Below, piece after piece: positions 1 to 64,000 of a stretch of DNA of 64,000 nt. The position numbers were made by a program, and so were the translations under genes. A model generated the notes under the pieces. That model searched no databases. It worked only from the letters and a program-made list of their open reading frames with translations, and was not told the DNA's origin. How positions within the stretch are numbered: the first letter of the stretch is position 1; every line of letters starts with the position of its first letter. The stretch lies in NCBI GenBank assembly GCA_044225365.1, contig JBGAIQ010000004.1:1-64000 (forward strand). The letters run 5' to 3'. Source of the stretch: Planctomycetota bacterium. Lineage in GTDB: Bacteria > Planctomycetota > B15-G4 > JADJEK01.

Positions 1-1344
1 ATGCGTGTAGATCGCGAACTGCGGAGGGCGTTTCGCGACGAGGTCCTTCAAGAGCGTCTTGTTGACGAGAAGGCCTCCGTCCGGCGGGAGGTGGAAATCC
101 TGGGCGAGCGGAATGCCGAGCAGGTAGAGCGCGAGCGGCGCGACCTCCATCACCTTGCCGACGAACGGCACGGCATCCGAGGATTTGGGATCGAGGATCG
201 CGGCCGACTTGGGCGACTTGATGAAGTCCGGACCGGCGCCGATGAAGACGCCGGGGGGCGCGTCCATGTGATGCCCGGAGAACGGCGAATCGGGCTCTTT
301 CGTCGCGACGGCGTGGAAGCCGTGATCCGAGCACACGATCACGTTCGTCTCGGGCGGCAGCTCGGCGACGATGCGACCGATCTTGGCGTCGAAGTCCTGG
401 TAGTACCGCTCGATCGTGGCGTCGAACAGCGCGAGTTCCTCCGGCGGGATCGTGAACTCGAATTCGCCGGGCGAGCGGAACTTCCAGAAGCGATGGCTCG
501 AGACGTCCGGTCCACCGAGATAGACCATCGTCAGATCCGCAGGCTTCTTCTCGGCCTTCGTCTTCTGCAGCAGATGGATCGCGAGATCGGTGTAGGTCGA
601 GTCCGCGGCCGCCGACCACAGCGCCTGGCCGAAGAGGTCCAAGTCCTTCTTCTCGAGATTCGCACCCTGGACCTTCGGGAAGAGTCGCTCCGCAACGTCC
701 TTCAGTCCCGTGCCCTCCTTCGAGTACTTGTCCGCGACGGGCAACAGTTCCTTCAAGAGTTCGCGCGGCCAGGTCTGGTTCTCGAGGTTCGGGTTGAAGT
801 TGCCCTTCCAGTTCTGATCGTTCTGTCCCGCCGCGCTGTAGGGCGCGACCATGTAGCCATGGATCTCTTCGGCGGGCCACGTCACCCACCAGCCGACGCA
901 GATCGTTTCGAGGTCGTAGTCCGACGCGATGTTCCAAAGTGCTTTGCCGCGCCGAGCATTCGATGTGAATGGCTGGCTCGTGACGGGATCGATGAAGTTA
1001 TTGATCCCATGCTCCTCGAGCGGCTTCCCGGTCGCGATCGAGGTCCAGATGATCGGCGAGAGCGTCGGGATGAACGTCGCGAGCTTCCCGGCGACGCCGC
1101 GCTCGATCAGCGCCTTCAGGTTCGGCATCTTGCCCTGCAGGAGGAGCCCGCGCTCGATCAGCGCCTTCAGGTTCGGCATCTTGCCCTGCAGGAGGAGCGG
1201 TCGCAGCACGCTCCATTCGAGCCCGTCGCCGCCGAGGATCGCGAGGGGATGGTGGGTCGCCGCCTCTTTTCCATCGCTGCAGGCACCGACGAACGCCGCG
1301 CCGAGCAAGGCCGTGAAGGCCCATCGAATCGAACCGCCTCGCAT
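1..1344 (-). CDS. Alkaline phosphatase superfamily / type I phosphodiesterase-nucleotide pyrophosphatase family protein, probable lipoprotein (3' end outside window)
   Basis: Absent from the ORF track because no stop lies in the window. Manual translation from ATG 1344 (overlapping the upstream TGA): MRGGSIRWAFTALLGAAFVGAC..ILGGDGLEW..MPNLKALIERG..PTLSPIIWTSIATGK..HGINNF, the typical family N-terminus. The + ORF 1..1428 is its antisense shadow. Confidence 0.8.
   Translation of the reverse strand, partial: MRGGSIRWAFTALLGAAFVGACSDGKEAATHHPLAILGGDGLEWSVLRPLLLQGKMPNLKALIERGLLLQGKMPNLKALIERGVAGKLATFIPTLSPIIWTSIATGKPLEEHGINNFIDPVTSQPFTSNARRGKALWNIASDYDLETICVGWWVTWPAEEIHGYMVAPYSAAGQNDQNWKGNFNPNLENQTWPRELLKELLPVADKYSKEGTGLKDVAERLFPKVQGANLEKKDLDLFGQALWSAAADSTYTDLAIHLLQKTKAEKKPADLTMVYLGGPDVSSHRFWKFRSPGEFEFTIPPEELALFDATIERYYQDFDAKIGRIVAELPPETNVIVCSDHGFHAVATKEPDSPFSGHHMDAPPGVFIGAGPDFIKSPKSAAILDPKSSDAVPFVGKVMEVAPLALYLLGIPLAQDFHLPPDGGLLVNKTLLKDLVAKRPPQFAIYTH
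1097..1198. repeat. Perfect 51-bp tandem duplication (2 copies), in frame, duplicating LLLQGKMPNLKALIERG
   Basis: ccgcgctcgatcagcgccttcaggttcggcatcttgccctgcaggaggagc at 1097-1147 and 1148-1198. Confidence 0.95.
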
Positions 1345-2309
1345 CACCCACCTCCGGTCGGTTTGTCGCTCGTCTCTCTCGGCCACGGCGCGCCTTGCGC
1401 GATCCATCTTCGGATCAATTCGATCTGATCCTTCGGGAGCGCATCCGATTCGGGCGGCATGCGATCGTCGTCGTCCATCGGCGATTCGATCCTGCGGACG
1501 CAGTCCGATTCATCGGGCTTGCCCGGAACGATGACGGGCTCGAGCTTGCCGCCCGTGATGCCCGCGATGCGCTCGCTCCAGCGATCGAGGCGCAGTTGTC
1601 CCTTCTTCTTCGTCTCGCCATGACACTCGACGCACTTCGCATCGAAGATCGGCTTGATGTCCTTCACGAAATCGACGGGCGGCCCGAGGTCGGCGGGCCG
1701 CGCGGTGAGGATCGGGGTCGGTTGCGGCGCAGTGACAACGGGCGCGCTCGGAGCCTTCTTCTCGAGCGGCTCGAAGAGGAAGCCTTCACCGTAGACGAGC
1801 GTGCCTCCGAGATGACCGCCGATCGAGACCAGCGCGACGCCGATGTAGAGACCGAGGCGCCACAGCCAGAGACCGCCCCGCCCCTCGCTCGTGCGGAACG
1901 CGTAGCCGCCGAGGGCGGCGAGCAGCGCCGCGACGGTCGCGCCGACCTCCAGCCAGCGATGTTGATCGAGCAGGTCTCGGACCGACGCCGAGTGCGGCTC
2001 GAGCGCGCCGTGGAGCCAGCCCGCGATCGACGCGACGACGCCGCCGAGGAGCCCGAACAGGAGCGTCCAGTACGCCGCGTCGCCGCATTCGCCTTCTTTC
2101 CTGCGGAACAGAAGATCGAACACCACCGCGACCGCGAGCAGCGCGATCGGGAAATGGACGAGCAGCGGATGGCTGCGCGCCGTGACTCGCAGCCAGGGCT
2201 TCCACTCGGAAGGGATCTCGAGTTTCGCGAAGGCGTACGCCGCCGCGCCAGCGAGCAGGATCGCAAGGAGAAGGGGCAGCAATTCGAGACGAAGGCGAGG
2301 ACGCGGCAT
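1344..2309 (-). CDS. DUF2231-like membrane protein fused to a planctomycete-type cytochrome c domain
   Basis: HPLLVHFPIALL, several TM helices and GGHLGGTLVYG; Pro-rich linker; VDFVKDIKPIFDAKCVECHG..GQLRLD..IVPGKPDES..RMPP..LIRRWIAQGA. Start placed at MPRPRL. Confidence 0.85.
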   Translation of the reverse strand: MPRPRLRLELLPLLLAILLAGAAAYAFAKLEIPSEWKPWLRVTARSHPLLVHFPIALLAVAVVFDLLFRRKEGECGDAAYWTLLFGLLGGVVASIAGWLHGALEPHSASVRDLLDQHRWLEVGATVAALLAALGGYAFRTSEGRGGLWLWRLGLYIGVALVSIGGHLGGTLVYGEGFLFEPLEKKAPSAPVVTAPQPTPILTARPADLGPPVDFVKDIKPIFDAKCVECHGETKKKGQLRLDRWSERIAGITGGKLEPVIVPGKPDESDCVRRIESPMDDDDRMPPESDALPKDQIELIRRWIAQGAPWPRETSDKPTGGG

Positions 2310-2512
2310 CCGTGGAACTCGCGGGAATCGTGGGACGACGAAGACAACGGGCGGTGCGGGGCTGCCGAGCCGAAACCCGACGCCAGAGCATAACCCGAAA
2401 GAAGAAGCGACGGTGTCGCGGATCACACCGATGCGCGGCGCGATGCAGGGTTCGCGAATGATCGCGATACGATGCATTGTCGCCCGCGATCGCGATTCTC
2501 ACAGGATCCCCC

Positions 2513-3466
2513 ATGCTCCGTCGAACGGTCCTCCTCGTCGTTGCGCTCTCTGCGGCGCTCGCCCCGTCCCTCAGCGCGCGAATCGAAACGAAGTTCTCCA
2601 TCTACACCACGTTCTACCCGACGACCTACTTCGCGAAGCGAATCGCGGGAGAGGTCGCCACCGTGACCTGTCCGCTGCCGCCGGACGCCGATCCCGCGTT
2701 CTGGATCCCCGATCGCGACGCCCTCGCCAAGTATCAGAAGGCGGATCTCATCGTCGTGAACGGCGCGGAGTTCGAGAAATGGGTCGGGCAGGCCACGCTC
2801 TCGGCCTCGCGAACCGTCGATACGTCGAAGCCCTTCGCGAAGGACTTCATCGTCATCGAGAAGGCGCTCACTCACAGCCACGGCAAGGAAGGCCCCCACT
2901 CGCACCAGGGAACCAACGGTCACACCTGGCTCGATCCCGTCAACGCGAAGGCGCAGGCGGGCGAGATCGCGAAGGCCCTCGTGAAGAAACTCGGCGCCAA
3001 GGATCCCGACGCACCAGAGACGAAGGCGCGGATCGCCGCGATCGAGAAGAACGCCGCCGCGCTCGCGAAGGACCTCGACGCGCTCGACGCCTCATGGCGC
3101 GGGCTCGGCAAGCAGAAGGACGGTGAGGTCTTCATCGCGTCGCATCCCGCCTACGACTACCTCTGTCGGCGCTATGGCTGGCGCGTGCAGAGCTTCGGCC
3201 TCGATCCCGAGACGATGCCGACGGAAGAAGAACTCGCTCCGATCCGCGCCGCGATCGCCGCGACTCCAGCCCGCTTCATGCTGTGGGAAGAGACTCCGAA
3301 GGCGGAGATCCGCGACAAGGTGAAGAACGAGCTGCACCTCGACTCGATCACCATCGTTCCCGGCGAGAACCCGAGCGCGGAGGAACTCGCGAAGGGCGTC
3401 GACTTCCTCGCGATCCAGAAGGCGAACGTCGAAGCGCTGCGACCCTGCCTCGAACCCGCGAAGTAG
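2513..3466 (+). CDS. Zn/Mn ABC transporter substrate-binding protein (ZnuA/AdcA family)
   Basis: Signal peptide, TTFYP, His-rich loop HSHGKEGPHSH, HTWLDP, HPAYDYLCRRYG. Confidence 0.85.
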   Translation: MLRRTVLLVVALSAALAPSLSARIETKFSIYTTFYPTTYFAKRIAGEVATVTCPLPPDADPAFWIPDRDALAKYQKADLIVVNGAEFEKWVGQATLSASRTVDTSKPFAKDFIVIEKALTHSHGKEGPHSHQGTNGHTWLDPVNAKAQAGEIAKALVKKLGAKDPDAPETKARIAAIEKNAAALAKDLDALDASWRGLGKQKDGEVFIASHPAYDYLCRRYGWRVQSFGLDPETMPTEEELAPIRAAIAATPARFMLWEETPKAEIRDKVKNELHLDSITIVPGENPSAEELAKGVDFLAIQKANVEALRPCLEPAK

Positions 3467-3610
3467 GTGACGCTCGCTCAGCCCAGTACCGAGATGACGA
3501 CGGCACCCCGCGCGACTTGAACTCGCGCGCATCGCTCCTTCATCGCTCCTTGACGGGCGTTTCCGAGACTCTCCGGAAGCGAATTCTTCCCGACACCTCA
3601 AGGAGCTTGC

Positions 3611-6004
3611 ATGACTCGCGTTCGCATCTCGTCCGCGCTGTGCGTCGGCGCCATCTCCCTCGCGCTCGCCCCGTTCGCGTCCGCGCAGGTCTTCATCAGC
3701 GGCATCTTCATCAATCCTCCGGGCAGCGCAGACAGCACCAAGGAATTCGTCGCGCTCACCGGTACGCCCGGCCGCAAGCTCGACGGCTACGGCTTCGCGC
3801 TGATCTACGGCCGGCAGACGCCGTACTACACGGTCGGGCAGATCCCGCCGCAGCCCGCGGACGAACCCGAGATCGACGAGTTCTTCAGCCTCGACGGATT
3901 GTCCCTCGGCAAGAACGGAATCCTCCTCCTCGGCATCGGCCAGGCGAGCGACTACCCGCTCGTGATCGACACCAACTTCGCAAACTGGAACAACATCTGG
4001 GACGGTCCGCTCGACGTGCCCGGCAAGCTCAACAACGACGGTTCGACCACCGCCATGCTCGTGCGAAATCGTCCGAGCATGACGGAAGCCGATCCGTTCA
4101 ATCCCGCGGGCCCGACCTGGGTGAAGGATGGCTCGGTCGACGCCGAGATCACGTTCAACGTGATGGATCCGTACACGGCGACGATCAGCGACCTCGTGGG
4201 CGACGGCAAGTTCGATCTCGGCGGCACCAACTCGATCGGCACTCCGCTCCTCGACTTGCTGGGTACGACGACCCCCACGATTGCCGACGATCTCGAGGTC
4301 GTCGACGAGGTCAGCTTCGAGGACAGTCACGGCTGGGAATACGACCTCGATGGCCGCAAGGCCGACCTCGGCGCGACGCAGCCCGGATACAACGAACGCA
4401 AGGTCCATCAACTCGGCGATCCGCAGGGTTTCGATCCGGACGTCCTCATCCGCGTCGACTATCGCACGAAGGGCCCCGGATATCCGCCGCAGCCTGGCGC
4501 GACGGGGCAATTGCCGAACGGCAACAACTGGCAGGACACGGCGACCGAGCAGTGGATCCGCGGCGAGTCGATCCAGGCGCTGTCCGGCGGCCTGCCCCCG
4601 TTCCCCGCGTTCTTCCTCGACAACCACGCGAACGTCGACCCGAATGCGCAGATGCCCTACCTGACGTACGTCCCGCGATGGCTGAACGACGGCATCGGCG
4701 TCGATTACTCGTTCGCGCTCCAGTCGTATCAGATCCTCGGCGGCCAGGCCAACGCGCTCGCGATCCCGTTCATCCCGGGTGACGCGGATCGCGACGGCGA
4801 CTGCGACGCCGACGACATCCAGAAGATCGTCGGCCTCTTCGGCACCGATCCCGGCCTGTTCATCAACAGCTATCCGACCGCGCCGCACGGCGACTCCGGC
4901 GATCCCGCGACGCAGACGCGGCCGTGGGACGTCGACGGCAGCGGCGACAACGGCATCGATCCGACCGACCTCGAGTGGGCGCTCGACTTCCAGGGCGACA
5001 CGACGGGTCACGTGCGCGGCGTCACCTACGACGCGACCGGTCCCGCGACGAACGGCGTGTACCTCAACGACGGCTCGAATACGACGCTCGCGGTCGACGC
5101 GCAGGTCGCGATCGCGTGCGCTCCTTCGCAGTCGCAACTGCGGATCAACGACGTCGTCGAAGTCACGGTGCGCGGCCGCATCAGCGCGGGCGCGAACACG
5201 ACTCCGGGTCAGGAGAATGGCATCCAGCAGTTCGTGAACGACCTGCTCTTCTCCGCGCCGGGCGTCCTCAAGGTCGAGTCGATCGAGGCGGCCCTCCCGT
5301 TCAAGATCACGAATCCGTCGGTCATCGACTACGTCACGGGTGGCGCTGCCGGCGCGAATCGGGTGAACGGCTACACGACGAGTTTCACGCAGGGACTCTC
5401 GGGTCCGACGCCGCTCTACAAGGTGAAGCTCCGCGCGGTCGCGGCTGGCACGACGAGCTTCTCGATCAACCAGTCGTTCGATCCGCGCTTCCTCGCGAGC
5501 GCACCGCTCGGGTTGAAGATCGGCCACACGAACAACTTCGGTAACGCGGGCGCGGTCGCTTACCCGTCCGCGCTCTCGTTCACGGTGACGAGCACGATCG
5601 GTGGACTCATCGCAGAGTACGGCACGGGCTGCATCGGCACCGGCGGATTCACGCCGCATCTCGCGGGCTCCGGTTGCGCGACGCCGGGCGGATCGCTCAC
5701 GCTCGACATCACCCAGGGCAAGCCCGGAGCGGTGCCGAACCTGTTCATCGGCCTCGGTAACACATCGGGCGCGCTGAACCCGCATTGCTCGATCCAGATC
5801 CTCCCGATCCTGCCGACGCCGGTCGTGCTCTTCCCCTTGCCCGGAGTCGGGGCGGGGAACGGCTCGCTCTCACTCCCCGGCCTCGTGATTCCGCCGACGG
5901 TCCCGATCGGCATCTCGACCTACCTCCAGATGCTATTCGCGGATCCCGCGGGCTTTGGCGGTATCTCGGGCACGAACCCGCTGAAGATCACCTTCGGATT
6001 CTGA
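3611..6004 (+). CDS. Secreted multidomain protein: lamin-tail-like N-terminus, dockerin-like EF-hand pair, cohesin-like domain, shared C-terminal domain
   Basis: Signal peptide ..FASA/Q; IFINPPG..EFVALTGTPGRKLDGY; GDADRDGDCDADD and WDVDGSGDNGIDPTD; VVEVTV..LLFSAPGVLKVESI..LYKVKLRAVAAGTTSF; YGTGC..NPLKITF tail; RBS aaggag. Confidence 0.75.
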   Translation: MTRVRISSALCVGAISLALAPFASAQVFISGIFINPPGSADSTKEFVALTGTPGRKLDGYGFALIYGRQTPYYTVGQIPPQPADEPEIDEFFSLDGLSLGKNGILLLGIGQASDYPLVIDTNFANWNNIWDGPLDVPGKLNNDGSTTAMLVRNRPSMTEADPFNPAGPTWVKDGSVDAEITFNVMDPYTATISDLVGDGKFDLGGTNSIGTPLLDLLGTTTPTIADDLEVVDEVSFEDSHGWEYDLDGRKADLGATQPGYNERKVHQLGDPQGFDPDVLIRVDYRTKGPGYPPQPGATGQLPNGNNWQDTATEQWIRGESIQALSGGLPPFPAFFLDNHANVDPNAQMPYLTYVPRWLNDGIGVDYSFALQSYQILGGQANALAIPFIPGDADRDGDCDADDIQKIVGLFGTDPGLFINSYPTAPHGDSGDPATQTRPWDVDGSGDNGIDPTDLEWALDFQGDTTGHVRGVTYDATGPATNGVYLNDGSNTTLAVDAQVAIACAPSQSQLRINDVVEVTVRGRISAGANTTPGQENGIQQFVNDLLFSAPGVLKVESIEAALPFKITNPSVIDYVTGGAAGANRVNGYTTSFTQGLSGPTPLYKVKLRAVAAGTTSFSINQSFDPRFLASAPLGLKIGHTNNFGNAGAVAYPSALSFTVTSTIGGLIAEYGTGCIGTGGFTPHLAGSGCATPGGSLTLDITQGKPGAVPNLFIGLGNTSGALNPHCSIQILPILPTPVVLFPLPGVGAGNGSLSLPGLVIPPTVPIGISTYLQMLFADPAGFGGISGTNPLKITFGF

Positions 6005-6024
6005 CCGGTTCGAAGAACGTCTCG

Positions 6025-6070
6025 AACGAACGCGTGCGGTCGCTCACAGGGGCCACACGCGTTCTTGTTT
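6025..6070 (+). terminator. Probable intrinsic terminator
   Basis: gaacgcgtg...cacgcgttc stem followed by ttgttt, just after the 6004 stop. Confidence 0.55.
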
Positions 6071-6103
6071 GCACTCCGGCATCGGGATCGAAACGATGGA
6101 GGC

Positions 6104-7030
6104 ATGAAGAAGCTCGTCGCGCTCATCTCGTCCGTCGTGCTCGCCACGCTCGCTGCCTGCAGCTCCTCGCAAACGGCGCCGCTCGTCCTCGAAACCGATT
6201 TCGGCGTCGTCGACGGCGCCGTCGCCGCGATGAAGGGCGTCGCGCTCTCGATCGATCCAAAGCTCGTGATCCACGACCTCACGCACGAGATCGAGCCCTT
6301 CAACATTTGGGAAGGCGCGTATCGCCTCGCGCAGGCGGCGCCCTTCTGGCTGAAGGACACCGTGATCGTGGCCGTCGTCGATCCCGGCGTCGGCACGTCG
6401 CGCAGCCCGATCGTCGTCCGCACGAAGTCGGGTCACCTCTTCGTCGGTCCGGACAACGGCCTCTTCACGCTCGTCGGCCGCGACCTCGGCATCGACGAGA
6501 TCCGGCGCATCGACGAACACACGCAGCTTCGTCCTGGTTCGGAGGAATCGCACACCTTCCACGGCCGCGATCTCTTCGTCTACGTCGGCGCGCGTCTCGC
6601 GAGCGGTCGGCTCGAGTTCGAGGACGTGGGCCCGCGCACCGACGAATGGGTGAAGCTCGATGTCCCCGCGCCGCGCCTCGAGACCGGGCCTTCCGGCCAT
6701 CCGATGCTCTGCGGCATCGTCACCGTGCTCGACGCGCGCTTCGGCAACGTGTGGACCAATCTCGACGAGCCGAGCGTGAAACGCCTCGGCGCCGCGCCCG
6801 GCTCCATGCTCGTGGTGCGCATCCGCAACCGCGAAGGCGTGATGTACGACGGCCGCATGCCGATGACGAACACGTTCGGCGACGTCGGTGAAGGCTTGCC
6901 GCTCGCCTACCTCAACAGCAACCTCGAACTCGCGTTCGCACTGAACCTCGGGAACTTCGCCCACGAATTCGCGATCGGCACCGGCCCGGAGTGGGCCGTT
7001 GAAATCGAACTCGCCACCGACGCTCCATGA
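6104..7030 (+). CDS. SAM hydroxide adenosyltransferase / SAM-dependent halogenase family (DUF62), lipoprotein
   Basis: TDFG, VVDPGVG, GPDNG, TFHGRDLF, DARFGNVWTN, YLNS; MKK..LAAC lipobox; RBS ggagg. Confidence 0.88.
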   Translation: MKKLVALISSVVLATLAACSSSQTAPLVLETDFGVVDGAVAAMKGVALSIDPKLVIHDLTHEIEPFNIWEGAYRLAQAAPFWLKDTVIVAVVDPGVGTSRSPIVVRTKSGHLFVGPDNGLFTLVGRDLGIDEIRRIDEHTQLRPGSEESHTFHGRDLFVYVGARLASGRLEFEDVGPRTDEWVKLDVPAPRLETGPSGHPMLCGIVTVLDARFGNVWTNLDEPSVKRLGAAPGSMLVVRIRNREGVMYDGRMPMTNTFGDVGEGLPLAYLNSNLELAFALNLGNFAHEFAIGTGPEWAVEIELATDAP

Positions 7031-7072
7031 AGCGCGGATGAAATCCCGGCACGTGCGATTACACTGCCGCCC

Positions 7073-8602
7073 ATGAGCCAGATCCTTCGCCGTACGTTCC
7101 TCGCGTCCATTCTCGGTGTCGTCGGTTTCGCGCTCCTGCCCGCGCACGCGGCGGCCGCGGGTGAGAAGCAACCTGCGCACTTCGCGTTCAAGGTCTCGTT
7201 CGCGAAGGAAGCGCTCGCCGAGCACTTCACCGGGCGCGTCGTCGTCTTCACCGATCGTTCCGCGCGCGGCAATCCCATGGACGGACCGAATTGGTTCGCG
7301 CCCGAGCCGATGTTCGCCGCGGACTTCAAGGACATCGCTCCCGGCGATTCCATGGTGATCGACGCGAGCAACTGGATCTCGTTCCCCCACGACTCGAGCG
7401 CGATCACGAAGGGTGAGTATCGAATCCAGGCCGTGATCGACCGCAACCTCGGCGGCCGTTCGATCGGCGACACTCCGGGCAACCTTTACAGCGAACCGAA
7501 GAAGGTCGCGCTCGATCCCGCCGATGCCAGCAAGCCGATCGAGATCGTGTGCGACAAGACGATCGCGCGCCGACCGTTCAAGGACAACGACCGCGTGAAG
7601 GAGCTGCGCGTCGAGTCGAAGCTGCTCTCCGATTTCTATGGCCGCAAGACGACGATCAACGGCGCGGTCTGCCTTCCCGAGGAGTGGGCGAAGGAGCCGA
7701 ACCGCAAGTTCCCCGTCTACTACTCGGTGCCCGGATTCGGCGGCACTCACGAAGGCGCGGCGCGATCGAAGAATCCTCCGGGAACGAAGCGCGCAGGCGA
7801 GCCGTTCATCAACGTCGCGCTCGACCCGTCGTGCCCTGGCGGACACAGCGTGTTCGCGGACAGCGCGAACAACGGCCCGTGGGGCAAGGCGCTGACGGAA
7901 GAGTTCATCCCGGCCTGCGAGAGTCGATTCCGTGGCATCGGCAAGCCGGAGGCCCGCTTCGTCGGCGGGCACAGCAGCGGCGGCTGGTCGAGTCTGTGGC
8001 TGCAGGTCGCGTACCCCGACGTCTTCGGCGGTTGCTGGTCGACCTCGCCCGATCCCGTCGACTTCCGCGACTTCCAGCGCATCGACATCTATGCCGACGG
8101 CGAGAACATGTTCGTCGATCACGATGGACACGATCGTCCACTCGCGCGCCAGGGCGATCAAGTCCTCGTGCTGTACCGCGCGTTCTCCGACATGGAGCGC
8201 CCACTGCGCGGAGAACAGCTCGGATCCTTCGAAGAAGTGTTCAGCCCGAGAGGCAAGGACGGCAAGTCGCTGAAGCTGTGGAACCGCGATACCGGCGCGA
8301 TCGACAAGGCCGTCGCGGAAGCTTGGAAGCCGTACGACATCGGCCTCACCCTGCGCACGCACTGGACCGATCTCGCGCCCAAGCTCGCCGGCAAGATCCA
8401 CGTCTACATGGGGACCGAGGACACGTTCTACCTCGAGGGCGCCGTCAAGCTTCTGAAGCACGACCTCGAAGCGATCAAGGCCGATGCCGTCGTCGAGCTG
8501 GTCCCCGGCGATCACGGCACGATGATGACCCGCGAGCTGCGAGAGCGCATCGACACCGAGATGGCCGCGCAGTTCAAGAAGCACGCAGAACAGGGTCGGT
8601 AA
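7073..8602 (+). CDS. Exported alpha/beta-hydrolase (esterase family)
   Basis: Tat-like signal LRRTFL, nucleophile elbow GHSSGG, GTED and GDH as candidate acid and His. Confidence 0.8.
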   Translation: MSQILRRTFLASILGVVGFALLPAHAAAAGEKQPAHFAFKVSFAKEALAEHFTGRVVVFTDRSARGNPMDGPNWFAPEPMFAADFKDIAPGDSMVIDASNWISFPHDSSAITKGEYRIQAVIDRNLGGRSIGDTPGNLYSEPKKVALDPADASKPIEIVCDKTIARRPFKDNDRVKELRVESKLLSDFYGRKTTINGAVCLPEEWAKEPNRKFPVYYSVPGFGGTHEGAARSKNPPGTKRAGEPFINVALDPSCPGGHSVFADSANNGPWGKALTEEFIPACESRFRGIGKPEARFVGGHSSGGWSSLWLQVAYPDVFGGCWSTSPDPVDFRDFQRIDIYADGENMFVDHDGHDRPLARQGDQVLVLYRAFSDMERPLRGEQLGSFEEVFSPRGKDGKSLKLWNRDTGAIDKAVAEAWKPYDIGLTLRTHWTDLAPKLAGKIHVYMGTEDTFYLEGAVKLLKHDLEAIKADAVVELVPGDHGTMMTRELRERIDTEMAAQFKKHAEQGR

Positions 8603-8613
8603 CACCGAGAGAT

Positions 8614-8645
8614 GAAGAAGGGGGCTTCGCTCGAGCGAAGCCCCC
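8614..8645 (-). terminator. Intrinsic terminator (perfect 26-bp palindrome), probably bidirectional
   Basis: gggggcttcgc-tcga-gcgaagccccc at 8620-8645, with ttcttc following on the minus strand; lies between convergent genes. Confidence 0.7.
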
Positions 8646-8869
8646 GTGCCTCGTGAGGCGTTTGCGGTTTTTGCCGAGCAGTGCGGCGCCTTCGCCGAAT
8701 CGGCGGTGTTCGTCGGGACGAGTCGCTGGCGAGGAGAACGATTCAGGCGTGGTTGGTGACGGTGTGACGTGGAGTGACCGCGCGGATCTCCCGCGCGGCG
8801 TATCCGATCGGCCCATCGATCCGACGAACGAACCGAGCGACATTGGATCCGCGGTCGTTCAACGCGCGA

Positions 8870-9946
8870 TCAAGACGACTTCAACGCCGAACCAATCGAC
8901 AACCGCTCCATCCAGCGCGCAAAGAATCGCAGGTTGTGGATCGTGAGCAGGCGATCGGCGAGCGGCTCCTCGACTTCGCGCAGATGACGCAGTAACGCCA
9001 GCGAAGCCGTCCGGCAGCAGCGGGCATCACAGGTCGGATCGATCGGGACATCGCTCCGCCGGTGCTTGTCGTCGTCGACGTACAGGTAGTCGAAACCGCG
9101 AGCATTCGTCTCGAACCGATAGGCGCGACCGCGCCGCGCATCGCGAGTGGGAAGCGTGCAGTCGAAGATGGAGTAACCCGCCGCGACGCACGCGACGATC
9201 GAATCGGGACGCCCGATCCCGAGCCCCCACAACGGAGCCCCGTCCGGCGCGATCTGCGGCAAGCGCAATACGGCATCGACGAGATCGCCGTCCTCACCGA
9301 TCGGCCAGCCGCCGAACCCGAACGCCCGGAAGCCGAGCTCGTGCATGCGCTCGATGCACTTGCGGCGCAGGTCGTCGTGCGGCCCGCCCTGCACCACGCC
9401 GAAGAGCAATGGCGCCCGACCGGTCGCGTCGCGCAATCGCGCATACTCCTCCGCGCTGCGTTCGGCCCACTCCAACGTATGGGCGACGCTCACCTCGTGA
9501 TCCTCGCGCGACGCGGAACCGTGCGCGCAGTGGTCGAGCGCGACGATGCCGTCGCCGCCGAGCTTGAATTGATGCTGGATGCTCTTCTCCGGCGTGAGCA
9601 GATGCGCGTCGGGCTCGCCCTTGCGTTTGAACCGCAGGCCCTTGTTCGCGATCGACACGCTCCAGTCCTTCTGCTCCGCGAGCGACAGGATCTGGAAGCC
9701 GCCCGAGTCGGAGAAGATCACCGACGACAGTCCGGAGAACGCGCGGATCCCGCGATCGCGATCGAAGACCTCCATGCCCGGCGCACGCGACAGATGGAAC
9801 GAGTTCACGCACACCGCCGCGATCCCCGTCGCGACGAGATCGTCGCCGTCGATGCAGCGCACGACGCCGCGCGTCGCGTCCGGAAGGAACGCGGGCAGCT
9901 TCAAGGTGCGCTCGCCGAAGACGAGTTCGTGCGGTGCGTCACTCAC
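8870..9946 (-). CDS. tgt: tRNA-guanine transglycosylase family protein (divergent TGT paralogue)
   Basis: DSGGFQ, LDHC, GVVQGG, FGGWP, LGIG, FDCTLPTRDARRG, CDARCC..HNLRFF; GTG start overlaps the upstream stop (GTGA). Confidence 0.88.
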   Translation of the reverse strand: MSDAPHELVFGERTLKLPAFLPDATRGVVRCIDGDDLVATGIAAVCVNSFHLSRAPGMEVFDRDRGIRAFSGLSSVIFSDSGGFQILSLAEQKDWSVSIANKGLRFKRKGEPDAHLLTPEKSIQHQFKLGGDGIVALDHCAHGSASREDHEVSVAHTLEWAERSAEEYARLRDATGRAPLLFGVVQGGPHDDLRRKCIERMHELGFRAFGFGGWPIGEDGDLVDAVLRLPQIAPDGAPLWGLGIGRPDSIVACVAAGYSIFDCTLPTRDARRGRAYRFETNARGFDYLYVDDDKHRRSDVPIDPTCDARCCRTASLALLRHLREVEEPLADRLLTIHNLRFFARWMERLSIGSALKSS

Positions 9947-10791
9947 GACGGAGCCCCGGTCGTTGTGGATTCGAGTGAGACGACGTAGAAGACCTCGCTC
10001 GCGAACTCGAGCTTCCGCGCGATCGGATGTTGCGGCTCCACGGCGGTGCGAATCCACTCGTCGTAGTGCTCGCGCATGCCCTTCTCGCGACCCGTGAGGC
10101 TTCGAGTCGGGAACGAGAGTACGGCGTGCGAGCAACCAGCGGCTCGAAGACGCGTCAACAGTCGCGAGGTCGCTCCGTCCTCCTGGCGTTCGAGACACGG
10201 CGCGGCCTTGAACAACCACGCGACGGAACCCGAGGGTCCGGCGAACTCGAACTCCTCGGTGAGGACATCACCGCACGCGGCTTCGCCACCACAGCGAAGT
10301 CCGGCGAGCCAGAGGTTCGCGAGGTGCGCCACGCGGCCGTCGATGTCGATCGCGCGATACCGGACTCCCGCGGGCAGAGCCATCCACGGCCACGCGAACG
10401 CATTGGCTCCGCCGCACAGATCGAAAACACATCGGAGATTCGGCAGCGTCGCACTCAGCGCGGAATAGACCTCGGCCATCGACTCCATGCGCTCCGCCGT
10501 CGAGGCGTGCAGCGACAATGCCCGCACCGCGAACTCACGGATGGCCGTCTCCGATTCGAAGTCGAGCGTCGCGAGTTCGCGCTCGATTCTCAGGAGATCC
10601 GGATCGCGGTACGCGCCGGACCACTGATGCAGCTTCTCTCGCGCGTAATGCACCGCGTCCGCGAGACGCTTGGGGCGCGTGCGCAACGCCGCGTCCGCCG
10701 CGCGGGCGAGCGCGCCGTGCGCGAGGGCTCCGTACTTTCGAGTCGAGCGCAGCTCCGCGACGATGGCTGCGCTCTCGATCACGGAGCTCAT
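9943..10791 (-). CDS. ArmA/Rmt (FmrO/Sgm) family 16S rRNA (guanine(1405)-N7)-methyltransferase
   Basis: HASTAERM, DLCGGANAFAWPW, AIDID, FKAAPCLERQE, VLSFPTRSLTGREKGMREHY match the family blocks HxSTxER, DxxCGxNP, LKxxPxLExQ, SFPxxSLxGRxKGM. Confidence 0.88.
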   Translation of the reverse strand: MSSVIESAAIVAELRSTRKYGALAHGALARAADAALRTRPKRLADAVHYAREKLHQWSGAYRDPDLLRIERELATLDFESETAIREFAVRALSLHASTAERMESMAEVYSALSATLPNLRCVFDLCGGANAFAWPWMALPAGVRYRAIDIDGRVAHLANLWLAGLRCGGEAACGDVLTEEFEFAGPSGSVAWLFKAAPCLERQEDGATSRLLTRLRAAGCSHAVLSFPTRSLTGREKGMREHYDEWIRTAVEPQHPIARKLEFASEVFYVVSLESTTTGAPS

Positions 10792-10797
10792 GTCGCG

Positions 10798-11955
10798 TCA
10801 CTGGATATGCATGCGAAGCGGCGCGGTCGATGCGACACCGCCACCGGCGCCGGGATCGGCGACGAGGACCTGGACGAACACGTCGAAGGTCGGCAGGTTC
10901 GAAGGTAGAGAGGCCGGCAGCGGCAGGAACCCGTTGCCCGGCCCCGCTCCGAAGATCGGCAATGTGAAGATGAGCTGCGGCAGGATCGGCATCACCTGCA
11001 GCGCGCACGACGGAACGACGTTCGCCGTGCCCTGACCGAGGCCGACGAAGAGCACGCCCTGCGTGCCACCAAGAGCGTTCGCGATGTTGAGCGTGAAGGA
11101 CTGTCCCGGATTCGGCGTGCCGCTGCCCGTGAGCGTCGGCGTGAACGCGCCGCTGCCCGGACAACCGTGCCCATAGCTCTGGAAGAACGATGGCCCGTTC
11201 ACCCAGGCCATCCCCTTCGCGAGATGGTCCATGATTCCGATCGTCGTCACCACGCCGCTCGTCGACACCGACACGAATTGCTGCGCGAAGTCCTGCGAGA
11301 GAAGCGTTCCCGCGTCCTTGCGCGTGAGGCACAGCAAGCCGATCGGCGCGTAGGCGCCGGAGAGCGTCACGGGCTGGATGGCGAGTGTCGTCGGATCCAC
11401 GGTTTCGAGGATCGTGCCGAACACGAGATCGTTGATCACGCCGTTGCCCGAGGCGTGATAGAGCTGGCCGTCGAACGGATTGAACGCGAGCGTCTCGCCC
11501 GCCCCGCCGTTCCCGAGCGGCGTCACGAGCGTGATCGCGGCCGTCGCCTTGTCGATCTTGTACAGCGCTTCGGAGACGATTCCGCCGTCGCCCGATACGC
11601 CCCACATCTGGCCGGTCGAATCGAACGCGATGCCGGCGAACTTTTCCAAGGTGTCGCCGAGATCGACGCAGACACCCGTCGCAGGATCGATCTTCAGGAG
11701 TTCCTTCGTCGTGCCGCCGAAGACGGAGACGACGGCATAGAGCGCGCCATCCGTGGGATCGGTCGCGAGCCCCGAACCCTGGAGGACCGGACCTCCGCCG
11801 GGGATCGTGAGCGTGACTTGGGAGAGCGTCGCCCCGGTCGAAGGATCGATCGTGCGCAGTTGGTCATCCGACGGCGCGACCGTGACGAGTTGCGGGACCT
11901 GTGCGTGGAGCGTCGACGCCGCGAAGATCGCGGTGAGGAGCAGGGGGAACTTCAT
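10798..11955 (-). CDS. Secreted beta-propeller protein with shared C-terminal domain
   Basis: Signal peptide ..LHA/Q; repeats of GLATDP..LYAV..LLKIDPATG; YGHGCPG..APLRMHIQ tail. Confidence 0.75.
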   Translation of the reverse strand: MKFPLLLTAIFAASTLHAQVPQLVTVAPSDDQLRTIDPSTGATLSQVTLTIPGGGPVLQGSGLATDPTDGALYAVVSVFGGTTKELLKIDPATGVCVDLGDTLEKFAGIAFDSTGQMWGVSGDGGIVSEALYKIDKATAAITLVTPLGNGGAGETLAFNPFDGQLYHASGNGVINDLVFGTILETVDPTTLAIQPVTLSGAYAPIGLLCLTRKDAGTLLSQDFAQQFVSVSTSGVVTTIGIMDHLAKGMAWVNGPSFFQSYGHGCPGSGAFTPTLTGSGTPNPGQSFTLNIANALGGTQGVLFVGLGQGTANVVPSCALQVMPILPQLIFTLPIFGAGPGNGFLPLPASLPSNLPTFDVFVQVLVADPGAGGGVASTAPLRMHIQ

Positions 11956-12040
11956 GATGTGGAACCCGGGAAGTCGAGGGAGTCGGGGACGTGAAGGATA
12001 TCACAACGACCCACCCGTCGAACGATCGTCGATCATGAAT

Positions 12041-12261
12041 GCCGGGCAGAGCCCGGCGGTCCGTTTCTCCTTCCGGACCGCCAAGTCTTCCGGACCGCCA
12101 GGCTCCGCCTGGCATCTTCCTTCCTTGCCACCGGCCGGACCGTTAGGCGTTTCTTCGGGACCGCCAGGTCTTCCGGACCGCCAGGCTCCGCCTGGCTCCA
12201 AAGATTTAACTGCCGGGCGGAGCCCGGCGCTCCCATCTTGCCGGGCGGAGCCCGGCGCTCC
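12041..12261. repeat. Cluster of five 22-bp REP-like imperfect palindromes
   Basis: GGACCGCCAGGCTCCGCCTGGC at 12092-12113 and 12175-12196; opposite-orientation GCCGGGCRGAGCCCGGCG(G/C)TCC at 12041-12062, 12212-12233 and 12240-12261. Confidence 0.75.
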
Positions 12262-12283
12262 AGGCCGGCGGTCCGATCCCGCC

Positions 12284-14671
12284 TCATCCGCGCGGAGGCG
12301 CGTTCTTCACGTATTTGTCGAGCCACTCCACCATCTCGGCGAGCACGTGGAGGTTCGATTCGCGCGCGCGGTAGCCGTGATCCTCACCCGGCAGGTACAC
12401 GAAGCGCGCCTTCCCGCCGTTGCCCTTGATCGCCTGGAACAGTCGTTCCGAGTTGATCGGGAACGTTCCGGGATTCGAGTCGGCCATGCCGTGGATCATG
12501 AGCAGCGGCTCGTTGATCTTGTCGGCGTACATGAACGGAGAGACCTTCATGTACACGTCCTTCGCTTCCCACATTGTGCGGCGCTCGCTCTGGAAACCGA
12601 ACGGCGTGAGCGTGCGGTTGTAGGCGCCGCTGCGCGCGATGCCGGCGCGGAACAGATCGCTGTGCGCGAGCAGGTTCGCCGTCATGAACGCGCCGTAACT
12701 GTGGCCACCGACGGCGGCGCGATTCTTGTCGCACACACCGCGACGATCGAACTCGTCGAGACACGCCTCGGCCGACGCCACGATCTGCTCGATGAACGTG
12801 TCGTTCATCGTCTCCGGATCGCCGACGATCGGCATCGTCGCGTTGTCGAGGACCGCGTACCCTTGCGTGAGGAGCAAGAGGTGCGAGGCGCCCGAGACGC
12901 GCGTGAAGCGGTAAGGCGAACCCGACACCTGACCCGCCGTCGCGGCGTCGTTGAATTCGAGCGGGTAGGCCCACACGAACACGGGGAGCTTGCCGCCCGA
13001 GTAACCCTTCGGCAGGTAGAGCGTCGCCGAGAGGTCGACGCCGTCCTTTCGCTTGTACGTGACGAGCTCTTTGGTAATGCCGCGCAACTGCGGCTGCGGG
13101 TCGGCAAACTGCGTGAGCTGCGAGCGCTTGCCGCTCTCGAGATCCGTCAGGAAGTAGTTCGGCGCGACGTCGGGCGTCTCGTACGAGGTCACGACGGTCG
13201 GCTTCTTGCTCTTGTCGCTCGCGAGGACCGTCGTCAGACCCTCGTAGGTCTTCTCCGCGCATTGCCAGAGTCGCTCGCTCTTGCCGGTCTTCAGATCGAA
13301 GCGATCGAGGAACGGCCGCGCGCCCTGCTTCGATTCGCCCTCGCCGGAGCGATACACGAAGTCGCCGTCCTGGCGCACGACGCGCTCGCCGCGCGCATTC
13401 TCGTCGAGCACGAGAGCGCCCGGATTCTTGTAGCGGTCGTTCTGACTGCGATCGTCGAGCACCACGGAAGACTTGCCCGTCTTCAGATCGAAGATCCGGG
13501 TGCGTGTCCAACGCCGATCGCGATCGAAGTCGGTCGCGGCGACGAGCGACGGATCGGCGAACCAAGTGAGTCCGCGCGCGCGTTGTTCGAGCTTCAGTCC
13601 CTCGCGCGCTGCGCTCTGGAACGGCGCATCGAGAACCATGAGGTGATCGCGGAACTCGGCCTTCTTCTTCGGATCGCCGCCGTCGAGCGCTTCCCACCAG
13701 ACGAGCGTCGCATCGGCGCTGCTCTGCCACGCGATGTTGCGCGGCCCGGTCGGAACGCCCTCGATCGGCACGTTCTCCTCGAGGGGATTCTTCGCGAGCG
13801 ACTTCTCGAGCTTGCCGTCGCGACCCCACACCTCGTACGTGCGGCCGAACGCGGAAACGGGCTGCAGATACGTATACGGACGATCGAACTTCACGACGAG
13901 CAAATGCTGCGCATCCGGCGACGCATCGACGCCCGCGAAATGGCCGGAGCTTCCGATCATCGCGACGCTGCCCGTATCACTGTCGAACGTCGCGAACTGC
14001 GACGTCGCGAAGAAGTCGAAGAGCGCTTCGTCGTGCGGCGTCTTGAGCAGGTCTTCGTAGGTCCGGATCGGCGACTTCTCGCCGTTCGTCTCCTGAATGC
14101 TCGGTCCGACCGGAATCGCGGGCTCCTCCGGCATCGCTCCGCGATCCTTCGGGATCACGGCGAGAAGGACCGTCTTACCGTCCGAGAGCCAGCTCGGCTG
14201 CACGAAGAGCGTGTTCAACGGGAGATCGCACTTCTTCACCTTTTTCGTCGCGAGTTCGAACGTGAGCAACTCGTTCTTGTCGCCATTGCGCATCGTCGCG
14301 AGGAAGCGGTCGTTCTTCGGCGACCAGGAGAATGCGACGAGCTTCAACGAAGAGCCGAGCGGCTCGAACGACGTGCTGCCGTCGAGACTGCGAATCGTGA
14401 GGCGGTCGGTGAAATCGTCGACCTTCGCCGCGCTCGCCTTCGGATCGACGCGCAGCCCCGCGAGTCCGATCCACGGCCGCATGACCGCTTCGATCGACGG
14501 CATCGACGGTCGTTCGAGCATTGCGATCCACTTGCCGTCGGGCGAGAAGCGCGCGGCGGGAGTCGGGCGCGCATCGAGGATGTCGACGATCTCCTTCGGC
14601 GGCAGCTTGTAGCCCGATGGTGCGTCCTGGAACTGCAATGCGAATGGCAGCAACAGCGAGATCAGCAGCAT
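12284..14671 (-). CDS. S9 family (prolyl oligopeptidase / dipeptidyl aminopeptidase-like) peptidase, secreted
   Basis: N-terminal propeller (FSPDG, WSP); catalytic GHSYG, HGMADSN, EDHGY. Confidence 0.9.
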   Translation of the reverse strand: MLLISLLLPFALQFQDAPSGYKLPPKEIVDILDARPTPAARFSPDGKWIAMLERPSMPSIEAVMRPWIGLAGLRVDPKASAAKVDDFTDRLTIRSLDGSTSFEPLGSSLKLVAFSWSPKNDRFLATMRNGDKNELLTFELATKKVKKCDLPLNTLFVQPSWLSDGKTVLLAVIPKDRGAMPEEPAIPVGPSIQETNGEKSPIRTYEDLLKTPHDEALFDFFATSQFATFDSDTGSVAMIGSSGHFAGVDASPDAQHLLVVKFDRPYTYLQPVSAFGRTYEVWGRDGKLEKSLAKNPLEENVPIEGVPTGPRNIAWQSSADATLVWWEALDGGDPKKKAEFRDHLMVLDAPFQSAAREGLKLEQRARGLTWFADPSLVAATDFDRDRRWTRTRIFDLKTGKSSVVLDDRSQNDRYKNPGALVLDENARGERVVRQDGDFVYRSGEGESKQGARPFLDRFDLKTGKSERLWQCAEKTYEGLTTVLASDKSKKPTVVTSYETPDVAPNYFLTDLESGKRSQLTQFADPQPQLRGITKELVTYKRKDGVDLSATLYLPKGYSGGKLPVFVWAYPLEFNDAATAGQVSGSPYRFTRVSGASHLLLLTQGYAVLDNATMPIVGDPETMNDTFIEQIVASAEACLDEFDRRGVCDKNRAAVGGHSYGAFMTANLLAHSDLFRAGIARSGAYNRTLTPFGFQSERRTMWEAKDVYMKVSPFMYADKINEPLLMIHGMADSNPGTFPINSERLFQAIKGNGGKARFVYLPGEDHGYRARESNLHVLAEMVEWLDKYVKNAPPRG

Positions 14672-14768
14672 GAACTCTCCTCCTCGTTCTGTCGGATGGG
14701 TCGAAGCGACGAGCGATCGGCGCGATAAGAGCCCGCGAGCGACGCTCGAATCATACCGGATCGCAGGA

Positions 14769-15413
14769 TCAGGCCGGGTTGCCGAGCGGCGCGAATTGCT
14801 TCGACTCGGGGTCGAACGCGAACAGCTCGGCCGTCGCGATCTTGAACATCCAGGCGTGAAGGCGCAGCGATCCCGATGCGAGCCGCTCCGCGACGATCGG
14901 GTAGCCGCGCAGGTTCTCGAGGCCGAACAGGACGTTTTCCTCGGCCGCCGCCGTCTCGCGATCGACGTCGTTCGCGAGGTGCGTGTAGTGGCGCTCGAGC
15001 GTCACACGAACGGGATCCGCGAGCGCGAGCCACTTGTTGAGGTGCGGCGCCCGAGCGGCATCCAGCGCACCGGTCCCGTGAACGATGCCGCGCATCGCAC
15101 CGCACTGCGAATGTCCGCAGATCACGATGTCGGAGACGTCGAGCGCGCCGACCGCGAACTCGATCGCCGCGGCGGTCGAGTTCTGCTCGCCCGCGGCGTC
15201 GTGCGGCGGGACGATGTTCCCAACGTTCTTCACGACGAAGAGTTCGCCCGGGCGCGAGTGCGTGATCAGCTCCGCGATCACTCGCGAATCGGAGCACGTG
15301 ATGAACAGCGCGTGCGGTTTCTGGCCCTCGGTCGCCAGCTTCTCGAACAGATCGCGATAGCGCCCGAAGTCATCGCGCCGGAAGCGGTGCACACCGTCGA
15401 TCAATCGCTGCAT
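14769..15413 (-). CDS. Beta-class carbonic anhydrase
   Basis: GQKP..ITCSDSR, PGELFVVKNVGN, CGHSQCGAM. Confidence 0.93.
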   Translation of the reverse strand: MQRLIDGVHRFRRDDFGRYRDLFEKLATEGQKPHALFITCSDSRVIAELITHSRPGELFVVKNVGNIVPPHDAAGEQNSTAAAIEFAVGALDVSDIVICGHSQCGAMRGIVHGTGALDAARAPHLNKWLALADPVRVTLERHYTHLANDVDRETAAAEENVLFGLENLRGYPIVAERLASGSLRLHAWMFKIATAELFAFDPESKQFAPLGNPA

Positions 15414-15457
15414 CGTTCGTTCCTCGGAGTCTCGTGACCCGGTTGAACATAGCGGCG

Positions 15458-15493
15458 AAAAGAAAAAGCGCGCGCCGGAAGCCGGCTCGCGCT
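15458..15493 (-). terminator. Intrinsic terminator after the 15533..16390 gene
   Basis: agcgcgcgccgg-aag-ccggctcgcgct stem, with a T-tract following on the minus strand. Confidence 0.7.
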
Positions 15494-15532
15494 CTCTCTG
15501 GTCGGAATCCGCTGGGACGAAGCGGCGATCGC

Positions 15533-16390
15533 TCAGGGCAGGAGATCGGGGATCGTGCCGACGAGCACGACGGCCGTCGTCGCATCCTGGATCTGAACGA
15601 CGCGCCCCGCGAGGTCGTCGACGTTCGCAACGCCGAGCGGCATCGCGTCCCCCTTCTTGTTGTCGAGGAAGAGCTTGAACTCGCCCGAGGGGCCATCCGC
15701 CACCATCGCGCCGGCGAGCGTGAACGTTCCTGCGCCCACCGAATCCTCGACGAACACCGAGAACGTGCCTACGGGATCGAGATGCTCGGCGTGGACGCGG
15801 AAGCGCTGACGATCGTCCTTGCCCTTGAACCAGACCTCGACGCGGCCCTTCGCATTCGAGTCGACGACGACGATCGGCTGGCCGAGGTTCGCCTTCTTCT
15901 TCTTCCAGCCGTTGCCGTTCCCGCCCGGCCCGGACTGAGTCGGATCCGGAATCGTCCCGGTGAGCACGATGGCGCTCATTCCGTCCTCGATGTTGACGAC
16001 GCGACCCGCGAGATCGACGACGCTCGCGACCGCCTGCGGCAGCGGTCCCTGCTTCTCGTCGAACTTCAGATCGAACTCGCCGGTGAGTGCGTCATCGAGA
16101 CTCATGGCGCCGGCGTCGACGAATTGACCCGACGCGACTCCGTCTTCGATGAACACGTGATACGAACCGAGCGGATCGAGGTGCTCCGCCTTGAACTCGA
16201 TCTTGTCCTTGTCCTTGTTCGCCTCGGTCTCGAGTTTCACGCTGCCCTGCGCGTCGGCATCGGGCGGAGTGGTCGGCCGCACGAGGTAGGCCTCGGCGGT
16301 CTTCTTCTTGCCGGCGAGGGCGGAGTCGGCGAATGCGAAGGGGAGCGCCGCGGCGAGCAACGCGATGCTGAGCCTTGCTTTGCGATTCAT
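15533..16390 (-). CDS. Secreted hypothetical protein made of two tandem ~120-aa repeats
   Basis: Signal peptide; AEHLDP..VF(I/V)ED..AGAM..GEF.L..DLAGRVV.I.D..VL.GTIPD occurs twice. Confidence 0.75.
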   Translation of the reverse strand: MNRKARLSIALLAAALPFAFADSALAGKKKTAEAYLVRPTTPPDADAQGSVKLETEANKDKDKIEFKAEHLDPLGSYHVFIEDGVASGQFVDAGAMSLDDALTGEFDLKFDEKQGPLPQAVASVVDLAGRVVNIEDGMSAIVLTGTIPDPTQSGPGGNGNGWKKKKANLGQPIVVVDSNAKGRVEVWFKGKDDRQRFRVHAEHLDPVGTFSVFVEDSVGAGTFTLAGAMVADGPSGEFKLFLDNKKGDAMPLGVANVDDLAGRVVQIQDATTAVVLVGTIPDLLP

Positions 16391-16445
16391 GGTCGTCTCC
16401 TAGTAGGGTTTTCAGTTGCCGTCCTTGGACGGTGGGCCGCAACGG

Positions 16446-16488
16446 AAAGATCCCTCGCTTCCGGCTTCCGCCAGAGGCGAGGGATCTT
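16446..16488 (-). terminator. Long hairpin, probable terminator of the POT transporter gene
   Basis: aagatccctcgc (16447-16458) pairs with gcgagggatctt (16477-16488). Confidence 0.55.
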
Positions 16489-16531
16489 CGTGTGGATCGG
16501 GGTCGAAATACAGGTCTGCGTCAGCCCGAAG

Positions 16532-18034
16532 TCATTTCACCCCATGCATCCAGCGGTTCAGTACCTTCGACACGAGGAGGACGAGGACGCCTGCCGCCAC
16601 GCAGTACTGCATCGCCGGCATGAAGACGTGGGCGTAATCCGCGAGCCCGATCGACTCCATCTTCGCGCCCTCCCCACCGACCGCCGCGGAGATCTCCCCC
16701 GCGAGGTAGTTTCCGACGGAGATCGAGATGAACCACGCACCCATGACGAATCCCACCATCTTCTCCGGCGCGAGCTTCGTCACCATCGAGAGGCCGACTG
16801 GCGACAGACACAGCTCGCCCATCGTCTGGAGCAGATAGGTGATCCACAGCCAAATGAATCCGGCCTTGGCCGCGGGATTGTCCGGTGCGAGCCGGATGCC
16901 GAGGACGAGCACTCCGAACGAGAGCCCGTTCTGGATGAGAGCCAATCCGAACTTCGCCGGAATCGTCGGGTTCGCTTTCCGGCGGTCGAGCGCAGCCCAG
17001 ATCATGACGAACACCGGCGCGAGCAGCACGATGAATCCTGCGTTCACCGACTGGAACCAGGTGGCTTCGAACGTGCCGAAGGGCGTTTGCCGATCGACCA
17101 TGTTCTCCGCGAAGAAGGTGAACGAGTTTCCTGCCTGTTCGAACAACGCCCAGAACAGTGAGTTCGCGAACAGGAGGACGACGAGCGCCCAGAGCCGCTG
17201 GCGCTGGATCAGATCGCTCTTCGCACCGATCCACAGGATGTAGAGGACGACGACCGCCATGAGGCCGTAGAGAGACACCTTGAGGACGATCGTCTCCGAG
17301 AGGAGCTTGTAGCAGACAAAGGCCGCAACGAGCCCGCCGAAGGTCACGATCGAGGTAAGACCCATTCCTTCCTTGCCCGCCGGCGGCTTGCCATGATCGC
17401 CGAGGCGCTTGCGGCCGATCGAGAAGTTCAGGATGCCGAGGAGCATGCAGGCTCCCGCCGCGGCGAAGCCCCAGCGGAATCCGACGGCCTGCCGCAACGA
17501 ACCGCAGACGAACGGAGCGAGCAGGGCGCCGAGATTGATGCCCATGTAGAAGATCGTGAAACCCTGATCGCGACGCGGGTCACCCTGCTTGTAGAGCTTG
17601 CCGACGACCGTCGAGATATTCGGTTTGAAGAGGCCGTTCCCGATGATCATGAGCGCGAGGCCGAAGAGAAAGCCCTGCTCTTGATTGAAGGGCATACTGC
17701 CCTCGATGCCCTTTGGCACCATCAGCATGAACTCGCCGGCGGCGATGAAGAGCCCGCCGAGCATGATCGCACGCTGGTATCCGAGCAATCGGTCCGCGAT
17801 CGCGCCTCCGAAGACGCCGGTCGCATACACGAGAGCCGTGAATGCGCCGTACTTCTTGGAGGCGGCACCTTGGTCACCGTTCGTGAATTGCTCCGCCACG
17901 TACAGCGCGAGCAACGCGCGCATTCCGTAGTAGCAGAACCGCTCCCACATCTCCGTGAAGAAGAGCAGGTAGAGCCCCTTCGGGTGCCCAGTGAACGTGC
18001 CCTGTTTGGGCGCTTCGGCCGCGTTGGTCGTCAA
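16532..18034 (-). CDS. POT/PTR family peptide:H+ symporter (MFS)
   Basis: GHPKGL..TEMWERFCYYGMR (ExxERFxYY), GNGLFKPNIS, FYMGINLG, FQSVN, GELCLSPVGLS; TTG start with ggagg RBS. Confidence 0.93.
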   Translation of the reverse strand: MTTNAAEAPKQGTFTGHPKGLYLLFFTEMWERFCYYGMRALLALYVAEQFTNGDQGAASKKYGAFTALVYATGVFGGAIADRLLGYQRAIMLGGLFIAAGEFMLMVPKGIEGSMPFNQEQGFLFGLALMIIGNGLFKPNISTVVGKLYKQGDPRRDQGFTIFYMGINLGALLAPFVCGSLRQAVGFRWGFAAAGACMLLGILNFSIGRKRLGDHGKPPAGKEGMGLTSIVTFGGLVAAFVCYKLLSETIVLKVSLYGLMAVVVLYILWIGAKSDLIQRQRLWALVVLLFANSLFWALFEQAGNSFTFFAENMVDRQTPFGTFEATWFQSVNAGFIVLLAPVFVMIWAALDRRKANPTIPAKFGLALIQNGLSFGVLVLGIRLAPDNPAAKAGFIWLWITYLLQTMGELCLSPVGLSMVTKLAPEKMVGFVMGAWFISISVGNYLAGEISAAVGGEGAKMESIGLADYAHVFMPAMQYCVAAGVLVLLVSKVLNRWMHGVK

Positions 18035-18211
18035 GACGATCCTCCAACAGTGTGACGCGCATCGCGCGAATGGAGCGGGGAGGTTTGGCGCGAATCGATC
18101 TCGAAGACCAAGACGGCCTTCGAGCGGGGGCAGAGATTAGCGGCGAGTTGTCGTTCCGCGAAGATTAGATCCCGGAATCCGTACCAGGATCCGGCATCCA
18201 ATCCGAGGCCG

Positions 18212-19399
18212 TCAGAGTCCCTGGATCGCCCGCGCGAAGTCGATCGCGACTTGCGTGTAGTTGCTCCCCTCGGGGATCGCGGTCGGCGCGCGGGGCAGGC
18301 GACCCTTGTCGTTCCAGGTCTTCGCCATTGCGGCGAGCTTCTCGCGCGCCTTCGCCGCGAGCGGCGATTTCGGATCGTCGGCCGTGCGCGCGAGCGCCAT
18401 TGCGGTGAGCTCGGGCGGGCCGAATTGGAAGGCGTCGTCGAGCGTCGCGGCGTTCGCGTCGTTGCCTTCGCCGCCCAGCACGCGGCTCACGAGTTCGGCG
18501 TCGAGGCCGCGCTTCAGTGCGCTCTCCACGATTGGCTCGAGGTTCGGTTCGTACTCGGAGTGGATGCCGATGCGCAGCGTGTTCGGACGATCGCGATCCC
18601 CGATCACGAAGCGGACGGTATCGGCTTCTTCGCTGTACCCGATCGAGAGCGAAGCCGCGGCCATGAAGAGCTTCTGCAGATCGTCGAAGTCCTCCTTCTT
18701 CTTGTCGGCGTCCTTCTCCGCCGTCGCGACGAGGCTCGCGATCATGTCGATCACGTAGCGCCGCTTGCTCCATTGCCATTCGTTGCGGTCGTAGGGCAGC
18801 GTCACGACGAGGGCCTGACCGTCGAGTGCGAGGAACGTGAACCCCTTCTCGGCGGCCTTGCGGATCTTCGCCTCGGTCGCGGGCATCCGGGATCCGTCGC
18901 TCGATTCGACCGCGAGGATTCGCTCGCACATGCATTGATTGAAGAGATCGAGCGTCTTCGTGATGTTCGGGATCACCACGCGCTGCAGCGCGCCCACGTG
19001 ACCTTCGCTGTCGCGATAGCTCGCGAAGTCCTCGACCTTCACGGATTGGAGCTGCGAGAGCAACGCCTTCGTCTTCGGCGGCGTGGAGCCGTTCTCCAGC
19101 GCCGCCTTCGCGCGGCTCGGCTGCAGGTGTCCGAACCAATCGACCAGCATCACGTCGCCCTCGGCGACGAACTTGGCGATCTGATCGGGCGCCGATTCGT
19201 CCTTGCCGCCGAAGACGCCGCCGCCTTCGTTGCGCTCAGGATTGTCGTGGATGCCGTCATACGCGATGACGAATCGCAATTCGTCCTTCGCGATGTCGTG
19301 GAACCACGAGATCCGCTGGCCGGTGAGTTCGACGCAGGCCGCAGCGAGGAGCGCGACGATTGCTGTGCCGACGAAGAGACGTAAATTGGAGAGCTTCAT
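18212..19399 (-). CDS. Hypothetical lipoprotein
   Basis: MKLSNLRLFVGTAIVALLAAAC lipobox; coding-like composition; family not recognised. Confidence 0.7.
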   Translation of the reverse strand: MKLSNLRLFVGTAIVALLAAACVELTGQRISWFHDIAKDELRFVIAYDGIHDNPERNEGGGVFGGKDESAPDQIAKFVAEGDVMLVDWFGHLQPSRAKAALENGSTPPKTKALLSQLQSVKVEDFASYRDSEGHVGALQRVVIPNITKTLDLFNQCMCERILAVESSDGSRMPATEAKIRKAAEKGFTFLALDGQALVVTLPYDRNEWQWSKRRYVIDMIASLVATAEKDADKKKEDFDDLQKLFMAAASLSIGYSEEADTVRFVIGDRDRPNTLRIGIHSEYEPNLEPIVESALKRGLDAELVSRVLGGEGNDANAATLDDAFQFGPPELTAMALARTADDPKSPLAAKAREKLAAMAKTWNDKGRLPRAPTAIPEGSNYTQVAIDFARAIQGL

Positions 19400-19605
19400 G
19401 AGGACCCCACTCGTATTTCGCGATCTGAGCCGGGTGCCCGCCGACTGAGACCACTCTAAGCCGGAAATCGCGAAGACTCCACTCCGCCAGCCGGCCACTT
19501 TGGGAGTTCCATCGGCAACGTCCTCGCGCGAACCGAAGTTCCTCTCCCGATCGTTTCGAACTTCGCTTCGCCACGACCCCTTCGTCGTGTTAAAACGCAT
19601 CGATC

Positions 19606-20781
19606 ATGAACCGCCAGATCGACACCTACCTGAAGGACCTGCTCCCCGAGGAGCGCTTCGACTTCTACTCCGTGGTTCGCGACTTCTCGGACGAGGAGAT
19701 CGCCCCCAATCTGCTGAAGTGGGAGCGCGAGCACGTGCTCGTTCCGCAGGCGACGATCTCGAAGATGGGCGAGATGGGCCTCTTCGGGCTGCCGATCGCG
19801 GAGGAATACGGCGGTCAGGGCGGCGACATCCTCGATCTCGTCCTCATGGGACTTGCGGTCGGTTATCACAGCCCGTCCGTCGCGATCACGCCCGGCGCCG
19901 CGATCTCGCTCGGCGCCAAGCCGCTGCAGCTCTTCGGCACCGACGCGCAGAAGAAAGCCCATCTCCCCGACCTCGCCGCCGGCCGCCGCATGTTCGTCTT
20001 CGGCCTCTCCGAGCCCGGCCGCGGCAGCGACGCCGCGAATCCGCAGGTGACGGCGAAGAAGGTCGGGAACGAGTGGGTCATCAAGGGCGAGAAGTGTTGG
20101 TCGACCAACGCGAAGTGGGCGAGCCACTGCGTCGTCCACGCGCTGACCGATACCTCCGGCAAGAACGGTAAGCGATCGACTTGCTTCATCGTCCCGATGG
20201 ATGGCAAGGGCGTCCACTATCAGGAGATGAAGGGCAAGAAGGTGTGGGAGCAGTCCTCCACCGGCTCGATCATGTTCGACGACGTCCGCGTGCCGGCCGA
20301 CGCGATCCTCGGCAAGGAGAACGACGGCTTCAAGGTGATGGTGACGACGCTGAACGGCGGCCGTCTGTTCATCGCCGGACTCGCGCTCGCCTCGACGGCC
20401 TTCGCGCTCGACAAGTGCCGGCGCTACGCCGAGGAGCGCATCCAGTTCGACGAGCAGCCGATCGGCCGGTTCCAGCGCGTGCAGGACGTGATCGTCGATC
20501 TCGACATCGCGCTCGAGCGCGGGCTCACCTGGCTCGTCCACCACTGCGATCGCTACGAGAAGGGCACCCTCTCGCGCGAGCAGGCCGCGAAGGTCAAGGT
20601 CGACTGCAGCCGCACGGCGAGCGATCTCCTCGTTCAAGCGATGGAGATCTGCGGCGGCGTGGCGTGCTTCGACGAGTTCGGCCTCATCCGCCATCACAAC
20701 GATCTGTTCGTGACCCGCGTGGGCGAGGGCAGCAACTTCGCGCTCAAGGACCTGATCGTCCGCCCGCTGCGCGCGATCTGA
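19606..20781 (+). CDS. Acyl-CoA dehydrogenase family protein
   Basis: EEYGGQG, FGLSEPGRGSD, IKGEKCWSTN, LNGGR, ERIQFDEQPIGRFQ, ICGG, VGEGSN. Confidence 0.92.
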   Translation: MNRQIDTYLKDLLPEERFDFYSVVRDFSDEEIAPNLLKWEREHVLVPQATISKMGEMGLFGLPIAEEYGGQGGDILDLVLMGLAVGYHSPSVAITPGAAISLGAKPLQLFGTDAQKKAHLPDLAAGRRMFVFGLSEPGRGSDAANPQVTAKKVGNEWVIKGEKCWSTNAKWASHCVVHALTDTSGKNGKRSTCFIVPMDGKGVHYQEMKGKKVWEQSSTGSIMFDDVRVPADAILGKENDGFKVMVTTLNGGRLFIAGLALASTAFALDKCRRYAEERIQFDEQPIGRFQRVQDVIVDLDIALERGLTWLVHHCDRYEKGTLSREQAAKVKVDCSRTASDLLVQAMEICGGVACFDEFGLIRHHNDLFVTRVGEGSNFALKDLIVRPLRAI

Positions 20782-20808
20782 GCGATCGCGCGAGCGGCGG
20801 ACTGCGAA

Positions 20809-23400
20809 TCAGAGAACGGAGATCTTCACGCCGTTCGAGGCGGCGAATCCGATTCCGCTCGCGGGCACGACGAACGTCTGTGCGGTGAAGATCGTGCCGG
20901 CGAGCGACGGGGCGATGGGTGCGGACGCGGACGCGTTCGGGATGGTCCCGCTGAGTGAGATCGTCCACATCACCGGGAAGATCCCGGAGATCGCGAGCGT
21001 GCACCCGTGCCCGACCGGCGCGGATGCTTTGCCCGTGCCGAGGAACGTGAAAGCGGTCACGTACTGCGCGGCGTAGTCGAGCGCGAGCCCGAGGGTCCCT
21101 CCCACGCCCGGGCAACCGATCGGAGTGAGGTACGGCAGGTAATCCCCCGGCTTCGCCGCGCAGGCGTATCCATACTCCTCGAACGAACCGCCGCAGGGAT
21201 CGTGCGAGAGCGCGGGATGCTCGACCGTGATGCTGCCTGGCGCCTGGCCCAGCACGGACGGTGCGGAAGTCAGCAGCTCGATCGAGCCGTCGGCGTCGAG
21301 ATCGTCGAAGTAGACCGCTTGACCAAATGCCGTCGCGATCGATTCCTCGACCCACCCGCTTGGCAGATTGCGCTGCATGACGAAGGACTGGAAATACCCG
21401 AACGCGGCGTCGCGCTTGCCGCGATACACAAGGTCGAGCCTGCCGTCGCCATCGACGTCACGCACGCCCCGCAGTTCCGCGGTCGCATCCGAAGGCGGCG
21501 TGAGCGGTGCGCCCAGCGCGAATCCGCCGGCGCCGTTCGAGACGAAGACCTGCGCCTTCCCACCGGTGATGACGTCGGCCTTTCCGTCGCCGGTCCAGTC
21601 GAGGGCCGCGACGAACGAAACGCGCGGGGTCGCGAGCGAGAGCGAGGTCGGGAAACCCAGATTGCCGTCGCCGAAACGGACGACGATCTCGCCCGCGACG
21701 CCGTCGTCGCATGCGATCGCGACATCGAGATTGCCGTCCGTATCGAAGTCCGCGACCGCGACGTGACGCGCCGGCTTCGGCGTGGCGATCCCGGGCTGAG
21801 CGACGAAAGCGCCGTTCTGGTTCCGCACGGGGTAGAGCACTCCTCCCGCCCCGAGCGTCTTCACGACGACGATATCGGAATCTCCATCGTGATCGAAATC
21901 CGCGGCGACCAGCGCGGGCGATTGCCCCGCTCCCACGGCGATCGCAGATCCGAACGGAGCGAGGCTCGCGCCGGCCTGTCCCGGTGCGATGCGCAGATCC
22001 TGGTCCGCCCACAGCAGATCGAGATCGCCATCCTGATTGACGTCGAGGAGGATCGAATCGAAGGGGTTCTCCGTGAACACTCCGCCAGAGGCCAGGGACC
22101 CGATGCCCGACACCTCCGTCAGGCCGCCGTTCGGAAGTCCACGATGGACGATCGGCCCATCGACGATGGCGATCGCGTCACGTCGGCCGTCGTGATCCGT
22201 GTCGCCGAAGGTCGCGCTCTTCCACCCGCCGGGCGATGCGAATTGCGAGGAGTGTCGGAATCCGTCGAGCGAGTCGCGCAGCAGAATGCCCACGCCGCCG
22301 CGCACGGGGTCGACTCCGAAGAGGTCGAGATCGAGGTCGCCGTCGGCGTCGAAGATCGCCTTGACGGGCGCGGTCGGCATCGAACCGCCCTCGACGCGGA
22401 AGTGTCCGATGCCGTCGTTCTTCATTTCGAGCACGAGTCCGCTGCTGACGAACGTGAGGTCGAGATCGAGGTCGCCGTCGTGATCGATATCCGCGGCGAT
22501 CAGGTCCTGAGCCTCGAGATACGCGACGTTCACCCGCGACGACTCGTCGAATCCACCATCACCGCGCCCCACGCGAACGACGATCGGATTCGAAAAGACG
22601 AAGGCTCCGAACGATTCCGCCACCGTCGCGAGGTCGAGTTTGCCGTCACCGGTGAAATCGGCGAGCGCCACCGAGGCGGGAATGAAGGTCTCGAGGATCG
22701 ATCCCATGGGCGCGAACGACGAGCCCATCTGATTCTTGAACGATCTGACCCTCTGGCCGTCGATGGCGACGATCTCGGGAAAGCCGTCGGATTCGATGTC
22801 TCCGCAGTCGAGATCGCGCGAGTTCAGGTTGGCGACCAGGACCTCGGGGCCGAAGCTCCCGGCGTTGTTCTTGCGCACGACGAGCCGGCCCTGGCCCTGC
22901 GTCGTCGCGCCGGAGATCACGACGTCGAGGTCGCCGTCGAGATCGAGATCGCGCAGGATGAACGAGACGGGTTCGAAGGTGAGTCCGTAGTAGGATCCGG
23001 AAAGGAACTGGAAGGCGCCGTTGCCCGCGATCACGCCGAAGGTCGGGATGGTCGTCGCGAAGTTGGTCCCGATGAAAGCGAGGTCGAGGTTGCTGTCCCC
23101 GGCAAGATTCGCGAGAGCGGCCGCGCGGGGGCGGGCGCTGAACGACGTGACGCCCGCTTCTTCGAAGCGGGCATCGCCGAGGGAGCGGTAGGAACGCGCG
23201 AGCCAGTCGGTGTCGTCGGCGACGACGAAGTCGGTGCGACCATCGTGGTCGATGTCGCCGGAGGCGATCGCGTTGGGCGTCGGGCCCGTCGCGACGAACT
23301 GCTGGCGGAACAGGGGCTTCGTGCCTGCGAACGCAACGGCCGCGAACACTTCCAGGGACACAACGGTGGCTACGGTGCTGAAGGCTCGAACACGAATCAT
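20809..23400 (-). CDS. Secreted FG-GAP/VCBS repeat protein with shared C-terminal domain
   Basis: Many D(F/I)DxDGxxD repeats; YGYAC..FAASNGVKISVL tail. Confidence 0.85.
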   Translation of the reverse strand: MIRVRAFSTVATVVSLEVFAAVAFAGTKPLFRQQFVATGPTPNAIASGDIDHDGRTDFVVADDTDWLARSYRSLGDARFEEAGVTSFSARPRAAALANLAGDSNLDLAFIGTNFATTIPTFGVIAGNGAFQFLSGSYYGLTFEPVSFILRDLDLDGDLDVVISGATTQGQGRLVVRKNNAGSFGPEVLVANLNSRDLDCGDIESDGFPEIVAIDGQRVRSFKNQMGSSFAPMGSILETFIPASVALADFTGDGKLDLATVAESFGAFVFSNPIVVRVGRGDGGFDESSRVNVAYLEAQDLIAADIDHDGDLDLDLTFVSSGLVLEMKNDGIGHFRVEGGSMPTAPVKAIFDADGDLDLDLFGVDPVRGGVGILLRDSLDGFRHSSQFASPGGWKSATFGDTDHDGRRDAIAIVDGPIVHRGLPNGGLTEVSGIGSLASGGVFTENPFDSILLDVNQDGDLDLLWADQDLRIAPGQAGASLAPFGSAIAVGAGQSPALVAADFDHDGDSDIVVVKTLGAGGVLYPVRNQNGAFVAQPGIATPKPARHVAVADFDTDGNLDVAIACDDGVAGEIVVRFGDGNLGFPTSLSLATPRVSFVAALDWTGDGKADVITGGKAQVFVSNGAGGFALGAPLTPPSDATAELRGVRDVDGDGRLDLVYRGKRDAAFGYFQSFVMQRNLPSGWVEESIATAFGQAVYFDDLDADGSIELLTSAPSVLGQAPGSITVEHPALSHDPCGGSFEEYGYACAAKPGDYLPYLTPIGCPGVGGTLGLALDYAAQYVTAFTFLGTGKASAPVGHGCTLAISGIFPVMWTISLSGTIPNASASAPIAPSLAGTIFTAQTFVVPASGIGFAASNGVKISVL

Positions 23401-23590
23401 GGCAACTCCGGTCGGGTCGACCTCGTGTGATCGTAACCCGGAAGAGTCAGCCGCTCAGGGTGCAACCTACCTCGATCGAGTGCTTGGTAACCGGCTTCGC
23501 CGCCGCGCGAACGCGAACTTCGGATTTTCACGCAGGCCGTGACGCGGCTCTCTCGTCTCCTGCCGTTTCCGCTTTCCGAAGGAGACGGAA

Positions 23591-25354
23591 ATGCTGGCAG
23601 CCTTCCTCTGGTGCTGGGCGTGCGCGACTTTCTCGACGACGGATTCGGGGATCCCGGCGCCGGGAAACCGTGAACCGAACGCGCCTCGAGCGACCGCGCC
23701 AGCCGTCCCGAATGCAGGCCCCCCGAGCGGCGCGGGCGGGATCAGCTTCAAGCTGCGCGATTCGCGGCAGGACCCGCGAGCCTTCGTTCGCGCCCTCCGA
23801 GCGGATCATCCCGAGTTCGCCACGGCGCACGTACTGCGGGTGAATCGCCTCGGGATCGTCGATCTCGATCTTGCGGCGGATGCCACGGGGCGCGCCGTGG
23901 CCCTTCTCGAAGCGACCGGCGAGTGCGAGTTCGCGGAAACGAACGGCGTCGCGAACTGGCTCTCCGAACCGAACGACCCGCTGTTCCCCGCGCAGTGGAA
24001 CCTGGCGAACACGGGTCAGAGCGGCGGCGTGATCCATGCCGACGTGGACGCGAGCGGTGCATTCGATCTCGAGGACGGCGATCGATCGATCGTCGTCGCG
24101 GTCATCGACACCGGAGTCGAACTCGATCATCCCGATCTCTTCGCCAACCTGTGGGTCAACGAGCGCGAGATCGCGAGCAACGGGATCGATGACGACGGCA
24201 ACGGCTTCGTCGACGACGTGCGCGGCTGGGATTTCGGCGACGACGACAACGGCCCGGAGCCAGGGAGCCGGCACGGCGGAGTGGACCCGCACGGGACGAT
24301 GGTCGCAGGCATCGTCGGCGCCGTCGGGAACAACGGCCTCGGGATGACGGGGCTCGCGGGCGGCGGTCGCGACTCGGTCGGTTGTCGACTGATGCCGCTG
24401 AAGATCCTCGGCGCGATCTCGCCCGCGGCCTGCCTCGACGATGCGATCCTCTACGCGGTCGACAACGGCGCCAAGGTCATCACGCTCTCGCTCGCGATCG
24501 CGCCGTCCCACGCGGTCGAACTCGCGCTCGCCGCGGCCGACGCCGCGGGCGTCTTCATCGACGCCGGCGCCGGGAACAGCGGCGGAATCGCGTATCCCGC
24601 GGCGAGCGCGTTCGTGACCGCGGTCGGCGGGACCGACGCGAGCGATCGTCCCTCGACGTTCAGCGCGGGACCGCAGATGGAGATCGCGGCGCCCGCGCTC
24701 TTCATCGTCACGACGACGACGGGTCACTCGTACACCGTGGGAAGCGGCACATCGATGGCGGCGCCGCAGGTCGCGGCGACGGCGGCGCTCCTGTTCTCGC
24801 AGAACCGCGCGCTCACCGTGGCGCAGGTCCGATCGATCCTGAGGGAGAGTTCCGACGACGTCGCGACGCCGGGATTCGATGCGTTCACGGGCTACGGCCG
24901 GCTCGACGTGCACCGCTCTCTCGAACTCGGCCGCCGTGCGATCGCACCGAGCGTCCGTCTCGTCGGTAGTGGAAGCGTCGGGAGGAACGGCCTCGTTCCC
25001 GTCATCGGTACGAACGGAGTTCCGCCGTGCGCGGGGGCGCATGGCGCGGGGATCTTCGTCGGCAATGTCACGCCGAACGAACCGGGTTTCCTGTTCCTCG
25101 GCGCGGCGCGATCGAGCTCACTCGACCCCGTCACGACGCTCGTCGTCGATCTCGCGTCGATCCACTGCGTGATCCCCGTCATCACCGATGCGAAGGGAGA
25201 GGTCGGCGTCGCGGGCGACCTCCCGCCCGATCCGCGTCTCGCCGGGACGCGGGTCTACGCCCAGTTCGTCGGCTGCGACGCCCTCGCAGAGCACGGATTC
25301 GCTGCCTCGAGAGGTCTCGAGATCACGATCGGTAGCCTGGCTGCGGAACACTGA
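23591..25354 (+). CDS. Subtilisin-like S8 serine protease with shared C-terminal domain
   Basis: VIDTG, HGTMVAG, AGNSG, GTSMAAP; NGIDDDGNGFVDD insert; ..VYAQF..FAASRGLEITIG tail. Confidence 0.9.
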   Translation: MLAAFLWCWACATFSTTDSGIPAPGNREPNAPRATAPAVPNAGPPSGAGGISFKLRDSRQDPRAFVRALRADHPEFATAHVLRVNRLGIVDLDLAADATGRAVALLEATGECEFAETNGVANWLSEPNDPLFPAQWNLANTGQSGGVIHADVDASGAFDLEDGDRSIVVAVIDTGVELDHPDLFANLWVNEREIASNGIDDDGNGFVDDVRGWDFGDDDNGPEPGSRHGGVDPHGTMVAGIVGAVGNNGLGMTGLAGGGRDSVGCRLMPLKILGAISPAACLDDAILYAVDNGAKVITLSLAIAPSHAVELALAAADAAGVFIDAGAGNSGGIAYPAASAFVTAVGGTDASDRPSTFSAGPQMEIAAPALFIVTTTTGHSYTVGSGTSMAAPQVAATAALLFSQNRALTVAQVRSILRESSDDVATPGFDAFTGYGRLDVHRSLELGRRAIAPSVRLVGSGSVGRNGLVPVIGTNGVPPCAGAHGAGIFVGNVTPNEPGFLFLGAARSSSLDPVTTLVVDLASIHCVIPVITDAKGEVGVAGDLPPDPRLAGTRVYAQFVGCDALAEHGFAASRGLEITIGSLAAEH

Positions 25355-25618
25355 CGCTGTCGTACCCGGCGTCGCGGCCTAAATGACCGTTCACGATTCG
25401 GCCAGGCCTCCGACCGTTCGAGCCGCGCATGCATCGACGGACCTCCTCACCGACTCTTTTCCAGGGTGTTTCGTTCGCTTCTCGCGCCGCGCAGACAAAT
25501 CTGCATCCGCCTTCGCGCTCTTTCCGCAGTATCCTGCACGCTTCGAGCCGCATCGAAGCGTCGCCCGCGAGGCGGCCCCCATCACGAACCGATAGGGCAC
25601 CAAAGAACGAACGACTCC

Positions 25619-28513
25619 GTGAGCAAAGCTGCACGCGATCCGAACGAATTCGCCGACGTGAGTCACATCACGATCTCGCATCCCAATTCTCCGCCGCCTT
25701 CGCCTCCTGCGGCGGAGGCGGGCAAGGGCGTAGAGACTCCTACGCCGCCGTCGCAGCTCGAACACTCGGTCCACTGCACTGCGCATCGCGACGACGGGAC
25801 CGCCTGGCATTGCTTCATCGAGCAATTGCGCGCCCGCGGGCCGACCTGGTCCCGCTACGAGATCCGGGGGGAGATCGGTCGCGGCGGCATGGGCGTCGTC
25901 TACAAGGCCTTCGACAAGGACACGCGTCGCGAACTCGCGATGAAGGTGATCCTCGAACCCGCCGAAGCCGAGAGCGGGTCGGGCAGCTATCGCCTCGACG
26001 ATCGCACCCTCGGTCGCTTCCTCGAGGAAGCCCAGGTGACGAGCCAGCTCGATCACCCCGGCATCGTTCCGGTGCACGAGATCGGTCTCGACACCCAGTG
26101 CCGCGTCTACTTCACGATGAAGTACGTGAAGGGCGAGGACCTGCGCGCGATCTACGACAAGGTACGCCTCGGCGTCGATGGCTGGACCGTACCGCGCGCG
26201 GTTTCGGTGCTGCTCAAGGTCTGCGAGGCGATGGCCTTCGCGCACGCGAAGGGCGTGATCCACCGCGACCTCAAGCCGTCGAACGTGATGGTCGGTCGGT
26301 TCGGCGAAGCCTACGTGATGGACTGGGGCCTCGCGCGCGTCGTCGAGCCGCGAGTGAGCACGATGACTTCGGTCATCCGCCGGGCATTCGTCGATCCCGA
26401 CGCGAGCACGATCAAGAGCGCGCGCAAGGACGTCTCCGACAGTTCCTCGGGCGCCGAACTCGTGACGCTCGACGGCGACGTCGTCGGCACGCCGAGCTAC
26501 ATGTCGCCGGAACAGGCGCGGGGAAGTCGCGAGAACGTGGGACCGCAGTCGGACGTCTACTCCGTCGGCGCGATGCTGTACCACCTGCTCGCAGGGCATG
26601 CGCCCTATCGCGATGGCGACCAACCGCTCTCGCCGCAGACGATCACGTCGCTCGTGCTCGTCGGACCGCCGCGCCCGTTGTCCGACATCGCCGTCGGCGC
26701 GCCGCCCGAGCTCGTCGCGATCTGCGAGAAGGCGATGGCGCGCGAGTTGTCGTCGCGATACACGTCGATGGGCCGACTGGCCGACGACCTGCGCGCCTGG
26801 CTCGAGAACCGCGTCGTCTCCGCCTACGAGAGCGGCTCGTTCGCCGAGATCCGCAAGTGGATGCGGCGCAACCGCGGCGCGGCGCTGACCGCGACGTTCG
26901 CGATCCTCGTCATCGTCGGCATCTCCAGCTTCTACCTCCGCTCGCTCATCGCGCGCGAAGAGGTCGCGCGGACGGAGGCATCGCGGGCGGATCGCAACGC
27001 GAAGGAAGCCGAGAAGAACGCGATCGAGGCGAAGAAACGCACGCAAGAGGTCGAGATCGCACACCAGAGCGTGATGCGCCTCTCGGACGCCACGCGCATC
27101 CAACACCTCGTTCGCGATTGGGACACGTTGTGGCCCGCGGTCCCGGAGCTCGCTCCCCGCATGCAGGACTGGCTGCGACGCGCCCGCGAACTCGTGGGCC
27201 ACCGCGCCGCGCACGAAGCCACGCTCGCGACGCTTCGCGAACACCATCGCGGATTGCCGCATCCGGACGAGGCGAAGCTCGCCGATCTACGCGCGATAGG
27301 GAAGAGCGACGAAGCCGCGGCGCTCGCACGCCGGATCGAGAGCGAGCGGGACTACGACTTCCAGAACGACGAACAGGGACAGTGGTGGCACGATACCCTG
27401 CGCGATCTCGTCGTCGCTCTCGCCGCGCTCGATGCGAGTGATTCGAGCGCCCTCTACAAGCCGACGATCGCGAGCATGGAGACACGCCTCCGATTCGCCG
27501 AGACGGTCGAGCAGCGCTCGATTCGCGACCATCAGGTCGATTGGAACGACACCCTCGCCGCCATCGCAGCCTCGCCTCTCTACCACGGCCTGCGAATCCA
27601 ACCGCAGCTCGGACTCGTGCCCCTCGGGCCGGATCCGAAGTCGGGACTCTTCGAATTCGCGCTCCTGCAAACGGGCGACGTACCGGTCCGCGATCGAACG
27701 AGCGGCAAGCTCGCGATCGGCGGCGACACGGGCGTCGTCTTCGTCCTGCTCCCCGGCGGGAAGTACCAGGTCGGAGCGCAGAAGAAGGATCCCAAGGCGC
27801 CCCATTTCGACGATCTCGCGGCCGATTCGGAATGCGACGGACCCGAAGTGAGTCTCGATCCGTTCTTCATGTCGAAGTTCGAGCTGACCCAAGGGCAGTG
27901 GCTGCGCATCACGGGCGAAGCGCCGAGTCACTACCATCCGCCGTTCGCGCACGAAGGCGTCGCGATCACTTGGCAGAATCCCGTCGAGCAGGTGAGCTTC
28001 GACGACGTCGTCCGGATCACGAAACGGCTCGGACTCGGAGTGACGGTCCCCACCTTCGCCCAGTGGGAATACGCGGCGCGCGGCGGGAGCGACTCCCGCT
28101 ACCTCGGCGGGGCGACCCACGCCGGACTCGACAAGTTCGCGAACCTGTCGGATCTGTTCTGCAAGACGCACGGTGGACCGCCGAGCTGGACCTACGACGA
28201 CGATCTCGACGACGGATTCGTGATGCATGCGCCCGTCGGGTCGCTCGATCCCAATGGTTTTGGTCTCCACGACGTGATCGGCAACGTCTGGGAGTGGTGT
28301 CGCGAGCCGATCGGAGACCTCGCGAAGGCGACCGTCCATCCGGGAGACGGCGAAATGACGTTCCCGCGGGCGGATTCGTCGTTCCGTGCCACCCGCGGAG
28401 CGAGTTACAACGACCCCGCCTCCGAGACGCGCCTCGCCGACTACCAGGAGCAGACCGCCCACGAGAGCCACACCAACCTCGGAGTGCGCCTTTCGCGCTC
28501 GATCTCGCGCTGA
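25619..28513 (+). CDS. Ser/Thr protein kinase, TM helix and FGE/SUMF1-like domain (start uncertain)
   Basis: GRGGMGVVY, AMK, HRDLKPSN, DWG, GTPSYMSPEQ; C-terminal PTFAQWEYAARGG, NGFGLHDVIGNVWEWC, RGASY, LGVR. Confidence 0.9.
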   Translation: MSKAARDPNEFADVSHITISHPNSPPPSPPAAEAGKGVETPTPPSQLEHSVHCTAHRDDGTAWHCFIEQLRARGPTWSRYEIRGEIGRGGMGVVYKAFDKDTRRELAMKVILEPAEAESGSGSYRLDDRTLGRFLEEAQVTSQLDHPGIVPVHEIGLDTQCRVYFTMKYVKGEDLRAIYDKVRLGVDGWTVPRAVSVLLKVCEAMAFAHAKGVIHRDLKPSNVMVGRFGEAYVMDWGLARVVEPRVSTMTSVIRRAFVDPDASTIKSARKDVSDSSSGAELVTLDGDVVGTPSYMSPEQARGSRENVGPQSDVYSVGAMLYHLLAGHAPYRDGDQPLSPQTITSLVLVGPPRPLSDIAVGAPPELVAICEKAMARELSSRYTSMGRLADDLRAWLENRVVSAYESGSFAEIRKWMRRNRGAALTATFAILVIVGISSFYLRSLIAREEVARTEASRADRNAKEAEKNAIEAKKRTQEVEIAHQSVMRLSDATRIQHLVRDWDTLWPAVPELAPRMQDWLRRARELVGHRAAHEATLATLREHHRGLPHPDEAKLADLRAIGKSDEAAALARRIESERDYDFQNDEQGQWWHDTLRDLVVALAALDASDSSALYKPTIASMETRLRFAETVEQRSIRDHQVDWNDTLAAIAASPLYHGLRIQPQLGLVPLGPDPKSGLFEFALLQTGDVPVRDRTSGKLAIGGDTGVVFVLLPGGKYQVGAQKKDPKAPHFDDLAADSECDGPEVSLDPFFMSKFELTQGQWLRITGEAPSHYHPPFAHEGVAITWQNPVEQVSFDDVVRITKRLGLGVTVPTFAQWEYAARGGSDSRYLGGATHAGLDKFANLSDLFCKTHGGPPSWTYDDDLDDGFVMHAPVGSLDPNGFGLHDVIGNVWEWCREPIGDLAKATVHPGDGEMTFPRADSSFRATRGASYNDPASETRLADYQEQTAHESHTNLGVRLSRSISR

Positions 28514-28562
28514 ACCGCCTTCCAACTCAAGAATTCCGTCGCGTTAGTCGATCTCCCGCTCG

Positions 28563-28763
28563 ATGAGCGAAGACAAACACCCGCCCTGCGTCCTGTGCGT
28601 TCACTTCTTCGTGACGTGGGATCGCAATCTTCCCCGCGGGTGTCGCGCGTTCGCCATCAAGAGCCAGGCCTATCCCTCGACCCTCGTCGAGCAGGAATCC
28701 GGTGAGCCGTGCCACGCCTATCAGCGCCGGCAACTCCCGGTGCGAGTCACGACTCCTTCTTGA
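28563..28763 (+). CDS. Small Cys-rich conserved hypothetical protein (probably metal-binding)
   Basis: CVLCVHFFVTWD..PRGCRAFAIKS..PS..V..SGEPC..Y: four Cys in a pattern seen in a widespread ~60-aa family. Confidence 0.75.
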   Translation: MSEDKHPPCVLCVHFFVTWDRNLPRGCRAFAIKSQAYPSTLVEQESGEPCHAYQRRQLPVRVTTPS

Positions 28764-28807
28764 CGTGACCGGCTCGCATCCCTCTGCCTGATCGATTCCC
28801 GCGTTCC

Positions 28808-28857
28808 TCGACGTAGAACCGGTCAAAGGGTTATAATTCGGAGTAGACGATCGTCTA
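28808..28857 (+). promoter_or_regulatory. Sigma70-type promoter with a palindromic operator upstream of ric
   Basis: TCGACG 28808-13, TATAAT 28832-37, perfect palindrome TAGACGATCGTCTA 28844-57 over the expected start site. Confidence 0.6.
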
Positions 28858-28881
28858 TTACCGAAAGGTGGGCACCCCATC

Positions 28882-29622
28882 ATGAGCACGATCCACGTCC
28901 GGATGATCGACCTGCAGCGCAATATCGGAGAACTCGTCGCCGAGCAACCGGAGGCGGCGCGCGTGTTCGAGAAGTATGGGATCGACTACTGCTGCGGTGG
29001 AAGGACGGACCTCGCCGCGGCCTGCCAGCAGGCCCGAGTCGACCCGCTCCGAGTGATCGACGATCTCGAGGCGTGTACCGGATCGCTCTCTACGATGGCG
29101 CGCCTCGAACCGATCGGCTCCGCGAACTCCGTGAGCGAGTTGATCTCCCACATCGTGGACGTTCATCACGTCTTCCTCCGCTCCGAGTTGCCGCGCATCA
29201 ACGCCCTCGCAATGCGATGTAGCAGGGCGCACGGTGCGCGGCACCCCGAACTGCGCTGCCTCGTCGAGGAGTTTCGTACGTTCGCGGACGACCTCGAGAT
29301 CCACATGATGAAGGAGGAGCGCGTGCTGTTCCCGCTCGCGATCGCACTCGAGAACGGCGATTCCGCGGGCACGGCGCACTGCGGCGGCGTCGAGTTCCCG
29401 ATCGCCGTGATGGAAGCCGAACATCAGGACGCAGGCGCCGCACTGCAGCGCTTCTCCGATCTCACCTCCCACTACTCGGTCCCGCAGGATGGTTGCGGCA
29501 CGTGGATCGAACTGTGCAAGGCGCTTGCGGCGCTCGACCTCGACCTGCGGCATCACATCCACGAGGAGAACAATCTCCTCCATCCGCGACTCCTCTCCGC
29601 GGAAAAGTCGCGGAGCCGTTGA
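28882..29622 (+). CDS. ric: Iron-sulfur cluster repair di-iron protein (Ric/YtfE/ScdA)
   Basis: GIDYCCGG, HH..LR.ELP, HMMKEE..LFP, PI.VMEAEH, HIHEENNLL. Confidence 0.93.
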   Translation: MSTIHVRMIDLQRNIGELVAEQPEAARVFEKYGIDYCCGGRTDLAAACQQARVDPLRVIDDLEACTGSLSTMARLEPIGSANSVSELISHIVDVHHVFLRSELPRINALAMRCSRAHGARHPELRCLVEEFRTFADDLEIHMMKEERVLFPLAIALENGDSAGTAHCGGVEFPIAVMEAEHQDAGAALQRFSDLTSHYSVPQDGCGTWIELCKALAALDLDLRHHIHEENNLLHPRLLSAEKSRSR

Positions 29623-29646
29623 CAGAACTCCGACTCGCATTATCTT
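29619..29646 (+). promoter_or_regulatory. Promoter for the met leader
   Basis: TTGACA 29619-24 (overlapping the ric stop) and TATCTT 29641-46, ending just before the riboswitch. Confidence 0.6.
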
Positions 29647-29648
29647 TG

Positions 29649-29779
29649 GCTCCGGCATCAAGAGACCCGGAACATCGACTTCGAGCGATCGAATCGATGC
29701 CACCCCGGGCGGCAACCGAGCCAGCGAGAGCTGGTCGCGGTGCCGAAGGCCAGTCCGCTGGGCCCGATGTGACCGGAGC
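29649..29779 (+). ncRNA. SAM riboswitch, SAM-I superfamily (SAM-I/IV-like)
   Basis: CATCAAGAG (29656-64), CGGCAACC (29710-17) pairing with GGTGCC (29739-44), closing GATG (29766-69); directly upstream of methionine biosynthesis genes. Confidence 0.8.
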
Positions 29780-29886
29780 GAGTCCGCTCGAATCCGGTAA
29801 ACAACGACCGATACGTCGACGTTCGACGTACACCCCTCGCGATTGCGTTTCGCCTGATCTTCGATGCCGTGTGGAGCCACACGGCA

Positions 29887-31110
29887 ATGTCGAATTCCAA
29901 CTACTCCGACCTCTTCACGCGCGCCGTTCACGCCGACCTCGCGGGCACCGACGCCACCGCCTACCGCGCGCTCTGCGTGCCCATCGCGCAGACCGTAACC
30001 TTCGCGCGATCCGCGATCGGCGAGCAGGGAGGATTCGCCTACTCCCGCGTCTCGAACCCCACCGTCGACGCGCTCGAACGCGCGCTCGGTAGCCTCGAAG
30101 AAGCACCGCCCGCGGTCTGCTTCGACTCCGGCCTCGCGAGCGAGATCACCCTCTTCCTCACACTTCTCTCTGCGGGGGACCACGTCGTCGTCTCCGACGT
30201 GGTCTACGGCGGGACGACTCGCCTCTTGGAACAGGTTCTCTCGCGGTTTCAGGTGAAGACGACCTTCGTCGACTGCACCGACCCCGATGCACTCGATGCC
30301 GCGATCACCGATCGCACGAAGTTCGTCTTCGTCGAGACGCCCGCGAATCCGACGCTGAAGCTGCTCGATGTCGCGAGAGTCGCGCGGGTGACGAAAGCGC
30401 GTGGCGTCCTCCTCTGCGTCGACAACACGTTCCTCACCGCGGCGATCCTCCGGCCGCTCGATCTCGGCGCTGACTTGTCGCTGTACTCCACGACCAAGTA
30501 CATCGAGGGTCACAACGGCGCGCTCGGCGGCGCCATCGTGTCGAGGAACACGGCACTCCTCGAGAGGATCCGGTTCCTACGCAAGTGTCTCGGCACCATC
30601 CAATCGCCGCTCTCCGCCTATCTCACATTGCGGGGCATCAAGACGCTTCCGCTTCGCCTGCAGCGCGCCTGCGCGAGCGCGCTCGTGGTCGCGCGAGGAC
30701 TCGAGGGTCGCCCCGGGATCTCGAAGGTGCACTATCCGGGCCTCGAGTCGTTCCCGCAGTACGAACTCGCACGGGCGCAACATGGAACGCAGCACGGCGG
30801 CATCCTCGCGTTCGAGGTCCGCGGCGGTCTCGAGGTCGCGCGGGAAGTGGTATCGCGCCTGAAGCTCTGCACCCTCGCCGAGAATCTCGGAGCGACGGAG
30901 ACGCTCGTCACCCACAGTGCGTCGATGACGCACGCCGACGTCCCGAAGGCCGATCGCGAACGCGCCGGAATCCGCGATGGCCTGATTCGCGTCTCACTCG
31001 GTCTCGAGGATCCGAACGACGTACTCGCCGACCTCACGAATGCGATCGACGCCGCGCTCCAACTGCGTCGCGTGCCGGAATCGACCGCGCGGGAGGTGGC
31101 CGGTGTCTGA
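29887..31110 (+). CDS. metB: Cystathionine gamma-synthase / trans-sulfuration PLP enzyme
   Basis: YSRVSNPT, YGGT, ETPANP, VDNTF, STTKYIEGH (PLP Lys), ENLG, SMTH, IRVSLGLE. Confidence 0.85.
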   Translation: MSNSNYSDLFTRAVHADLAGTDATAYRALCVPIAQTVTFARSAIGEQGGFAYSRVSNPTVDALERALGSLEEAPPAVCFDSGLASEITLFLTLLSAGDHVVVSDVVYGGTTRLLEQVLSRFQVKTTFVDCTDPDALDAAITDRTKFVFVETPANPTLKLLDVARVARVTKARGVLLCVDNTFLTAAILRPLDLGADLSLYSTTKYIEGHNGALGGAIVSRNTALLERIRFLRKCLGTIQSPLSAYLTLRGIKTLPLRLQRACASALVVARGLEGRPGISKVHYPGLESFPQYELARAQHGTQHGGILAFEVRGGLEVAREVVSRLKLCTLAENLGATETLVTHSASMTHADVPKADRERAGIRDGLIRVSLGLEDPNDVLADLTNAIDAALQLRRVPESTAREVAGV

Positions 31111-32995
31111 GAAACTCACCGTACTCAAGATCGGCGGTTCGGTCCTGGTCGACGAAGCCGACGTGCGCCGCGCCGTCCACGAGATCTACCGCTTCCACCG
31201 CGAGGGCGACCGCGTGGTCGCCGTCATCTCGGCCTTCCACGGCGCGACCGATCGCCTGCTGAAGCTGGGCTCCACGCAGGGTAAGTCGGAACCCGAACTC
31301 GCCACGCTCCTCGCGTCGGGCGAACGCAGCGCGGCCAAAGCGCTCGCCGATGCGCTCGTGGCTTCCGGCGTGCCGGTCGCGTTGCTCGATCCCGAGGCGA
31401 TCGAACTCGAAACTCGTGGACCGCGCTTCGACGCCGACCCGATCGCGGTCGCGCGCGCCCCGTTCCTGCGAGCGTTCGAGGACGGTTGCGTCGTCGTGGT
31501 GCCCGGCTTCTTCGGCCGGTCCGAGGAAGGCGGAATCGCGCTGCTCGGACGCGGCGGCTCGGATCTGACCGCGCTCTTCCTGGCGAGCGAACTCGGCGCG
31601 TCGCGCTGCCGTTTGATCAAGGACGTCCCCGCGCTCTTCGAGTGGGATCCGGCGCTCGCGGGGCAAAGACCTCGTGCGTTCGCGCGAGCGACGTTTGCCA
31701 CCGCCGAACTCATCGGTGGACGCGTGCTCCAGAAGAAGGCCGTCGCTTTCGCACGCGGACGGGAGCAAACGTTCGAGCTCGGTGACTGGAACTGCGTGTC
31801 GCCGACGATCCTCGGAGGTTCGCACGATCGTTTCCGCGCGGAGTCGCCTCGGCCTCCGATCGGGGTCGCTCTCCTCGGATGCGGCGTCGTGAACTCCGCG
31901 GTGCGGCGCGAACTCGATGCGCTCTCCGATCGGCTCGCATTGCGTCGCGTACTCGTTCGCGATCTTCGCGGACGCGGCCCCGACACCCTGCTGACCGCGG
32001 AGCCGAGCGCAGTGCTCGAGTCGTGTACCGGCGACGGGCAGAAGATCGACGTCTGCGTCGAGGCGATCGGCGGTGAGCATCCAGCTCTCGATCTCGCGTT
32101 GGAAGCGATCGACCGCGGTGTCGCGTTCGTCTCGGCGAACAAGTCGCTTCACGCCCGCCATGGCGAACGGCTCGCAGCGGCCGCCGCCGGATCTGCTGTG
32201 AGCCTGTTCCATTCGGCCTGCGTCGGAGGATCGGTTCCGATCCTCGAGACGGCGTTGCGATTGCGCGGAACCGTGCGCCGCTTCGTCGGGGTGCTGAACG
32301 GGACGAGCGCGTTCGTCGCGCACGAACTCGCGCACGGTCGCCCCCTCCTGGCGGCGCTCGAGCGCGCGCGACGAGAAGGCCTCGCTGAACTCGACGCCAC
32401 GCGCGATCTCGACGGCACGGACAGCGCCGAGAAACTCGTACTGATCGCCCGGGCGCTGGGACACGATCGCATCACGTTCGATTCGATTCACCGCGACTGC
32501 GAGAACTTCGACGAGCGCGCGGCGGCGGCGCGGCGCAGCGGACGACGCCTCGTTCAGCTCGCGACGCTGGATCTATCGACCGACGACACGACGCACCCGG
32601 GCAGCAGGTCAAGACGCGTAGGAACGGTGGAATGGCGTGCCGTCGATCCGAGTTCCGCGTTCCTCCTCGATCCATCTTCCGGGATCTCGCTCGAAGCGGA
32701 GCTGCGTCCGAAACCGATCGTCACCGCGAGGTTCGTATTGCGCGACGGTCCACCCGTGACGGTTCGCGGCCTCGGTGCGGGAGGCCGACCCACGGCGCTC
32801 TCGGTCGTCGCCGATCTACTCGAATTCGCCCGCGCCGTGGAATCCGGCGCTCCGTCCCGCGTTCGTGTCGACGACCCACGTGTCACGGACTCGTCGAGGA
32901 TGGGCGTTCACGTATCCGCCGCAGGCGAACTTGGAGATCGAGAGGTCGGTCGATCCCGTCCTGAAGCAGATCTCGATGCGGCCGTTCGTCGATGA
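31103..32995 (+). CDS. Compact bifunctional aspartate kinase / homoserine dehydrogenase
   Basis: AK: KIGGS, VISA, GE, LGRGGSDLTA, KDV. HSDH: GCGVV, EAIGG, SANK, VGGSVPI, GVLNGT, DLDGTDSAEK, GAGG.PTA. GTG start overlaps the end of metB. Confidence 0.85.
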   Translation: MSEKLTVLKIGGSVLVDEADVRRAVHEIYRFHREGDRVVAVISAFHGATDRLLKLGSTQGKSEPELATLLASGERSAAKALADALVASGVPVALLDPEAIELETRGPRFDADPIAVARAPFLRAFEDGCVVVVPGFFGRSEEGGIALLGRGGSDLTALFLASELGASRCRLIKDVPALFEWDPALAGQRPRAFARATFATAELIGGRVLQKKAVAFARGREQTFELGDWNCVSPTILGGSHDRFRAESPRPPIGVALLGCGVVNSAVRRELDALSDRLALRRVLVRDLRGRGPDTLLTAEPSAVLESCTGDGQKIDVCVEAIGGEHPALDLALEAIDRGVAFVSANKSLHARHGERLAAAAAGSAVSLFHSACVGGSVPILETALRLRGTVRRFVGVLNGTSAFVAHELAHGRPLLAALERARREGLAELDATRDLDGTDSAEKLVLIARALGHDRITFDSIHRDCENFDERAAAARRSGRRLVQLATLDLSTDDTTHPGSRSRRVGTVEWRAVDPSSAFLLDPSSGISLEAELRPKPIVTARFVLRDGPPVTVRGLGAGGRPTALSVVADLLEFARAVESGAPSRVRVDDPRVTDSSRMGVHVSAAGELGDREVGRSRPEADLDAAVRR

Positions 32996-33032
32996 CCTGG
33001 CAGCGCTCGCCACGAAGGCACCGCCTCGCTCG

Positions 33033-33773
33033 TCACGGAGCGCGCAGTGCTTTCCACGCCGCGAGCGCCCGCCCGTAGCGACGATCCACTTCCTGCCAGT
33101 TCACGTTGGCCATGAACGCGTCGATGTACTTCGCCGCGGCGGCGCCGTAATCGATCGCATAGGCATGCTCGTACATGTCGAGGACGAGCAGCGGCTGCCC
33201 GAATGCGACCGCCTGCGTGTGGTTGGAGGACCAGTACGTCTTCAGCTCGCCGCTGTGCAGATTGAAGGCGAGCACCGTCCACCCACTGCCGCCCGCGAGG
33301 CTCATGCCCGTCGCGCGGAATAGCTCCTCGAAGCGGGCTGCCCCGCCGAAAGCCTCCGCGATCGCCGTGGCGACCGCGCCGCCGGGCTTGCCGTCGCCGC
33401 CGAGGTTGCCGAAGTAGTGCTCGTGCAGCACGATCGAGTTCGTGAAGCCGAGCTCGCGGTCTTTCAGGCCACTGACGACGAAACCCGGAGTGTCCTTGGT
33501 GATCGACGCGAGCTGCTCCTCGACCTTGTTCAGGTTCTTCACCGCGCCGCCGTAGTTGTTCTGCCAGTGCGAGGTGATCAGCTTCTCGGAGATGCCGGGG
33601 AGCTTCGCCGCATCGAATTTCAAGGGAACCATCTCGTGCTTGCCGATCGGAGCGGCGTTCCCCGATCCTGGCTTCGGGTCGTCGGCGGCGCTCGCGATGC
33701 CGGCCACGGTGAGAGCCGCGGCGGTCGCACCGAGAGTGAGAATCGCATCGCGACGGGTCTGTTTGCTGCTCAT
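33033..33773 (-). CDS. Fe/Mn superoxide dismutase family (ChrC-like), Tat signal
   Basis: TRRDAIL signal; SHWQNNY, LHEHYFGNL, GSGW, LDMYEHAY. Confidence 0.88.
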   Translation of the reverse strand: MSSKQTRRDAILTLGATAAALTVAGIASAADDPKPGSGNAAPIGKHEMVPLKFDAAKLPGISEKLITSHWQNNYGGAVKNLNKVEEQLASITKDTPGFVVSGLKDRELGFTNSIVLHEHYFGNLGGDGKPGGAVATAIAEAFGGAARFEELFRATGMSLAGGSGWTVLAFNLHSGELKTYWSSNHTQAVAFGQPLLVLDMYEHAYAIDYGAAAAKYIDAFMANVNWQEVDRRYGRALAAWKALRAP

Positions 33774-33995
33774 ACGACTTTCTCCGTTCGAATCACGTAG
33801 CGCGCTGTTGCCCGTCACGATCATAGGGCCAACCCGCCGCCAACGAGCGCAGCTCCGCCGGTGGATGTCTTCTCCGCGCTTCTCGACCGATCTCTGGGTT
33901 GTTACGCGACTGCCTTTGCGCAGCACTGGCCTCACGACCGAATCCGGCGTATATTCGGAGTTATCGATCGTCTTTTCGTTCACGGAGTCGAGTCG

Positions 33996-35534
33996 ATGCG
34001 AATCGCATTCCTCCAGAAGCAATTGCCCCAGGAGATGCTGGGCCTCGGATTCGTCGCGGCGGCGTTGAAGCGCGCGGGGCACGAGCCCCACGTGATCCTG
34101 CTGCCCGATGTCGATTGGGAATCCAAGCTGAAGCGGCTCGATCCCGGACTGATCGGCGTCTCGACCACGACGGGAGACCACGTCTTCTACTCCGAGCTCG
34201 CACGCCGGGCGAAGGAGCTCACGAAGGCCAAGGTCATCTTCGGTGGGCCGCATCCGACGTTCGTGCCGTCGATCGTCGAGACGCCCGGCATCGATTTCGT
34301 CTGTCGCGGCGAGGGCGAGGAGTCGATGGCCGAGCTCGCGACCGCGCTCGAGCGGGGCGACGATCCGAGTGGGATCAGGAACCTCAGTTTCGTCGAGGGC
34401 AGCGAGCGAATCGACAATCCCGTGCGACCTCTCGCCCACGATCTCGACTCCCTGGGATTCCCCGATCGCGCGCCGTTGTACGAAGCGGGCGCGTGTTATC
34501 GGGACAGCGACCGCAAGATCTTCCTGACGCAGAGGGGCTGCCTCTACTCCTGCTCGTTCTGCTTCCACCACGCGTGGCGCGACAAGGTCTACAAGACGAA
34601 GGGCCGCGAATACCTCCGCAAACGTTCGGTCGAACACGTGCTCGCCGAGATCGAGGACGTGCGCTCGCGATGGCCGCTGCGATTCATTCACTTCCTCGAC
34701 GACATCTTCAACGTCGACGACGAATGGCTCGAGAAATTCTGCTCACTCTATCCAAAGACCGTCGGCTTGCCGTTCGACGTCATCCTCCGCACGAATCTGA
34801 CCACGGAGGCGCACGCCAAGATGCTGCGCGCCGCCGGTTGCGTCTCGGCGCGCCTCGCGTTCGAATCCGCGTCCGACCACATCCGCAATCGGATCTACAG
34901 GAAGGGCACGACGCAGGCGGATCTGCGCAACTCGTCGCGTTACCTCAAGGCTCAAGGCATTCGTCTCACCACGCTCAACCTGCTCGGCTCCCCGGGCGCC
35001 TCCCTCGACGACGAACTCGCGACGCTCGATCTCAACGTCGAGTGCAAGGTCGACCATCCGTTGTGTTCGCTGCTCCAACCCTATCCCGAGACCGACATCA
35101 ACGAGATGACCGCTCAGATGGGTTATGCGGTCGACTCGTTCGACGCTTTCCCCGAGAAGTTCAATCGAACGACGTCGATCCGATTCGATCATCGCGAACA
35201 GATCGAGAACCTTCACAAGCTGTTCCCGATCATCGTGCGGTTTCCGTGGCTGCGGCCGTCCGTCCGCGCCGCGATCCGGTCGCGCACCCTGTCGCGCTTC
35301 TACCTCGCGGCCTACCTCCTATGGACCGAGTATCTGGTCTGCGAGCAGAACTCGACCGTCGCGAAAGCGATCGGAAACGCGACTTGGCGCGACATCCCCG
35401 CCGTCGACTTCGTCCGCAGGGTCTCGCAGAAGACAGGCATCAAGATCCGCGAGGGCTTGTTCGGCCGCAGGCTCGAGTCCCAGCGCATGCGGCTCGAGAT
35501 GGAGACCGACACCATCGCGCACGCCGGAGGTTGA
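33996..35534 (+). CDS. Cobalamin-dependent radical SAM protein
   Basis: N-terminal B12-binding domain (GGPHPT, RGEGE), RGCLYSCSFC, FLDDIF, FES. Confidence 0.9.
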   Translation: MRIAFLQKQLPQEMLGLGFVAAALKRAGHEPHVILLPDVDWESKLKRLDPGLIGVSTTTGDHVFYSELARRAKELTKAKVIFGGPHPTFVPSIVETPGIDFVCRGEGEESMAELATALERGDDPSGIRNLSFVEGSERIDNPVRPLAHDLDSLGFPDRAPLYEAGACYRDSDRKIFLTQRGCLYSCSFCFHHAWRDKVYKTKGREYLRKRSVEHVLAEIEDVRSRWPLRFIHFLDDIFNVDDEWLEKFCSLYPKTVGLPFDVILRTNLTTEAHAKMLRAAGCVSARLAFESASDHIRNRIYRKGTTQADLRNSSRYLKAQGIRLTTLNLLGSPGASLDDELATLDLNVECKVDHPLCSLLQPYPETDINEMTAQMGYAVDSFDAFPEKFNRTTSIRFDHREQIENLHKLFPIIVRFPWLRPSVRAAIRSRTLSRFYLAAYLLWTEYLVCEQNSTVAKAIGNATWRDIPAVDFVRRVSQKTGIKIREGLFGRRLESQRMRLEMETDTIAHAGG

Positions 35535-35650
35535 GCCCCGATCCGAGCCCTTCGACTCGCGATGCGACGTTTCGTCAGAGGATATACGGATCTCCTTGTC
35601 GTCTTTCATCGGGTAGAATCGAACGTCCGTGAGCCTCGGAGCACCTTGAT

Positions 35651-36943
35651 ATGAGCATCGACCTCGATCCCGCGCGCAATCCCGGCTTCCTCAAACTCGA
35701 TCTCTACTGCAGGGGAATCCGGGTCTCGGACTCCTGCTACATCGCCGAGGACGGCGGTCGGCCGCTCGTGCGCACCCGTGCGGGACTCGGCTCCGGGCTC
35801 GAACTCGTCCTTCCGGGCAATCTGTGGACGAACGTCCCGGTCGTCGAGGACTTCGCGAAGGATTCGCCCTACGTCATCGAGAAGAAGGCCGGGCGATACG
35901 AGATCCTGCGCGACGGGAAGTTCGTGACGCACGTCGAGCTCGCTCCCCAACCGACGTGGTACGAGAAGCGCACTTCGACGGGCCGCGTGATGCGCTCGGT
36001 CGGGACGCTGCAGGGCACGTATCTCGGCGTCTACCCGGCGAAGGTCTGCGAGTACTGGGTAACTGGCAAGGAGCGGAAGGAGCGAACGAATTGCCGCTTC
36101 TGTTCGGTGGGCCTCAATCTCGGAGTCGATGACGCCGACGGCAAGTCGGTGCAGGAAGTCGTCGAAGTCGTCCGCGCCGCGTGGCTCGAGTCGAACATCA
36201 CGTACGTCGACTTCAACACCGGTCATTACACCGGACACACGTTCCTCGACATCCTCGAGCCCTACATCCAAGCGGTGAAAGCGGAGTTCGATCTCCTGAT
36301 CGGAGTCCAGACTCCGCCCCACCCCGACCTCTCGCGCTACGACCGCCTGCGAGCGATGGGAGTGAATCGCGTCTCGTTCTGCTTCGAGATCTTCGATCCG
36401 GATCGATTCATCGAAGTCTGCCCGGGCAAGCACGACGCGTACGGACTCGAGACGTATCTGAACGCCGTCGAATACTGCGCGAAGCTGGGCGCGAAGCATC
36501 GATCCACGTCGCCGTGGGTCACGAACGGTGAGTTGATCGCGGGACTCGAACCGCCCGACTCGACGATGAAGGCGATCGATTGGCTCACCGAGCGTGGAGC
36601 GATCCCGACGATCTGCGTGTTCCGCCCGCTGCGCGGCACCGACTACGAAGGCCTCGCACCGCCGCGCACCGAAGACCTCGTTCCGGTGTTCGGGCACCTC
36701 TACGACAAGTGCATGGAGCATGGACTGCCGATCGGCATCGCCCCGAACGTGCACGTGAGCCTGGTGATGCTGCCCGAGGAAGGCCGATATCTCAGCGAGA
36801 ATCCAGGTCAGTGGCGCCTGCAGGAATTGAAACTCTCGATGCAGAGGGCGGCCTATCGAACGGCCTTCAACTGGAACCAGAAGCGAAGGAAGAGCGCGGC
36901 GCGACGCTCGCTCACCACGGTCGGCGTTCCCGTCAGGGATTGA
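35651..36943 (+). CDS. Radical SAM protein with non-canonical CX14CX2C motif (resembles MSMEG_0568/biotin synthase-related group)
   Basis: RTRAGLGSG N-terminus, CEYWVTGKERKERTNCRFC, FCFEIFD..CPGK, LIAGLE, FRPLRGT. Confidence 0.8.
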   Translation: MSIDLDPARNPGFLKLDLYCRGIRVSDSCYIAEDGGRPLVRTRAGLGSGLELVLPGNLWTNVPVVEDFAKDSPYVIEKKAGRYEILRDGKFVTHVELAPQPTWYEKRTSTGRVMRSVGTLQGTYLGVYPAKVCEYWVTGKERKERTNCRFCSVGLNLGVDDADGKSVQEVVEVVRAAWLESNITYVDFNTGHYTGHTFLDILEPYIQAVKAEFDLLIGVQTPPHPDLSRYDRLRAMGVNRVSFCFEIFDPDRFIEVCPGKHDAYGLETYLNAVEYCAKLGAKHRSTSPWVTNGELIAGLEPPDSTMKAIDWLTERGAIPTICVFRPLRGTDYEGLAPPRTEDLVPVFGHLYDKCMEHGLPIGIAPNVHVSLVMLPEEGRYLSENPGQWRLQELKLSMQRAAYRTAFNWNQKRRKSAARRSLTTVGVPVRD

Positions 36944-37583
36944 AGAGCCAGAAGTCCGGGAAGCCCACGATCGGGCGACGATCGTTTCGGTTGCTGCCGA
37001 CGAAGCACTTTGGGTTCGCGACGGTCTTCTTGAATTCGGTCTTGTCGACGTATTCCGGACCCTTCACCACCGTGAGCTCCGCCTTCAATTCGAAGACGAT
37101 GTTGTACATGTAGCGGATGGCCACGGGCAGCGGGATGCCGTTCAGCCACTTCTCGACGTCGCGCGACAATACGAAGTGAAAGGCATCGAGGCGCAGGAGG
37201 CCCGGGAGCTTTCCGAAGTGGATGTCGGGATGCCGCAGACAGATGTGGTCCCACGTGAGTTCGGAGAAGTACGCCACGTGCCCGCCGAGATGCGCCGAGC
37301 AGTGGCGAACGAACGGCGTGAAGATGTTCACCTTGGCGCCCGGCTTGCAGACGCGCACGATCTCGTGGAGCACCTTGTTCGGCTTCGCGACGTGCTCGAG
37401 GAAGTGGCTCGAGAAGACCTCGTCGACGCTGTCGTCGCCGAAAGGAAGCTGCTCGTCCATGAGGTCGACGACGTGATCGACACCGGGATAGGGCTTGAGA
37501 TCGACTCCGACGAAGCCCTCGCGTTTCTTGCCACCGCAACCGATATCGATCCGCAGCGCCGTTTCGACTTCCATCGCCTGCAT
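36933..37583 (-). CDS. Class I SAM-dependent methyltransferase
   Basis: IDIGCG..GFVGVD..DL..LPFGDDSVDEVFSSHFLEH..EIVRVCKPG; ggag before ATG 37583. Confidence 0.85.
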   Translation of the reverse strand: MQAMEVETALRIDIGCGGKKREGFVGVDLKPYPGVDHVVDLMDEQLPFGDDSVDEVFSSHFLEHVAKPNKVLHEIVRVCKPGAKVNIFTPFVRHCSAHLGGHVAYFSELTWDHICLRHPDIHFGKLPGLLRLDAFHFVLSRDVEKWLNGIPLPVAIRYMYNIVFELKAELTVVKGPEYVDKTEFKKTVANPKCFVGSNRNDRRPIVGFPDFWLFNP

Positions 37584-37673
37584 CGCTCGCTCCAATCGTT
37601 CGAATCGTGTCACTCCGATCGAACGAATCCGGGTGCGAACTTGAGCGAGATCGCTCGAAATCCCCGAGCCGCC

Positions 37674-38801
37674 TCAGCGGGCGGTCTGCTCGCTCTGGAG
37701 GAGCGCCGCGACAGGATCGACGAGCCAACCGCCGACGAGTTGATTCCCCTGCACGTTGAAGTGCCAGTCGCCGGCCGAGATGAGGATGTCGGAGAGTTTC
37801 ATCTGACGGCGTCGCAGCGAGCCGACGACCGTGCTCAAGGTATCGACGAATCCGAAACCGTTCAGTTTCGCCAAGTCCCGAATCTTGGGGTCTCCCACGC
37901 GATCCGCGGGGAACTCCTGATCGCTCTCGACCATGCGCTGCGTGGGTTGCGCGATCGCCACGACGAGCACGGGAATGTGGTGAGCTGCCGCGACGGTGCG
38001 GATGCGCCCGAAGGCTCGCGCGACCCCCTCGTAACCGACCATGAACGCGTATTTCGGTGGCACCCGACTCTCATCCGCTTTCCAGTCCGCCACGACCGAC
38101 TCGCCTTCCCCGCCTTCGCCCTCGGGCATCGAGAGCGCCGCCGCGACATGCTCGTGCGTCACGAATCGCGACCGCAGGATCTCGCCGATGCAGAAGGCCG
38201 GCGGCTCCTTCTTCTCGAGCAAGAAGATCGGGAGGAAACGATCGTTGTAGTAGTACTGCAGCACGATCGCGTCGGGCTTCAATTCGATCGCCTTGTGCTC
38301 GAGACACGCCGCTTCCTGAGCGGAGTTGTACCCCGGCACACCGAAGTTCATCACCTCGATCGATCGCCCTGGGAACCGGGCCGCGAGCCCGCGCTCCACC
38401 ACTTCCGCGAACGATTCATCGGCGCGGACGCCCCATCCGAAGGCGAACGAATCGCCAAGGAGTGCGATCCGCAACTCGCCGGGCTTCTTCTCGTCGTCGA
38501 TCTCGTGATCACGCATGCCGCGAGAATTCGCTTTGTACGCCTGGCCGTGGAAGACGCCGTGGATCGAGGGTCGCAGGTCGTAGACGGCGTCGTCGAACGC
38601 GCTCGGCTCGATGAGATCGCCGAGTTTGAGGTCGGCCGTGTTGGCGGGCGCCCTGTCCGCGAGATCGCCAAACGTGGCGTTGTTCTTCGCGAACTGCGCG
38701 CGCGCCCAGAGCTCGAACGGCAGGATCGAGACCACGGTCGCCGCGAGGGCGATTCCGATTCTCGGAACATAATGCCGAAGAGGATTACGATGATCCGCCA
38801 T
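37674..38801 (-). CDS. Membrane-anchored SGNH/GDSL hydrolase family protein
   Basis: N-terminal TM helix, NSRGMRD, LGDSFAFG, NFGVPGYN, YYND, DWHFN. Confidence 0.88.
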   Translation of the reverse strand: MADHRNPLRHYVPRIGIALAATVVSILPFELWARAQFAKNNATFGDLADRAPANTADLKLGDLIEPSAFDDAVYDLRPSIHGVFHGQAYKANSRGMRDHEIDDEKKPGELRIALLGDSFAFGWGVRADESFAEVVERGLAARFPGRSIEVMNFGVPGYNSAQEAACLEHKAIELKPDAIVLQYYYNDRFLPIFLLEKKEPPAFCIGEILRSRFVTHEHVAAALSMPEGEGGEGESVVADWKADESRVPPKYAFMVGYEGVARAFGRIRTVAAAHHIPVLVVAIAQPTQRMVESDQEFPADRVGDPKIRDLAKLNGFGFVDTLSTVVGSLRRRQMKLSDILISAGDWHFNVQGNQLVGGWLVDPVAALLQSEQTAR

Positions 38802-39105
38802 GGTCCAATCGATTCACATTGGGACGGCTTCGACGCGCTCGGATCGAGGGATCCGTACCGGGGCAGCCGAAGCCTCGGGACGCGGGCCCGCACTCGGACA
38901 ATCTACTCCGCATTCGCGAGTCGGGCCAGAAAGTTGGAGGTCCCGGTGTACCCTCGAAGACCCGATCCGCGAAACTTGACGGAGCCCGGATCGTGGCGTA
39001 CATCGATCCCATCCCGTGGCTGCGAGAGATCGGATCGTCGGAGCGGGCGCTGCCGAAGCGACGCGTGTTCCAACGGCAAGGACTCATGATGAAGGGCGAG
39101 CGCCG

Positions 39106-40452
39106 GTGACGGATCGTGACCCGCGACGATTTGCCCTCGCGCTGAAGGCGCTCGAAGTGCGGATGCGCTTCGTCGTCATCGTCGTCGTCACGGGGCTCTT
39201 CGTCACGAACCGCGATGCTCTCGTGCGCCGCATCACCCAGTTCGCGAAACCACCGGTCGTGGCGCCCATTTCCGGGACGAACGATGAATGGTACTGCCCG
39301 ATGGACCGCGACGTGGTGCGCGACTCGGCGGGCACCTGTCCGCTTTGCGGGATGAAGCTCTCGAGTCGCGAGCGATCGACCGCGCACGACGCCAGCCCGC
39401 GAGTTCGTCTCTCGAAGGTTCGCGTCGAACGCGCGGGTATCGAAGTGGAGACCGTCGGCGCGCGGCAGCTCGTTCGCGAATTGCGAGTCCTCGGCACGGT
39501 CGAGGTCGACGATCGCCGCCGCTTCGACGTACCGGCCCGCGTTCACGCCCGCGTCGACACGGTGAGCGCGCCGATCGTCGGACAGGAAGTGAAGCGCGGA
39601 GACGAACTCGCGACGATCTACAGCCCCGATCTCGTGAACGCGCAGCAGATCTACCTGCAACTCTTCGACGCCCGCGATCACGGCAAGGAAACGGCGGTCG
39701 GCGGAGAATTGCCGTTCTCGCAGCGGGAACGGGCATCCCTGCTCGGCGTCTCCGACATCGACCTGAAAGAGCTGGAACGCACGCACAACGTCGTCCTGCA
39801 GATCCCCGTGCGATCGCCGGCCGACGGAACCATCCTCGAGAAGAACGTGGTGCCCGGGCACTACGTGAACGAAGGCGATGCACTGTTCCGTCTCGCGGAC
39901 CTGCGGTCGGTGTTCGTCGTCGCCCGGGTGTTCGTCGACGACATCGGTTCGATCGCGATCGGTCAAACGATGGAGATCCGTGCGAGCACATTGAAAGAGC
40001 CGATCGACGGAAGTGTGGCGTTCATCGCGCCCGTCGCCGATGCCCGGACGCGAACGGTGAGCGTCCGCGCCGATGTCTCGAACGAAGAGCGGAGTCTGAA
40101 GCCGGGCATGTTCGTGGATGTCCTGCTGCGCGCGGACGTCGAGGGAGTCCATCCCGTGAACGCACCCGAGGGCGCCGTGCTCGCGATCTCCGATTCGTGC
40201 GTGATCGCGACCGGGACGCGGCGATTCGTGTACGTCGAGCGCGCGGCCGGCGAGTACGAAGCGGTCGAGGTCGAACTCGGGCCGCACGTGCAGGACGCGT
40301 ATCCCGTGATCCGCGGTCTCGTGGCGGGCGACCGCGTGGTGGGCCGCGGCGCGTTCCTCCTCGATGCCGAATCGCGACTGCGCCCCGACGCGTCGCCAAC
40401 TTCGAATCGGGATGCCACGACGAGCGGCTCGACCGCGAGCGGAAAGAAGTAG
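39106..40452 (+). CDS. cusB: CusB-type RND periplasmic adaptor with heavy-metal-binding domain
   Basis: WYCPMD..GTCPLCGMKL, IYSPDLVNAQ, SPADG, LKPGMF, GLVAGDRVV..FLLDAES. Confidence 0.85.
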   Translation: MTDRDPRRFALALKALEVRMRFVVIVVVTGLFVTNRDALVRRITQFAKPPVVAPISGTNDEWYCPMDRDVVRDSAGTCPLCGMKLSSRERSTAHDASPRVRLSKVRVERAGIEVETVGARQLVRELRVLGTVEVDDRRRFDVPARVHARVDTVSAPIVGQEVKRGDELATIYSPDLVNAQQIYLQLFDARDHGKETAVGGELPFSQRERASLLGVSDIDLKELERTHNVVLQIPVRSPADGTILEKNVVPGHYVNEGDALFRLADLRSVFVVARVFVDDIGSIAIGQTMEIRASTLKEPIDGSVAFIAPVADARTRTVSVRADVSNEERSLKPGMFVDVLLRADVEGVHPVNAPEGAVLAISDSCVIATGTRRFVYVERAAGEYEAVEVELGPHVQDAYPVIRGLVAGDRVVGRGAFLLDAESRLRPDASPTSNRDATTSGSTASGKK

Positions 40453-40453
40453 A

Positions 40454-43400
40454 TTGATCCTCGCGATCATCTCCTTCTCGATGCGTCATCGCCTCGGCGT
40501 CCTGCTCGGCACGTTCGCGCTCGCCGCCCTCGGCGTCTTCGCGATGCGATCGACTCCGATCGACGCGCTTCCCGATCTCTCGGAGAACCAGATCCTCGTC
40601 TTCACCGAGTGGCCAGGGCGCAGCCCCCACGAGGTCGAGGATCAGATCACGCAGCCGCTCTCGACGAGCCTCACCGGACTCGCGGGCGTCCGCACGGTTC
40701 GCGCCGCATCGGAGTTCGGCTACTCGCTGATCCACGTCATCTTCGACGACTCCGTGGACTACTACTTCGCCCGCGCGCGCGTCGGCGAACGCCTCCAGAT
40801 CGCCGGCGCGAGACTGCCCTCGGGATCCACGCCGAGCCTCGCTCCCGACGCAACGGCCCTCGGACAGATCTTTTGGTACACGATCGAGGGCGAGAACGTC
40901 GACCTCGCGGAACGAAGAGCGATCCAGGACTTCGAGGTGCGCCCCGCGCTCGCTGCCGTCGAAGGCGTTGCCGAGGTGGCGACCGCAGGCGGAGTCCCGA
41001 CCGAATACCAGATCGATCTCGATCCTAGCCGACTGCTCGCACTCGACGTCTCGCTGTCGCAGATCACGACTGCGATCGAGCGCAGCAATTCCGCAGTCGG
41101 AGGGAATTCGATCGCGAGCGACTCCGGGGCGATTCGCGTGCGCGGAGTCTCGTGGGTCCGGAGCATCGCGGATCTGGAGTCGATTCCGATCGCCGACCGC
41201 AGCGGAACTCCCTTGCAACTTCGCGACGTCGCGCACGTCCAACTCGGACCCGGATTCCGACGAGGCGTTCTCGAGAGGAACGGCGCGGAGACGGTCGGCG
41301 GCGTGGTGTCGATGCGCGTCGGCGAAGACCCGCTCAGCGTGACGCAGCGCATCCACGCGAAGATCGACGAGATCGCGAAGAGTCTGCGCAGCGGCGTGAG
41401 CATCGTGCCGTTCTACGAACGCACTCGCCTCATCGAGAGTGCGACGACATCGCTGCGCGACACCCTTCTCGAGGAAATTCTCGTCGCGAGCATCGCCGTT
41501 CTCCTGATCTTGGCGCACGCGCGGTCCACCCTTCTCGTCTGCGCGACGGTTCCGCTCGCGATCCTCGTCTCGTTCATCGCGATGCGCGCTCTCTCGATCC
41601 CGAGCAACATCATGTCGCTCTCCGGCATCGCGATCTCGATCGGCGTACTGATCGATGCGGCGATCGTGATGACCGAGAACGCGCATCACCGCCTCGCGGA
41701 GGAATTCCGCGATCGACCCGTGAGCGGGGACACGACGCCCACCATCCTCCGTGCGTGCGAGACCGTCGGACGCCCGTTGTTCTTCTCGGTGTTGATCGCC
41801 GCGTTGCCCTTCACGTTCGTCCTCGCGCTCCACGGCACCGAGGGCAAGCTGTTCCATCCTCTCGCCTGGACGAAGCTCTTCGCCTTCCTCGGCGTCGGAC
41901 TGCTCGCGATCACGCTCGTGCCGGCGCTCCTGCCGACGGTGCTTCGAGGACGGCTATCCGCTGCGGAGGACAACTGGATCGTTCGTAGCGTCGCCGCGGT
42001 CTACCGCCCGCTGCTCTCGTTCTGCCTGCGAAGTCCGGACCTGCTCCTCGTCGTCACGGGAATCCTCGTCATCGTCCCGGCCGCTCTCGCGCCGAGGACG
42101 TTTCCGTACACGATCGTCGCCGCCGTCCTGCCGTTCTGCGCGGTGCTCCCGATTGCATGGTTCGCGCGCCGCAAACTCACGTGCGCCGCGCTCGTGCTCG
42201 CATTGGGCGCCGGCGCTGCGGCTCTCGTGCGGCCGCTCGGCGAGGAGTTCATGCCGCGGCTCGACGAGGGCACGATCGTCGACATGCCCGTGACGTCGCC
42301 CACGATCTCCATCGACCGCGCACGCGCCGATCTGATCGCGCGCGATGCGTTGCTGCGCTCGTTCCCGGAAGTCAGTCTCGTCGTCGGGAAGGCCGGCCGT
42401 GCGGAAACAGCGACGGATCCGAGTCCGCTGAACATGATCGAGACGATCGTCGATCTGCGCCCACGGGAGCAATGGCTCCACCGAAAGATCTCGCTCGAGG
42501 ATGCACTCGATGAGGCGGAGCGCGTCCTCGATTCGATCGCCGCACTCGACCCGTCGATTGCAACGAACGGAGCGACGCGAAACGTCGACCGCACCGCCGC
42601 CGCGACGCGCGCGATCGATCGCTTCGACGACTACGCGCGCGACTTGTCGAGCCGGCGGCTCGCCGCCGCGAGGGACGATGCGGAAGTACGCGCAACGATC
42701 GCGAAGCTCGATCAGGAACTCGTGGAGATCGGCGCGCCGCGATTCGTGGAGATGCTGGCGCAGGAACTCCTCGCCGCGGCGAGACCCGGTCCGGTGGACT
42801 CGACTCTCGCAACGAAGATCGCGAACGAACGCGGAGGTCCTTTCGCACGCCGCGTCCTCTTCCAGCGCAAGGACGCGGCCGATCTGCACGAGGAGTTCGA
42901 TCGGGTGGTCTCGATCCCGGGCTGGGGGAACATCTGGACGGCTCCGATCGTGAATCGGATCGACATGCTCGCCACCGGGATCCGCACTCCCGTCGGGATC
43001 AAAGTGTTCGGCGACGATCGCACCTCGACCGAGTCCACGCTCGCGAAATTGTCGGAGTGGACGCGCAGGATCGTCTCCGTCGTGCGGCGAGTCGACGGCG
43101 CGAGCGAGGTCTTCGGCGATCCCACCGACGGGAATTCGTACCTCGAGATCACGATCGATCGAGAGCGGGCGGCGCGCGCGGGCGTCGCCGCGACGGACAT
43201 CGACGATGCGATCGAGACCGCGATCGGGGGAAGGAGCGTCGGAACGACGGTGGAAGGTCGCCGTCGATTCGCGATCCGCGTCCGATACGCCCGCGACTTC
43301 ATTGCCGACACCGAGTCGCTCGGCCGCGTGCTCGTCCACCCTTCGCTCGCGAGCGATTCTCCCGCGGACGCTGTCGGAATCCCCCTTTCCGCGGTCGCAA

Positions 43401-44128
43401 CGCTAAGGCTCGAACCCGGCCCATCGATGATCGCGAGCGAGAACGGTGCGCTCCTGCGCGTCATCAGCGCGAGCGTGAAGGATCGCGATCTCCTCGGGTT
43501 CGTCGACGAGGCGCGGCGCGAGGTCGAAGCGAACGTTCCTTTACCTGCGGGATTCCGCGTCGAGTGGAGTGGCGAATACGAACAGCAGGTCCACGCACGC
43601 GACACGCTGCAGTTCGTGGTACCCGCGGTGCTCCTGCTCGTGCTCCTGCTCCTCCACCTCACCTATCGCGACGCGGCGTTCACGGGGATCATGGCGCTCG
43701 CCGTCCCGGGAGCGATCGCCGGCGGCGCGCTGTTCCAGTGGCTCTGCTCGATCCCGTTCTCCGTCGCAGTGGCCGTGGGCTACATCTCGTGTTTCGGAAT
43801 GGCGACGGGAACCGCGATCGTCATGTTGGTCTACCTGCGCGAAGCGGTCGAGCGGCGCGGCGGGATCCACGCGATGAAGAGCGACTCCTCGCTCGCGGAG
43901 GCCGTGCTCGAAGGCGCCGTGAAGCGACTGCGGCCAAAGCTCCTCACCGAGAGCACGATGATCCTCGGACTCGCACCCCTGATCTTCGCGACTGGAGTTG
44001 GTTCGGAGATCCTGAAGCCGATGGCGGCGCCGATCCTCGGCGGGATCCTGGTCGCCGACGAGGTGATCGACCTGCTCGTGCCCGTGCTGTTCTACGCGGT
44101 GATGCGTCGAAGACGATGGCCCGCGTGA
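40454..44128 (+). CDS. cusA: CusA/CzcA heavy-metal RND transporter (Cu/Ag type)
   Basis: DALPDLSENQ, APDATALGQI, NIMSLSGIAISIG; three Met-containing motifs (VDMP, PLNMIET, RIDMLATG); RLRPKL; TTG start 1 nt after the cusB stop. Confidence 0.92.
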   Translation: MILAIISFSMRHRLGVLLGTFALAALGVFAMRSTPIDALPDLSENQILVFTEWPGRSPHEVEDQITQPLSTSLTGLAGVRTVRAASEFGYSLIHVIFDDSVDYYFARARVGERLQIAGARLPSGSTPSLAPDATALGQIFWYTIEGENVDLAERRAIQDFEVRPALAAVEGVAEVATAGGVPTEYQIDLDPSRLLALDVSLSQITTAIERSNSAVGGNSIASDSGAIRVRGVSWVRSIADLESIPIADRSGTPLQLRDVAHVQLGPGFRRGVLERNGAETVGGVVSMRVGEDPLSVTQRIHAKIDEIAKSLRSGVSIVPFYERTRLIESATTSLRDTLLEEILVASIAVLLILAHARSTLLVCATVPLAILVSFIAMRALSIPSNIMSLSGIAISIGVLIDAAIVMTENAHHRLAEEFRDRPVSGDTTPTILRACETVGRPLFFSVLIAALPFTFVLALHGTEGKLFHPLAWTKLFAFLGVGLLAITLVPALLPTVLRGRLSAAEDNWIVRSVAAVYRPLLSFCLRSPDLLLVVTGILVIVPAALAPRTFPYTIVAAVLPFCAVLPIAWFARRKLTCAALVLALGAGAAALVRPLGEEFMPRLDEGTIVDMPVTSPTISIDRARADLIARDALLRSFPEVSLVVGKAGRAETATDPSPLNMIETIVDLRPREQWLHRKISLEDALDEAERVLDSIAALDPSIATNGATRNVDRTAAATRAIDRFDDYARDLSSRRLAAARDDAEVRATIAKLDQELVEIGAPRFVEMLAQELLAAARPGPVDSTLATKIANERGGPFARRVLFQRKDAADLHEEFDRVVSIPGWGNIWTAPIVNRIDMLATGIRTPVGIKVFGDDRTSTESTLAKLSEWTRRIVSVVRRVDGASEVFGDPTDGNSYLEITIDRERAARAGVAATDIDDAIETAIGGRSVGTTVEGRRRFAIRVRYARDFIADTESLGRVLVHPSLASDSPADAVGIPLSAVATLRLEPGPSMIASENGALLRVISASVKDRDLLGFVDEARREVEANVPLPAGFRVEWSGEYEQQVHARDTLQFVVPAVLLLVLLLLHLTYRDAAFTGIMALAVPGAIAGGALFQWLCSIPFSVAVAVGYISCFGMATGTAIVMLVYLREAVERRGGIHAMKSDSSLAEAVLEGAVKRLRPKLLTESTMILGLAPLIFATGVGSEILKPMAAPILGGILVADEVIDLLVPVLFYAVMRRRRWPA

Positions 44129-44163
44129 CAGCGTACGATTCGACGACTCGCCGCGCGTGAGGG

Positions 44164-45192
44164 TCAGTTCCCCTTCAGGAGCGGGATGAGCGCATCGGCG
44201 AGCGCGGCGGCTGCGACTTCCGACCCTTCGGCGTCGGGATGCACGGGATCGCCGGGCTGCGCGGTGCTACGGCCCGTCGCCTTGAAGTGCTCGGCGAACG
44301 GCGGCAGCAGATCGACGACACGGAGTCCGAGACCCATCGCGATCTTGGCGACCGTCTCGTGCTGCTTCTTGTTCGGATAGTTGTCGAGGTGTTCGAGCCA
44401 TGGCACGATCGCGACCGTCGCCGGGATCTTCGCCTTCGCACAGTAACGCGCGATCCGACCAAATCCGTCTTCGACGACGCTGAAGTCCTCGGACCATCCC
44501 TTCCCGCTCACGGCCTTGTTCCCGGCGACCGGAAGCGGAGGTGGATCGATGAATCGGTAGTAGAGGACGCGAATCAGATGCGAGTGCGTGAGCACGGCGC
44601 GCTGGAAGGGGGACAATTTGGGCAGCGACTTGGTTCGCGCCCAATCGTCCTTGCGTCCCTGCTTGTTCGCTTCGCGCATCAGGTCTTCAGGGACGGCGTC
44701 GCCGGGCAATCGCGTGGTGTCGTTCAGGCAGTAGAGGACGACGACTTGATCGGGCTCGATCGCGCCGCCGTAGACCTCGAGCCACCGCCCCTCCTGGATC
44801 GAGTTGTAGGCGACGACACCGGCGTTCAGGACTTCGGCGTCGATGCCGCGACCCTTCAGGCGAGATTCCAACTTCTGCTCGATCGTCTGATCCGCTTCGA
44901 GTCCGTATCCGAATGCGATCGAGTCGCCGAGGAAGAGGATTCGGGGCGTCCCTTTCTTGTCGCGTGGATTCCGGAGTTCCGGACCGCGAAGTCCGAGCGA
45001 GTTCATCCCCGGCGCAGACTTCGAATTGGTCCAGCCGAGGATCGGGTCTTCGGAAGCCGCGTGCTGACCGAATTCGATCGCGCCGAACCCGGGGGCAAGA
45101 CCGAGGATGCGCACGGCCCCTTCCGCCACGAAGAGGAGGATCGTGGTCGTCACGACCAGCAGGAGGATCTTGCTGACGATACGGGGAACCAT
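44164..45192 (-). CDS. Membrane-anchored SGNH/GDSL hydrolase family protein
   Basis: TM helix, NSLGLRG, LGDSIAFG, NAGVVAYN, CLND, DPVHP. Confidence 0.88.
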   Translation of the reverse strand: MVPRIVSKILLLVVTTTILLFVAEGAVRILGLAPGFGAIEFGQHAASEDPILGWTNSKSAPGMNSLGLRGPELRNPRDKKGTPRILFLGDSIAFGYGLEADQTIEQKLESRLKGRGIDAEVLNAGVVAYNSIQEGRWLEVYGGAIEPDQVVVLYCLNDTTRLPGDAVPEDLMREANKQGRKDDWARTKSLPKLSPFQRAVLTHSHLIRVLYYRFIDPPPLPVAGNKAVSGKGWSEDFSVVEDGFGRIARYCAKAKIPATVAIVPWLEHLDNYPNKKQHETVAKIAMGLGLRVVDLLPPFAEHFKATGRSTAQPGDPVHPDAEGSEVAAAALADALIPLLKGN

Positions 45193-45392
45193 GGTCGCAG
45201 TGTAGCAGGCGCTCCTCGAAGTCGACCGCGGAGGCCTTCCCGATTCGAGTCGGCGCTCGCGAGCCGTCGGGTAGGAGGAGCCTCACGTGCGACACTCCGT
45301 CCGGCTCCACGACTGGCCGGGATGTGCGGAATCGGGTATCCTCCGACGTCTTGGACCCGCGAATCGAATCAGGATCGCACCGAGGGAACTGA

Positions 45393-47210
45393 ATGACTCG
45401 ACGGAACGACGACTCCGCGAACCGGACCGGCTGCGATCCGGAAAGTGCACGTTCGCGCGCGTTCCGTGCGTCGATCTTCGTCGCACTCGTACCGCTCGCC
45501 GCACTCACCGCCTTCGCACAGAGTCCCCTCAGCTCGAGCGGCACCCACTCGGCCAGTACGCAGGGCAGTAGCTCGGGAGCGACCGTTCAGAACGGCGATC
45601 CGGCTGCGTTCGGCGAATGGGATGGCCCGTGGCAGTTGCCGCTGTCGCCGTACTTGAAGGAGATCGCCCACGCCAGCGTGCTGCCGAACGAGTCGGGCCG
45701 CGTGATCTTCTGGACGCGAATCGATCAGTGCGACAACACGTTGAACTTCCGTCCGACCGAGACGTGGATCTGGAATCCCGCGAATCCGGGCGTCGTCCCG
45801 CCGGCGACGCTCGTTCCGAACGACCCGTACACCGACATGTTCTGCGCGGGCACGACGTTCGACTCGAACGGCAACCTCGTCGTCGCGGGCGGCCACGACG
45901 CGGGGATCGAATGCTCGACGCAGGCCTACGGGACCGCGTACGGCATCGCGAACGCGTTCCGGTTCGTGCACGAGCCCGGCAAGGCACCCGAGAACGAACA
46001 TTGGGAAGCCCTCGGCACGATGAGCCGCCAGCGATGGTATCCCACCGCGCTCGCGCTCGCCGACGGCAGCATCCTCGTGAGCGGGCACTTCGATCTCCCC
46101 GCCGGTCAGGGTCCGAAGACCGTCGAGGCCCTCGATCGTTGGACGAGCGACGCGGGGTGGAACACGACGCCGTTGCCCAACAGGACGATCAAGCTCTCTT
46201 CGGGAGCGTGTTCGGACTCGCTGCTCGTCATCACCGATTATCCTCGCACGTTCGTCCTCGCGCATTCCGGCGAGGTGATGATCGCGAGCGGTGTGAACTC
46301 CCTCACCGCGTTCCTCCGGCAGAACGATCCGACGTGCTCGGTCGATTCCTGGCGCTGGCGAGTGAACACGCTGCCGGGCAGTCGGATGGTCGCGCGCGAA
46401 GGCGGCAACGCGGTGCATTACGTGTTGCCGGACGAGACGAACCCCGGCGTCGTTCACGACGTCGTGTACGTCATCGCTGGAGCGGTACACGATGCGACGT
46501 GCCTGCCCGCCCCATTCATCACCGCAACCGTCGACAAGATGGTCGATCCCGAATGGACGAAGTCTTGGGACACCTCGACTCCCGACATGCACCTCTCGCG
46601 CAGTGACTGCAATTCGGTCGTCTTGCTCGACGGATCGATCCTCACGATCGGCGGGTACGGCGACATGATCAACTCGACCTGCACGTCGCGCCTCAAGCCC
46701 GAGATGTATCGTCCGCCCGAGTTGTTCGCCGACTCGAGGGGCTGGGCCTTCATGGCCCCGCAGACGCACGAGCGGCGTTATCACTCGGTCGCAGGATTGC
46801 TCCCCGATGGGCGCGTCTTCTCGGCGGGCGGCGACGAACCGGGCGTGTCGCATCACTCGATCGAGATCTTCAGTCCGCCGTACATGGCGCACGGACAGCG
46901 GCCCTTGGTCTCGACGATGTCGACGACGGATTGGTCGTGGAATCACCCCGTGAAACTCTCGGTCAGTCTCGCGCCAGGCGCATCGGTGGCGCGGGTCGCG
47001 CTCCTGCGTCCCGGATCGATCACGCATGCGTTCGACATGAACCAGCGTTACATCCAATTGCGCCTCACCGGGAATCCCGTCGGACCCAATCCGACGATCA
47101 CCGTCGTTTCGCCAAAGGACTGGAACGTCGCCCCGCCCGGCTACTACTTCGTCACGGTCATCGATACCGAAGGCCGCCCGAGCCCCGCCCGCCTCGTCCG
47201 CATCCATTGA
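45393..47210 (+). CDS. Copper radical oxidase (galactose/glyoxal oxidase-like, AA5) with kelch and DUF1929 domains
   Basis: MFCAG, RWYPT, RRYHS, THAFDMNQR, APPGYY; signal peptide. Confidence 0.88.
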   Translation: MTRRNDDSANRTGCDPESARSRAFRASIFVALVPLAALTAFAQSPLSSSGTHSASTQGSSSGATVQNGDPAAFGEWDGPWQLPLSPYLKEIAHASVLPNESGRVIFWTRIDQCDNTLNFRPTETWIWNPANPGVVPPATLVPNDPYTDMFCAGTTFDSNGNLVVAGGHDAGIECSTQAYGTAYGIANAFRFVHEPGKAPENEHWEALGTMSRQRWYPTALALADGSILVSGHFDLPAGQGPKTVEALDRWTSDAGWNTTPLPNRTIKLSSGACSDSLLVITDYPRTFVLAHSGEVMIASGVNSLTAFLRQNDPTCSVDSWRWRVNTLPGSRMVAREGGNAVHYVLPDETNPGVVHDVVYVIAGAVHDATCLPAPFITATVDKMVDPEWTKSWDTSTPDMHLSRSDCNSVVLLDGSILTIGGYGDMINSTCTSRLKPEMYRPPELFADSRGWAFMAPQTHERRYHSVAGLLPDGRVFSAGGDEPGVSHHSIEIFSPPYMAHGQRPLVSTMSTTDWSWNHPVKLSVSLAPGASVARVALLRPGSITHAFDMNQRYIQLRLTGNPVGPNPTITVVSPKDWNVAPPGYYFVTVIDTEGRPSPARLVRIH

Positions 47211-47217
47211 TCGAATC

Positions 47218-47549
47218 CGGCGGTCACGGATCGCAGCCGCCGCCGCCGGTTTCGGCGGTCACGGATCGCAGCCGCCGCCGCCGGTTTCGGCGGTCACGGA
47301 TCGCAGCCGCCGCCGCCGGTTTCGGCGGTCACGATCGCAGCCGCCGCCGGTTTCGGCGGTCACGGATCGCAGCCGCCGCCGCCGCAGCCGCCGCCGCCGG
47401 TTTCGGCGGTCACGGATCGCAGCCGCCGCCGCCGGTTTCGGCGGTCACGGATCGCAGCCGCCGCCGCCGGTTTCGGCGGTTACGGATCGCAGCCGCCGCC
47501 GCCGCTTTCGGCGGTCACGGATCGCAGCCGCCGCCGCCGCTTTCGGCGG
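47218..47549. repeat. Intergenic tandem array of a 35-bp unit, about 9 copies, no spacers
   Basis: Unit cggcggtcacggatcgcagccgccgccgccggttt; copy 4 shortened (31 bp), copy 5 lengthened (50 bp), copies 8-9 with substitutions. Confidence 0.95.
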
Positions 47550-47571
47550 GCGGGCGGTCGAAGACCCCGAG

Positions 47572-47599
47572 TTGACGCATCCGTCCTACGTGGTAAGGT
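47572..47599 (+). promoter_or_regulatory. Candidate sigma70 promoter for the SBBP/FG-GAP gene pair
   Basis: TTGACG 47572-77 and extended -10 TGgTAAGGT 47591-99. Confidence 0.4.
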
Positions 47600-47797
47600 T
47601 TTTGGAAGTCGTTCTCGTGGCCGAGTAGCCCTCTCGGTCGCGCCGCGTGAAAGTAGCAACGGATAACGGGATGCTCGTCGTGAACCGAGTCTCGGACGAG
47701 GCACGGGCGCGCGTGACCGCAGTCCGCCCCACCGCAGAGATCGGCCCCTCGACCGTCACGCCGTGAGTCGGTCGCACGTTCGAATCAGGAGTTCCTC

Positions 47798-50284
47798 ATG
47801 CAGACCCCGATCCACAAAGTCGCAGGCAGAGAGTGGATGTTCTGCGCGTTGATCGCTCTTCCGGCGACCGCGATGGGAAACGACGTGCCCGCGCCGCGGA
47901 GCGCCCCTCACCTCCCAGCGGCGTTCATCGAGAACGCGGGTCAGTTCGATCCCGCGGTGCGATTCCAGATGAGTAGCGCCGCGATGACGGCGTGGTTCGC
48001 TCCGGATCGATTCTTGCTCGACCTGCGGGCGAAGGACGCGAGTCGAAGCGGATGCGTGCTCGCTTTCACGTTCGAAGGCGCGGCGGCGACGACCCATCTC
48101 GACGGGTCCGACGAACTCAGCACGAAGTTCCACTACTACCGCGGAAACGACCCCCAGCGCTGGGCCGACGCGCGCGGCTTCCAATCGCTCGGCTATCGCG
48201 ATCTGTATCCAGGGATCGATGTCGCGTTCCGACGCGTCGAGGGGGAACTCGAGTACGACATCATCGCGAGCCGGAATGCGCACACGACCGACGTCGTGGT
48301 GCGCTGCGATGGCGCCGACTCGCTGTCGATCGACGACGACGGCTCCCTCCGCATCGACACGGCCGCGGGAACCCTGCGCCAGCCTCCGCCGCGCACGATG
48401 AAATTGAACCCCGATGGGTCGCGCACCCCAGTCGACAGCCGATTCAAACTCCTCGACGCCGATCGCTTCGGCTTCGAAGTCGACGGCACGACGGACGACG
48501 CGATCGTGATCGACCCGACTCTCGTCTATTCGACGTATCTCGACGGCGTCGTCGACGAATACGGCAAGGCGATCGAGGTCGATGCCAACGGCGTCGCGAC
48601 GATCGTCGGCCTCACGCAGTCGTCGGACTTCCCGACGACGGTCGGCGCCTACGACACGTCGTTCAACGGCAACTACGACGCAATCCTCGTGCGCCTCAAC
48701 GCCGCAGGCAGCGGACTCGCCTACGCAACGTTCTTCGGCGGCACGAACGACGACCGCGCGTTCGGCGTCGCGTTCGACTCGCTCGGAAACACGTACGTGA
48801 CGGGCACGACGAAGTCGACGAACTTCCCGACCACCGCGGGTGTGTTCCAGACCACGCTGAAGGGCGCCGCCGACGCCTACGCCGCGAAGTTCAACTCGAA
48901 CGGCGGACTCTTGTTCTCGACCTACCTCGGCGGCACGAACACCGAATCCGGCCACGACATCACCGTCGATTCGCTGAATCGGCCGGTGGTCACCGGCGGC
49001 ACGTTCTCCGTCGACTTCCCGACGACGGCGGGCGCATTCAGCACCACGTACGGCGGCACGACGACGGGCGTGTACGGCGACGGCTACGTCGCGCGCCTCA
49101 ACGCCACCGCCACCGCCCTCGTCTCCGGCACCTACCTCGGCGGTGCCTCGGACGACGAGACGAATCACATCGCGATCGACGCGACCGACGACGCCTACGT
49201 CGTCGGCGTGGGCGGTTCCGCTTTCCCGACGACGGTCGGTGCGTTCGACACGATCTACAATGGCGGCCCCGCCGATTGCTTCCTCGCGCGCGTGAACCCG
49301 ACGGGCGGCCTCGTGTTCTCGACGTTCGTCGGCGGCGGCGCGAACGACATCGCGAACAGCGTGGCGTCCGTGCCGGAAGGCGGGGCGTTGTTCTGCGGGT
49401 CCACGGGATCGACGGACTTCCCGACCACTCCCGGCGCGTGGGACACCACGTTCAACGGCAGCACGTTCGACGCTCTCGTCGTCAAGGTCGACGCGACGGG
49501 CACGAGCCTCGTCTATGCCACGTTCCTCGGCGGCGCGCAGAAGGACTTCGGCCAGGCGGTCGCGACCGACGGCGCGGGTCGCGCCTACGTCACCGGAAAC
49601 ACGAACTCGACGAACTTCCCGACGACGCCGGGTGCGTGGGACACGACCGCGAACGGCGCGAACGATCTTTATGTCGCAAAGCTCGACACGGCCGGCGCGA
49701 CGCTGCAGTACTCGAGCTTCGTCGGCGGCACCGGCGAAGAATTCGACTACGGGATCGCGGTCGATCCGCGCGGCGGGGTGTACTTCACGGGCTACACCGC
49801 GGGCACCTATCCGACGACCGTCGGCGCGTTCGACACGACGCCGAAGGGCGCGAACGACGCCGTCGTCACCAAATTCGATCTGTGCTCCGGCACCTTCTCG
49901 ACCTACGGCACGGGTTGCGTGGGCAGTGGCGGATTCGTTCCGTCGCTCTCTGGTTCGGGATGTCCGGCGGGCGGATTCGACGTCACGCTCACGATCTCGC
50001 AGGGCCTCGGCGGCTCCACCGCGTTGCTCTTCTTCGGTCTTGGACAAGGCACGCTGCCGGTGATCCCGACGTGCGCGCTCCAGGTGGCTCCGATCATCCC
50101 GCAGTTCACGCTCGCGGTCCCGCTCTTCGGCGCAGGCCCGGGCGGAGGAGCGATCCCTCTCACCGGAGCGATCCCACCCGAAGCGTTCCCGTTCGACGTG
50201 TACATGCAGGCTCTCGTCGGCGATCCCGGCGCCAACGCCGGCATCGCTTCCACCAATCCGCTCAAGATGCACATCGGTCCCTGA
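47798..50284 (+). CDS. Secreted SBBP (beta-propeller repeat) protein with shared C-terminal domain
   Basis: FIENAGQ, YRDLYPGID, VIDPTLVYSTY, repeated YVTG.T.S.NFPTT.GAFDT; YGTGCVG..TNPLKMHIGP tail; RBS aggag. Confidence 0.88.
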   Translation: MQTPIHKVAGREWMFCALIALPATAMGNDVPAPRSAPHLPAAFIENAGQFDPAVRFQMSSAAMTAWFAPDRFLLDLRAKDASRSGCVLAFTFEGAAATTHLDGSDELSTKFHYYRGNDPQRWADARGFQSLGYRDLYPGIDVAFRRVEGELEYDIIASRNAHTTDVVVRCDGADSLSIDDDGSLRIDTAAGTLRQPPPRTMKLNPDGSRTPVDSRFKLLDADRFGFEVDGTTDDAIVIDPTLVYSTYLDGVVDEYGKAIEVDANGVATIVGLTQSSDFPTTVGAYDTSFNGNYDAILVRLNAAGSGLAYATFFGGTNDDRAFGVAFDSLGNTYVTGTTKSTNFPTTAGVFQTTLKGAADAYAAKFNSNGGLLFSTYLGGTNTESGHDITVDSLNRPVVTGGTFSVDFPTTAGAFSTTYGGTTTGVYGDGYVARLNATATALVSGTYLGGASDDETNHIAIDATDDAYVVGVGGSAFPTTVGAFDTIYNGGPADCFLARVNPTGGLVFSTFVGGGANDIANSVASVPEGGALFCGSTGSTDFPTTPGAWDTTFNGSTFDALVVKVDATGTSLVYATFLGGAQKDFGQAVATDGAGRAYVTGNTNSTNFPTTPGAWDTTANGANDLYVAKLDTAGATLQYSSFVGGTGEEFDYGIAVDPRGGVYFTGYTAGTYPTTVGAFDTTPKGANDAVVTKFDLCSGTFSTYGTGCVGSGGFVPSLSGSGCPAGGFDVTLTISQGLGGSTALLFFGLGQGTLPVIPTCALQVAPIIPQFTLAVPLFGAGPGGGAIPLTGAIPPEAFPFDVYMQALVGDPGANAGIASTNPLKMHIGP

Positions 50285-50298
50285 GAGGTCCCGACGCG

Positions 50299-51951
50299 AT
50301 GCGACCTCTCTGCTCGATCGCGCCTGTCGTCCTCTCGTTCGCCACGGCGAGCTTCGCCAGCGCGCAAGTCGAGTTGTTCGAGGTCCACGGTGATTCGCCG
50401 AACGATCTGTTCGGCAACTCCGTCGCCGCCGCGGGCGACGTGAACGGCGATGGATTCGCCGACGTCATCGTCGGTGCGCCTTGGGACGGCAACAACGGCG
50501 CCAAGTCCGGGAGCGCGCGAGTCCTCTCCGGCAAGAACGGCGCGACCCTGTGGGCGTGGAACGGCGACTCCGCGGGCGACGAGTTCGGCATCGCGGTGGC
50601 GGGAGCGGGAGACGTCGATCAGGACGGCTTTGCGGATCTCGTCGTCGGAGCGCACCTCGACGACGTCGCCGGAGCCGACACTGGAACGGGCTTCGTGTTC
50701 TCGGGCAAGACGGGCGCGCTCCTCTTCTCCGCGCACGGGGCGCAACCGGACGACTCGCTCGGAGCCGCCGTCGCGGGTGCGGGCGATCTCGATCACGACG
50801 GCTTCGCCGACGTCGTGATCGCATCGCATCACTACAACGCGAACGGTCCGCACTCGGGCGCCGTCTTCGTCTACTCGGGGAAGACCTGGTCGCTCCTGTT
50901 GTCCGCGTACGGCAACTCCGCGGACGACGACTTCGGTCATGCCGTTTCGCTCGCGGGCGATGTCGACCACGACGGATTCGACGATCTGCTGGTCGGGGCT
51001 CACGGGTATTCGGCGAATGGGCCGCACGCGGGCGGTGCGTTCGTGGTTTCCGGCAAGACAGGTGCGAAGCTCCTCACCTTCGCAGGCGACTCACCCGGCG
51101 ACGACATGGGGCGCGCAGTGGCTGCGGGCGGCGACGTAAACCTCGACGGCTTTCCCGATCTCTTCGTCGGAATGCCGGGCGACGACAATCATGGCCTGGA
51201 GTCCGGCAGTGCCCGCCTGTTCTCCGGGAAGACGGGATCGATCCTCTTTCAGTTCGACGGCGATTCGACGGGCGACGGCCTCGGGATGGCGGTGCTCGGC
51301 GACTTCGATGCGGATGGCGACGGCGTCCCCGATCCGGTCACCGCGGCGCCCGGCGACGACGACACCGGGCTCAACACCGGAAGCGTGAAGATCCATGCCG
51401 GCGCGAACGGCGCGCTGCTCTACTCGTTGAACGGCGATTCGCCGGGACTACGGATCTGGCGCTCGCTCGCGGTGATCGACGCGAACGGCGACGGCGCCAA
51501 GGACCTCCTCGTCGGCAATCCGTACGACGATTCCTCCGGCGTCGATTCCGGCGAGGTCGCGCTGTACTCGGGCAATCAACTGGCTTGGTCGGATCTCGGC
51601 CACTCGCTCGCGGGCGGTGGCGGCGCGCCGCAGCTCGCGGGAAGCGGCTACCTCACGGCAGGCACACCGATCGCGCTCGTCCTGTCCCACGCCGCAGCCA
51701 ACGCACCCGTCGGCATCGTCGTCGGCTTCAGCGCACTCAACGCTCCGCTCTACGGCGGCCTCCTGGTCCCCTCGCCCAACATCGTCCTCGTCGGCGTCAC
51801 GACGAATCCGAGCGGATCGCTCGCCCTCAACGCGATCTGGCCGGCGGGCGTCCCGAGCGGAACGACCGTGCTGTTCCAGGACTGGCTGATCGACTCGAGC
51901 GGGCTACTCGGCTTCACCGCGTCGAACGCCCTGCGCGCCGTCACGCACTGA
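50299..51951 (+). CDS. Secreted FG-GAP (integrin-alpha-like) repeat protein with shared C-terminal domain
   Basis: Real start MRPLCSIAPVV inside the 47992..51951 ORF; repeats of FG..VA.AGDV..DGFAD..VGA; ..FQDWLID..FTASNAL tail. Confidence 0.88.
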   Translation: MRPLCSIAPVVLSFATASFASAQVELFEVHGDSPNDLFGNSVAAAGDVNGDGFADVIVGAPWDGNNGAKSGSARVLSGKNGATLWAWNGDSAGDEFGIAVAGAGDVDQDGFADLVVGAHLDDVAGADTGTGFVFSGKTGALLFSAHGAQPDDSLGAAVAGAGDLDHDGFADVVIASHHYNANGPHSGAVFVYSGKTWSLLLSAYGNSADDDFGHAVSLAGDVDHDGFDDLLVGAHGYSANGPHAGGAFVVSGKTGAKLLTFAGDSPGDDMGRAVAAGGDVNLDGFPDLFVGMPGDDNHGLESGSARLFSGKTGSILFQFDGDSTGDGLGMAVLGDFDADGDGVPDPVTAAPGDDDTGLNTGSVKIHAGANGALLYSLNGDSPGLRIWRSLAVIDANGDGAKDLLVGNPYDDSSGVDSGEVALYSGNQLAWSDLGHSLAGGGGAPQLAGSGYLTAGTPIALVLSHAAANAPVGIVVGFSALNAPLYGGLLVPSPNIVLVGVTTNPSGSLALNAIWPAGVPSGTTVLFQDWLIDSSGLLGFTASNALRAVTH

Positions 51952-52152
51952 TCGCTCGCACGTCGCCGAGTGCCGTACTCCGCGTCACGCGAGGAAAACT
52001 CTTCCTCCCCTCCCCCTCCGAGCGCCGAACGCTTTTCCTCGTCGACCCTGTTCCCGGGCATCCCCGCCCTGCCCTCTTCGACTTTCTCAACTCGCTGCCG
52101 CTTCGAGAGTTGTCCTGATCCGGCGACGACCGTTCTCAAGGCTTTCGGTCAC

Positions 52153-52167
52153 TGGCACTGCCTTTGA
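52153..52167 (+). promoter_or_regulatory. Candidate sigma54 (-24/-12) promoter
   Basis: TGGCAC-tgcct-TTGA, one mismatch to TGGCAC-N5-TTGC, about 65 nt upstream of the epimerase. Confidence 0.35.
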
Positions 52168-52233
52168 ACCAGCGCTTCCCACGCGACGCACTCCGAGTCG
52201 ACGACGACTCGCTCTGCGCCGAAGGAGGCTTTC

Positions 52234-53352
52234 ATGCGTGTTCTGGTGACCGGTGGTGCGGGTTTCGTAGGTTCGCATTTGGTGGATGCGCTCGTGGCGC
52301 GCGGGTACCGCGTTCGCGTGTACGACAGCCTCGAGCGGCAGGTTCATCCGGGCGGGCGAGTCCCGTCGTATCTCGCGCGGGACGTCGAGTTCATCCACGG
52401 CGATTGCCGGGATCGTGAGCGACTGAAGCGCGCGCTCGATGGGATCGACGTCGTGTACCACGAGGCGGCGTACGTGGGCGTGGGTCAATCGATGTACGAG
52501 ATCCGCCGCTACGTCGAAGGCAATTCGGTCGGTGGCGCCACCCTCCTCGACATCCTCGCGAACGAGAAGCACAGCGTGAAGAAGCTGATCGTCGCGTCGT
52601 CGATGTCGATCTACGGCGAAGGCGGTTACCACTGCTCGCAGTGCGGCGTCGTCTCGCCGCCGCTGCGAACGAAGGAGCAGATGACGAAGCACGACTGGGA
52701 ACTGCATTGCCCCAAGTGCTCGCGCATCACGAATCCGATCGGCACGACCGAGGACAAGCCGCTCCAGCCCACTTCGATCTACGCGGTCACGAAGCGCGAT
52801 CACGAGGAAATGTTCCTCTCCTACGGTCGCGCCTATGGCGTCCCCACGGTCGCACTGCGTTACTTCAACATCTACGGCTCGCGACAAGCCCTCTCGAATC
52901 CGTACACGGGCGTGCTCGCGATCTTCGGTGGACGCATCCTCTCGGGCAATCGCCCCGTGATCTACGAGGATGGTCTGCAGACGCGCGACTTCGTCCACGT
53001 GAACGACATCGTCCAGGCGAACCTCCTCGCGCTCGACAAGGACGAAGCGAACTACGAAGTGTTCAACGTCGGCACGGGCCGCCCGAGCTCGGTGCTGAAG
53101 ATCTGCGAGTTCTTCCAGGAGAAGCTCGGCACGACCGTTCAGCCCGATATTCGCGAGCAGTTCCGCGAAGGCGACATCCGCCACTGCTACGCCGACATCT
53201 CGAAGATCACGAAGCGCCTCGGCTACCAGCCGACCATGCGGCTCGAGGAAGGCCTCGACGAGCTCGTCGATTGGGTCAAGGAGCAGAAGGCGCTCGCGGA
53301 CTCGTTCGAGAACGCGGCTTCGCAACTCGCGGCTCACGGCCTCGTGCGCTGA
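52234..53352 (+). CDS. NAD-dependent nucleotide-sugar epimerase/dehydratase
   Basis: TGGAGFVG, SSMSIYG, YAVTK, RYFNIYG, RDFVHV; RBS aaggagg. Confidence 0.92.
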   Translation: MRVLVTGGAGFVGSHLVDALVARGYRVRVYDSLERQVHPGGRVPSYLARDVEFIHGDCRDRERLKRALDGIDVVYHEAAYVGVGQSMYEIRRYVEGNSVGGATLLDILANEKHSVKKLIVASSMSIYGEGGYHCSQCGVVSPPLRTKEQMTKHDWELHCPKCSRITNPIGTTEDKPLQPTSIYAVTKRDHEEMFLSYGRAYGVPTVALRYFNIYGSRQALSNPYTGVLAIFGGRILSGNRPVIYEDGLQTRDFVHVNDIVQANLLALDKDEANYEVFNVGTGRPSSVLKICEFFQEKLGTTVQPDIREQFREGDIRHCYADISKITKRLGYQPTMRLEEGLDELVDWVKEQKALADSFENAASQLAAHGLVR

Positions 53353-53379
53353 ATCGAATCCAGAAGGAAGGCAAGGAAG

Positions 53380-56300
53380 ATGTCCTCGAACCACGAATCC
53401 GACAGCGGCGCGTACGACAAGCTCTACTACGACAACCACTGCGGAGCGGTGCCGTACGCGCGGGATACCGCGGCGGTGCAGAATCACTTCCGCACCCTCG
53501 CATCGACGATCGTCGAACGCTACCGCCCGACGCGCGTGCTCGACGTCGGTTGCGCGAAGGGGTTCCTCGTCGAACACCTGCGCGACGCTGGAGTCGATGC
53601 GTTTGGACTCGACAGCTCCGAGTACGCGATCTCGGAAGTGCGCGAGGACATCAAGCCTTTCTGCAAGGTCGACTCCGGACTCTCTCCGCTTGGCGCGAAG
53701 TACGACCTGATCACCTGCATCGAGGTCGCCGAGCATCTCACGGAGACGGATTCCGAAGCGCTCGTGAAGAACCTCTGCGAGCACACCGATCACGTGCTCT
53801 TCAGCTCGACTCCGCTCGATTTCGCCGAGGACTCGCACATCAACATCCAGCCGCGCGAGTACTGGGTCGAGCTGTTCGCGCGGAACGGTTTCTATCCCGA
53901 CCTTCGCTTCGAACCCTCGTTCATCACGCCGCAGGCGATGAGCTTCAAGCGGATGACGCGCAAGCTCAACGTCGCGATCTTCTCGAAGGAGAAGCCGGAG
54001 TGGGCCGTCGTGCGTCTACGCATTCTCGACCCATTGCGGGAACTCGAGAAGCAGGGCCGCGCGAACGTGACGTTCATCGGCGGCAACGACACCGAGCTTC
54101 CGATCGAGAAGCTCATGAACGCCGACGTATTCGTCATCCAGCGCGAGTTCGCGGAGAAGGCGTATTCGTCGGAGGTCGTCCAGGCGGCGATGCTGCTGAA
54201 CAAGGTGATCGTGTTCGAGATCGACGATCTGCTCACTCAGGTCCCGCGTTCGAATCCGGTCTACCCGCACTCGACCAGGATCGCGCAAGACCTCATCGAT
54301 GTCGCCCGTGACGCGGACTTCATCACGGCCTCGACGGGGCCTCTGCTCGACGAACTCGCACGCGAGGTCGTCGATGCCCGGCAGAAGGGCCATGTCGTTC
54401 GCAATTGCGTGAACACCGAGATCTGGGGCTCCGAGTTCATCGAGCGTGATCGGCGACCGGGCGATCCTCTCGTCGTGGGCTGGTTCGGCTCGCCGACGCA
54501 CCAGGAGGACCTTGCGATCGTGAAGGACGCGATCTCCTACGTTGCGAGGAAGTACCGCGGCCAGGTCGAGTTCCACTTCTTCGGTTACCTGCCGGAAGAG
54601 CTCGAGAACATCGAAGGCGTGAAACTCGTGCGTCGGTCGCAGCCCAACGTCGTGCTGCATGCGCAGGGAGTCCGCGAGGCCAAGATCGACCTCGCGATCG
54701 CGCCGCTCACCGATCATCCGTTCAACCGCAGCAAGAGCGACCTCAAGTGGCTCGAGTACTCCATCTGCTCGATCCCCGCGATCTTCAGCCGAGTCGCGCC
54801 GTACGAGAACTCGGTGGTGCAGGGCGTCACGGGCATCCTCGTCGAGAACACGACCGCCGATTGGGTCGAGGCGATCGAGCGCATGCTCCGCGACGACGAA
54901 CTCCGCCAGTCCATCGCCCGCAATGCGTTCACCGAGGTGAGGACGTCGTACTGCCTCGATGTCGCCGCGAATACCTGGGACGATCTCTATCGCTCGTTCA
55001 CGGTGTCGGGCTCGCGCCACGGTGCGACCGACTCGAACACCGACGAACTCGCCGCTGAGGCCGCGTCGCTCCTGTTCATGCATCAAGCGGCGCGACAGTC
55101 GAAGTTCGGCACTCCGCAGAGCGCGGTGACGAGCCTCGAGGCATCGCTCGCCTTCTCCAACAAGGCGACGACTCGTGCGGTGGCGACGGGCATCGGCCTG
55201 CTCAGTCACGCGCGTATCGGCGCGGGTGAGAAGATGCTGGAGACCACGACCGCGAAGGATCCGTGCGACGCGGGTTCGTGGCTGTGGCTCGCCAAGCTCT
55301 ACCGGATCACGGGGGACCCGGTGCGGGCCGAGCGCGCGCTCGATGCCGGCGCCCAGCACTGCCCCACCGACGTCGATCTCGCGCTGCTGCACGTCGATCA
55401 TCTGCGTGAAACCGGTCGCGACAGCGAGGTCGGTCCGCGTCTCGCGCCGCTCACCGAAGTCGACTACGAGCCCGATCCCGCTGTCATCCTCATCGACAAC
55501 CTGATCCGGATCGGCCGGCCCCAGGAGGCTCTGAAGATCCTTCGCAGGACCTCCGCCCAGCATCCCGACCTCGACTTCTCGGGACTCACCGTCGCGCTGT
55601 CGCGCGCCCAGTCGATGCCCGCGGACGCCCTCGGCGAGTGGAGCCCGTCACGGCACCGGCGCAACGCCAGCTCGTTCAAACTCGCCGTCTTCAGCGCGGA
55701 CCCGCTCTGCGGGACCCGCGTCCAAACGACTCTCGCGGCGCCACTGCGGGTCCTCGCGAGCGCCGGCCTCGCCGACACCGAATGGAGCGATGGCGTCACC
55801 CGCGCCGAGATCGCGGCGACGGCCGACATCTGCGTGCTGCACCGGGCGTTCCTCGGCGGCCCGCACGCGGCACGCACGATGGCGACGGCTCGCAATCACG
55901 GCAAACGCGTCGCGCTCATGCTCGACGACATGTTGTGGGACCATGCCGAGTCCAGCGTCGCGAAGTACGCGGAGGAGGTCGACTGCATCATCGTGCCGAC
56001 CGAGAGCATGGCGCAGATCGTGACTCGTCTCGCGCCGGCGGCGAGCGATCGAATCCACGTCGTGCCCGCGATGGTCGACGCCGAGATGTTCGGCGGTCGT
56101 CGCTGGCGCTCGTTCGAGAATCGGCCGTTCTCGATCGCGATCGTCACGAGTCACGCGAGACCGAACGATCTGCGCGAACTCGCCTCGCGAATCGGCACCT
56201 TCGTCGAGAGTCATCCGGGGCGCTTCACGCTCACGACGTGGTCGCCCTACTACGACGGCAAGACCGATCTCGCCGCGAGCAAGGCGGTCGGCTCGGCGTC

Positions 56301-56697
56301 GCCGTTCTATCTCGAGTACGCGAAGCGCCTCGAGGACAGCGCCCCGGACGTCGCGCTCATCCCGGTGTCGAAGGACGCGCGATTCGAGGCCCTGTCCGAT
56401 CAGACGTACCTCGAATTCTCTGCGTCGCGAGTCCCCGTGATCGCGAATGCCCGAGGACCGTTCAAGAGTGCGATCCAGGTCGGCTCCACCGGCTTCGTGC
56501 TGGGCGACGACTGGAAGAGTTGGATCGACGGGATCCAGCAACTCCATCAGAATCCGAAGCTCTGTCGCGACGTCGCGGACCGCGCTTGGACGATCACGTT
56601 CGCCGAACGCACCGCGCAACAGAACGCGATTCGGTTCGGGCAAGCCTTGGCCTCGGCAATCCGCGTCGCTGCCAAGCCCGTCGCCGCGATGGCCTGA
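53380..56697 (+). CDS. Multidomain methyltransferase, glycosyltransferase (GT-B), TPR-like region and second GT-like domain
   Basis: VLDVGCAKGF..CIEVAEH; FEIDD..VGWFGSPTH..IAPL..FNRSKSDLKWLEYS; helical repeats; degenerate second copy (MLDD, ALIPV..YLEFS). Confidence 0.85.
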   Translation: MSSNHESDSGAYDKLYYDNHCGAVPYARDTAAVQNHFRTLASTIVERYRPTRVLDVGCAKGFLVEHLRDAGVDAFGLDSSEYAISEVREDIKPFCKVDSGLSPLGAKYDLITCIEVAEHLTETDSEALVKNLCEHTDHVLFSSTPLDFAEDSHINIQPREYWVELFARNGFYPDLRFEPSFITPQAMSFKRMTRKLNVAIFSKEKPEWAVVRLRILDPLRELEKQGRANVTFIGGNDTELPIEKLMNADVFVIQREFAEKAYSSEVVQAAMLLNKVIVFEIDDLLTQVPRSNPVYPHSTRIAQDLIDVARDADFITASTGPLLDELAREVVDARQKGHVVRNCVNTEIWGSEFIERDRRPGDPLVVGWFGSPTHQEDLAIVKDAISYVARKYRGQVEFHFFGYLPEELENIEGVKLVRRSQPNVVLHAQGVREAKIDLAIAPLTDHPFNRSKSDLKWLEYSICSIPAIFSRVAPYENSVVQGVTGILVENTTADWVEAIERMLRDDELRQSIARNAFTEVRTSYCLDVAANTWDDLYRSFTVSGSRHGATDSNTDELAAEAASLLFMHQAARQSKFGTPQSAVTSLEASLAFSNKATTRAVATGIGLLSHARIGAGEKMLETTTAKDPCDAGSWLWLAKLYRITGDPVRAERALDAGAQHCPTDVDLALLHVDHLRETGRDSEVGPRLAPLTEVDYEPDPAVILIDNLIRIGRPQEALKILRRTSAQHPDLDFSGLTVALSRAQSMPADALGEWSPSRHRRNASSFKLAVFSADPLCGTRVQTTLAAPLRVLASAGLADTEWSDGVTRAEIAATADICVLHRAFLGGPHAARTMATARNHGKRVALMLDDMLWDHAESSVAKYAEEVDCIIVPTESMAQIVTRLAPAASDRIHVVPAMVDAEMFGGRRWRSFENRPFSIAIVTSHARPNDLRELASRIGTFVESHPGRFTLTTWSPYYDGKTDLAASKAVGSASPFYLEYAKRLEDSAPDVALIPVSKDARFEALSDQTYLEFSASRVPVIANARGPFKSAIQVGSTGFVLGDDWKSWIDGIQQLHQNPKLCRDVADRAWTITFAERTAQQNAIRFGQALASAIRVAAKPVAAMA

Positions 56698-56716
56698 TTC
56701 GTAGCGACCCCACGAA

Positions 56717-56749
56717 GGGCCCCCGGTGCACGACCTGCATCGGGGGCCC
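56717..56749 (+). terminator. Probable terminator hairpin
   Basis: gggcccccggtgca-cgacc-tgcatcgggggccc after the GT gene. Confidence 0.65.
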
Positions 56750-56885
56750 ATTCGATTGCATCCTCCGCGCTTCTTTTCACGAAACGAGCGCGTACGCTTG
56801 ACGAGATACCCTGGGCGATCGCATCGTTCGGGGAGATCGTCGATTCGTTTCCAATGGTTGCAATTCACTCCTGAAGGAGGATTCG

Positions 56886-57242
56886 ATGCGTTTCAACACT
56901 CTCGCGACGGTGGCCCTCGCGGCCATTTGTGCCGGCGGCTGCTCGTTCAAGGACACTGCGAAGAACGAGAACTTCAACGGCATGAAGGACCTGCACGGCA
57001 ACGCCGTGACCCACATGAACTACAGCCGCCTCGGTCTCAACCTGCTGTTCTCCCGCCCGTGGATCCACGACCCGACGCTCGACGCCACGGTCGCCGAGCT
57101 CACGGCCGACGCGAAGGCGGCGGGCAACAGCAAGATGCAGATCGTCCAGTCCGACGCGACGACGTACTGGTGGGTATTCCCGCCGATCAGCTTCATCGTC
57201 ACGCCCGCGCTGTCGAACGTCGCGGCCGACGTTTCGAAGTGA
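56886..57242 (+). CDS. Small hypothetical lipoprotein
   Basis: RBS aaggagg; signal with AGGC lipobox; 118 aa. Confidence 0.75.
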   Translation: MRFNTLATVALAAICAGGCSFKDTAKNENFNGMKDLHGNAVTHMNYSRLGLNLLFSRPWIHDPTLDATVAELTADAKAAGNSKMQIVQSDATTYWWVFPPISFIVTPALSNVAADVSK

Positions 57243-57314
57243 CGTCCTGATTCCTCGCGGCGCTGGCGGATCCTCGATTCGCCGGCGCCGCGATTTCGTT
57301 TCGAAAGCGTGCGA

Positions 57315-58820
57315 ATGACGGAAGGCGAGCGACCCCCAAATTCGACGTCCCTGGACTTCGCGACGCTCCGGCGCGAGGCCGGAGGGACCGTCTACCTGGC
57401 GGCGCTCTGGAGCAGCGTTCCGATGTTCGGCGGGTTCTACCTGCTCGCGAAGATCGCGCCGGTCGCCGACGACCTGCATTCGCGCGGTGATTCCGGACTC
57501 TGGCTCTATGCGACGCTGTTCGCCGTGTTGTCGGGGTCGGGCGTGTTGCCCACCTACGCCATCTCCGCACTGGGAGGCTGGGTCTTCGGCTTCGAACGCG
57601 GCGCCGTTGGGGCGATGACGGGGATCACCTGCGGCGCCGTCGTCGGCTTCCTGATCTCTCGTCTCGTCTCGCACCAACAGGTCCGGGCCCTCGTCGACCG
57701 TCATCCGCAGGCCGCGATCGTGCGCCGTGCGCTCCTCGAACGCAGCGGCTTCGCCTCGCTACCCATCCTCGCGCTCCTGCGGATCCCGCCGAACATGCCC
57801 TTCGCGCTGTCGAATCTCGCCATGGCGAGCGCGGGCGCGAAGTTCGTCCCCTATGCGCTCGGAGCCCTGCTCGGCACTGCGCCGCGCACTCTCGTCGCGG
57901 TCTACCTCGCGGCGAGCGCGGCCTCCACCGGCGCCAAGGACATCCAGGCCTTCACGAAGAGCGGCGAAGGCAAGACGATGCTCGTCGCCGGCATCGTGAT
58001 TTTCTTCGGCGTCGTCTGGATCATCCAGCGCATCGGCAAGTCGGCGCTCGATCGCGCGCTCTTGAAGGATGCGGCGACCCGCGGGCCCTCTGAAGGAACC
58101 TGGTGGGCCCGATCGTTCGACCATTCGTATCTGCAGCGCTACGCGCATCGCGACGAGGCCGAGGCGAAACGGATGCTCGCCACCTTCGCGACCGTCGTCG
58201 ACTTCCATCGCGGTCCCATCCTCGATCTCTGCTGCGGCGCGGGGCGGCACTCCTCGCTGTTGCGGCAGGAGGGATCGCGGGTCTTCTCCCTCGACTACTC
58301 GATCGAACTCCTCGCGGCGGGCCGCGAGCGGGATCCGGCGCTCCGACTCACGCGGGGGGACATGCGGCGCCTGCCCTATCGCGATCGCGCGTTTCTCGGT
58401 GTGGTCCATCTGTTCACCGCTTTTGGGTACTTCGAGAGCGATGCCGAGAATCGCGGCGTACTCGACGAAGTCGCACGCGTCGTCGAGCCCGGCGGCTTCT
58501 ACGTGCTCGATCTCTTCAATGCGACGCTCGCGATCGGAAGCGCGACCGAGGGTGGCGGCAAGTCGGAGCGCAAGCTCGACGACGGCTCGATCGTCCGCGA
58601 GCAGCGTTCGTACGATCCCATCCGCAAGCGCGTCGAAAAGACGATGTCGAGCGGGACGCAGACTCGATTCGAGAGCGTTCGAGTGTTCGAGGAGAGCGAA
58701 CTGCGCGGGTGGTTCGAGGCGGCAGGCTTCGTCGTCGAACGAGTGCTCGGGGATTACGAGGGCGGAGCGTACGACGTCGCGGGATCCCCGCGGATGATCA
58801 TCGTGGCGCGACGGCGCTGA
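57315..58820 (+). CDS. VTT/DedA (TVP38/TMEM64) membrane domain fused to a class I SAM methyltransferase
   Basis: GGWVFG..G..GA..GF..SR, LLRIPPNMPFALSN; then WW..F..YL..YAHRD, LDLCCGAGRH, GDMRRLP, LFTAFGYF. Confidence 0.82.
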   Translation: MTEGERPPNSTSLDFATLRREAGGTVYLAALWSSVPMFGGFYLLAKIAPVADDLHSRGDSGLWLYATLFAVLSGSGVLPTYAISALGGWVFGFERGAVGAMTGITCGAVVGFLISRLVSHQQVRALVDRHPQAAIVRRALLERSGFASLPILALLRIPPNMPFALSNLAMASAGAKFVPYALGALLGTAPRTLVAVYLAASAASTGAKDIQAFTKSGEGKTMLVAGIVIFFGVVWIIQRIGKSALDRALLKDAATRGPSEGTWWARSFDHSYLQRYAHRDEAEAKRMLATFATVVDFHRGPILDLCCGAGRHSSLLRQEGSRVFSLDYSIELLAAGRERDPALRLTRGDMRRLPYRDRAFLGVVHLFTAFGYFESDAENRGVLDEVARVVEPGGFYVLDLFNATLAIGSATEGGGKSERKLDDGSIVREQRSYDPIRKRVEKTMSSGTQTRFESVRVFEESELRGWFEAAGFVVERVLGDYEGGAYDVAGSPRMIIVARRR

Positions 58821-58897
58821 CTGCGGTCTGGTTTGGCATTACGAGATCAGTAGGATTCCGGGCCGCGACTCGTCGACCTTGGAGAAGGATGCACTGC

Positions 58898-59659
58898 ATG
58901 GCCTCGAACATCGGCTCCACGGAGCCCGCGCCGACCCGACCGATCGAGCTCACGGTCGGCGGCTTCCTCGAACGCGCCCTACGAATCTGGGGTGAGAATT
59001 GGGTCGCGGCGGCTGTCTGCGCGATCTGCCTCGGAATCCCCTACTCGATCATCAACCTGCTCTCGCAGGATGCTCGACACAAGAACTTCATCGTGAGTCT
59101 GGCGTTGATGATCGTCGGCCTCGTGATGAACCAGCTCGTGACTGCGATGCTCATGCTCTTCACGATGAGATCGCTCCAGGGAAAGAAGGCGAGCTTCGGG
59201 GAGGCGCAACAACTCGCGCTCAAACGCTTCTTCCCGCTGCTCGGCACCAGCATGCTCTATGGCTTCATCATCGCCATTGGAATTCTGCTGCTGATCATTC
59301 CAGGCATCATCTTTGGACTCTGGTACGCCGTTGCCATCCCGGTGGCCGTCATGGAATCGAAGAGTGGAATGGGTGCGCTCGAACGGAGCAAGGAGCTCAC
59401 GGACGGATATCGCGGGCCGATCGCAATCACGTTCTTCGTCGTCTCCGTCGTGGCGCTGCTCGTCGGTATGCTTCCAACCATGTTCTTGAACTCGGCGCTC
59501 ACCCCATTGATTGGAGGGGTGGGAGTGACGATTCTCTCCACGGTCGTCCAGCTCTTCCTGGGCACGGTGAGCTCCGTTCTGATGTGCACGATCTACTTCG
59601 CGCTTCGGACGAAGAAGGAAGGCCTCAGCGTGAGCGCACTGGAAGACGTCTTCGCCTGA
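58898..59659 (+). CDS. Integral membrane protein (YciC / glycerophosphodiesterase membrane-domain-like)
   Basis: About 6 TM helices, GILLLIIPGI, ALERSKELTDG, YFALRTKKEG; start placed at MASNIG. Confidence 0.75.
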   Translation: MASNIGSTEPAPTRPIELTVGGFLERALRIWGENWVAAAVCAICLGIPYSIINLLSQDARHKNFIVSLALMIVGLVMNQLVTAMLMLFTMRSLQGKKASFGEAQQLALKRFFPLLGTSMLYGFIIAIGILLLIIPGIIFGLWYAVAIPVAVMESKSGMGALERSKELTDGYRGPIAITFFVVSVVALLVGMLPTMFLNSALTPLIGGVGVTILSTVVQLFLGTVSSVLMCTIYFALRTKKEGLSVSALEDVFA

Positions 59660-59680
59660 GGTATCGGGCTCGATCGTCCG

Positions 59681-60550
59681 TCACGACGCTTTCGATTCCT
59701 TGCGTTTCCCAAGCACGATGTCGTGCTCGAGATGCGCACGCTGCGCCGCATAGAAGTCGCGCAGGAATTGCCGGTGATTCGCGACGTCGCCCTTGTATCC
59801 GATCTTGTTACGAATCTTCTCCGAGACGGCGACGAGTTGCTTCTTGTTCACGTCCGTCGCGGCGTGCAACAAGTCCTCGAGCACCTGCAGTTCGTAGATT
59901 CCGTAGATCGATAACTGCTCCCGCGTGAACGTATGCTCGAACTCGGCCCGTCGCGGACGGCCGAGTTCCTGCAGGAGCACCGCCGCGGGCGCCGCCACGA
60001 CGATCGTGCCCCCCAGGAGATCCCCCACCCGCAATCTTGAACGCAGGAACAGCGGCGGAATCATCGCGAGGATCACGACCGCAATGAGGAAGGCCGTCGA
60101 GCCGACGTGACTCTCCGACTTGTCGCGCGCATTCAGCGTGATCATCAACGCGGGAATTGCGAATTCGAAGTTACGGGTCAGATTCCGCGCAACGACTCCC
60201 TCGACGCGAAGCGCGCCACCCGAGCGGCTCATGACCCGAATGTGGAGTCGGCGTTTACCCGGAGTGGCCCCGCCGGGCTGCGACTCGAAGTAGATGAAGT
60301 AGCCATTCCAGATGAGGAACAAGGCGACGATGAATATCACGCTGAACATGCCGGATCCGGCGCCGCCCGTAGCGGCCACCCCGACGATCGTCAGAATGGT
60401 AACGACGATCATGGCGACGACGATCATGGCCGTGTCGTAGATCAGTGCACCGATGCGCTCGGCCGCGGCAGGGATTCGTAGTTCCAACGCGACCCCCTCC
60501 GGCGTGACGAGAGGGTGGAACCTCCTGACGGCTTCCGCCGATTCAGACAT
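59681..60550 (-). CDS. RDD family membrane protein
   Basis: TPEGV, ERIGALIYD, YFIYFE, TPGKR, ARNL, RVGDLLGGTIVV. Confidence 0.88.
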   Translation of the reverse strand: MSESAEAVRRFHPLVTPEGVALELRIPAAAERIGALIYDTAMIVVAMIVVTILTIVGVAATGGAGSGMFSVIFIVALFLIWNGYFIYFESQPGGATPGKRRLHIRVMSRSGGALRVEGVVARNLTRNFEFAIPALMITLNARDKSESHVGSTAFLIAVVILAMIPPLFLRSRLRVGDLLGGTIVVAAPAAVLLQELGRPRRAEFEHTFTREQLSIYGIYELQVLEDLLHAATDVNKKQLVAVSEKIRNKIGYKGDVANHRQFLRDFYAAQRAHLEHDIVLGKRKESKAS

Positions 60551-61556
60551 TTCGACCCCCCTTCGCTCGTCGGCCTGCGAGACCGAAATAGGACAACCAG
60601 AAGCAGGCGGTGAGCAACGCGACTCCGTATCGAACGTCGATGTCCTGCTCCACTTGACGGAAGATGCCCTCGATCAAACCCGCGATGAGGAGCATCCCCG
60701 TGACTCCCAGCATGGCGCGTGCGCCGCGCTGACCCTCCTCCACGATCGCGTCGATCCGCCGTTTCTCGCGGGGAAAGAGCATGGCCTTGCCAATGGCCAA
60801 CCCGGAGGCTGCCGCGATGCAGATCGCGAGCAACTCCGTGATCCCGTGAGGCAGGATCCAACCCCAGAAATCCTTCGCGAAGCCGCGAGTCGAGAAGACA
60901 GAAGCCAGAGCTCCAAGGCCGGATCCGGTGACGAGGAGCAACGGGAGGATCGGGATTCCGGCGGCGATACCGAGGGAGAAGGCGAGGATGGCCACATTCG
61001 TATTATGAGTGAACAGGAACGCGGCGAACGAACCAAGGGACCCGTGAAATTCCTTCAGTGCCGGATACAACGTACTTCTCAGTTCCTCCGTGGTCGCGAG
61101 TGGATCACGCCCTGCGGCGAGCCCCGGATCGATGAAAGCGTAATAGAGTTCCGGATCCCTTGCGGTCTCGACGAAACCCAACACCACCCCAGCGGCGATC
61201 GTCGACGCAGACAGGACGAGCCGACCCCCCTGCTCTCGAACCGCCCGCGGAAAGTCCGTCGTGATGAACCGCATTACGGTCGCGAGCCCGTTTCCGCGAG
61301 AGCCGTACACACAGCAATAAGCTCGGGCCCCGAGCGCCTCGAGATACTCGATGAGGTTGCGATCGAGCGAGATCGCGCGCGCGACCGAGAGCCCGGACAT
61401 CACCGTTCGATAGAGCTTGGGGAGCTCGATGATCTCGCCTGGCGCGAGCGAGCGGACTCCGTCCTTCTCGAACTTCCCGATGATCGACTGGAGACGTCGC
61501 CACTTCGCCTCCCGTTCTCTTCGGAACACGACGCTCTTCGGTGCTTGCGAATTCAT
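60543..61556 (-). CDS. Stage II sporulation protein M (SpoIIM/DUF95) family membrane protein
   Basis: FTHNTNVA, ILPHGITEL, AGLIEG; ATG overlaps the DUF58 stop. Confidence 0.88.
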   Translation of the reverse strand: MNSQAPKSVVFRREREAKWRRLQSIIGKFEKDGVRSLAPGEIIELPKLYRTVMSGLSVARAISLDRNLIEYLEALGARAYCCVYGSRGNGLATVMRFITTDFPRAVREQGGRLVLSASTIAAGVVLGFVETARDPELYYAFIDPGLAAGRDPLATTEELRSTLYPALKEFHGSLGSFAAFLFTHNTNVAILAFSLGIAAGIPILPLLLVTGSGLGALASVFSTRGFAKDFWGWILPHGITELLAICIAAASGLAIGKAMLFPREKRRIDAIVEEGQRGARAMLGVTGMLLIAGLIEGIFRQVEQDIDVRYGVALLTACFWLSYFGLAGRRAKGGRNV

Positions 61557-62890
61557 CCGACGAGCTCCCGGCGACGAATGGCTACATAGAGATTGAGAAG
61601 ACGCGCCGAGATCTGGCTCCAATGTGTATCGATACAGTGAACGCCCGCCGACTGCAGGGTACGCAAGACGATCTCGCGATCCCGCACGAGGTCGTCGGCC
61701 ACCGTCGCACGGGCGATATCGATCAGGGTTGGCGGAGGAGCATCGGCATCCGTCCCATTCCCTGCATCGCGTAACTCCTCGAGCAGCGGATCCCGCAGCG
61801 CGACGAATAGGACGACGTGCTTCCGCGCAAGCCGCGAGAGGTGGTCCGTCATCAATTCTGCGGTGACCGTGTCGACGAAGTCGGTGAGAACGACGACGAC
61901 CGAACGTCGCTTCAGCCGACCCGAGAGCTCCGTGATCGCAAGAGTGAAGTTCGATTCCACGCTCGCGTACTCGATGCCGGCGACGGCCTGTCGCAGGCGA
62001 TGCCAGGCGCGCTTGCCGCCGCTCGCTTCGACGTAGCTACGCGGGCGCGAATCGAACGCATAGAAACCCACTCGATCGCCGCCTCTCAGGGCGACGACGC
62101 CGAGTGCGAGAGCCGCTGCGGCGGCCCGATCGATTCGGGGAACGCCATCGAGCGGTTCACACATCAGTCGACCGCAGTCGAGTGCGAGCACGACCTGGTG
62201 GTTTCGCTCCTCGTGGAATTCCCGCATGAGGATCTTGCGGTGGCGGGCAGAGCTCTTCCAGTCGATGAGTCGCGTGTCGGCGCCTGCGAAGAACTCGCGC
62301 AGGGCGTGGAATTCCGAACCGCCCCCGAGAAACCGCGATCGTTGCTCGGTGACTTCGAAGGTCGGCGACGCGAGGAACGCGAGCGCCTCGTCCTTCGCCC
62401 GCTTGACGTCCGGAACCACGGGAAGCTCGATCGAAACGGGACGCTTGCCGAACACGGCCATGAATCCGAGCGGACCCTTCGTGCCCGTCCAAGCCTCGAC
62501 CACGCTCGCTCGGCCGCGACGGCTCGCCAGGAGATCCACTTCGATCACTCGATCGTCGGCTCCCAGGAGTTCGACGGCGAATTCCGGGATCACGCCGAGT
62601 TCACCCTCGACCTCGAGGCGACATCGCACCGGATAGCTGCGGTCTCGCGGATCGTGCAGACGGACGACGAGGCTCTCCCTGCGCCCGACGAGGAGCTCGG
62701 GTGGCGCGTCGAATTCGATCTCGAGCTGTGAAGGCCGAGGACAGAGAATGCCGTCGATCGCGGGCAAGAGCAGGCAGGCGACGAACCACGCGAGCCACAG
62801 GATCGAGAACCATGACGGCGCGAGTGCGACGCCGATCCCGAGCGGGATCAGACATGCGAACAGGATCATGGTGCGAAGGGTCGGGTGCAT
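61553..62890 (-). CDS. DUF58 domain protein (VWA-like MoxR partner)
   Basis: EFHALREF..GAD.R.IDWKSSAR, LDCGRLM, GDRVG, VLTDF. Confidence 0.9.
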   Translation of the reverse strand: MHPTLRTMILFACLIPLGIGVALAPSWFSILWLAWFVACLLLPAIDGILCPRPSQLEIEFDAPPELLVGRRESLVVRLHDPRDRSYPVRCRLEVEGELGVIPEFAVELLGADDRVIEVDLLASRRGRASVVEAWTGTKGPLGFMAVFGKRPVSIELPVVPDVKRAKDEALAFLASPTFEVTEQRSRFLGGGSEFHALREFFAGADTRLIDWKSSARHRKILMREFHEERNHQVVLALDCGRLMCEPLDGVPRIDRAAAAALALGVVALRGGDRVGFYAFDSRPRSYVEASGGKRAWHRLRQAVAGIEYASVESNFTLAITELSGRLKRRSVVVVLTDFVDTVTAELMTDHLSRLARKHVVLFVALRDPLLEELRDAGNGTDADAPPPTLIDIARATVADDLVRDREIVLRTLQSAGVHCIDTHWSQISARLLNLYVAIRRRELVG

Positions 62891-62909
62891 GGATTCGATC
62901 GACCGATCG

Positions 62910-63863
62910 TCACCTCGGCGCGGTGACGCGATTCAGGATCTCCTCGACGATCGACGCGGCGGACGCTCCCTCGATCTCGGCAGCGGGCGATATCACGATC
63001 CGGTGTCGGAGAAGCGGGGTTGCGAGTCGTTTCACGTCGTCCGGGATCACGAAGTCACGTCCTTGGATCACGGCATGAGCTCGCGACGCGGCGGCGAGCA
63101 TGTTGAGAGCGCGTGGCGAAGCGCCGAGCTGCAGGGCCGAGTGCTCGCGTGTCGCGCGAATGACATCCACTGCGTAGTCGAGGATCTCGTCGGTGGCCTT
63201 CACCTCCCGCACGGTCGCGCGCGCGGCCTCGAGACCCTGTAGGTCCAAGACGGATTCGATCTGTTCCAGCTGTGTCTCGCTGCGAAACGCGCCGCCGTGC
63301 TTTCGCACCATGGCGCGCTCCTGATCGCGTGTCGGATATCCGATCTCGATCTTGAAGAGGAAGCGGTCGAGCTGCGCCTCGGGAAGCGGATAGGTTCCTT
63401 CGTGCTCGACGGGATTCTGGGTCGCCACGACGATGAAACCCGCGCCGAGCGCGTGCGTCTTGCCGTCGAGCGAGACGGCTCGTTCCTGCATCGCCTGGAG
63501 CAGAGCGGACTGCGTCTTCGGCGGCGCCCGATTGATCTCGTCGGCGAGCAGGAACTCCGTGAAGATCGGGCCCTTGGTCAACGTGAACTGATTCGTCCCG
63601 AAGTTGAAGAGATTGGTGCCGACGATGTCCGCGGGCATCAGATCGGGCGTGAACTGGATGCGGCGATACTCGAGATTCAGACACCGCGACAACGACTTGG
63701 CGAGCAGCGTCTTCGCCGTCCCGGGCGGACCTTCGAGCAGGACGTGGCCTTCGGCCAGGAGCGCGACGACGATGAGATCGATCGCTTCTTCGAGGCCGAC
63801 CAGCACCTTGCCGAGTTGCTCGCGCACGCGAGCAACGGCGTTATCGATCGAGAGACGGTCCAC
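62910..63863 (-). CDS. moxR: MoxR family AAA+ ATPase
   Basis: [64 protein letters not shown]. Confidence 0.95.
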
Positions 63864-63999
63864 TCGTGATCTCCTTCTGCCAACGCCGTAGTTCCGCGAT
63901 CGCGTCGAGAACGCGTCGTTCGTCGGACCGCCATTTGATCCTCGTGTCCTCGAACGCCTCGAGCCAGCGATCGAGATCGAATTCCATTTCTCGAGCGCG
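63841..63999 (-). CDS. 3' end of the upstream gene of the MoxR operon (possibly DUF4350-type; partial)
   Basis: Open frame ..[31 protein letters not shown] overlapping the moxR start; family guessed from context only. Confidence 0.55.
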
Positions 64000-64000
64000 C

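Follow-up and report, generated by a model that had tools for sequence, protein, structure and literature searches.

Acquired 16S rRNA methyltransferases confer pan-aminoglycoside resistance on pathogens and, to our knowledge, are still regarded as enzymes of unknown natural origin. On plasmids and ICEs of Enterobacterales and Pseudomonas, the genes rmtD, rmtG, rmtE and rmtB2 occur in arrays with a tRNA-guanine transglycosylase (TGT) gene, in the order tgt then rmt, on one strand and often overlapping, with IS91, IS26 and Tn3-type elements as flanks. This adjacency is already in print, in passages of PMC3904158 and PMC8446631, and the review PMC9311965, in an excerpt citing Passarelli-Araujo 2019, gives an rsmH-tgt-rmtG-rsmL operon; in the portions of the open-access literature available, we found no paper that describes the wider conservation of the pair. 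Here, a pair of the same two families was analysed in a stretch of 64,000 nucleotides (the window; positions 1 to 64,000 of contig JBGAIQ010000004.1) from a Planctomycetota bacterium. As in the plasmid arrays, both genes lie on one strand and overlap, but their order is rmt then tgt, and no such flanking elements accompany them.

Gene pair and its surroundings

The first gene of the pair, on the reverse strand at 9943..10791, encodes an Rmt/FmrO-family 16S rRNA methyltransferase of predicted m7G1405 type (P0001, 282 aa), its ORF running from an ATG start at 10791 to a TGA stop at 9945-9943. The second, on the same strand at 8870..9946, encodes a variant TGT of the 'PDAT/GGWP' clade (P0002, 358 aa), the third TGT copy of the genome. 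Two observations favour the GTG at 9946-9944 as its start: residue 11 is the first in the Pfam TGT match, and the N-terminal part aligns with homologues; a longer start at 10219, among the ORF candidates, found no support. Reading of the window sequence confirmed what an earlier note on this DNA had claimed, namely that the rmt TGA overlaps the GTG of the TGT-family gene: the two share the 4 nt GTGA at 9943..9946 on the reverse strand, which suggests translational coupling.

Upstream of rmt, on the same strand and after a 6 nt gap, lies an ORF of 385 aa with a weak DUF4394-like match (10798..11955). It is possibly co-transcribed with the pair and is outside the conserved module; two genomes of genus g4 (G003 and G008), when examined, showed no such ORF next to their rmt-tgt loci. 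A promoter scan at the locus returned no sigma-70-like site, and a terminator-like hairpin on the reverse strand at 8620..8645, about 225 nt 3' of the tgt stop, is weak, with 1 site found versus 1.4 expected in shuffles.

Between 3.6 and 14.7 kb of the window, the neighbours of the pair encode an esterase, a SAM hydroxide adenosyltransferase, the weak DUF4394-like protein, an S9 peptidase and one family-less protein, and GC is even at 0.64-0.67. The earlier observation that no mobile element or aminoglycoside genes lie nearby holds for this interval. No rsmH or rsmI gene occurs within ~5 kb of the pair; the window carries the two-gene core only, whereas RsmH-RsmI (m4Cm1402) genes enclose the pair in other genomes. 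Of the family relatives, only those of genus g4 yielded an orthologue of the esterase that flanks the pair, located on short contigs that carry neither tgt nor rmt, and the window's flanking genes are absent beside the rmt-tgt loci of those genus-g4 genomes, where the shortness of the contigs makes synteny uninformative. Rfam searches at the gathering cut-off gave no riboswitch or other RNA matches near 18 loci.

The methyltransferase

P0001 matched the Pfam FmrO family with 111.6 bits (cut-off 27) over profile positions 2-233 of 255. Against the NCBIfam Rmt_gen model it scored 157.1 bits, under the equivalog cut-off of 250, and against the named NCBIfam Rmt B-H models 49-81 bits, where the cut-offs are 500-550. 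By these profile scores, P0001 is a distant member of the Rmt family and none of the named clinical types. The closest solved structure is that of Sgm (3LCU, 107 bits), and a single-protein search of the genome contigs detected no near relatives of the Rmt protein.

For RmtC, the accessible part of PMC10288597 assigns roles in 30S docking, in h44 distortion and G1405 flipping, and in catalysis to K20, Y21, R50, H54, Y60, S107, D160, K204, R211, K236, R241 and M245. When P0001 was aligned to these residues, all 12 were found to be kept, 11 as identical residues and K236 as R230; the equivalents in the same order are K19, Y20, R51, H55, Y61, S97, D149, K195, R202, R230, R235 and M239. P0001 has the FmrO fold family in common with Sgm, RmtB, RmtC and ArmA and keeps the critical RmtC residues, but differs from these enzymes in its chromosomal location, which has no producer gene cluster in its vicinity, in scoring under the Rmt cut-off and in an unusual SAM motif I (DLCGGAN versus DLACGLNP in relatives).

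The variant tRNA-guanine transglycosylase

P0002 scored 245.6 bits against Pfam TGT (cut-off 26.3) and 241.4 bits against the NCBIfam Tgt model TIGR00430, under the equivalog cut-off of 306.75. A check for a separate canonical tgt, as the earlier note had proposed, revealed two such genes in the genome; their Pfam TGT scores are 522 and 457 bits, compared to 245 for P0002. Assignment of P0002 to DpdA (21 bits, cut-off 200) or to the archaeosine TGTs (ArcTGT, 70 bits, cut-off 350) was rejected. The AlphaFold2 model of P0002 has a pLDDT of 94.7, and its top fold matches are Z. mobilis TGT structures (TM 0.87, rmsd about 2 A). Catalytic D102 and D280 and guanine-binding D156, Q203 and G230 are kept in P0002 as D80, D262, D138, Q186 and G213, respectively, along with the equivalents of RNA-binding R286 and R289. 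Hence the fold, both catalytic aspartates and the guanine- and RNA-binding residues are common to P0002 and the Tgt enzymes of Z. mobilis, E. coli and T. maritima. Indeed, D102, S103, Q107, D156, G229/G230, D280, R286, R289 and H349 are invariant in 84/84 Rmt-linked, 16/16 sister-clade and 41/41 canonical sequences. Three of the four zinc ligands (Cys318, Cys320, Cys323 and His349) are kept in P0002, the corresponding residues being C306, A308, C311 and H337. The change of C320 to A is found in P0002 alone among the 84 (1/84), with C320 kept in 81/84 clade members; a neighbouring C310 could act as a substitute ligand.

The canonical TGT pocket features a Leu231/Ala232 peptide switch with Glu235. 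In P0002 the pocket motif is GGWPIGE in place of the canonical GGL(A/S)VGE, and in the Rmt-linked clade L231 is changed to W in 78/84 sequences and A/S232 to P in 84/84, while G234 and E235, invariant in 41/41 canonical enzymes, are mostly gone. V45 is changed to D in 82/84 Rmt-linked TGTs, and the clade has PDAT in place of PVGT. C158 is kept in 84/84, and position 233 is still bulky (L/V/I). With its base pocket altered by W231, P232, the loss of G234/E235 and V45D, the variant may differ in base or RNA specificity. P0002 also departs from canonical Tgt in M260 changed to L, in an insert of ~14 residues between R289 and C318 and in having ~20 fewer C-terminal residues, and the variant forms a separate starred clade in the TGT tree. 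According to the accessible text of PMC11570991, GGLAVG is the motif of preQ1-type TGTs and GG[LS][AS]G that of queuine-salvaging TGTs; the motif of the variant differs from the latter, and a queuine-type pocket was rejected.

Conservation of the pair

In the TGT tree, P0002 belongs to the starred Rmt-linked clade of 34 rows (SH-aLRT 96), with L009 and L015 as its nearest rows. It displays the marks of the clade, having the PDAT and GG(W/F/Y)P signatures and, as its same-strand neighbour, an FmrO gene. FmrO was present in the locus for 33/34 members. Across the genomes of 61 relatives, 13 have both the variant TGT and FmrO and 48 have neither, a co-occurrence far beyond chance, and the variant adjoins FmrO in all 12 relatives with FmrO.

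The pairing is also conserved beyond these relatives, as a neighbourhood survey and a co-phylogeny check, both suggested earlier for this locus, demonstrated. Two locus surveys were made, each covering the best 80 of >450-598 matches; at 66 of the best 80 FmrO loci, from many phyla, the variant TGT gene lies alongside on the same strand. Flexilinea flocculi TC1 (L183) and Microtetraspora sp. NBRC 13810 (L049) are among the carriers and are in culture. The TGT and Rmt distance matrices, compared over 88 pairs, correlate with r = 0.82 (permutation maximum 0.11). Gene overlaps of 4-20 nt were predicted, from heuristic start calls, in 22/34 and 39/66 pairs. Adjacency is kept in both gene orders, with a 4-nt overlap in the window and L009 and with gaps in L032, L151 and L165. 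Two word-based searches for longer proteins returned no TGT-FmrO fusion, which is weak evidence, the one match being a 572-aa FmrO-alone protein; nor did any single ORF in ~180 loci hold both domains. A complex prediction for P0001 and P0002 gave a score of 0.00 with no answer returned, and is evidence neither way.

Either gene is sometimes found alone, and the coupling is not obligatory: of five genomes in which FmrO has no adjacent TGT, three have no variant TGT at all and two keep it unlinked. The spread among relatives is patchy (5/11 genomes of the same family, 6/8 of family f4 and 0/16 of f3). This patchiness would fit a cassette whose two genes stay joined through shared history and translational coupling, and in which selection acts on the methylase through aminoglycoside insensitivity and tgt is a redundant passenger; so would the local gene context, which differs from that of relatives, the canonical tgt already present, and the fact that IS91/ISCR elements took tgt along with rmt onto plasmids. 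A passenger would be expected to decay, yet the catalytic residues are invariant in 84/84 sequences, and conservation is higher in the TGT than in the methylase (mean pairwise identity of 49% versus 36%). Moreover, adjacency has outlasted gene-order inversion, and the variant persists in the two genomes where it is unlinked from FmrO. We regard the passenger explanation as rather improbable.

Queuosine and rRNA methylase genes near the pair

The variant-clade TGT is the sole TGT in 5/5 Patescibacteria genomes. Outside the relatives, 3/15 Rmt-carrying genomes (G069, G071 and G085) yielded no other TGT, the other 12 having a canonical tgt copy as well. QueA, whose substrate is preQ1-tRNA, was found in G069, G071 and G061, and QueC in G069 and G061. 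In Microtetraspora, the Rmt-linked enzyme is the only TGT and is encoded in a queF-tgt-queC-queE-queD cluster for preQ1 synthesis, with QueA also present, and a Falkowbacteria MAG has a queA-queH-tgt cluster with a variant-clade TGT. The presence of the variant clade as sole TGT and in queuosine-gene clusters points to ordinary tRNA queuosine chemistry. The earlier proposal that both enzymes may serve a single pathway for building or salvaging a 7-modified guanine is not supported in that form, because clade TGTs stand alone in genomes with QueA/QueC and reside in que clusters, and because the two genes also occur apart.

Two genomes are consistent with a different role, in which the variant would be a salvage-type TGT that inserts another base (queuine, preQ0 or another 7-deazaguanine) and is tied to Rmt only in its regulation. 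In an Actinomycetota MAG, a queuosine-salvage (DUF2419) gene lies divergently beside the variant TGT gene and QueC was not found in the genome, and in a curated 0.9-Mb WWE3 genome the variant is the sole TGT and searches found no QueA or QueC; the changed base pocket would agree with such a role. However, the pocket motif is unlike that given for queuine-salvaging TGTs in the accessible text of PMC11570991, C158 and the bulky position 233 are retained, and full preQ1 pathways lie beside the variant in other carriers, so that we consider salvage improbable.

Genes for modifiers of the decoding site are also found near the pair. RsmH and RsmI act at C1402 of this site (m4Cm1402); an RsmH gene lies immediately upstream of the pair in 6 loci, RsmI-type genes flank it in 6 + 23 loci, and RsmB/F genes do so in 3 + 1 loci. 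Clostridia have the order RsmH-TGT-Rmt-RsmI, Chloroflexota and others have RsmI-TGT-Rmt, and some operons hold a second FmrO copy or RsmF-like genes together with the pair. This position in mid-operon, among modifiers of 16S nucleotides 1402-1407 (RsmH, RsmI, Rmt, the second FmrO and RsmF-like proteins), argues for a new, Rmt-tied target of the variant TGT, which might be a guanine in 16S helix 44 or m7G itself, the two enzymes then forming one guanine-7 pathway. The same is suggested by the occurrence of the variant exactly in FmrO-carrying relatives, all of which already have a canonical tgt, by the changes in the pocket that reads the 7-position and in the ribose pocket (V45D), and by the TGT being the more conserved partner. 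On the other hand, the same signatures are present in an Rmt-less sister clade, there as the sole TGT of tiny genomes; the Microtetraspora enzyme, although Rmt-linked, sits in a preQ1 synthesis cluster as the only TGT; RNA-contacting R286 and R289 are invariant; and FmrO occurs without the variant in 3/5 unlinked cases. We also know of no 7-deazaguanine in rRNA, which counts against such a target. On balance we judge an rRNA target unlikely. In its boldest form, the variant TGT would be the first base-exchange enzyme to act on the ribosome, remodelling guanines of 16S helix 44 together with Rmt, RsmH and RsmI by inserting 7-deazaguanine or acting on m7G, which appears rather improbable.

Proposed function of the pair

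The explanation we favour, which we judge about as likely as not, is that the pair constitutes a co-translated decoding-site module, placing m7G1405 on 16S rRNA and a 7-deazaguanine at tRNA G34. P0001 would be an active SAM-dependent methyltransferase of the Rmt/Sgm type. Its product is most likely m7G1405 in helix 44, a built-in modification that would render the ribosome insensitive to 4,6-disubstituted aminoglycosides as well. P0002, a member of a TGT clade that is both deep and distinct, is predicted to be an active transglycosylase; most likely it exchanges G34 of GUN-anticodon tRNAs for preQ1 and feeds QueA as ordinary Tgt does. Both modifications would meet in the decoding centre and hence be needed jointly and in step, and we propose that this is why the two genes remain side by side and often overlap. 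In V. cholerae, as stated in the accessible part of PMC11703503, tgt is needed for optimal growth under sub-lethal aminoglycoside. If P0002 made only Q-tRNA, it would duplicate the two canonical tgt genes, and its strict co-occurrence with FmrO would then be without clear reason. The altered pocket, the NCBIfam scores below cut-off, the odd SAM motif I, the lost C320 and the cases of FmrO without a linked variant TGT weigh against the decoding-site module.

In many uncultured lineages, m7G1405 is probably a regular modification built into the rRNA. A TGT clade that stands apart from canonical Tgt and has a changed base pocket, known from sequence, has been defined. At stake is either a functional coupling of queuosine and m7G1405 at the decoding centre or a transglycosylase with an rRNA target. 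Were the latter true, the tgt beside clinical rmtB, rmtD, rmtE and rmtG would be a second, overlooked determinant of the ribosome's response to aminoglycosides.

Relation to the clinical tgt-rmt arrays

The best plasmid matches of P0002 are the products of tgt genes beside rmtG, rmtB2, rmtD2 and rmtE2, with identities of 38-42% compared to 32-34% for ordinary tgt, and these plasmid genes share the PDAT and GG(W/F)P signatures and the TGT clade of P0002. The earlier view of the window pair as a native chromosomal version of the clinical pairing is therefore supported. The 'tRNA ribosyltransferase' noted beside rmtD, rmtG, rmtE and rmtB2 is no random neighbour but one partner in a two-gene unit that is old and widely conserved. 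The window Rmt is 25-35% identical to the plasmid Rmts, and in the TGT tree the plasmid modules nest within a Bacillota clade; at such low identity and with the modules elsewhere in the tree, the window lineage was rejected as a direct source of clinical rmt. The idea that loci of this kind form a reservoir for clinical rmt genes finds partial support: a Clostridia MAG has 85% DNA identity to the rmtD2 context, but the window pair is distant from the plasmid genes. On plasmids, tgt and rmt were captured jointly by IS91/ISCR elements, and their surroundings there are pieces of a chromosomal operon with the order RsmH-TGT-Rmt-RsmI, such as occurs in Clostridia.

An overlapping methyltransferase-TGT gene pair on the minus strand

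The Rmt-like ORF (282 aa) runs on the minus strand from an ATG at 10791 to a TGA at 9945-9943, and the TGT-like ORF (358 aa) from a GTG at 9946-9944 to its end at 8870. Read from the sequence, the two ORFs have the four bases GTGA in common, which bears out the overlap of the Rmt stop with the TGT start described in the earlier note. Judged from the sequence, this GTG is the correct TGT start, because the Pfam match sets in at residue 11 and homologues can be aligned with the N-terminus. The Rmt scored 111.6 bits against Pfam FmrO and 157 bits against NCBIfam Rmt_gen (below the cut-off of 250), and the TGT 245.6 bits against Pfam TGT and 241 bits against TIGR00430 (below the cut-off of 306.75). 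A same-strand ORF upstream of rmt ends 6 nt ahead of the rmt start, and GC is even across the locus, at 0.64-0.67. Across 3.6-14.7 kb the flanks encode an esterase, a SAM hydroxide adenosyltransferase, a protein with a weak DUF4394-like match, an S9 peptidase and a further protein that belongs to no family; these neighbours are all unrelated, and the earlier statement that no mobile element or aminoglycoside genes lie nearby holds for this interval. The SAM hydroxide adenosyltransferase (6065-7030, plus strand; DUF62-type, Pfam SAM_HAT_N/C) lies 1.8 kb from the rmt-tgt module and has a lipoprotein-like N-terminus.

Among solved structures, Sgm is the nearest to the window Rmt, followed by RmtB, 6PI9, RmtC and ArmA. 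Twelve RmtC residues are required for docking, h44 distortion or catalysis, according to the 30S-RmtC structure report (PMC10288597). Alignment to RmtC, with roles taken from that report, showed that all twelve are kept, 11 as identical residues (K19, Y20, R51, H55, Y61, S97, D149, K195, R202, R235 and M239) and K236 as R230. The predicted enzyme looks functional. An oddity is its SAM motif I, DLCGGAN versus DLACGLNP in relatives.

The rmt-tgt pairing is widely conserved

Among 61 genomes of the window's organism and its relatives, FmrO scored above the cut-off in 13, the window's own genome counted, and a full-length low-scoring TGT (245-325 bits) was present in exactly these 13. In 12 of 12 loci of the FmrO relatives, a same-strand TGT ORF with PDAT and GGWP motifs immediately adjoins. 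Species genomes were then surveyed from both sides, covering the best 80 of at least 598 TGT relatives and the best 80 of at least 452 Rmt relatives. In these samples, FmrO lay in the locus for 33 of the 34 members of the Rmt-linked TGT clade, and a TGT ORF, always on the same strand, in 66 of the 80 Rmt-side loci (64 upstream, 2 downstream), fractions that are biased upward because each sample consists of the top hits of queries that were themselves made from linked genes. The lone exception in the clade, locus L043, ends ~220 bp past tgt; among the 14 Rmt-side loci of the best 80 without a TGT, 5 extend less than 500 bp upstream, and the other 9 leave space for a TGT but lack one. The gene-neighbourhood survey suggested in the earlier note found the pairing conserved.

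Carriers within the two best-80 samples include Chloroflexota, Latescibacterota, Acidobacteriota, Armatimonadota, Hydrogenedentes, Gemmatimonadetes, Nitrospiraceae, Planctomycetota, Bacillota, Actinomycetota and Spirochaetaceae, among others. Overlaps of 1-20 nt were predicted, with heuristic starts, for 22 of 34 and 39 of 66 pairs in the respective best-80 samples. The gene order is tgt then rmt in almost all surveyed pairs; among the pairs listed, the reverse order is confined to the window and L009, whose genes overlap by 4 nt, and to L032, L151 and L165, whose genes are 0.7-1.2 kb apart. Over 88 pairs, the TGT and Rmt distance matrices correlate (r = 0.82; permutation maximum 0.11) and the two trees have 43 of 85 splits in common, agreements that could merely follow the species tree. 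The TGT is the more conserved partner, with a mean identity of 49% versus 36% for Rmt in these pairs.

Coupling is not obligatory: of five FmrO genomes lacking an adjoining TGT, two have the variant (PDAT/GGWP-type) TGT elsewhere and three have none. In a Caldilinea-like MAG, the whole-genome match to a GGWP-type TGT that is not linked to FmrO (L189, G081:C77:10866-11951) includes a single in-frame TAA; this could mark the end of the gene or reflect decay or a fault in the assembly. Word-based searches for longer proteins turned up no TGT-FmrO fusion, and among roughly 180 loci no ORF combined the two domains.

The linked TGT belongs to a distinct clade

The 6.5-Mb assembly of the window's genome holds three TGT-family genes and one FmrO gene. 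Two are canonical copies (L001 and L002; C8:57302-58363 and C70:2475-3542), scoring 522 and 457 bits with the motifs PAFMPVGT, GG(V/L)(S/A)VGE and CxCxxC; the remaining gene is the low-scoring one in the window (245 bits). The window's gene is thus not the sole tgt, a point on which the earlier note had wanted the genome checked. Two high-scoring TGT matches also occur in most order-level relatives, where the ordinary Tgt is likewise duplicated.

By its sequence, the window TGT is a member of a distinct clade. A quick maximum likelihood tree of 97 TGTs (IQ-TREE, LG+G4) separated a canonical clade of 43 rows, which holds both other copies of the genome and has FmrO nearby in none, from a non-canonical clade of 54 rows (SH-aLRT 98). 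We compared residues across 84 Rmt-linked, 16 sister-clade and 41 canonical sequences, using Z. mobilis numbering via PDB alignment. D102, S103, Q107, D156, G229, G230, D280, R286, R289 and H349 are invariant across all three groups, and Q203 and the zinc cysteines almost so. This invariance of catalytic residues makes it unlikely that the pair is purely a hitch-hiking cassette. Compared with canonical Tgt, V45 is replaced by D in 82/84 Rmt-linked and 16/16 sister-clade sequences; L231 is replaced by W in 78/84 and A/S232 by P in 84/84 Rmt-linked TGTs. The Rmt-linked and sister clades have mostly lost G234 and E235, which never vary in canonical Tgt, and are also set apart by M260 to L, by an insert between R289 and C318 (median 14 residues), and by ~20 fewer residues after H349. 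Unlike most clade members, the window TGT retains G234-E235 (GGWPIGE); it is also the only one of the 84 with Ala at the second zinc cysteine, C320 (A308), and has an extra cysteine, C310, just ahead of C323 (codons 306-311 and 337; 8948-9031). The fold that AlphaFold2 predicts for it (pLDDT 94.7) resembles that of Z. mobilis TGT, with a TM score of 0.87.

All five Patescibacteria genomes examined have the variant as their sole TGT. Of 15 genomes that carry Rmt and fall outside the group of relatives, 12 also encode a canonical TGT, and the variant alone was found in three (G069, G071 and G085; two are MAGs). G069 and a Shapirobacteria genome encode both QueC and QueA, whose substrate is preQ1-tRNA, and QueA is also present in G071; neither was found when looked for in a curated WWE3 genome. 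Since some sole-TGT genomes encode QueA, the simplest reading is that the variant clade is predicted to perform ordinary G34 exchange.

Neighbouring genes and a proposed role for the module

In the TGT-side loci, the Clostridia unit is RsmH-TGT-Rmt-RsmI; 6 loci have RsmH immediately upstream, 4 have an RsmI-type gene downstream, and in L028 and L059 RsmI is upstream. Examples of these RsmH and RsmI neighbours that were checked exceed the NCBIfam equivalog cut-offs. Among 65 Rmt-side loci with both genes (from the best 80 of at least 452), the ORF adjoining TGT is RsmI-type in 19, and that following Rmt is a second FmrO in 18, RsmI-type in 4 and RsmB/F-like in 3. The tandem second FmrO, directly downstream of the first, occurs mostly in Anaerolineae (L128, L129, L131, L133, L136, L143, L150, L157, L163, L166, L168, L171, L173, L174, L176, L179, L180 and L183); the one checked reached 167 bits against NCBIfam Rmt_gen, short of the cut-off. 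Queuosine genes also adjoin the TGT: queF-TGT-queC-queE-queD in Microtetraspora, with FmrO 3.4 kb off past an IS4 element; a queuosine-salvage gene in an Actinomycetota MAG; and queA-queH-TGT in a Falkowbacteria MAG. A small radical-SAM gene immediately precedes TGT-Rmt in loci of Latescibacterota and Gemmatimonadetes (L044:2004-2756, L106:967-1785 and L140:974-1849); it is QueE-like and below family cut-offs (~100 bits versus QueE cut-offs of 200-300).

We propose, as the best-supported reading and one with about an even chance of being right, that the pair is a co-translated module with two predicted products: Rmt would form m7G1405 in 16S rRNA, the variant TGT would place a 7-deazaguanine at the tRNA wobble position, and both modifications would meet in the decoding centre. 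Synergy between them is plausible given that tgt of V. cholerae is reported to be linked to growth under sub-lethal aminoglycoside (PMC11703503). That the variant TGT instead acts on rRNA or on m7G seems rather improbable; this idea stays alive because the variant is kept only alongside FmrO in genomes already with canonical tgt, the pocket residues reading the 7-position are altered, and the gene is placed among helix-44 methylases, none of which is explained by the co-translated module.

Plasmid-borne rmt genes point to a probable Clostridia-like source

The best plasmid matches of the window TGT are the tgt genes adjoining rmtG, rmtB2, rmtD2 and rmtE2 (38-42% identity, versus 32-34% for housekeeping tgt). 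All four contexts, including rsmH-tgt-rmtG-truncated methyltransferase and tgt-metallophosphoesterase-rmtB2, lie amid IS91, IS26 and Tn3 elements. Plasmid tgt/rmt adjacency has been published (PMC3904158, PMC8446631 and PMC9311965). Searches of the open-access literature turned up such adjacency solely in passing mentions of plasmid contexts, and no account of the pairing's wide conservation, the distinct TGT clade or a Clostridia-type source operon.

In the TGT tree, the plasmid tgt genes, those linked to rmtG and rmtB2 included, fall inside a Bacillota clade. Furthermore, a chromosomal rsmH-tgt-rmt stretch of an uncultured Clostridia MAG (L029:3593-5839) matches the rmtD2 plasmid (L007:4596-6858) at 85.3% over 2,272 nt, with amino acid identities of 91.7% for TGT and 81.8% for Rmt. 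Together, this match and the nesting among Bacillota point to Clostridia-like bacteria as the probable kind of source of the mobile tgt-rmt modules. The suggestion in the earlier note that such loci could be a reservoir for clinical rmt genes is partly supported, and the tree and identities rule out the window's own lineage as the direct source of these plasmid genes.

The rmtE2-linked tgt (L008:5055-5753) lacks its first ~115 codons, at the 5' end, beside an IS91-family transposase, and what follows rmtG is a fragment of 98 aa with the annotation SAM-dependent methyltransferase (L005:6839-7135), in the position that RsmI takes after Rmt in Clostridia. These two truncated genes fit the putative capture of part of a longer operon.
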